Source: Candidatus Eiseniibacteriota bacterium
GTDB lineage: Bacteria > Eisenbacteria > RBG-16-71-46
Direction: 5' to 3'
Assembly: GCA_031370785.1 (NCBI GenBank)
Contig: JANMQY010000010.1
Span: forward strand, 1-23,188
DNA length: 23,188 bases
The notes beneath the pieces are model-generated. The model saw nothing but the letters and a program-made list of their open reading frames with translations, did not search any database and was not told the origin of the DNA. Position numbers and translations under genes: made by a program. Every line of letters starts with the position of its first letter. Within the stretch, counting starts at the first letter, position 1. Shown piece by piece: positions 1-23,188 of this stretch.

Positions 1-524
1 ATCAGCTGCAGGCGACCGTTCAGGGCCGGACCGGAGGCGGGTCCATGCAGCGACGTGGTCGCGGTGAGGCGCACCTTCTTGCCTGCGAACAGCTGAGCCA
101 CGCGTGAGTCGCCGTCCACCGTGACCCGCACGGTGTCGGTCACGCCCGGCTGGAACACTAGCGTCTGAAAGAATACCGGGGTCGTGCTCCTCGGATCGGT
201 CGCTTCGTCGCTGAGGTAGACGCGCAGCGTGTCCTCGCCGCTTCCAGTCGAGTCGACCGCCACCGTGGCCATCGAGATGGTCACCGCGTCGATCGTCACG
301 ACATCCCCGATGCCGGTGAGGAGATTGATGTGCTCATCGTCGATCAGCGCGATCTCTCCGCTCGAGAGTCCACCCGGAGCCGGCGGAATCGGACCGAAGG
401 CAACTCGAGTCTGTGAAGGCTGCATGTAGCTCAACACGTCCACCTTGAGGATCAGGCTGCGATCGCCGCAGCCGGCGAGCAGCGCCGCAAGCACTGTGCA
501 GAGAAGTATCCGATTGGTGCGCAC
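1..524 (-). CDS. Putative lipoprotein (3' end runs off the window); not in the ORF track
   Basis: Manual translation from GTG at 524: MRTNRILLCTVLAALLAG|CGDRSLILKVDVLSYMQPSQTRVAFGPIPPAPGG..., open to position 1. It has a basic N-terminus, a hydrophobic core and the lipobox LAGC. A GGAGG RBS at 529-533 abuts the TGA of the upstream gene. Confidence 0.85.
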   Translation of the reverse strand, partial: MRTNRILLCTVLAALLAGCGDRSLILKVDVLSYMQPSQTRVAFGPIPPAPGGLSSGEIALIDDEHINLLTGIGDVVTIDAVTISMATVAVDSTGSGEDTLRVYLSDEATDPRSTTPVFFQTLVFQPGVTDTVRVTVDGDSRVAQLFAGKKVRLTATTSLHGPASGPALNGRLQL

Positions 525-533
525 GTCGCCTCC

Positions 534-1871
534 TCAGTGGTAGAACGCGAGCCCGGCCCCAAGCTCCAGGGTGCGCTCGCGCGTCAGGTTGCGACTGTTG
601 GTGGCGAGGGCGACGTCCAGCCCGAAATGGCCGAAGCGAATTCCGGTGCCGCCTCCGAACTGCATCATCTGATTGGCGTCGACGCTTCCGCCGGCACGCA
701 GCGCGATATTGCGAAGCCAGATCTCGGCGCCGGCATGGCCCTCGGTGCTGTTGATGCCGCGAACGACGTCGCCCGCGAGCAGCACGGTTCCGAGACGCAG
801 CGCGACGTTGGCCACGACCGTGGTCGGCACGTCGCTGGTGAAGGGGGCGTCGGTGCGGATCACGTTCTGCACGTAGTTGCCGGACGCGCTGTCGGTGTAG
901 GCCAGGCTCTCGCGAACCTTCCAGTCGATGCGGGTCGCAACGTCATTGGCGCCGAGTCCCAGCTCGAGATTTCCCATCAGCCACACGGCGCCGAGGTCGA
1001 GCCCGCGTCCCCAGCCACCGCCGCTCAGGCCGGCATCCCGATAGTGGCCAGTGTAGCCGATGTCGACCGGATTGCTGCCGAACAGGGTGTCGCTGGTCGT
1101 AAAGGACGCCACGTTCTCCGCCTGGCCGTAGGCCAGCCCGCGGAGAATCTTGACCCGTGCGCCGGCGTAGACGCCCGAGCCTCCCGGTGCGCGCGGATCG
1201 CCCTTCTGCATGAGAGGAATCGCGGCGCCGAGGTGCAGAGCCGCCGCGGCCTGCGCCCGACCATCGTCGAACACCTGATACTGCGTGTTGGGTGTGAAAG
1301 CCTCACCGTCGCGCAGCGCGCGACGCAGCGCATCGTTCAGGCTCAGGTCGTTGTCGTATTCGACGAGTGGTGCGACCGCCACGAAGAACTGGCGAATGCC
1401 GAAGCCGATCGCTGGCCCGTTGATGCTGCTCCCGATTTTCGAATGATCCTTCGGAAACACATCGGCGATGTCGCCGAGGTCGACCGCCAGTCGGTTCTGC
1501 GCGACCTCGATTGTGATGTCGCTCGAAGGCGTCTTCGATCCGCCGAGCGTGATGTTCCAGGGCGGGTTGTAGAGCAGATTCGCCAGCTCATACACGTTGA
1601 AGGTCGAGTCGCTCGGGTCGAAGCTCGGCAGGTCCGCCAGAACCGGGATCAGCCCGATCGGGAGCGGGATGCCGGTGCGCCCTTCCTTCGCCTCGGGCAC
1701 TGCTCGATACGCCACGTTGGAAGCCGCGCCGCCCGGGCCGCCGCCCAGCAGTACGCCACCCATGGCCATGCGTCTTGCACTGAAGCTCTGTGCGTCCGCG
1801 GTCGTCGCCAGGCATGCGAGCAGCAATGCCCACATACCGATCGTAGTTGATCTCATGGGGTTGGAAGCCAT
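534..1871 (-). CDS. Putative outer-membrane beta-barrel protein (FadL/TraF/PorV-like superfamily)
   Basis: The signal peptide (…ALLLACLATTADA|Q) is followed by SARRMAMGG, a plug-type N-terminal motif. The C-terminal half has Gly/aromatic alternating beta-strands (GLDLGAVW, HAGAEIW, LRAGG, FGLDVAL) and ends LELGAGLAFYH. Alternative start ATG at 1856. Confidence 0.75.
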   Translation of the reverse strand: MASNPMRSTTIGMWALLLACLATTADAQSFSARRMAMGGVLLGGGPGGAASNVAYRAVPEAKEGRTGIPLPIGLIPVLADLPSFDPSDSTFNVYELANLLYNPPWNITLGGSKTPSSDITIEVAQNRLAVDLGDIADVFPKDHSKIGSSINGPAIGFGIRQFFVAVAPLVEYDNDLSLNDALRRALRDGEAFTPNTQYQVFDDGRAQAAAALHLGAAIPLMQKGDPRAPGGSGVYAGARVKILRGLAYGQAENVASFTTSDTLFGSNPVDIGYTGHYRDAGLSGGGWGRGLDLGAVWLMGNLELGLGANDVATRIDWKVRESLAYTDSASGNYVQNVIRTDAPFTSDVPTTVVANVALRLGTVLLAGDVVRGINSTEGHAGAEIWLRNIALRAGGSVDANQMMQFGGGTGIRFGHFGLDVALATNSRNLTRERTLELGAGLAFYH

Positions 1872-1964
1872 CCTCGAGTCCTGCGGGTGGGTCTGCCGAG
1901 CCCTGATGCCGCCCGCATGTCCGCAAGGACAGGGCCATCGTTCCAGCCCCGCGCCGCACGTCGC

Positions 1965-4715
1965 TCAGCGCAGGCGCATCAGCCGCCGAACCGCCGCTTC
2001 GCCGCCCGCTTCGAGCCGCGCCCAGTAGAGTCCCGCGGGCACGCGTCCGCCCGACTCGTCGCGTCCGTCCCAGGTCACATCGTGCGGACCGGCAGCCAGC
2101 GGCCCGTCGATGAGGCTGCGCACCCGGCGCCCCGAGACGTCGAGCAGCAGGAGACGAGTGCGCTCCGCGTGCGGGAGCGCGAAGCGAAGAACCGTGAGCG
2201 CGCTCGAGGGGTTCGGTCGCGGCGGTTCGAGCGCGAGCCGGGTCGAGACGAGCGGGCCCTCGACCGCGGCGCCATTCAGCGGCTCGAGGAACCGGGTGGT
2301 GAGGATCGCCATCACGTCGTTCCTCAGCTGCGCGTGGTCCCAGCGATACGGGCGTCCGGACAGGAACGCGAAGCGCCCGCCTTTCGGACGCCGGCCCGCG
2401 CCGCCCGCGGGGCTCCGCACCGCGCCGAGTCCGCGCGAGGGAACGAAGCCCGACCCGGTGCGGAACAACAGTTCGCTCTCGGGAGTGGTGCGCACCGTGT
2501 CGAAGATCGCGCACAGGTTCTGGGTCCCGATCCGCGCGATGCTGTTGAAGCCGGGGCGAGTGGCGATGCAATCCAGCAGCGTGGCGCCGGTGGAGGTCCA
2601 GTTCACGCCGAGGTAGGCGCGCAACGAATCGCCGAGGAACGAGTCGCCCATGCGCGTCATGAGCAGAAGATTCCCGCCCGCGCGCAGGTAGGACAGCATC
2701 GGCGAGTCCTGCCACGCGGCGAGGTCGCCGCCGAAATTGTTGCCCACCCACACCACATTGCGGTATTGCCCGAGCACTTCGGCAGGCACATCGCCGTGCC
2801 CGAGCGGCGCGGGAAGCGCCGCGGGATAGCCGCTCGCGGGCGCGCCGAAGTTGTCCCAGAAGTCGACCGGGTAATCCCCGGAGAACGCGCGGTCGGTGTA
2901 GGCCGTGGTGATCTCGGCTCCATACGTTGCCCAGTCCACGCCATTGACGAGCAGGAGGGAGCGCTCGAATGTCGGATTCGAGACCGCGGTCTCCATGGAC
3001 TTGAGGATCCAGTCGTCCTTGTCGATCTCCACGGCGGTCGGTTCGTCGGCGACGTGCAGGACGAATACCTGCGAGACCAGCGAATCGTCGGCGACAAACG
3101 TGGTCTGCCCGGACGCTGTCGAGATCGTGACGTCCACCGGCATATGGAAAAGCTGCCACGACTGGCGCTGATCGAGGGTCAGCGTGACGTCCCAGCCGCC
3201 CCCTGATGCCGGGGCGCTGGACCAGCCGGCACGGTAGATCGGGTAGTACTCGCCGTAGACCCACTGCTGGAAGAAGTCGTCGAGGTTGCGGCCGGAGACC
3301 GACTCGCACACGTCGCGGAAGTCTTCGGTCACCGCGCTCTGGTAGCCCCACTGGGTGTGATACGTGCGCAGGGTCTGGAAGAACGTGCTGTCGCCGAGCA
3401 CGTGCCGCAGCATGTGCAGCACCCACGAACCCTTGTTGTAGGAAAGGTTGGAGTCGAAGACACGACCTTCGTTGGTCGCGTCCGGAACCCAGACCGTGCC
3501 CGGGCCGAGGAAGCGGTTCAGATTGATGTCGGAATGATAGGCCGTCGCGCCGCCGTTCGCCTCGGCCCACAGCGCTTCGGCATAGGTGGCGAAGCCTTCG
3601 TTGAGCCAGATGTGGTGAAAGTCCCGGCAGGTCACCAGATCGCCCCACCACTGGTGCGCGAGCTCGTGTGCCACGATGAATTCGTTGTAGACCCCCAGGC
3701 TGGTGCAGGTCTGATGCTCCATCCCACCGCCAAACGTGAACTCAGCGTGACCGTATTTCTCGGCGAGGAACGGATATTCGCCGAAGCGCGCCGCGAACGC
3801 TGCGATCATGGTCTTCACCTTGGCCTGGGACGCGGTCGCGCCGGCGACGGACTCGGGCACGTTATGAAAGCGAATGAGCATCGAGTCGGTGGGCGAGTAG
3901 CGATACCAGTCGTCGCTGACCGCATACGGGTAGCTGGCGATCGACACCAGGTAGCTGGCGATCGGATAGCGCTCACGCCAGGTAGTGGTCTTCCAGCTGC
4001 CATTGACGACGGCTCCGACCAGCGTGCCGTTCGACGCGGTGGTGAGTCCGCTCGGCGCGGTGAAGTGGATGTCGACCGAATCCGCTTTGTCCTCGGGAGC
4101 GTCCTTGCACGGCCACCAGGTGCGCGCCCCGTACGCTTCGGAAAGGCTCCAGATGAGCTGCCGGCCGTTCACGACCTGGAATCCGAAATAGCCCGCGGCG
4201 GTGGGGACACCATGATAGGTGGTGCTGACATCCACCGTCTCGCCGTCGGCGTAGATGCGATCGAGGTTGAGCGTCAGGACGTTCGCCGCTCGCGTCCAGG
4301 TCGTGGCCGTCCCTCCCGAAGTCGCGGCATCCACGACGATGTTCGAATAGAGATCGAGGTCGAGCGTGGAGATGGGGCCCCCGACGACCGTCGCCCGCAT
4401 GCGCACCGTGCCCGAAACCGTGCTCGTTGCGGGCGTGAAGGTGAGGTTCAGGTCGTACCAGTGCACGTCGTACTGAAGCTGGTTCGCGGTGGCGGGATGC
4501 GCCGCAACCTGCTCCATCGCGAACCGGGCCGCCTTCCATGCGGCGAGGTAGGGAGCCACGTCCCGTTCGTCGCGGATTTCCTTCTGGCCGCCCGGCAGCG
4601 GCGGAAACAGCACGGGTCTGGCGATCGCGGGGGCGGAGGGAATGCTCGCAAGCGAGAAGAGCATCACCGCCAGGAATGCAGCGGACCGGCAGGTCGATCG
4701 GGCAGAACAGCTCAT
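1965..4715 (-). CDS. Secreted M1-family zinc aminopeptidase with an extra alpha/beta domain and a C-terminal FlgD-Ig/T9SS-type sorting domain
   Basis: Motifs are GGMEH (GXMEN variant), HELAHQWWG…WLNEGFATY (HEXXH-x18-E) and SYNKGSWVLHMLR. The C-terminus is PRPNPSS…LLDVSGRRVRSL…WDGRDESGGRVPAGLYWARL. Start set at ATG 4715 (AGGAG upstream, followed by a signal peptide) rather than 4805. Confidence 0.92.
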   Translation of the reverse strand: MSCSARSTCRSAAFLAVMLFSLASIPSAPAIARPVLFPPLPGGQKEIRDERDVAPYLAAWKAARFAMEQVAAHPATANQLQYDVHWYDLNLTFTPATSTVSGTVRMRATVVGGPISTLDLDLYSNIVVDAATSGGTATTWTRAANVLTLNLDRIYADGETVDVSTTYHGVPTAAGYFGFQVVNGRQLIWSLSEAYGARTWWPCKDAPEDKADSVDIHFTAPSGLTTASNGTLVGAVVNGSWKTTTWRERYPIASYLVSIASYPYAVSDDWYRYSPTDSMLIRFHNVPESVAGATASQAKVKTMIAAFAARFGEYPFLAEKYGHAEFTFGGGMEHQTCTSLGVYNEFIVAHELAHQWWGDLVTCRDFHHIWLNEGFATYAEALWAEANGGATAYHSDINLNRFLGPGTVWVPDATNEGRVFDSNLSYNKGSWVLHMLRHVLGDSTFFQTLRTYHTQWGYQSAVTEDFRDVCESVSGRNLDDFFQQWVYGEYYPIYRAGWSSAPASGGGWDVTLTLDQRQSWQLFHMPVDVTISTASGQTTFVADDSLVSQVFVLHVADEPTAVEIDKDDWILKSMETAVSNPTFERSLLLVNGVDWATYGAEITTAYTDRAFSGDYPVDFWDNFGAPASGYPAALPAPLGHGDVPAEVLGQYRNVVWVGNNFGGDLAAWQDSPMLSYLRAGGNLLLMTRMGDSFLGDSLRAYLGVNWTSTGATLLDCIATRPGFNSIARIGTQNLCAIFDTVRTTPESELLFRTGSGFVPSRGLGAVRSPAGGAGRRPKGGRFAFLSGRPYRWDHAQLRNDVMAILTTRFLEPLNGAAVEGPLVSTRLALEPPRPNPSSALTVLRFALPHAERTRLLLLDVSGRRVRSLIDGPLAAGPHDVTWDGRDESGGRVPAGLYWARLEAGGEAAVRRLMRLR

Positions 4716-4886
4716 CAAAGGTGGGCTCCTGAAGCAGGCTGGAAGGGAATGGCGTCCCTGATCCGGTCCCGAACCGGGACGAAATTCAGGCGGGAAGTCT
4801 AACACCGCGCGGGGGTGAAGTGGCGCCTCGCCGCAGGAGCTACCGGAGGAGCGACAGCGAGGACCCGGGCGGATCCCGAGCCAGCC

Positions 4887-5612
4887 TTACCGTGGGCGCT
4901 CGAAGATCAGCAGTCGGTTGATCGCCTGGCGTCGATAGACGCGATACTTGGGTCGGGAGCGAAGCAGGAGGGGCGATGGTCGGAGCGGGATCTGCCTTCG
5001 CAGCCTGAGACCCGCCCGATTGGCAGCCTGACGATAGTTTCGGAGTGGACGGATGATGTCGTACAGGATTCCGAACGGCCGCTCGATGCCGACCGCGATC
5101 GAACCATCCGCGAAGCGCTGACGCTGGATCGTGTAGTCGAAGCGCGAGCTGGTGTGATGGCGAAAATCTCCGACGATCGCATACAGGCGGCCGCCGGGCT
5201 CGAGCAGCTTCCGTATCAGGCGGAACCACCGCTCGATGTTTCGCGAGTGTTCCAATGCCATGACCACGACCGCGGTCTCGAACCGCTCGGCGATCCGGGC
5301 CCTTTCCAGCGTGGTCGGATATACCTTTACGCGCGGGAAGAATCGGCGGGAGATTCTAACGTTGCGACGCGACGGCTCGATCCCGATCACCCGCTCGGCA
5401 CCGAGCTGAAAGAGCAGGCGGGAGAGATGCCCGGTGCCCGATCCGATATCCAGCACGTTGCGACCATTCAGGCGCGGCAGGTAGCGCCGCAGGTAGTAGT
5501 GCATGTGCAGTCGCGTCGGTGAGTTTGCCAGCCCCTCTTCATCCCAGCGCACGCGCGGACGGTCGTACTGGCCGGGCTCGGTCGCCAGTTGCCTGAGTTT
5601 CGTGGGGGACAC
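4887..5612 (-). CDS. Class I SAM-dependent methyltransferase
   Basis: Motif I VLDIGSGTGH, acidic end of beta2 (VIGIEPS), and FETAV…ALEH and LLEPGGRL post-motifs. Confidence 0.85.
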   Translation of the reverse strand: MSPTKLRQLATEPGQYDRPRVRWDEEGLANSPTRLHMHYYLRRYLPRLNGRNVLDIGSGTGHLSRLLFQLGAERVIGIEPSRRNVRISRRFFPRVKVYPTTLERARIAERFETAVVVMALEHSRNIERWFRLIRKLLEPGGRLYAIVGDFRHHTSSRFDYTIQRQRFADGSIAVGIERPFGILYDIIRPLRNYRQAANRAGLRLRRQIPLRPSPLLLRSRPKYRVYRRQAINRLLIFERPR

Positions 5613-5638
5613 CGTCGGGTCGCCTGAACGGGCCGCGG

Positions 5639-6070
5639 TCAGTTCAGAGCGTCGATTTCGCGAAGCGTGTCTTCACATAGCCGATCGAGGTCCCCGCCGC
5701 CGGTAACGCAACGCTGGAGGGTTGGTCGCGCCGGCGAACCGATGATGACAGCGACCGTGCGGAAGAGCATGGGGCGCAGCATTCGCAGGGCGGGATCGTC
5801 CGTCAGATGCTCGTGTTGAAAGGTGAGCATTCGATCCAGCAGCGCGACCGGGAGATTGGGCCGCTCACTCTCCAGACGCTGGCCCAGAGCGCTCATCGCA
5901 CTTGCATCGTTTCCGCTGAATACGGCGAAGACATCCCCTTCGAGATCGGCTCGCGCCGGCCTCGCGCCCTGCGTCACCGAACCTGATGCCGATGTAGAGG
6001 TGGTCGAGACCTGGGAGGCCGCGCACGACGAGAGAACGATCAGAATCGAAAAGCCGATGATGAGCCGCAT
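5639..6070 (-). CDS. Hypothetical lipoprotein, helical (possibly HEAT-like)
   Basis: Start reassigned to ATG 6070 (AAGGGAG RBS). It reads MRLIIGFSILIVLSS|CAAS (lipobox LSSC), followed by a Ser/Thr linker and a predicted helical domain. Confidence 0.6.
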   Translation of the reverse strand: MRLIIGFSILIVLSSCAASQVSTTSTSASGSVTQGARPARADLEGDVFAVFSGNDASAMSALGQRLESERPNLPVALLDRMLTFQHEHLTDDPALRMLRPMLFRTVAVIIGSPARPTLQRCVTGGGDLDRLCEDTLREIDALN

Positions 6071-6140
6071 GCGGTCTCCCTTCACGACGAGGCGATGGAA
6101 CAGAACCCAGGACAGACTACCCCGATGACTCGGCCGCATT

Positions 6141-8231
6141 CTACTTCGCCTGTCGGCCGAGAGCGTCACGCGCCTGTTGGGCCGTCGCGGCATCGCCACG
6201 GGATTGGAACAGCTCGACCATGCGCTCCAGCGTCTGGCGATTCGCGGTCATGCCGACCGCCGGCCGCCACACCTCGGCCGCGCGATCCTGCTGCCCGGCG
6301 CCGAGCAGCACCCAGCCGAGCCGGATGCGCGTCTCCACGTTGCCGGGCTCGAGCGCAAACGCACGCTCGAAGGCGGCCAGGGCGCGGTTCCGGTCCCGCA
6401 GCCGGAGGCTCGCATCACCGGTGATCCTCCAGCCGAGAGGCTCAGACGGCCGATCGTGCACTACGATCGCAGCGTGGTCGAGAGCCTCGCGGTAGCGCTC
6501 TTCCCCAAGCGCCGCGATGGCGAGCGATAGATGTGCGCGCCACCTCCATTGAGGCGGCATCGCCGCGACAAACCGGGTCGACGACTGCGCGCGAGCCTGG
6601 TCGTCTGCGAGCCACGCGGGGGGTTCGCCGAATCCGGGACCGACCCGATAGAGCGCTGCCGGATGTCCGCCCACAAAGGCCTCTCGCTCGAGCCCCGGCA
6701 CCTCGGCCTCAGGGTCGAGCAGATACCAGAATGACGGGCGGTTGTTCGCCTCGATCCACGAGTAGTAGAGATACTCGACGCCGAGCCGGCGACAATCGTC
6801 GGCGAGCTCCGCGAGCCGGCTGGTCGCGGCCATGGGCCTGAAGCGGAGTCCCGAGTAGTAGGCGATGTGGGGCTTGATCGCCATGACGTCGTCGTCCGGA
6901 TGTGCGTGGGCACGCAGCGCCTTCGCAATCGGAATCACCTCGGTGGGCACCGTGTCGAGCGCGGCTCGCTGCACCGACCCGCTCGCGGCGATCGAAAGCG
7001 CGAACGCGAGCAGGGCCAGGAGTCGAGGCACTGCAGCAAGCCTCACGCGGGCGTCCCGTCCGAGCCACAGGCAGGTCGCCGCGATGCCGGCGAGGGAGAG
7101 ATAGAAAGGCGCCAGAGCCAGCGAGTAGCGTTCGGAGTAGAACGCTGGAATCAGCGCAAGATAGAGGAACGCCCACACGACCCAGAGCGGCGCCAGCTTT
7201 CGCCACGAACCATCGATCAGCGAGATGAGCAGGCCGGCGAGGCACAGTGCCGCCGCCGGCCATCCGAGCAGGAGCTTCGCATCTCCGTAGAGGTGGGAGA
7301 GCAGATTCGAACCTGCGCGACGAAGCACCGCGCCCGGGTCGCGGAGCGCGACGTCCAGCAGCGATTGAAACCCCGGCTGGAGCCGGGTCTGGTACTCCGC
7401 CCACGTGCTTCCGCGCGCCTTTGCGTAGATGTCGTAGGCGATGTCGTGGAACAGCATGGCGCCCGGCGGAGCGCCGGCTCGCAGTGCGATCGCGAGCCAC
7501 GGCACCGCCACGATCGCAAACCCCACCAGGTACAGCGCGAACGCGCGACGCCGGCTGTAGCTCGCGGCCTGGTCCAGCCACGCGTAGCAGAGCACGGTTC
7601 CCGGAAGCAGAGCGATCGCGTTGTAGCGGGTGAGCGCGGCGAGCGCCGAGAGAACGCCGGCCAGAAGCGGCGCCCGAGCGCCGCGCATCGCGAGCATCGC
7701 GTACAGTGCCGCCGCCTCCAGAAAGAAGGCGAGCATGTCGGTCGTGGCTGAATAGCCGTACCGAAAGAATGTCGGGTTGGCGGCGAGAAAGGCGGTGGTG
7801 ACGAGCGCGAGCAGTGGACCCGCGCGGCGCCGCAGGAGCCCGAACCAGAGAAGCAGTGCCCCGACCGCACTGCCGATCGAGATCGCTTCGGCGGCGGCGA
7901 ACAGATCCCGGCTCACGAATGCGACCAGCGCGAGCACGACCTCGTATCCCGGCCCGATCACGCCGTAGCGTGCCGGGTCGAGCCTGCCGTGCTGGATGAG
8001 GCGCGCGCCCTCCGCATAACCGCCGTAGAAGTCGCTCTCGGTGTAGTAGTCACCGATCCGGTGAGGACCGAGCGCGATCGCGAACAGCGCGACTCCGGTC
8101 GCGGCGGCCAGCGCCCACGCGGCCGGGCCAACCCATTGCGGCGCATCGAAGCTCGGAGAATCGCCTTCGATCCCGGGCTGGGGCGTGGTCGCCTTTGCGG
8201 ATCGAGCCTTGCCGCTCACCGTCGCTCTCAT
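6141..8231 (-). CDS. GT-C fold glycosyltransferase (PMT_2/ArnT, GT39/83-like) with C-terminal TPR repeats
   Basis: About 11-13 hydrophobic segments, an acidic first loop (YYTESDFY), and ATTDML, ALAALTRY and SERYSL motifs. The C-terminus has TPR-like repeats (ALAAFERAFALEPGNVETRIRLGWVLL). Confidence 0.82.
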   Translation of the reverse strand: MRATVSGKARSAKATTPQPGIEGDSPSFDAPQWVGPAAWALAAATGVALFAIALGPHRIGDYYTESDFYGGYAEGARLIQHGRLDPARYGVIGPGYEVVLALVAFVSRDLFAAAEAISIGSAVGALLLWFGLLRRRAGPLLALVTTAFLAANPTFFRYGYSATTDMLAFFLEAAALYAMLAMRGARAPLLAGVLSALAALTRYNAIALLPGTVLCYAWLDQAASYSRRRAFALYLVGFAIVAVPWLAIALRAGAPPGAMLFHDIAYDIYAKARGSTWAEYQTRLQPGFQSLLDVALRDPGAVLRRAGSNLLSHLYGDAKLLLGWPAAALCLAGLLISLIDGSWRKLAPLWVVWAFLYLALIPAFYSERYSLALAPFYLSLAGIAATCLWLGRDARVRLAAVPRLLALLAFALSIAASGSVQRAALDTVPTEVIPIAKALRAHAHPDDDVMAIKPHIAYYSGLRFRPMAATSRLAELADDCRRLGVEYLYYSWIEANNRPSFWYLLDPEAEVPGLEREAFVGGHPAALYRVGPGFGEPPAWLADDQARAQSSTRFVAAMPPQWRWRAHLSLAIAALGEERYREALDHAAIVVHDRPSEPLGWRITGDASLRLRDRNRALAAFERAFALEPGNVETRIRLGWVLLGAGQQDRAAEVWRPAVGMTANRQTLERMVELFQSRGDAATAQQARDALGRQAK

Positions 8232-8388
8232 GCCAGGAAGGTCACGTGTTCACGCATTCCGGTCAACCGGGTTCGCATGGTGCTGGCGCGCTTCACGCGT
8301 CGTGCTAGGGTGCCAGTGCATTCGATTGCCGAGAAACCCATCGCGTACGAAGCCGACCTGAGCCCTATCGACCCGGGGAGAATCCGCC

Positions 8389-10830
8389 ATGATGGCTCGC
8401 CGCTCGGCCGCATTCATTCTGCTTCTTGGCTTGCTCGTGACCCCGGCGAGGTCGGCGCCCGATCAGACCGCGGTGCCCGGTCCGGCGGGGCCAGGCCGCG
8501 TACGACTTCCGAACGGCTGGTATCTGTCGCCCTCTGGCCGCCAGGTCGGCGTCGGAGACTTCCCACTCGGGCTGGCGGTGAGCCCCGATGGGCGGTACGC
8601 GGCGATCACACACAGCGGCTGGCACGCCAAGGGCATCAACATCGTGGAGATCGCGTCGGGCACGTTGCGCACGAACCTGCCGCTGGCAGAGACGTGGCTC
8701 GGCGTCGCGTTCTTCGATGGTGGCCGGATGCTTGCGGTAACCACCGGACACACCAATCGGGTGCTGCTCTACACCATGAAGGAGGGCCGCGCTGAGATCG
8801 CGGACACCGTCGCGGTCGGCCCGCCATGGTCCGCGGGCGGGCAGTATCCGCAGGGCAAAGTCATCGACTACGGCCCGGGCGCGATCTGGACCACCGGCAT
8901 CGCGGTCGACGACGCTCGCCACCGGCTGTGCGTCGTGTCGCGACTCGATTCGGCGCTGAACGTCGTGGATGTCGAGCTGCGCCGGATGCAGCAGCGCGTG
9001 CCACTGCGAGCCGTGCCCTACACCTGCCTGGTTTCGCACGATGGCGCCACCATCTACGTCTCGTTGTGGAGCGCGGCCGGCCTCGCGATCGTCGACGCCA
9101 CGACGCTCGAGGTCAGGCGCGTGATCCCGGTCGGCGCGCACCCCACCGATCTCGCCGAGTCGCCCGACGGCCGGCGCGTGTTCGTCGCAAACGCGAACGA
9201 GAACAGCGTCTCGGTGGTCGACGTCGTGGCCGGGCGCACGGTCGAGACGCTGCGCACGTCGCGTGATCCGCGCGAGCCCGCGGGCGACACTCCGAATGGC
9301 CTCGCGCTCGATGCCGCGGGCGGGCGTCTTTACGTCGCGAATGCCGGCGCGAATCACCTTGCCGTATTCGACGTGAGCCGGTCCGGCCGCGCACGGGCGA
9401 TCGGATTCCTGCCCGTGGGCTGGTATCCGACCGGGGTGCGCCTGATTCCCGGGCAGCGCACTCTGGTAGTCGCGAACGGCAAAGGCGCGGGCTCATCGCC
9501 AAGCAAGGGCGGCGACACCGACACCAGCGCATGGTGCGGGTACATCTCGTACAGCCCTTCGGCGCGCGGCACGCTTTCGATTCTGCCGGAGCCCGACGCG
9601 GCCGCGCTCGAGCGCGGCACCCGGACAGTGCTCGCCAACACGCCGCAGGTGCGGGCGCGCGGCCGAACCGCGCGGCCACCGATCCGCTACGTGTTCTACA
9701 TCATCAAGGAGAATCGGTCGTACGATCAGGTGCTCGGCGATCTGGAACGCGGGAACGGCGATCCGACGCTGTGTCTCTTCGGCGAGCGCATCTCGCCCAA
9801 CCATCACGCGATCGCGCGCGAGTTCGTTGTGCTCGACAACACCTACTGCGACTCCGACGGCAGCGCCGACGGCCACAACTGGGGAATGGCGGCGTTCGCG
9901 ACCGACTACGTCATCAAGGGCGAGCCGAACAACAAGATCTATGACTTCGAGGGCGGAAACCCGCTGGCCTACCCGAAGGATGGCTACCTGTGGGATCTGT
10001 GCGCCCGGAGCGGCATCACCTACCGCAGCTACGGCGAGTTCGTGTTCAACGGCGCGACGCACACCGACACGGTGCGGGCCGGCGTTCTGGCCTTGGTCGG
10101 GCACGTCGCGCCGCGCTTTCTGGGTTATGACACGAGCCATTCGGATCTCGATCGCGAGAAGGCATGGCGCGAGGAGTTCGATCGCTACGATCGTGACGGC
10201 GGTCTGCCGCAGCTCAGCATCATCCGTCTGCCCAACGACCACACCGAGGGCACGTGCACCGGTCGGCCGACGCCGCGCGCGCACATGGCCGAGAACGACC
10301 TGGCGCTGGGCTTGATGATCGAGCGCATCAGCCACAGCCGCTACTGGAAGGAATCGCTGATCCTGGTGATCGAGGATGACGCGGCGAACGGCCAGGACCA
10401 CGTCGATGGCCATCGCACCGTCGCGCTGGCCGCCGGGCCGTACGTCAAGCGCGGCGCGGTCGACAGCGGCCTCTATACCAACTGCAGCGTGCTGCGCTGC
10501 ATCGAGGATGTCTTCGGCATGCCTCCGATGTCCCAGTTCGACGCGCGCGCGAACGGATTCGAGGGGATCTTCCGCGCGCAGCCCGACCTGACGCCTTACA
10601 CCCATCGGCCGGCGCTGGTGGACATCGACGAGCGCAACGTTGCGGGCGCGTTCGGGCAGAAGGAAAGCGACGCCATGAACTTCGCGATCGCGGACAACGC
10701 GCCCAACGACGTGCTCAACGCCATCCTGTGGTATTCGGTGCGCGGTCCCGGCGCGGCGCTGCCGCCGCTGGTGCGCAGCGGCTTCACGCTCGGACTGATC
10801 CGCGACGATGGGGACGAGGACGACGACTAG
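8389..10830 (+). CDS. Secreted bifunctional YVTN/YncE beta-propeller + phosphoesterase (alkaline phosphatase/phospholipase C superfamily) protein
   Basis: Signal peptide and GGGGAG RBS. It has repeats such as VGAHPTDLAESPDGRRVFVANANENSVSVVD and PVGWYPTG. Catalytic-domain motifs are IIKENRSYDQVLG, SADGHNW, LPNDHT, EDDAANGQDHVDGHR and GMPPMSQFD. Confidence 0.9.
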   Translation: MMARRSAAFILLLGLLVTPARSAPDQTAVPGPAGPGRVRLPNGWYLSPSGRQVGVGDFPLGLAVSPDGRYAAITHSGWHAKGINIVEIASGTLRTNLPLAETWLGVAFFDGGRMLAVTTGHTNRVLLYTMKEGRAEIADTVAVGPPWSAGGQYPQGKVIDYGPGAIWTTGIAVDDARHRLCVVSRLDSALNVVDVELRRMQQRVPLRAVPYTCLVSHDGATIYVSLWSAAGLAIVDATTLEVRRVIPVGAHPTDLAESPDGRRVFVANANENSVSVVDVVAGRTVETLRTSRDPREPAGDTPNGLALDAAGGRLYVANAGANHLAVFDVSRSGRARAIGFLPVGWYPTGVRLIPGQRTLVVANGKGAGSSPSKGGDTDTSAWCGYISYSPSARGTLSILPEPDAAALERGTRTVLANTPQVRARGRTARPPIRYVFYIIKENRSYDQVLGDLERGNGDPTLCLFGERISPNHHAIAREFVVLDNTYCDSDGSADGHNWGMAAFATDYVIKGEPNNKIYDFEGGNPLAYPKDGYLWDLCARSGITYRSYGEFVFNGATHTDTVRAGVLALVGHVAPRFLGYDTSHSDLDREKAWREEFDRYDRDGGLPQLSIIRLPNDHTEGTCTGRPTPRAHMAENDLALGLMIERISHSRYWKESLILVIEDDAANGQDHVDGHRTVALAAGPYVKRGAVDSGLYTNCSVLRCIEDVFGMPPMSQFDARANGFEGIFRAQPDLTPYTHRPALVDIDERNVAGAFGQKESDAMNFAIADNAPNDVLNAILWYSVRGPGAALPPLVRSGFTLGLIRDDGDEDDD

Positions 10831-11402
10831 CGAGTCGGCTCGCCTTCGACTGTTACTCCTGGCCCGGAACCCTGGACGCCACGCGCGATCCCCTGACATG
10901 CAGCGGGGGCGGTCCAGATTGGATAGGTGCCCCGGCTGCGGGCGGGGCCGGTGCTCACCGTCTGGCCCGGGCGCACGATGTACTCCATCCTGTCGAACGC
11001 TCCGGTCGGGACGTGGATGGTCACCGGCACCTTGAGATCGGAATGCAGGGTGAGCGATTGGCCGACGCGGATCTTGCTCCAGTGCGGCTCGAACTCGATG
11101 CAACCGCGCTGGGTCAGCCGAACGCGATTCGACTGGGCCGAGGGTTTGGCTTCGTTCTGCGCCACGACCTTCTCGTTGACGCTGGCGCGGGTCTTCGCGG
11201 TGGGCCTGGCGCTGGAGGTTGCGGTCGACAACGTATCGGGTCCGCGTTTCGTGGCGGCCGCTTTCGTTTCGTGACGCTTGTTCCCACAACCAGACGCCGG
11301 GACGAAGAGGAGAGCCATCAGTGCCGCCAACAGCGCTGCACGAAACACCGGACTGCCCTGCGCTGCCAGCACTCGTTCTTGAACTCTAGGGCTGATTCCC
11401 AT
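10827..11402 (-). CDS. Putative lipoprotein with a cupredoxin-like beta-sandwich
   Basis: ATG 11402 with GGGAGG RBS. A hydrophobic segment ends in ASG|C, followed by a low-complexity linker. The domain pattern is FEPHWSKIRVGQSLTL…IVRPGQT…GTYPIW. Confidence 0.6.
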   Translation of the reverse strand: MGISPRVQERVLAAQGSPVFRAALLAALMALLFVPASGCGNKRHETKAAATKRGPDTLSTATSSARPTAKTRASVNEKVVAQNEAKPSAQSNRVRLTQRGCIEFEPHWSKIRVGQSLTLHSDLKVPVTIHVPTGAFDRMEYIVRPGQTVSTGPARSRGTYPIWTAPAACQGIARGVQGSGPGVTVEGEPTR

Positions 11403-11763
11403 CGCGACCTCCCTGTTGTATTTTTCCTGCCGTTCCCTCGGCTGCCTTCGCAGCGCCGGCATCATACTCGACGGGGGCCGCGCGCGAGTCCAAGCTGGAA
11501 TTCCCGCGCGAATCGCGCACAGGATCGAGCGTGCAACTTCTACAAACTCTCTCGCGTGCCGGCCGAAATCGCGGGCCCCGCTCGATCTCGTGGAGTGGTT
11601 CGGCGAGCCGGTTCAAGGCTTCGGCGCCCCCGCTCGCCATTCGCAGCGCGACATGCGTGGCAGAGAACTTGCTCGAGCTTCGTCGAAGCCAACTGCGTAT
11701 GTCAGGAATGCGCTAAGCTCTTTCCTGTCGTTCGCGCGCACCCAGATCGAATGGAGAACCCAG

Positions 11764-12762
11764 ATGCGACCGGAGGAGGGAAGTCATCTTCCGCTGGCCG
11801 TCCTCATCGCGATGATCCTGTTCGCGACGGCAGGAACGGCCGCAGCGCAACACGCCTTACCAGAACCGCGGCTCGGAATCGTGCCTGCTTCATTCGCCGC
11901 CGATGCCATTCCCCCGGACTCGATCGTCGTGGATTCGTCGACCACGCCGGGTATGGGCGCATCCGTGACCGTCGTGCCGATTCCGACGGGCGTACACACC
12001 GAGAAGCCGGGCCTCGGCGCTCGCCTCGGACGTGCGGCCGGGAACTTCGGATCCGATGTGTGGATCGTCTCCACCTCGCCGTTCCGGCTCAGGGGCAAGG
12101 GGCTCCTGCTCACGGCCGCCGTTCTCGGCGCCGAGGCTGTGATCTACGCAAACGATCAGGAGATCCTCGACGCGATCCTGCGCAATCGCGAGGAGCCGGT
12201 CCTTGGCGAGACGATCGATCTCGGCACGCGAATCGAGCCGGTGGGTTTCATGGGTCGCACCAACGCGATCTACATGGCGGCGCTCGGCGCAGGCTACGCG
12301 TTCAACATCCGACCCCTTCGCACGATTCCGACCGAGATCCTGGAATCGCATTTCATCGCCGGGGGGGTGCGCAATGTCGCCAAAATGCTGGTCGGGCGGC
12401 AGCATCCGAGCGATGGGAAGGGGCCTTACGAGTTCAAATTCAGGCATGGCACCTCGTTCCCCTCCGGCCACACCTCGGTCGTATACGAGCTGGCCACGAT
12501 CGCATCCATGAACGCGCACTGGCTGCCGGTGACCATTGCGAGTTACTCGTTGGCGACCGCGGTAGCGGTCCAGCGCGTGGAGTCGCTGAACCACTGGCCG
12601 TCGGACGTTTTCATCGCCGCGGTCTACGGCACACTGGTGGCGCGCACGGTCGTCCAGCAGCACGAGAAGCGCGAGCGCGGACTCATGCAGGGCACTCTGA
12701 TCCTGCCCCACATCGACGAACGCGGCGAGTTGGTCGGCGTGCGCGTCTCGCGAACGTTTTGA
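11764..12762 (+). CDS. PAP2-family phosphatase with N-terminal signal peptide
   Basis: C1 KMLVGRQHP, C2 SFPSGH and C3 QRVESLNHWPSD motifs. Start reassigned to ATG 11764 (GGAG RBS; signal peptide …FATAGTAAA|Q). Confidence 0.88.
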   Translation: MRPEEGSHLPLAVLIAMILFATAGTAAAQHALPEPRLGIVPASFAADAIPPDSIVVDSSTTPGMGASVTVVPIPTGVHTEKPGLGARLGRAAGNFGSDVWIVSTSPFRLRGKGLLLTAAVLGAEAVIYANDQEILDAILRNREEPVLGETIDLGTRIEPVGFMGRTNAIYMAALGAGYAFNIRPLRTIPTEILESHFIAGGVRNVAKMLVGRQHPSDGKGPYEFKFRHGTSFPSGHTSVVYELATIASMNAHWLPVTIASYSLATAVAVQRVESLNHWPSDVFIAAVYGTLVARTVVQQHEKRERGLMQGTLILPHIDERGELVGVRVSRTF

Positions 12763-12805
12763 GAAACGTGCTGCCGCAGGCGGCAGCACCAGGGAGGGGA
12801 GGACG

Positions 12806-12958
12806 ATGATCCGCAAGTTGCCGAACGGGAAGTACCGGCTCTACTCATCGAAGCCCGACCCGAAGACCGGCCACCGACGAAACCTCGGCACATTCTCGTC
12901 GCGCTCGGCCGCCGAGCGGCACGAACGTCAGGTGCAGTTCTTCAAGCGCCGCGGCTGA
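12806..12958 (+). CDS. Small basic 50-aa protein (AP2/Arm-DNA-binding-like pattern); below the ORF-track cutoff
   Basis: A strong GGAGGGGAGG RBS precedes ATG 12806. It translates as MIRKLPNGKYRLYSSKPDPKTGHRRNLGTFSSRSAAERHERQVQFFKRRG*. It fills the gap between the PAP2 and PPase genes, with its stop 3 nt before the next ATG. Confidence 0.8.
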   Translation: MIRKLPNGKYRLYSSKPDPKTGHRRNLGTFSSRSAAERHERQVQFFKRRG

Positions 12959-12961
12959 CGG

Positions 12962-13585
12962 ATGCCAGCCCATGATCCGCTGAGACTCCCGGTTCGCGAC
13001 TCCAGGTCCGACCGCGTCCATGTCGTCGTGGAGACGCCCGGCGGCTCTCGCAGCAAGTTCAAGTACGATCCGGCCACAGGGTTCTTCATCCTGGACAAGC
13101 TGCTGCCGCTGGGCGCGGCGTTTCCGTACGACTTTGGGTTCATCCCAGGAACTCTCGAGCAGGATGGGGATCCGCTCGACGTGCTGGTGATTGGCGACGA
13201 GCGGACGTTTCCGGGCTGCCTCATCACGGTGCGGCTGCTGGGCGTGATCGAAGCCAACCAGACTGAGAAGGGCGTGACCATCCGCAACGACCGGCTGGTG
13301 GCAATGCCAGAGACCAAGCGCATCCAGCCGCCCGAGCGCTCGCTCGATGATCTACCGGTGAGGGTCCTGAAGGAGATCGAACATTTCTTCGTCTCATACA
13401 ACGCCGCCGAGAACCGCAGATTCGAGGTGATCGCGCGGCGTGGTCCGCAGGTTGCGGCGAGGCGCATCGAGGAGAGCATCGCGAACTTCCGCTCGGGGAA
13501 GAAGAAGGCTCCGGGTGGCGACGGCACGGGTCCGGCGAAAGGCGCGCGCGCCGGCGGCGGTCGCTCGAAGCGGGCCGCTCGATGA
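12962..13585 (+). CDS. ppa: Family I inorganic pyrophosphatase-like protein (divergent)
   Basis: VVVETPGGSRSK, FPYDFGFIPGT, the DGDPLDVLV signature, NDRLVAMP and EIEHFFVSY. It has a basic low-complexity tail. Confidence 0.88.
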   Translation: MPAHDPLRLPVRDSRSDRVHVVVETPGGSRSKFKYDPATGFFILDKLLPLGAAFPYDFGFIPGTLEQDGDPLDVLVIGDERTFPGCLITVRLLGVIEANQTEKGVTIRNDRLVAMPETKRIQPPERSLDDLPVRVLKEIEHFFVSYNAAENRRFEVIARRGPQVAARRIEESIANFRSGKKKAPGGDGTGPAKGARAGGGRSKRAAR

Positions 13586-13880
13586 CGTCGCTCCGCGTCC
13601 GTGAGCTTCAGGCTGTGCGGCCAGTTCGTCGTTCGCAACAGGAGCTGCGATCGTTTGAGAATCTCGTGCCGCTCAGGCTGCGCGGGCGTCCTTGCGTAGC
13701 GCGAACTTCGGCTCGGGCGTCCAGATCCCGGGAGTGTCCGTCGGCAGCACTTCGCCGGCCGCTTCTGCCGCGGGGAGCGGGCAGTGCGCGACGCCCTGCG
13801 CGTGCAGGCCGTGGCCGATCGTCGGTCCGCCGACAGCACCGTGAAGCCCTGCCGCTGCAGCAGTCTCCTTGCGGGAACCC

Positions 13881-13924
13881 GCGCGATGGACAAACCATGG
13901 AGCAACCAGGGTCTGTCCATGCGC
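13881..13924 (-). terminator. Long stem-loop 17 nt downstream of the 13942-14853 gene (terminator or 3' stabiliser)
   Basis: On the minus strand: GCGC-ATGGACAGACCCTGG-ttgct-CCATGGTTTGTCCAT-c-GCGC. One G-U pair forms only on the minus-strand RNA. There is no U-tract. Confidence 0.5.
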
Positions 13925-13941
13925 AGGCGCTGCCGAACGAG

Positions 13942-14853
13942 CTAGTGATATCGCGTCTTCAGAGTGCCCCACGAGCTGCGCAAGGCGGGCGTCGTCGAGG
14001 GAGCGAATTGCCACAGGCTTCCGTTTCCGCCCGGACTGGTTCCGAGCGCGGTCATGTACACGCTTCCGTCACTCGCTAGACAGACGCCGTGGATGAGACC
14101 ATCCGAGTCGTCATCCGACGAGACGAAAGGCACCCCCCAGCCCTGATCGCCGCCGGAAGGATCGAACGTGAAATCACCAAAGAACAGACTCGACGACCCG
14201 CCCGACACTGCTGGAAGTCGGCCTCCCAGGAGTGAATTGCCGACCTTGACTGTCGCGCCGGCATCCAGGCGAAGAAGCCCCTGGTTCGATCCGACGAAAA
14301 TGCGACCGTTCGGATCCAGGTCGACGTGATAAGGCGCGGCCATGGCGAATGGCTCACTTAGCGCACGCCATTCCGACCACGCCGCCGTTGCCGGATCCCG
14401 CCTCATGACGTGAGAGGGATCCGTGCCTACAGAAGAGAAGGCGCCGTAGATAGCTCCATCCGGTCCCAATGCCACGCACTCGGGGGCGATAGAGTCCTGG
14501 CCCAGCATTGCGCCGCTCTCGTCGTAGCGCAGCAGGCCGGTGCCGGCCGGCACGTAGAGAACGCGCGCGACCGGGTCGAACGCGATGGCGTCGACATTCG
14601 ATCCTGCTACCGCGTCCGGGATGATCGCGGACTTGATCCCGGCCTGCGTAATGCGCCAGACCTTCGGGGTCGGACCGTGATCGCCCACGAAAGCATCGTG
14701 CGAGATCGGATCGACCGCGAGTCCTCCCAGCGGCTGGCCGAGATCGCCGCCGATCTTGTGAGCGGTCCAGCCAGGCGGAGGAACCAGAGCGGCGTGAACC
14801 GGGGAGCAGGGAAGGAGAAGCAGGGCGGTGATCGCGAGGTAACGTAGACGCAT
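13942..14853 (-). CDS. Secreted beta-propeller-like (NHL/SMP-30-like) protein with C-terminal WGxxKxxY[RH] motif
   Basis: ATG 14853 with GGAG RBS and signal peptide MRLRYLAITALLLLPCSPVHA|A. Blade repeats are GLAVDP, AIAFDP, VALGPDGAIY, VDLDPNGRIF and VCLASDGSVY. It ends TPALRSSWGTLKTRYH. Confidence 0.82.
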   Translation of the reverse strand: MRLRYLAITALLLLPCSPVHAALVPPPGWTAHKIGGDLGQPLGGLAVDPISHDAFVGDHGPTPKVWRITQAGIKSAIIPDAVAGSNVDAIAFDPVARVLYVPAGTGLLRYDESGAMLGQDSIAPECVALGPDGAIYGAFSSVGTDPSHVMRRDPATAAWSEWRALSEPFAMAAPYHVDLDPNGRIFVGSNQGLLRLDAGATVKVGNSLLGGRLPAVSGGSSSLFFGDFTFDPSGGDQGWGVPFVSSDDDSDGLIHGVCLASDGSVYMTALGTSPGGNGSLWQFAPSTTPALRSSWGTLKTRYH

Positions 14854-15002
14854 TGCGAGACTCCACCCGGTCGAGTGGTTCGGTGCGGCGATAAGCCGCC
14901 CGAGCGGCGAGGCACAGGGCCTCGCGGGTCTGCCGGTCGTTGAGGTCGAGGTGCCAGCCCTGTCTTCGGGCCAGCCACGCGACTTACTCGATGCCTGAGA
15001 GT

Positions 15003-15030
15003 AATATAGAAGAAAGGAAGGCGCTGTCAA
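15003..15030 (-). promoter_or_regulatory. Near-consensus sigma70 promoter for the 13942-14853 gene
   Basis: On the minus strand: TTGACA (15030-15025), 16 nt spacer, TATATT (15008-15003). It lies in an AT-rich patch within GC-rich DNA. Confidence 0.7.
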
Positions 15031-15138
15031 CGAATTCCCCCGCCAGCGACCGCCGGTCCCTCGTCGCGGATGGTAGAGGCAGTCCGTCGAGATTCAGACG
15101 GTTCGGGCGCAGTGGCACTGCTACCAAAGCAGCATCGG

Positions 15139-15164
15139 TGGAGTAGCCCCGATTCGGTGGACGG
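15139..15164 (-). repeat. Probable IS3 right terminal inverted repeat
   Basis: On the minus strand: CCGTCCACCGAATCGGGGCTACTCCA-3'. It ends in the CA dinucleotide typical of IS3 ends (5'-TG…CA-3') and follows the transposase tail. No partner IR is seen in the window. Confidence 0.65.
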
Positions 15165-15380
15165 GTGAAGACTGTGGTTGATCGATGGCCGCGTGGGGCG
15201 GGGATCCGGGGAAGGCGTTTTCCTCCGATTCGCCCCCGAGGCCCGCTTCGTACCGCTTCTCGAACTGGATCGGCGAGAGATAGTCGATCGACGAATGGCG
15301 ACGTCTCGTGTTGTACCAGCCTTCGATGAACTCGAACACCACCGGGCGGGCCTGCCGCGCTGCCGGGAATCTCTGGCACG
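15139..15380 (-). mobile_element. IS3-family insertion sequence remnant (transposase C-terminus plus right end)
   Basis: The minus frame reads QRFPAARQARPVVFEFIEGWYNTRRRHSSIDYLSPIQFE, matching the IS3 OrfB C-terminal pattern (…IE.WYN..R.HS.L.Y.SP..FE). There is an in-frame stop just upstream and no DDE core. It ends in an IS3-like terminus. Confidence 0.85.
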
Positions 15381-15443
15381 ATAGTCACCCGAAGCCTAGA
15401 ATTACTGGCGTTCGACATCCACCAACCGTTCCCGGAGGTTGTC

Positions 15444-16151
15444 ATGCGCATGCGCCGCTCGATTGTGATCTCCCTCGCGCTGGCAGCCCTGTATTCCGCG
15501 TCCGTCTCGGCCGCTCCCACATTGCGGTACTCCTGGGACAACTGCGACGTCGTGGTGCCGCGCCGGGACTTCACCGGTCCCGCGATCTACACGCAGACAG
15601 TCTCCGTTGTGGGACTCGAGGGTCCGGTCGACCACTTCACTCTCGTCATCGGGTTCGGAAGTCAGTCGATTCCGTCCGCGTGGCAGTTCAGTGACTTTCA
15701 GCCGCCGTACTTTCCCCCATCGTGCCAGCCGAGCGGGAGGGTCTCCATGCTTCTCGGAGGAACGTCCTGCGACACCCTTCCCGGGATGCAGCTGAGCGGG
15801 CACTATTGGTTCAACCTCACGCCCGGCCTCTCCGGGCTCACGATCGACGGTGTGGGCGCCGGCGCCTTCACTCCGAATCCCAGCCAGCGCTACACGCTGG
15901 TTCGCATCGCTTTCAACCACGCCAACTCGGTGGCGGGCGCCGGCGGCCCCGGATCCTGCGGCGGCGCCGATCAGCCACTCCAATTCGCGATCGGCGATCT
16001 GTACCTGAATGGAGTAGATCAACGCGGGCACGCCGACTGGGAGAACTGCCTGCTCACATGGAACACGGCGTGGTATGGCCGCCCGGATTGTCCGCTGTTC
16101 GTGCCGGTGAAGAACCGGACCTGGGGGCAGATCAAATCGATGTACAGGTAA
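15444..16151 (+). CDS. Secreted Cys-containing beta-rich protein with C-terminal WGxxKxxYR motif
   Basis: GGAGG RBS at 15434-15438 and signal peptide …ALYSASVSA|A. The mature N-terminus is PTLRYSWDNC and the mature chain has six Cys. It ends VPVKNRTWGQIKSMYR. Confidence 0.85.
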   Translation: MRMRRSIVISLALAALYSASVSAAPTLRYSWDNCDVVVPRRDFTGPAIYTQTVSVVGLEGPVDHFTLVIGFGSQSIPSAWQFSDFQPPYFPPSCQPSGRVSMLLGGTSCDTLPGMQLSGHYWFNLTPGLSGLTIDGVGAGAFTPNPSQRYTLVRIAFNHANSVAGAGGPGSCGGADQPLQFAIGDLYLNGVDQRGHADWENCLLTWNTAWYGRPDCPLFVPVKNRTWGQIKSMYR

Positions 16152-16193
16152 CGCCGCCCCATCGCGGCGAGCCGACCCGGCGTCGCGGCCGCC

Positions 16194-17114
16194 CTATCGA
16201 TACGCCGCCTTGAGCCGTCCCCAGGTCGTGCGCGTCACCGGCACGGTCGGCGAGTTGAGGCGGAGCGTGGCGCGGGCAAACACGCGTCCGATATCTTGGG
16301 GCGCCGCGCACGTCCCGGTTGCCTCGGCGTAGCGGATGAACTCCTCGTTGCTTTCGACCGGCCCGACGAGCGGGGCATAGTGGATGTAGCCACGCGTCTC
16401 GGAGCGACTGGTGCCGATCACCACGCCGGCGTTGTCCACGCACTCGGACGTCCCGTAGTCGACGACGTACTCCACCCGCATGCAATCATCGAATGTTCCT
16501 GCCGGAACGGTCGCCGACTCGATGGCGGCAATCTTCCCGTGCAGGAATATGTTGCTCGCCAGATCGGGAATCAGCTGAAGCGTGAAGGTGTTCCCGATCG
16601 TCAGGTCCGAGACCAGCCACAGCCACGAGCGCGTGTCCGCAAAGTTGCAACGCCAGGCCGCGATTTCCTGCGCGGTCTTCCGATACGCAAACTCGCCGTT
16701 CAGCAGCACAGCGTAGCTGCCGGCAGGTGCGTTCGTGGGGCACGGACTGTCGGTCAACAAGTTCAGGATCTTCTGCTGCAGATCGGGCCGTGCCTCCCAC
16801 ACCCGGCGCAGAAACGCGTCAGGCACCAGAGAGGCAAGCGCCGTCGCAGCCACCGGGCCTGCGATCACTTCCTGACGCAGGTACTGCGCCTGGATTCCAT
16901 TGGGCGCAACGGTGGTGCCGTCCAGGAAGATGCGAATCTGGTTATCCAGGACCAGCAGATTGGTGTCGAATGACTCGTAGTGCTGGTCGTAGCGCCAGTT
17001 GCGGCCGTCCTCATTGGGCCAGAGCGCGTCCATGGTGGGGCTCTGCGAGAGGGCCGGGCGAGCGAGGGAGAGGCCGGCGGCGAGGCAGAAGAACGCTGCG
17101 AGTGCGGTTCTCAT
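16194..17114 (-). CDS. Secreted protein (TVPAGTF beta-sheet motif, DUF3108/TapB-like) with C-terminal WGxxKxxYR motif
   Basis: Start reassigned to ATG 17114 (AGGAGGG RBS). Signal peptide MRTALAAFFCLAAGLSLARPALS|Q. Internal motifs are WPNEDGRNWRY, ATVPAGTFDDCMRVEY and YAPLVGPV. It ends VPVTRTTWGRLKAAYR. Confidence 0.85.
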   Translation of the reverse strand: MRTALAAFFCLAAGLSLARPALSQSPTMDALWPNEDGRNWRYDQHYESFDTNLLVLDNQIRIFLDGTTVAPNGIQAQYLRQEVIAGPVAATALASLVPDAFLRRVWEARPDLQQKILNLLTDSPCPTNAPAGSYAVLLNGEFAYRKTAQEIAAWRCNFADTRSWLWLVSDLTIGNTFTLQLIPDLASNIFLHGKIAAIESATVPAGTFDDCMRVEYVVDYGTSECVDNAGVVIGTSRSETRGYIHYAPLVGPVESNEEFIRYAEATGTCAAPQDIGRVFARATLRLNSPTVPVTRTTWGRLKAAYR

Positions 17115-17310
17115 GGCGAAGACCCTCCTGAGGGCGAAGGGCGCGCAGGCCCCTGTGCACGGACAGAGCATAGGTTCGCGCAAAGGATCCCTCAATGACA
17201 AACAACGGGGCCTGAATCTGGGCTCACCAAAAGGGCTCAAGGGCCGGCCGAGCCCCGCCGATAAGGACACGGGTGATTCGTTGCAGGCCCCCCTATCGGA
17301 GGAAATTCCC

Positions 17311-18549
17311 GTGAGCCCACAAGCACAGTACTGGCTCGAGACAATTGCGCTGTGGCAGCCGATGCAGAGCGCGATTCTCTTCATCTGGGGAGCCAGCGAC
17401 CCTGCGTGGCTTCTCGTGACCAAGCGACTCTTCCTGCTCATGCCCTTTGGCGCGGCCGTCATCGGTTATTGGACGAGCGTGCTGTGCCTGCCGACGATCC
17501 TGGTGCGCACCAAACGCCGCGCTTTCGTCGGTCTGGTCATCGTTACGTGGTGGGATCTGGCGCGGTCGACGTTCACCTACTGGGGCGGTGTGTTCCGCTT
17601 CCTGCTGCGGCTCACGATCTCGCTGCTGGGCGCCGTCCAGATGCTCGTCGTTGGCCTCTGGGCCGCCGTTCAGGAGATGGTGCTCCTGCCGTTCCGCCTG
17701 ATCCGGAACGTGGGCAACAACATGCTCAACCCCGGAGTCCCCTGGATCGCGGTCACGATGACGTTCTTCTGGTGCGTGTTCGAAGCGATGATCTTCACCT
17801 ATGTGATGACGTCGCTCGTCATCGATACGCTGTCGAACCTCGCGGGCACCGAGATGACGGAAGCCGCGGTGCGGGTCCCGCTCTTCCTCTTCATGCTCTT
17901 CATCATTCTCGGAAGCTACGCGGTGCTCTCGACGTGGACGACGGCGCTGAAGAGCCGAGACGTGCCCTCGATCATCAAGATCGGCGTCGTTGAGCTGGTG
18001 GCGATGTTCGTCGAAGTGGTCTTCCTGTACCGGGAGTTCGTGGACGCCCTGGTGCCCTGGTTCGCCCAGCACACCTCGGGAAACTTCGAGCTCGGGATCT
18101 TCGGCACGCTGTCGATCGCAGGGCTTACCTGGCTCGGCATCCGCAGCCTGTCATGGTTCCTGTTCGCCTCGGCAGGTACCCCGACGATCATGGCGATCAT
18201 CCAGGGTCAGGGTGTCGGCAACCGTGACGTCGCCGGCGTGGTCCGGCAGGAGTTCAGGCTGTTCTCGGAGAACTACACCAGCCAGCTCCGCAAGGAGTTC
18301 GCATGGGTGGGCGCGGAAGGGGAGCGGCTCTTGGACGCGTTCCTCGTGCCGCCGATGCAGCTCGTCGCGGCGGCGCTCAACTTCGTCACGCTGCTGGCGA
18401 TGAACCGGCACCTGATCGAGCTGCCACTCCAGAGCGTGCGGGACTTCAAGGACGCGCGGTCGGTGATCACGGGCACTCCTCGCCCTCGCGCTGCTGCTGC
18501 AGCGCGAGTCGCGCCGCGCGACGACTCACAGTCCAGCGAGGCCGCCTGA
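17311..18549 (+). CDS. Uncharacterised multi-pass inner-membrane protein
   Basis: GGAGG at 17298-17302 precedes GTG 17311. It has many hydrophobic/aromatic helices and strong GC3 codon bias. The upstream part of the track ORF (16999-17310) overlaps the divergent gene. Confidence 0.8.
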   Translation: MSPQAQYWLETIALWQPMQSAILFIWGASDPAWLLVTKRLFLLMPFGAAVIGYWTSVLCLPTILVRTKRRAFVGLVIVTWWDLARSTFTYWGGVFRFLLRLTISLLGAVQMLVVGLWAAVQEMVLLPFRLIRNVGNNMLNPGVPWIAVTMTFFWCVFEAMIFTYVMTSLVIDTLSNLAGTEMTEAAVRVPLFLFMLFIILGSYAVLSTWTTALKSRDVPSIIKIGVVELVAMFVEVVFLYREFVDALVPWFAQHTSGNFELGIFGTLSIAGLTWLGIRSLSWFLFASAGTPTIMAIIQGQGVGNRDVAGVVRQEFRLFSENYTSQLRKEFAWVGAEGERLLDAFLVPPMQLVAAALNFVTLLAMNRHLIELPLQSVRDFKDARSVITGTPRPRAAAAARVAPRDDSQSSEAA

Positions 18550-18550
18550 C

Positions 18551-19366
18551 ATGCGCGCGCTCACTCTCGTAGCTCTCGCGGCGGTGTTTCTCGGCCAGGG
18601 ATGCCTGCCGGCGCCTCAGGCGCGGTCGGCACCCCAGGCGCGTACCGCGCTCCAGACCCCGAGCGCGCCGGCCGCCACCGCCGGTCGCCTGGTCGTGTTC
18701 ATCGGGGTCGACATCAGCGGTTCCTTCATGAGCGGCAAGTACTTCGATGACTCGATCGAGTTCCTCGCCCGATACATCCACGCTCACCTGAATGGGCTCG
18801 GCGGCCTCGAGATTCCCCATTCATTGTTCGTCGGAACCATCGGCGGCGTGAAGAAGGGCGAGGCCAAGACCATGTTTCCGATCCAGACGTTCCAGGACCG
18901 CTCGGTCGAGGAGATCGAGACGCAACTGAGGACGCTCTTCCCACCGAAGAAGCAGAATCCGTTCACCGACTTCAACGCGTTCTTCGTACAGGTCGCGGAT
19001 CTGGTCGAGGCGAAGAAGCTCATCCTGAAGCCGGTCTCGATCGTGCTGCTCACCGACGGCCAGCCGGACCTGGGTGGCGCGACACGGTCGGCGAGGTTCC
19101 GCAGGATCACGCTGCGGCCGCTCGAGAAGCTGTCGCGCAACATCACCCTGCGTGTCCTCTACACCGATGCGGTCACGGCGAAGAGCTGGCGGGACGAAGT
19201 GCCGCGCAAGCGCGTCAAGGTCTGGACACAGGACGCGGTCGTCATGGCGGAGTGGAACGACCCGAAGACGCTGGTTCCCGGCCGGCCGAACGCCGATCAG
19301 GAGAAATTCTTCTCCTGGGTCCGGGACAACGTCGACTTCCAGCCGCGCCTGCACCGGGTGGACTGA
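18551..19366 (+). CDS. VWA-domain (MIDAS) lipoprotein
   Basis: Signal peptide with lipobox-like LGQG|C. MIDAS elements are VFIGVDISGS (DxSxS), FTDF and VLLTDG. It starts 1 nt after the upstream stop. Confidence 0.85.
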   Translation: MRALTLVALAAVFLGQGCLPAPQARSAPQARTALQTPSAPAATAGRLVVFIGVDISGSFMSGKYFDDSIEFLARYIHAHLNGLGGLEIPHSLFVGTIGGVKKGEAKTMFPIQTFQDRSVEEIETQLRTLFPPKKQNPFTDFNAFFVQVADLVEAKKLILKPVSIVLLTDGQPDLGGATRSARFRRITLRPLEKLSRNITLRVLYTDAVTAKSWRDEVPRKRVKVWTQDAVVMAEWNDPKTLVPGRPNADQEKFFSWVRDNVDFQPRLHRVD

Positions 19367-19405
19367 ACCGCAGCTCGAGTTCGCTTCAAAAAAGAATCTG
19401 CGTCC

Positions 19406-19435
19406 GCGGCCGTCCTCGACAAAGAGGACGGCCGC
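19406..19435. terminator. Perfect 12-bp GC-rich hairpin after the membrane protein/VWA operon
   Basis: GCGGCCGTCCTC-gacaaa-GAGGACGGCCGC. There is no immediate U-tract on the + strand and an A-run lies about 15 nt upstream. Confidence 0.6.
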
Positions 19436-19510
19436 AGTGCTTGTCGCCGATTCGGGAGCGCAGGCCTAGAATGCCAGGTAGGGCATCCGATCGACGTGCG
19501 GAGAAGAGAA

Positions 19511-19870
19511 ATGGACTACGACGACAAGGCCCAGGAGCGAATCTATGTGATTGGCCACCTGCGCCATCTGATGACAGAGCCCGAGAACGATCGAATCTGG
19601 GCGGAGTTCGCGCTACACAAGAATGCGTCTACGAAATGGCTCAGGGAAGGAATGCGCGCCGAATCAACAGGGAAACCGAGGTCGGCGTGGCGACCTCCTG
19701 CCTACACGCCGGGGTATCTCGAATTCGTGGACGAAGCGGTCAACCGGGTTCTGCGCGACAATTCGACGGTCGTGATCAACCGCTGCCCGAAGTGCAAATC
19801 CATCCTTCGGACACCGGAGGCAAAGCTATGCCTCTGGTGTGGTCACTCGCAGTATGGAGCTGCAAGCTAA
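19511..19870 (+). CDS. Hypothetical protein with C-terminal zinc ribbon
   Basis: ATG 19511 follows a purine-rich GGAGAAGAG. The C-terminus INRCPKCKSILRTPEAKLCLWCGH contains two CxxC pairs. Confidence 0.75.
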   Translation: MDYDDKAQERIYVIGHLRHLMTEPENDRIWAEFALHKNASTKWLREGMRAESTGKPRSAWRPPAYTPGYLEFVDEAVNRVLRDNSTVVINRCPKCKSILRTPEAKLCLWCGHSQYGAAS

Positions 19871-19898
19871 ATTCCCTTCGAATCATCGGAGGAGGCGT

Positions 19899-20711
19899 TT
19901 GGCCGACATCGTTCGAGCAGTGCTCATCGGCATGTTGGTGGCCATCGCCGGGACGGTACCGCGGAACCTCATCTTCGCGGCGAATCTGCATTACTACACT
20001 GGCGTGCCGTGGGCAGTGCCGGTGACGGCCGCGTACCTGTGGTTCTTCTGGAGATACCTGAACGGTGCAGGGCCTCCTGAATCGAGCGCGGAGGAACGAC
20101 GCACGAGCCTTCGCGCCAACCCCGTCTCGGGCCGCATGTGGGCGTGGGCACTTCTCGCCGGCGGGCTCGGCATCGTCGCCCTGGTTCTCGCGCTGCAGGT
20201 GGCGAATCGATTGGTCGTGCTACCTCAACAGCGACTTCCAGATCTCGCGCAGGTGCCAAAAATCACTGCGTTGTCCTTGCTTCTCATGTCTGCTCCAGTC
20301 GCGGGCATTGTCGAAGAATCCGCGTTCCGCGGCTACATGCAGAGTCCGATCGAGCGCCGATATGGATTGGCCGTGGCGATTCTGGTCACGGGGACGATGT
20401 TCGCAGTCGCCCATCTGGACTTCACATGGATCCTCTGGCCGTACTACATCGCCGTTGCTGCGATCTACGGCACCGTGACGCATCTCACGAGATCGATTCT
20501 CCCCGCCGTGGTGCTGCACACCGGCGGGAACATCTATTCGAATCTGGAGCTGTGGATGCACGGTCAGGCGGAATGGCAGGCATCCTCTGGCCCGACCGCG
20601 CAGATCTGGGAGACCGGCGCCGATGCTTCCTTCTGGATCTCGAGCGCAGCGTTCCTCCTCGTCGCATCGGCGATGGCGTGGGCGTACTTCAGGCTCGCAC
20701 GCGCCCGGTGA
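19899..20711 (+). CDS. CPBP-family (Abi/CAAX type II) intramembrane glutamic endopeptidase
   Basis: Motifs EESAFRGY (EExxxR), FAVAH (FxxxH) and LHTGGN (HxxxN), with multiple TM helices. The start is uncertain: TTG 19899 after GGAGGAGG, or ATG 19854. Confidence 0.88.
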   Translation: MADIVRAVLIGMLVAIAGTVPRNLIFAANLHYYTGVPWAVPVTAAYLWFFWRYLNGAGPPESSAEERRTSLRANPVSGRMWAWALLAGGLGIVALVLALQVANRLVVLPQQRLPDLAQVPKITALSLLLMSAPVAGIVEESAFRGYMQSPIERRYGLAVAILVTGTMFAVAHLDFTWILWPYYIAVAAIYGTVTHLTRSILPAVVLHTGGNIYSNLELWMHGQAEWQASSGPTAQIWETGADASFWISSAAFLLVASAMAWAYFRLARAR

Positions 20712-20715
20712 CGAT

Positions 20716-20742
20716 GCGCGGGACCCGACGCGCGGGACCGAC
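20716..20742. repeat. Short imperfect tandem repeat in a convergent intergenic gap
   Basis: GCGCGGGACCCGAC followed by GCGCGGGACCGAC. Confidence 0.45.
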
Positions 20743-20756
20743 GCGGCTCGCAATGA

Positions 20757-22334
20757 TCAGGGGTCCTCGCGGATCTTGAGCGCTCGAGCGGACACCTCTA
20801 GAACTCGGGGGCTTCCCGCCCACGAGGGGTAGTAGTCCCAATTCACTTCCTGCATTCGGGCCCATATCGTTCGGTACCGACCTCGCTGGTTTGCCGCGAG
20901 CTGCTGCCAGTCCGTCACCTCGCTGGAATCGAAGATGAACCGGTCCGCCGAGGCCATCGAGCCCGCGACGTTGGCGGACCGATGCGCGGGATCGCCACCG
21001 AGCAGCGCCTGGCAGGCCGACGAAAGAAAGAACTTCGTTCGTGGTGCCGACGCAAGGCGCTTTTCCAGCGCCGCCGATTTCGAGGTCGTATTCGGCGACA
21101 CGATACTCAGTGACGTCAACGTGGCGACGCACAGGTTGAAAGCGACAAGGGCGAGTGCTGCGCCGAAGACCGAGTAGCGGAGAATGGGTCGGCCCCGTGC
21201 GGCGCGGGCCAGCGCCGCCACGCCGAGCGCCGCGAAGACCGCAAAGAATGGCATCAATATGAGGTAGTTCCTGACGATCATGACCCGCTGCATCGACATG
21301 TATGCGACGTAGACGATCGGGAGCGACAGCAGCCAGACCGCGGTCCGCGCCTGGGTCTTGAACAGGAACACGACGCCCGCGAGTGCCAGAGCCGTCGCGG
21401 CCGCCGCGAGCACGACGTTCCTGGAGAGGAAAACCAGACCGAGGTAGGTCGCCAGCCTGGAGAAGTGTTGCCAGCCCGGTGTTACCGTGTACCCGCCGTG
21501 GCTCTCGGCGTAGTGCTCCATCTCACCGAGCACGCCTTGCAGGAACCTCATCGGCTCCAGGACAGACCCCGGCGTGACCAGCACGAAGGTGAATGCGGCG
21601 ATCAAGAGACAGGCCGCCGCTTGCCGGAGCACTGCGAAGCGTTTGGGATCCTTGCCCCTTGGCGCCAATGCCACGGCGAGCAACAGGGGGACGAGCACGA
21701 CTCCGCCCGGATACTTGCTCCCCATGCACAGGCCAGCGAAGAGCGATGCGACCGCCGCCCAGAAGTACCGTCGGTCCGTTTCCTGCGGGTCCATCAACCG
21801 GTGTTGAGCCCAGAGCGAAAACGACGCGAACAGCAGGACCAGGCAATCAGGCGCGATCCACCTTGCGTGGTAGATGAACTCCCAGGAGGCGACGAGCGTC
21901 AGTGCCGCGAACAGTGCGATCCAGCCGCTGCCCGACAGCCTGCGAACCAGGAGATACACCGCCAGCCCGGAGAGCGTGCTCAAGAGGAAGAAAACGGCCC
22001 GGAGCCGGAGCTTGAAACCGGTGTCTCCGAGGTAGCTCACGAGTCCGGCCGAGCCAAGCCCGGAGGCGTTGAGATCGAAGGAATGCGCGACGTCGAGAGC
22101 AAGATGCGGGAGGGCAGTGAGAATGCCGACGTCGTAGGGAACGGACGGGTAGTTGTACCAGCGGGGCAACATCAGCCCGGTCTCGAACGACTTCTGAACG
22201 GAGCCGGTGACGCTCGCCTCGTCCCAATGTTGGCCGAAGTTGGTGCTCGCGACCCCCAGGGCTCCGATGTAGATCAACGAGATGGCCATCAGAATGGCCG
22301 GCGCGCGGGCGGACAACCACAGTCGGTCGATCAT
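20757..22334 (-). CDS. GT-C fold glycosyltransferase (PMT_2/ArnT, GT39/83-like)
   Basis: GQHWDE after TM1, WYNYPS, HARWIAPD, GSKYPG and VRNYLILMP motifs. About 11-12 TM segments plus a periplasmic C-terminal domain. Confidence 0.85.
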   Translation of the reverse strand: MIDRLWLSARAPAILMAISLIYIGALGVASTNFGQHWDEASVTGSVQKSFETGLMLPRWYNYPSVPYDVGILTALPHLALDVAHSFDLNASGLGSAGLVSYLGDTGFKLRLRAVFFLLSTLSGLAVYLLVRRLSGSGWIALFAALTLVASWEFIYHARWIAPDCLVLLFASFSLWAQHRLMDPQETDRRYFWAAVASLFAGLCMGSKYPGGVVLVPLLLAVALAPRGKDPKRFAVLRQAAACLLIAAFTFVLVTPGSVLEPMRFLQGVLGEMEHYAESHGGYTVTPGWQHFSRLATYLGLVFLSRNVVLAAAATALALAGVVFLFKTQARTAVWLLSLPIVYVAYMSMQRVMIVRNYLILMPFFAVFAALGVAALARAARGRPILRYSVFGAALALVAFNLCVATLTSLSIVSPNTTSKSAALEKRLASAPRTKFFLSSACQALLGGDPAHRSANVAGSMASADRFIFDSSEVTDWQQLAANQRGRYRTIWARMQEVNWDYYPSWAGSPRVLEVSARALKIREDP

Positions 22335-22438
22335 GGATTCAGACTACCGGAGGAACGGCTCACGCTGCACGCATTCTCAGGAGCAATGCCTCGACCAGAC
22401 GTTCCTGAAGGGCCTGGCAATCGGCGACTGGACCGCGG

Positions 22439-23188
22439 TCATTTCCCGCCGCCGAAGTCCCATTCCCAGGCGAAGACGAACTGGAACGTTCCTCCGGACT
22501 TGATCACAACGCCCTGCTCGTACTTGAGGAACTCGCCGCGCGTCTCGGTGAGTCCCAGCGTGACCTCGGTCTCAGTCTGTCCCTGTTCGGGCCCGCCGAT
22601 GTTGGCGAAACCGCCGAGCGCGCTGGAGCGAGTGCGGAACCTGCCGCCGGCTCCGCCCGCGGTGACCGCTTCGCCGACCAGATCCAGCCAGCCATTCAGG
22701 TGCCACTCCATGGCGCAGGAGGCTTCGAACGTGTCTTTGAGCGAGAGCCCCGGCGGATCTCCCACCATTGTGTAGGCCGCGTTGACCTCGGCGTCGAACT
22801 GTACGAACTCCTTGCTGACGATCGCACCGAGCGTGTAGTCCGTCTGCCCCGTGCCGAGGTCGCCCCGGCGCGCGGTGGGCCACTTGACGAGCGCTTCGAG
22901 CGCTACGGCCGGGCGGTAGCGGCGCTCGGTGGGAAACTCGAACGTGACCGCGGTCTCGAGATCGCCCGGCCCGCTGATCGTGCCCCCGACCTTCTTGCGG
23001 ATCAGGATGAAGCTGGGCTCCGCGCGCAACTTGATGATGTCGGTGAGAGCGTATTCGGCGAGAAACGGAAAGCCGTACTCCGATTCCTCGCCGTCTGTCT
23101 CGTATTCGAATCCGCTGCCCACCGTGAGAGCAAGGGGTCGGCCCGCCTGCTCCACGCGCCGCGTCTTCAGGATGCGCGCGGTTGCGGG
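22439..23188 (-). CDS. Outer-membrane beta-barrel 'transporter' (MetA/phenol-degradation-like); 5' end beyond the window
   Basis: The frame is open to the window edge (…PATA|RILKTRRVEQ, likely a signal-peptide end). It has SGPGDL, KWPTA…LGTGQTDY motifs and alternating strands, and ends FVFAWEWDFGGGK. Confidence 0.7.
   Translation of the reverse strand, partial: PATARILKTRRVEQAGRPLALTVGSGFEYETDGEESEYGFPFLAEYALTDIIKLRAEPSFILIRKKVGGTISGPGDLETAVTFEFPTERRYRPAVALEALVKWPTARRGDLGTGQTDYTLGAIVSKEFVQFDAEVNAAYTMVGDPPGLSLKDTFEASCAMEWHLNGWLDLVGEAVTAGGAGGRFRTRSSALGGFANIGGPEQGQTETEVTLGLTETRGEFLKYEQGVVIKSGGTFQFVFAWEWDFGGGK

Follow-up and report, generated by a model that had tools for sequence, protein, structure and literature searches.

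Why do three neighbouring genes for seemingly unrelated exported proteins end in the same few residues? In the window, i.e. the whole stretch of 23,188 nucleotides analysed from a Candidatus Eiseniibacteriota contig, cargo proteins A, B and C share a C-terminal tail of about 15 residues, [TV]-P-x4-[ST]-W-G-x-[LI]-K-x-x-Y-R (Table 1). An earlier note had interpreted this tail as a portable sorting tag, which is partly supported by the analysis. Dozens of small, unrelated proteins that are predicted to be Sec-exported carry the tail as a portable C-terminal tag. We give about even chances to our preferred reading, in which the tag is an export signal consisting of the peptide alone and the SprA/PorV/PorU machine encoded in the same genome (G000) is its reader.

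The three open reading frames translate as the earlier note had claimed and each closes in the motif directly at its stop codon. Their bodies had been described as unrelated; the best pairwise BLASTP E-value was 5.0 or worse, and full-length homology of A, B and C was thus rejected. A DNA repeat was likewise rejected as the cause of the shared tails, since the three tag sequences differ at synonymous positions, as had been noted before. No RNA holder is listed for the stretch. Cargo A matched the SSL_N profile with an E-value of 6.5e-6 and the NHL profile weakly. The Atlas neighbours of cargo B were hypothetical proteins, with Ca. Eiseniibacteriota as the commonest source. The AF2 model of cargo C has a mean pLDDT of 90 and places the tail helix at residues 298-305 (block pLDDT 74-82). 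Its fold is weakly similar to exported YmcC-like proteins (TM 0.3-0.4), and 104 of its 114 homologue matches, query counted, end in the tag. The window also contains a member of the other cargo class found here, an M1 peptidase, which is one of 107 G000 ORFs with a terminal CTD.

Table 1. Tagged cargo genes, their tag copies and a CTD-bearing gene in the window.
Feature	Position	Strand	Evidence
M1 peptidase ending in FlgD-Ig/T9SS-type CTD	1965..4805	-	PF01433 + PF13860
Cargo A, 303 aa: predicted signal peptide, probable beta-propeller body, tag	13942..14853	-	ORF translation
Tag copy A + stop codon	13942..13989	-	regex, PSSM 41.9
Cargo B, 235 aa: predicted signal peptide, six-Cys body outside known families, tag	15444..16151	+	ORF translation
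Tag copy B + stop codon	16104..16151	+	regex, PSSM 54.5
Cargo C, 306 aa: predicted signal peptide, beta-sheet body, coil linker, tag as predicted helix	16194..17114	-	AF2
Tag copy C + stop codon	16194..16241	-	regex, PSSM 45.7

The motif is not limited to these three proteins. The strict regex gave 32 matches in the six-frame translation of G000 (6.78 million residues), 32/32 of them at most two residues from the stop. A chance origin is excluded because the strict pattern matches only near stops and never internally. A relaxed terminal regex yielded 35 tag-ended ORFs. C84:17933, degenerate and without signal peptide, was left out of the G000 tag set, and L050, a chance match in Paenibacillus, was left out of the tag logo. 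The 34 bodies that were clustered fell into 24 BLAST clusters. The proposed enrichment of signal peptides was borne out by an in-house hydrophobicity heuristic, SignalP not being the basis of the calls: 31 of 34 G000 proteins with hand-checked starts carried one, the remaining three being contig-end truncations. By the same heuristic, automatic gene calls gave 21/31 for tagged versus 702/2514 for other G000 proteins, and a GTDB scan gave 55 of 61 complete tagged ORFs of at least 100 aa. The tagged G000 proteins have at most 332 aa, compared to a median of 682 aa for CTD proteins. This small-size limit of the cargo is unexplained by a T9SS reading.

The 9-10 residues of the tag core, W-G-x-h-K-x-h-[YF]-R, include an invariant Lys inside and a single Arg at the end, in agreement with the claimed absence of a transmembrane segment, unlike exosortase tags. 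In 30 of the 34 G000 tags, Pro occupies the would-be cleavage position. Two earlier claims held in part. All strict G000 matches lie at most two residues from the stop, but in three distant homologues of cargo C the tag is followed by several extra residues. As to the amphipathic helix, a helix is predicted by AF2, but the mean hydrophobic moment at 100 degrees is 0.50 (0.40 when shuffled), below the 0.60 obtained at 180 degrees. No Pfam or NCBIfam model describes the tag, and a literature search, with most subscription papers and supplements outside its scope, found no published description of the motif.

The tag behaves like a sorting signal, as the earlier note had suggested, because PEP-CTERM and T9SS CTDs replace it at the same position on related bodies. 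The G000 protein C17:4926, which shares 32-33% identity with three tagged proteins, ends in Por_Secre_tail, and the LTD protein C147:44721 with a CTD is 39% identical to the tagged L083. PEP-CTERM stands in place of the tag in 6 of 120 CHRD homologues, the bodies of which are 68-70% identical to the query. This exchange on CHRD bodies is compatible with any surface address. The domains of tagged cargo are typical of surface-sorted proteins, namely choice-of-anchor J above the cut-off, choice-of-anchor R and Y below it, and furthermore DNRLRE, DUF4114, CHRD, LTD and CARDB. Since the tail ends 35 frames in G000 and replaces known surface-sorting signals, it is likely an address label. None of the 107 G000 ORFs with a terminal CTD carries the tag. 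A local CTD HMM gave 0 matches to the 34 tagged G000 ORFs, and no CTD match (Pfam/NCBIfam) was obtained for the window proteins and 79 other tagged proteins.

Within its own phylum (likely Ca. Eisenbacteria), the tag was detected in 143 of 151 genomes, in which a reversed-pattern control gave one match. A contig scan, in which taxon coverage is a sample, revealed at least 131 matching stretches. Eisenbacteria, Krumholzibacteria and Latescibacteria, which the earlier note had named, are all represented among the tag-matching records listed. SprA is present in G000, PorU reached 466 bits (NCBIfam cut-off 420) and a PorV gene adjoins it. The G000 PorV clusters with PorV orthologues (SH-aLRT 95) in a quick tree with long branches, built from 44 fetched rows and 11 from G000. 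The GldM model gave no match in G000 and none in the control genomes either. SprA was found in 27/27 tested genomes with at least 10 tags, and several genomes of the own phylum have SprA and no tag. In the phylum of G201 (Ignavibacteria/Calditrichota/Kapabacteria-type), SprA occurs in 85/85 pattern-positive genomes. The pattern was present in 0/52 SprA-less genomes there, which may represent one loss event because they belong almost wholly to one sampling stratum (48/57 without SprA), and was absent from 114/199 SprA-positive genomes. The co-occurrence of SprA and tag rests on few independent events. G177 and G186 have few tags, without SprA and on short contigs. A complex prediction that paired the C-terminal 31 residues of cargo C (alignment of 65 rows) with residues 16-308 of the G000 PorV (alignment of 50 rows) scored 0.00, with controls that were not folded, and counts neither for nor against any reading.

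Genomes of the Ignavibacteria/Calditrichota/Kapabacteria type contain a putative founder, a single-copy gene for a protein with signal peptide, Fn3-like domain and near-invariant tag. Among the 150 best representatives, an Fn3-like domain at most 110 residues from the C-terminus was combined with the tag in 23 and with a CTD in 8. Seven out of ten Atlas structure neighbours of the founder were Por_Secre_tail clusters. Its fold matches are generic Fn3/Ig domains, and no PDB match under E 0.09 was found by sequence. In its AF2 model, residues 125-130 form the tail helix with a pLDDT of about 60. The founder linker, [ST]-[ASG]-[VI] (25/29 at each of the last two positions), resembles the PT/GI cleavage consensus of T9SS (PMC11969387, section 3.5). 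Concerning PorU cleavage of the tag, the founder linker fits this consensus, while the Pro-containing linker of G000 does not. Of 83 loci compared, nine have a porD-like gene, called by DUF4835 above the Pfam cut-off in the one member tested, just upstream of the founder. The founder was not found in G000. The tag likely derives from the tail of this old FCB gene and would then have spread in many copies to different cargoes within the Eisenbacteria/Krumholzibacteria lineage.

Among known systems, the type A CTDs of T9SS (PF18962, PF13860) likewise combine a Sec signal peptide and a terminal signal on unrelated cargo in many copies per genome. They share with the tag a conserved Lys near the end, which is a mark of CTDs when near-invariant (PMC10994853), they take its place on related bodies, and SprA, PorV and PorU are encoded in G000. 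However, they are beta-sandwiches of 5-7 strands, and T9SS recognition needs such a folded sandwich to fill a shaped pocket (PMC10994853, PMC11285876), whereas the tag has about 15 residues, a predicted helix, a fixed W-G-x-h-K and no CTD-model match. Further differences are its restriction to small cargo, the Pro of most G000 linkers and its lack of matches in most SprA-positive genomes sampled from the phylum of G201. The shortest CTDs described in PMC11969387, from Prevotella intermedia, are three-stranded sheets of 50-60 aa with motifs B, D and E. They are a precedent for shrunken, still cleaved T9SS signals (PMC11969387), but the tag has a quarter of their length and lacks these motifs. 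Tripartite signals, as characterised in 10.1101/2023.06.07.544157, are terminal, occur in many copies per genome and accompany signal peptides on unrelated cargo, all of which applies to the tag. PEP-CTERM, MYXO-CTERM, GlyGly-CTERM and LPXTG are, like the tag, short terminal signals with a V/T-P linker and a basic end. They also share dozens of small cargoes, the same cargo families and the positional swap on CHRD bodies. Unlike the tag, they possess a transmembrane segment and a cluster of 2-5 Arg, and PEP-CTERM co-occurs strictly with exosortase, which the tag does not.

In the favoured reading, the type IX-like machine would recognise the tag in the periplasm through its SprA translocon and PorV carrier and bring the cargo to the cell surface. 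The core, W-G-x-h-K-x-h-[YF]-R, may fold on binding and dock in carrier or translocon, with its invariant Lys presumably in the role of the conserved C-terminal Lys found in CTDs. The tag could instead be a docking or retention peptide that binds an envelope receptor, a scaffold or the membrane surface non-covalently, comparable to a minimal dockerin or an amphipathic anchor, without a role in outer-membrane crossing. Such a function would agree with a predicted helix that is basic and aromatic and follows a coil linker, with the small cargo, with the Pro that most G000 tags have where cleavage would be expected, and with the residues beyond the tag in some homologues. The founder tail is near-invariant although the body is only about 30% identical, as expected for a stable binding partner, and the tag is kept in Patescibacteria without PorV. 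Against this stand the exchange with T9SS CTDs and PEP-CTERM at the same position and the strictly stop-proximal matches, as binding modules are usually found internally or in tandem too. Moreover, the G201 phylum sample has no SprA-less match, and the cargo would still need an exit route. We regard docking as rather unlikely.

A separate export or processing machine, inherited beside T9SS in FCB so that the SprA co-occurrence reflects shared ancestry, is improbable in our view. It would account for the lack of fold likeness to CTDs and for the many SprA-positive, tag-negative genomes (114/199), as if a dedicated reader had been lost. However, founder loci have no conserved neighbour; among those compared, no neighbour family reaches more than 19 loci, and synteny is clade-level only. 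No extra carrier is evident either: with 3-4 PorV-family matches, three tag-bearing Kapaibacterium-type genomes are roughly on a par with tag-less ones, and these matches and the quick tree gave no sign of a dedicated PorV paralogue. Exosortase was rejected as reader, as PF09721, which matched in 31 of 50 genomes examined, is missing from many tag-rich, near-complete ones, namely G001 (35 tags, 100% complete), G015 (38, 98%), G082 (19, 99%), G096 and G107. Conversely, it is present in 4/4 genomes of genus g41, all without strict tag. Among the intramembrane sortases, this test covered exosortase (PF09721). The regions viewed around tagged G000 genes showed no common neighbour. At four family-f7 loci, no envelope gene lies beside the LTD-tag gene, and an aminotransferase neighbour is kept in three of the four. 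That the tail has no sorting role and is a structural cap, degradation tag or spread DNA element is highly improbable given the synonymous codon diversity, the 24 unrelated body clusters, the signal-peptide enrichment, the single control match in 151 genomes and the exchange with known sorting signals.

Through the tag, thousands of hypothetical proteins from abundant but uncultured phyla would gain a destination. If T9SS reads it, the requirement of a folded C-terminal domain for type IX export would be overturned and a 15-residue display tag would become available. The founder shifts the question to phyla with cultured members and makes it testable. Cultured genera in founder-type phyla are Ignavibacterium, Melioribacter, Caldithrix and Rhodothermus, which does not imply presence of the founder in these strains.

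A wider scenario remains tentative and, taken as a whole, somewhat doubtful: the tag as the first fold-free type IX signal, from ancient FCB tail to general label and capture by Patescibacteria. Eisenbacteria and Krumholzibacteria would have turned a T9SS-docking tail of 10 residues into a label of general use, on up to about 80 small surface proteins per genome. One Patescibacteria order, probably living on such hosts, would have captured tagged and CTD-bearing genes, through which it may dock on the host export machine or ride it. The result amounts to a host prediction for the whole order and is a lead on epibiont use of a host secretion system. PorV was detected in 0/5 genomes of this order tested, and SprA is absent from the Patescibacteria genome G193, which has few tags. 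Tagged genes occur in 16 and CTD genes in 18 of 21 genomes of the order, and the tagged genes are located on true chromosomes.

The three adjacent ORFs A, B and C of the window end in the same stop-adjacent tail, as the earlier note had described. Similarity between their bodies was absent and the DNA of the three tails differs at synonymous sites, so the further statements that the bodies are non-homologous and that the tail is not a DNA repeat held as well. Translation of the source genome G000 in six frames gave 6.78 million residues, with 32 matches to the strict motif; all 32 lay at most 2 residues from a stop and none was internal, which agrees with the strict C-terminal position proposed. 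A relaxed terminal regex retrieved 35 ORFs, and the G000 consensus is T-P-[TVA]-x3-[TS]-W-G-x-[LI]-K-x-h-Y-R. With a hydrophobicity heuristic, a signal peptide was found in 31 of 34 tagged G000 proteins, the remaining three being truncated by contig ends. With automatic starts, the same heuristic gave 21/31 tagged proteins compared to 28% of the other proteins, in line with the expected enrichment. Tagged proteins of G000 are 157–332 aa long, leaving aside one contig-end fragment, while the median length of CTD proteins, which end in the T9SS C-terminal domain, is 682 aa. Degenerate tags occur on two probable lipoproteins of G000 that are homologous at 68% (C23:4108-5568 and C133:85639-86397), and judging from these sequences, the tag may also be carried by lipid-anchored cargo.

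The tag pattern, counted in DNA with an in-frame stop, was present in 143 of 151 genomes of the window's phylum with 0 to 68 copies each, while a reversed-pattern control gave a single match in the 151. Among the matches listed in a GTDB contig scan, most came from records titled Ca. Eisenbacteria, Krumholzibacteriia, Latescibacteria or 'bacterium', the richest genome had at least 78 copies and complete tagged ORFs had 130–431 aa. For G000 itself, the names of homologues and the Atlas rows suggest Eisenbacteria. In G035, variant tails have the Y-R end replaced by ...LLD or other last residues (L289, L290), so that the tag is commoner than strict counts indicate. An LTD protein orthologous to that at C129:10369 of G000 recurs in 4 of 5 genomes of family f7, where tags are few. 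Pfam and NCBIfam models left the tail uncovered in every set compared: the three proteins of the window, another 79 tagged ones and the 30 rows of alignment A2. The tag is real and widespread, and undescribed in Pfam, NCBIfam and the literature searched.

The tag works like a C-terminal sorting signal. Among the best 120 homologues of a CHRD body of G000, 114 were tag-ended and 6 had a PEP-CTERM-type tail (5 classed by script, 1 by eye; PF07589 on one of them) at the same junction, with a body identity of 68–70%. A Por_Secre_tail-ended G000 protein shares 32–33% identity with three tagged proteins; for a CTD protein with an LTD domain, the identity to a tagged one is 39%. Of the 114 matches to cargo C, 104 were tag-ended, three more had the tag with extra residues behind it and the four most distant lacked it. 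Cargo domains comprise choice-of-anchor J (R and Y under cut-off), DNRLRE, DUF4114, CHRD, LTD, CARDB and beta-helices. Of the sorting-signal criteria in the accessible text of 10.1101/2023.06.07.544157, the positional ones apply to the tail, but the transmembrane segment is absent, in which the tag differs from PEP-CTERM and, as had been noted, from sortase/exosortase tags in general. Membership in the CTD or PEP-CTERM family was rejected. G000 encodes a single exosortase and two ORFs that resemble PEP-CTERM proteins; exosortase is not the reader because it is missing from tag-rich genomes that are 92–100% complete and present in tag-less ones.

The T9SS of G000 comprises SprA, a PorU over the curated cut-off immediately before a PorV gene, about ten barrels of the PorV family and 107 ORFs that end in a CTD, 0/107 of which carry the tag. 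In a quick tree, the PorV next to PorU sits with PorV orthologues. GldM gave no match in G000, and likewise none in the control genome. SprA was found in 27/27 tested genomes with at least 10 tags; of seven genomes tested in the window's phylum that lack a strict tag, six have it too. It is about an even chance that the tag is read by a T9SS-like machine. A separate machine reading the tag, which would suit the tag-less genomes with SprA, is rather unlikely.

Slightly more probable than a separate machine, yet still doubtful, is a docking or retention peptide. AF2 models the tag core as a short helix behind a coil linker, which would suit such a peptide; the exchange with PEP-CTERM-type tails speaks rather for sorting. 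Of the amphipathic helix proposed earlier, a short helix is predicted, but the hydrophobic moment of the tail is not specific for one. That the tag has no sorting role at all is very improbable. Regarding the reading by a T9SS-like machine, the structures in PMC10994853 have the folded CTD lodged between SprA and the loops of PorV, which is contacted by a near-invariant Lys. PMC11285876 stresses the intact CTD fold but also mentions that, in HBP35, a targeting signal lies within the last 22 residues, and PMC11969387 shows CTDs of 50–60 aa. A peptide-only T9SS signal, putative for the tag, would therefore be novel.

Some of the GTDB scan matches listed were genomes with a single tagged gene, which encodes a signal peptide, an Fn3-like domain of ~95 aa and the tag. 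This putative founder gene yielded 80 homologues, some labelled Calditrichaeota or KSB1, and in Atlas the family occurs in Ignavibacteriota, Fidelibacterota and Bacteroidota, annotated as hypothetical. Within the phylum of the Ca. Kapaibacterium record G201 (251 genomes), the pattern was found in 85 genomes, once each in 83; the control pattern gave 8 matches, and at least two real-pattern matches look like chance. SprA was present in 85/85 pattern-positive genomes and the pattern in 0/52 SprA-less ones, nearly all of which come from one stratum; the pattern was also absent from 114 SprA-positive genomes. When 63 genomes were searched with a profile, four additional full-length founders came up, each in a genome with SprA; the six SprA-less genomes of this set gave none. 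At positions left free by the pattern, the founder tail is still fixed (Ser 40/46, Ala 40/46, Met/Leu 46/46), and unlike this near-invariant tail, the bodies share only ~30% identity. The Fn3-like domain is common before T9SS CTDs, and in 9/83 loci of a neighbour scan seeded with the tail itself, the gene immediately upstream is porD-like. The founder linker, [ST]-[ASG]-[VI], resembles the T9SS cleavage consensus PT/GI in section 3.5 of PMC11969387, whereas 30/34 G000 tags have Pro at the corresponding position. The founder was absent from G000 by search. The family, found in the G201 phylum sample only together with SprA, is a candidate uncharacterised T9SS accessory protein.

The Ca. Kerfeldbacteria record G193 (Patescibacteria) has three tagged genes surrounded by genes with few G000 matches. 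The pattern occurs in 16/21 genomes of its order (L433, L437, L439, L446-L463), while the 199 other genomes of a phylum sample gave two chance-like matches. The 21 tagged genes fetched fall into 10 clusters; by heuristic, 18 of the 21 encode a signal peptide. Most have a G+C above that of their flanks and 9 resemble tagged cargo of tag-rich genomes at 31–54% identity. They lie at differing sites on long contigs, one of which measures 823 kb in a genome of 1.0 Mb. A PorV family gene was found in 0/5 tested genomes of the order, and therefore tags exist without T9SS. CTDs follow the same pattern: G000-type CTD proteins occur in 18/21 genomes (47 matches, L474-L493) at a CTD-to-tag ratio close to that of G000, and include recurring ones of 177–188 aa with a signal peptide, a small domain and the CTD. 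The findings in this order are suggestive of Eisenbacteria-like hosts and of genes captured repeatedly; the tagged and CTD genes are either passengers captured from such hosts or used on the host, possibly through its T9SS.

Features of the window and founder loci
Feature	Position	Strand	Remark
Lipoprotein after DUF5723/TraF_2 barrel	3-524	-	
DUF5723/TraF_2 outer-membrane barrel	534-1871	-	weak PorV2 match
Cargo A	13942-14853	-	
Sigma-70-like promoter match upstream of gene A	15030-15003	-	11/12
Sigma-70-like promoter match upstream of gene B	15373-15402	+	9/12
Cargo B	15444-16151	+	
Cargo C	16194-17114	-	
Membrane protein, then vWA-like lipoprotein	16999-19366	+	
Founder family, ~133 aa, single-copy, no family name	L293:6892-7290, L147:9933-10385		alignments A1, A2; across FCB lineages

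For the membrane protein and vWA-like lipoprotein of the window, no family matches were obtained in Pfam or NCBIfam; a pair resembling them by eye lies in G151 (L153:14372-16381), where, as in the window, a DUF5723 barrel adjoins a probable lipoprotein (L152:5964-9309). Between A and B, a short stretch of the minus strand at ~15240-15350 resembles by eye the C-terminus of a putative IS3-family transposase. The two sigma-70-like promoter matches observed compare with 0.4 expected.
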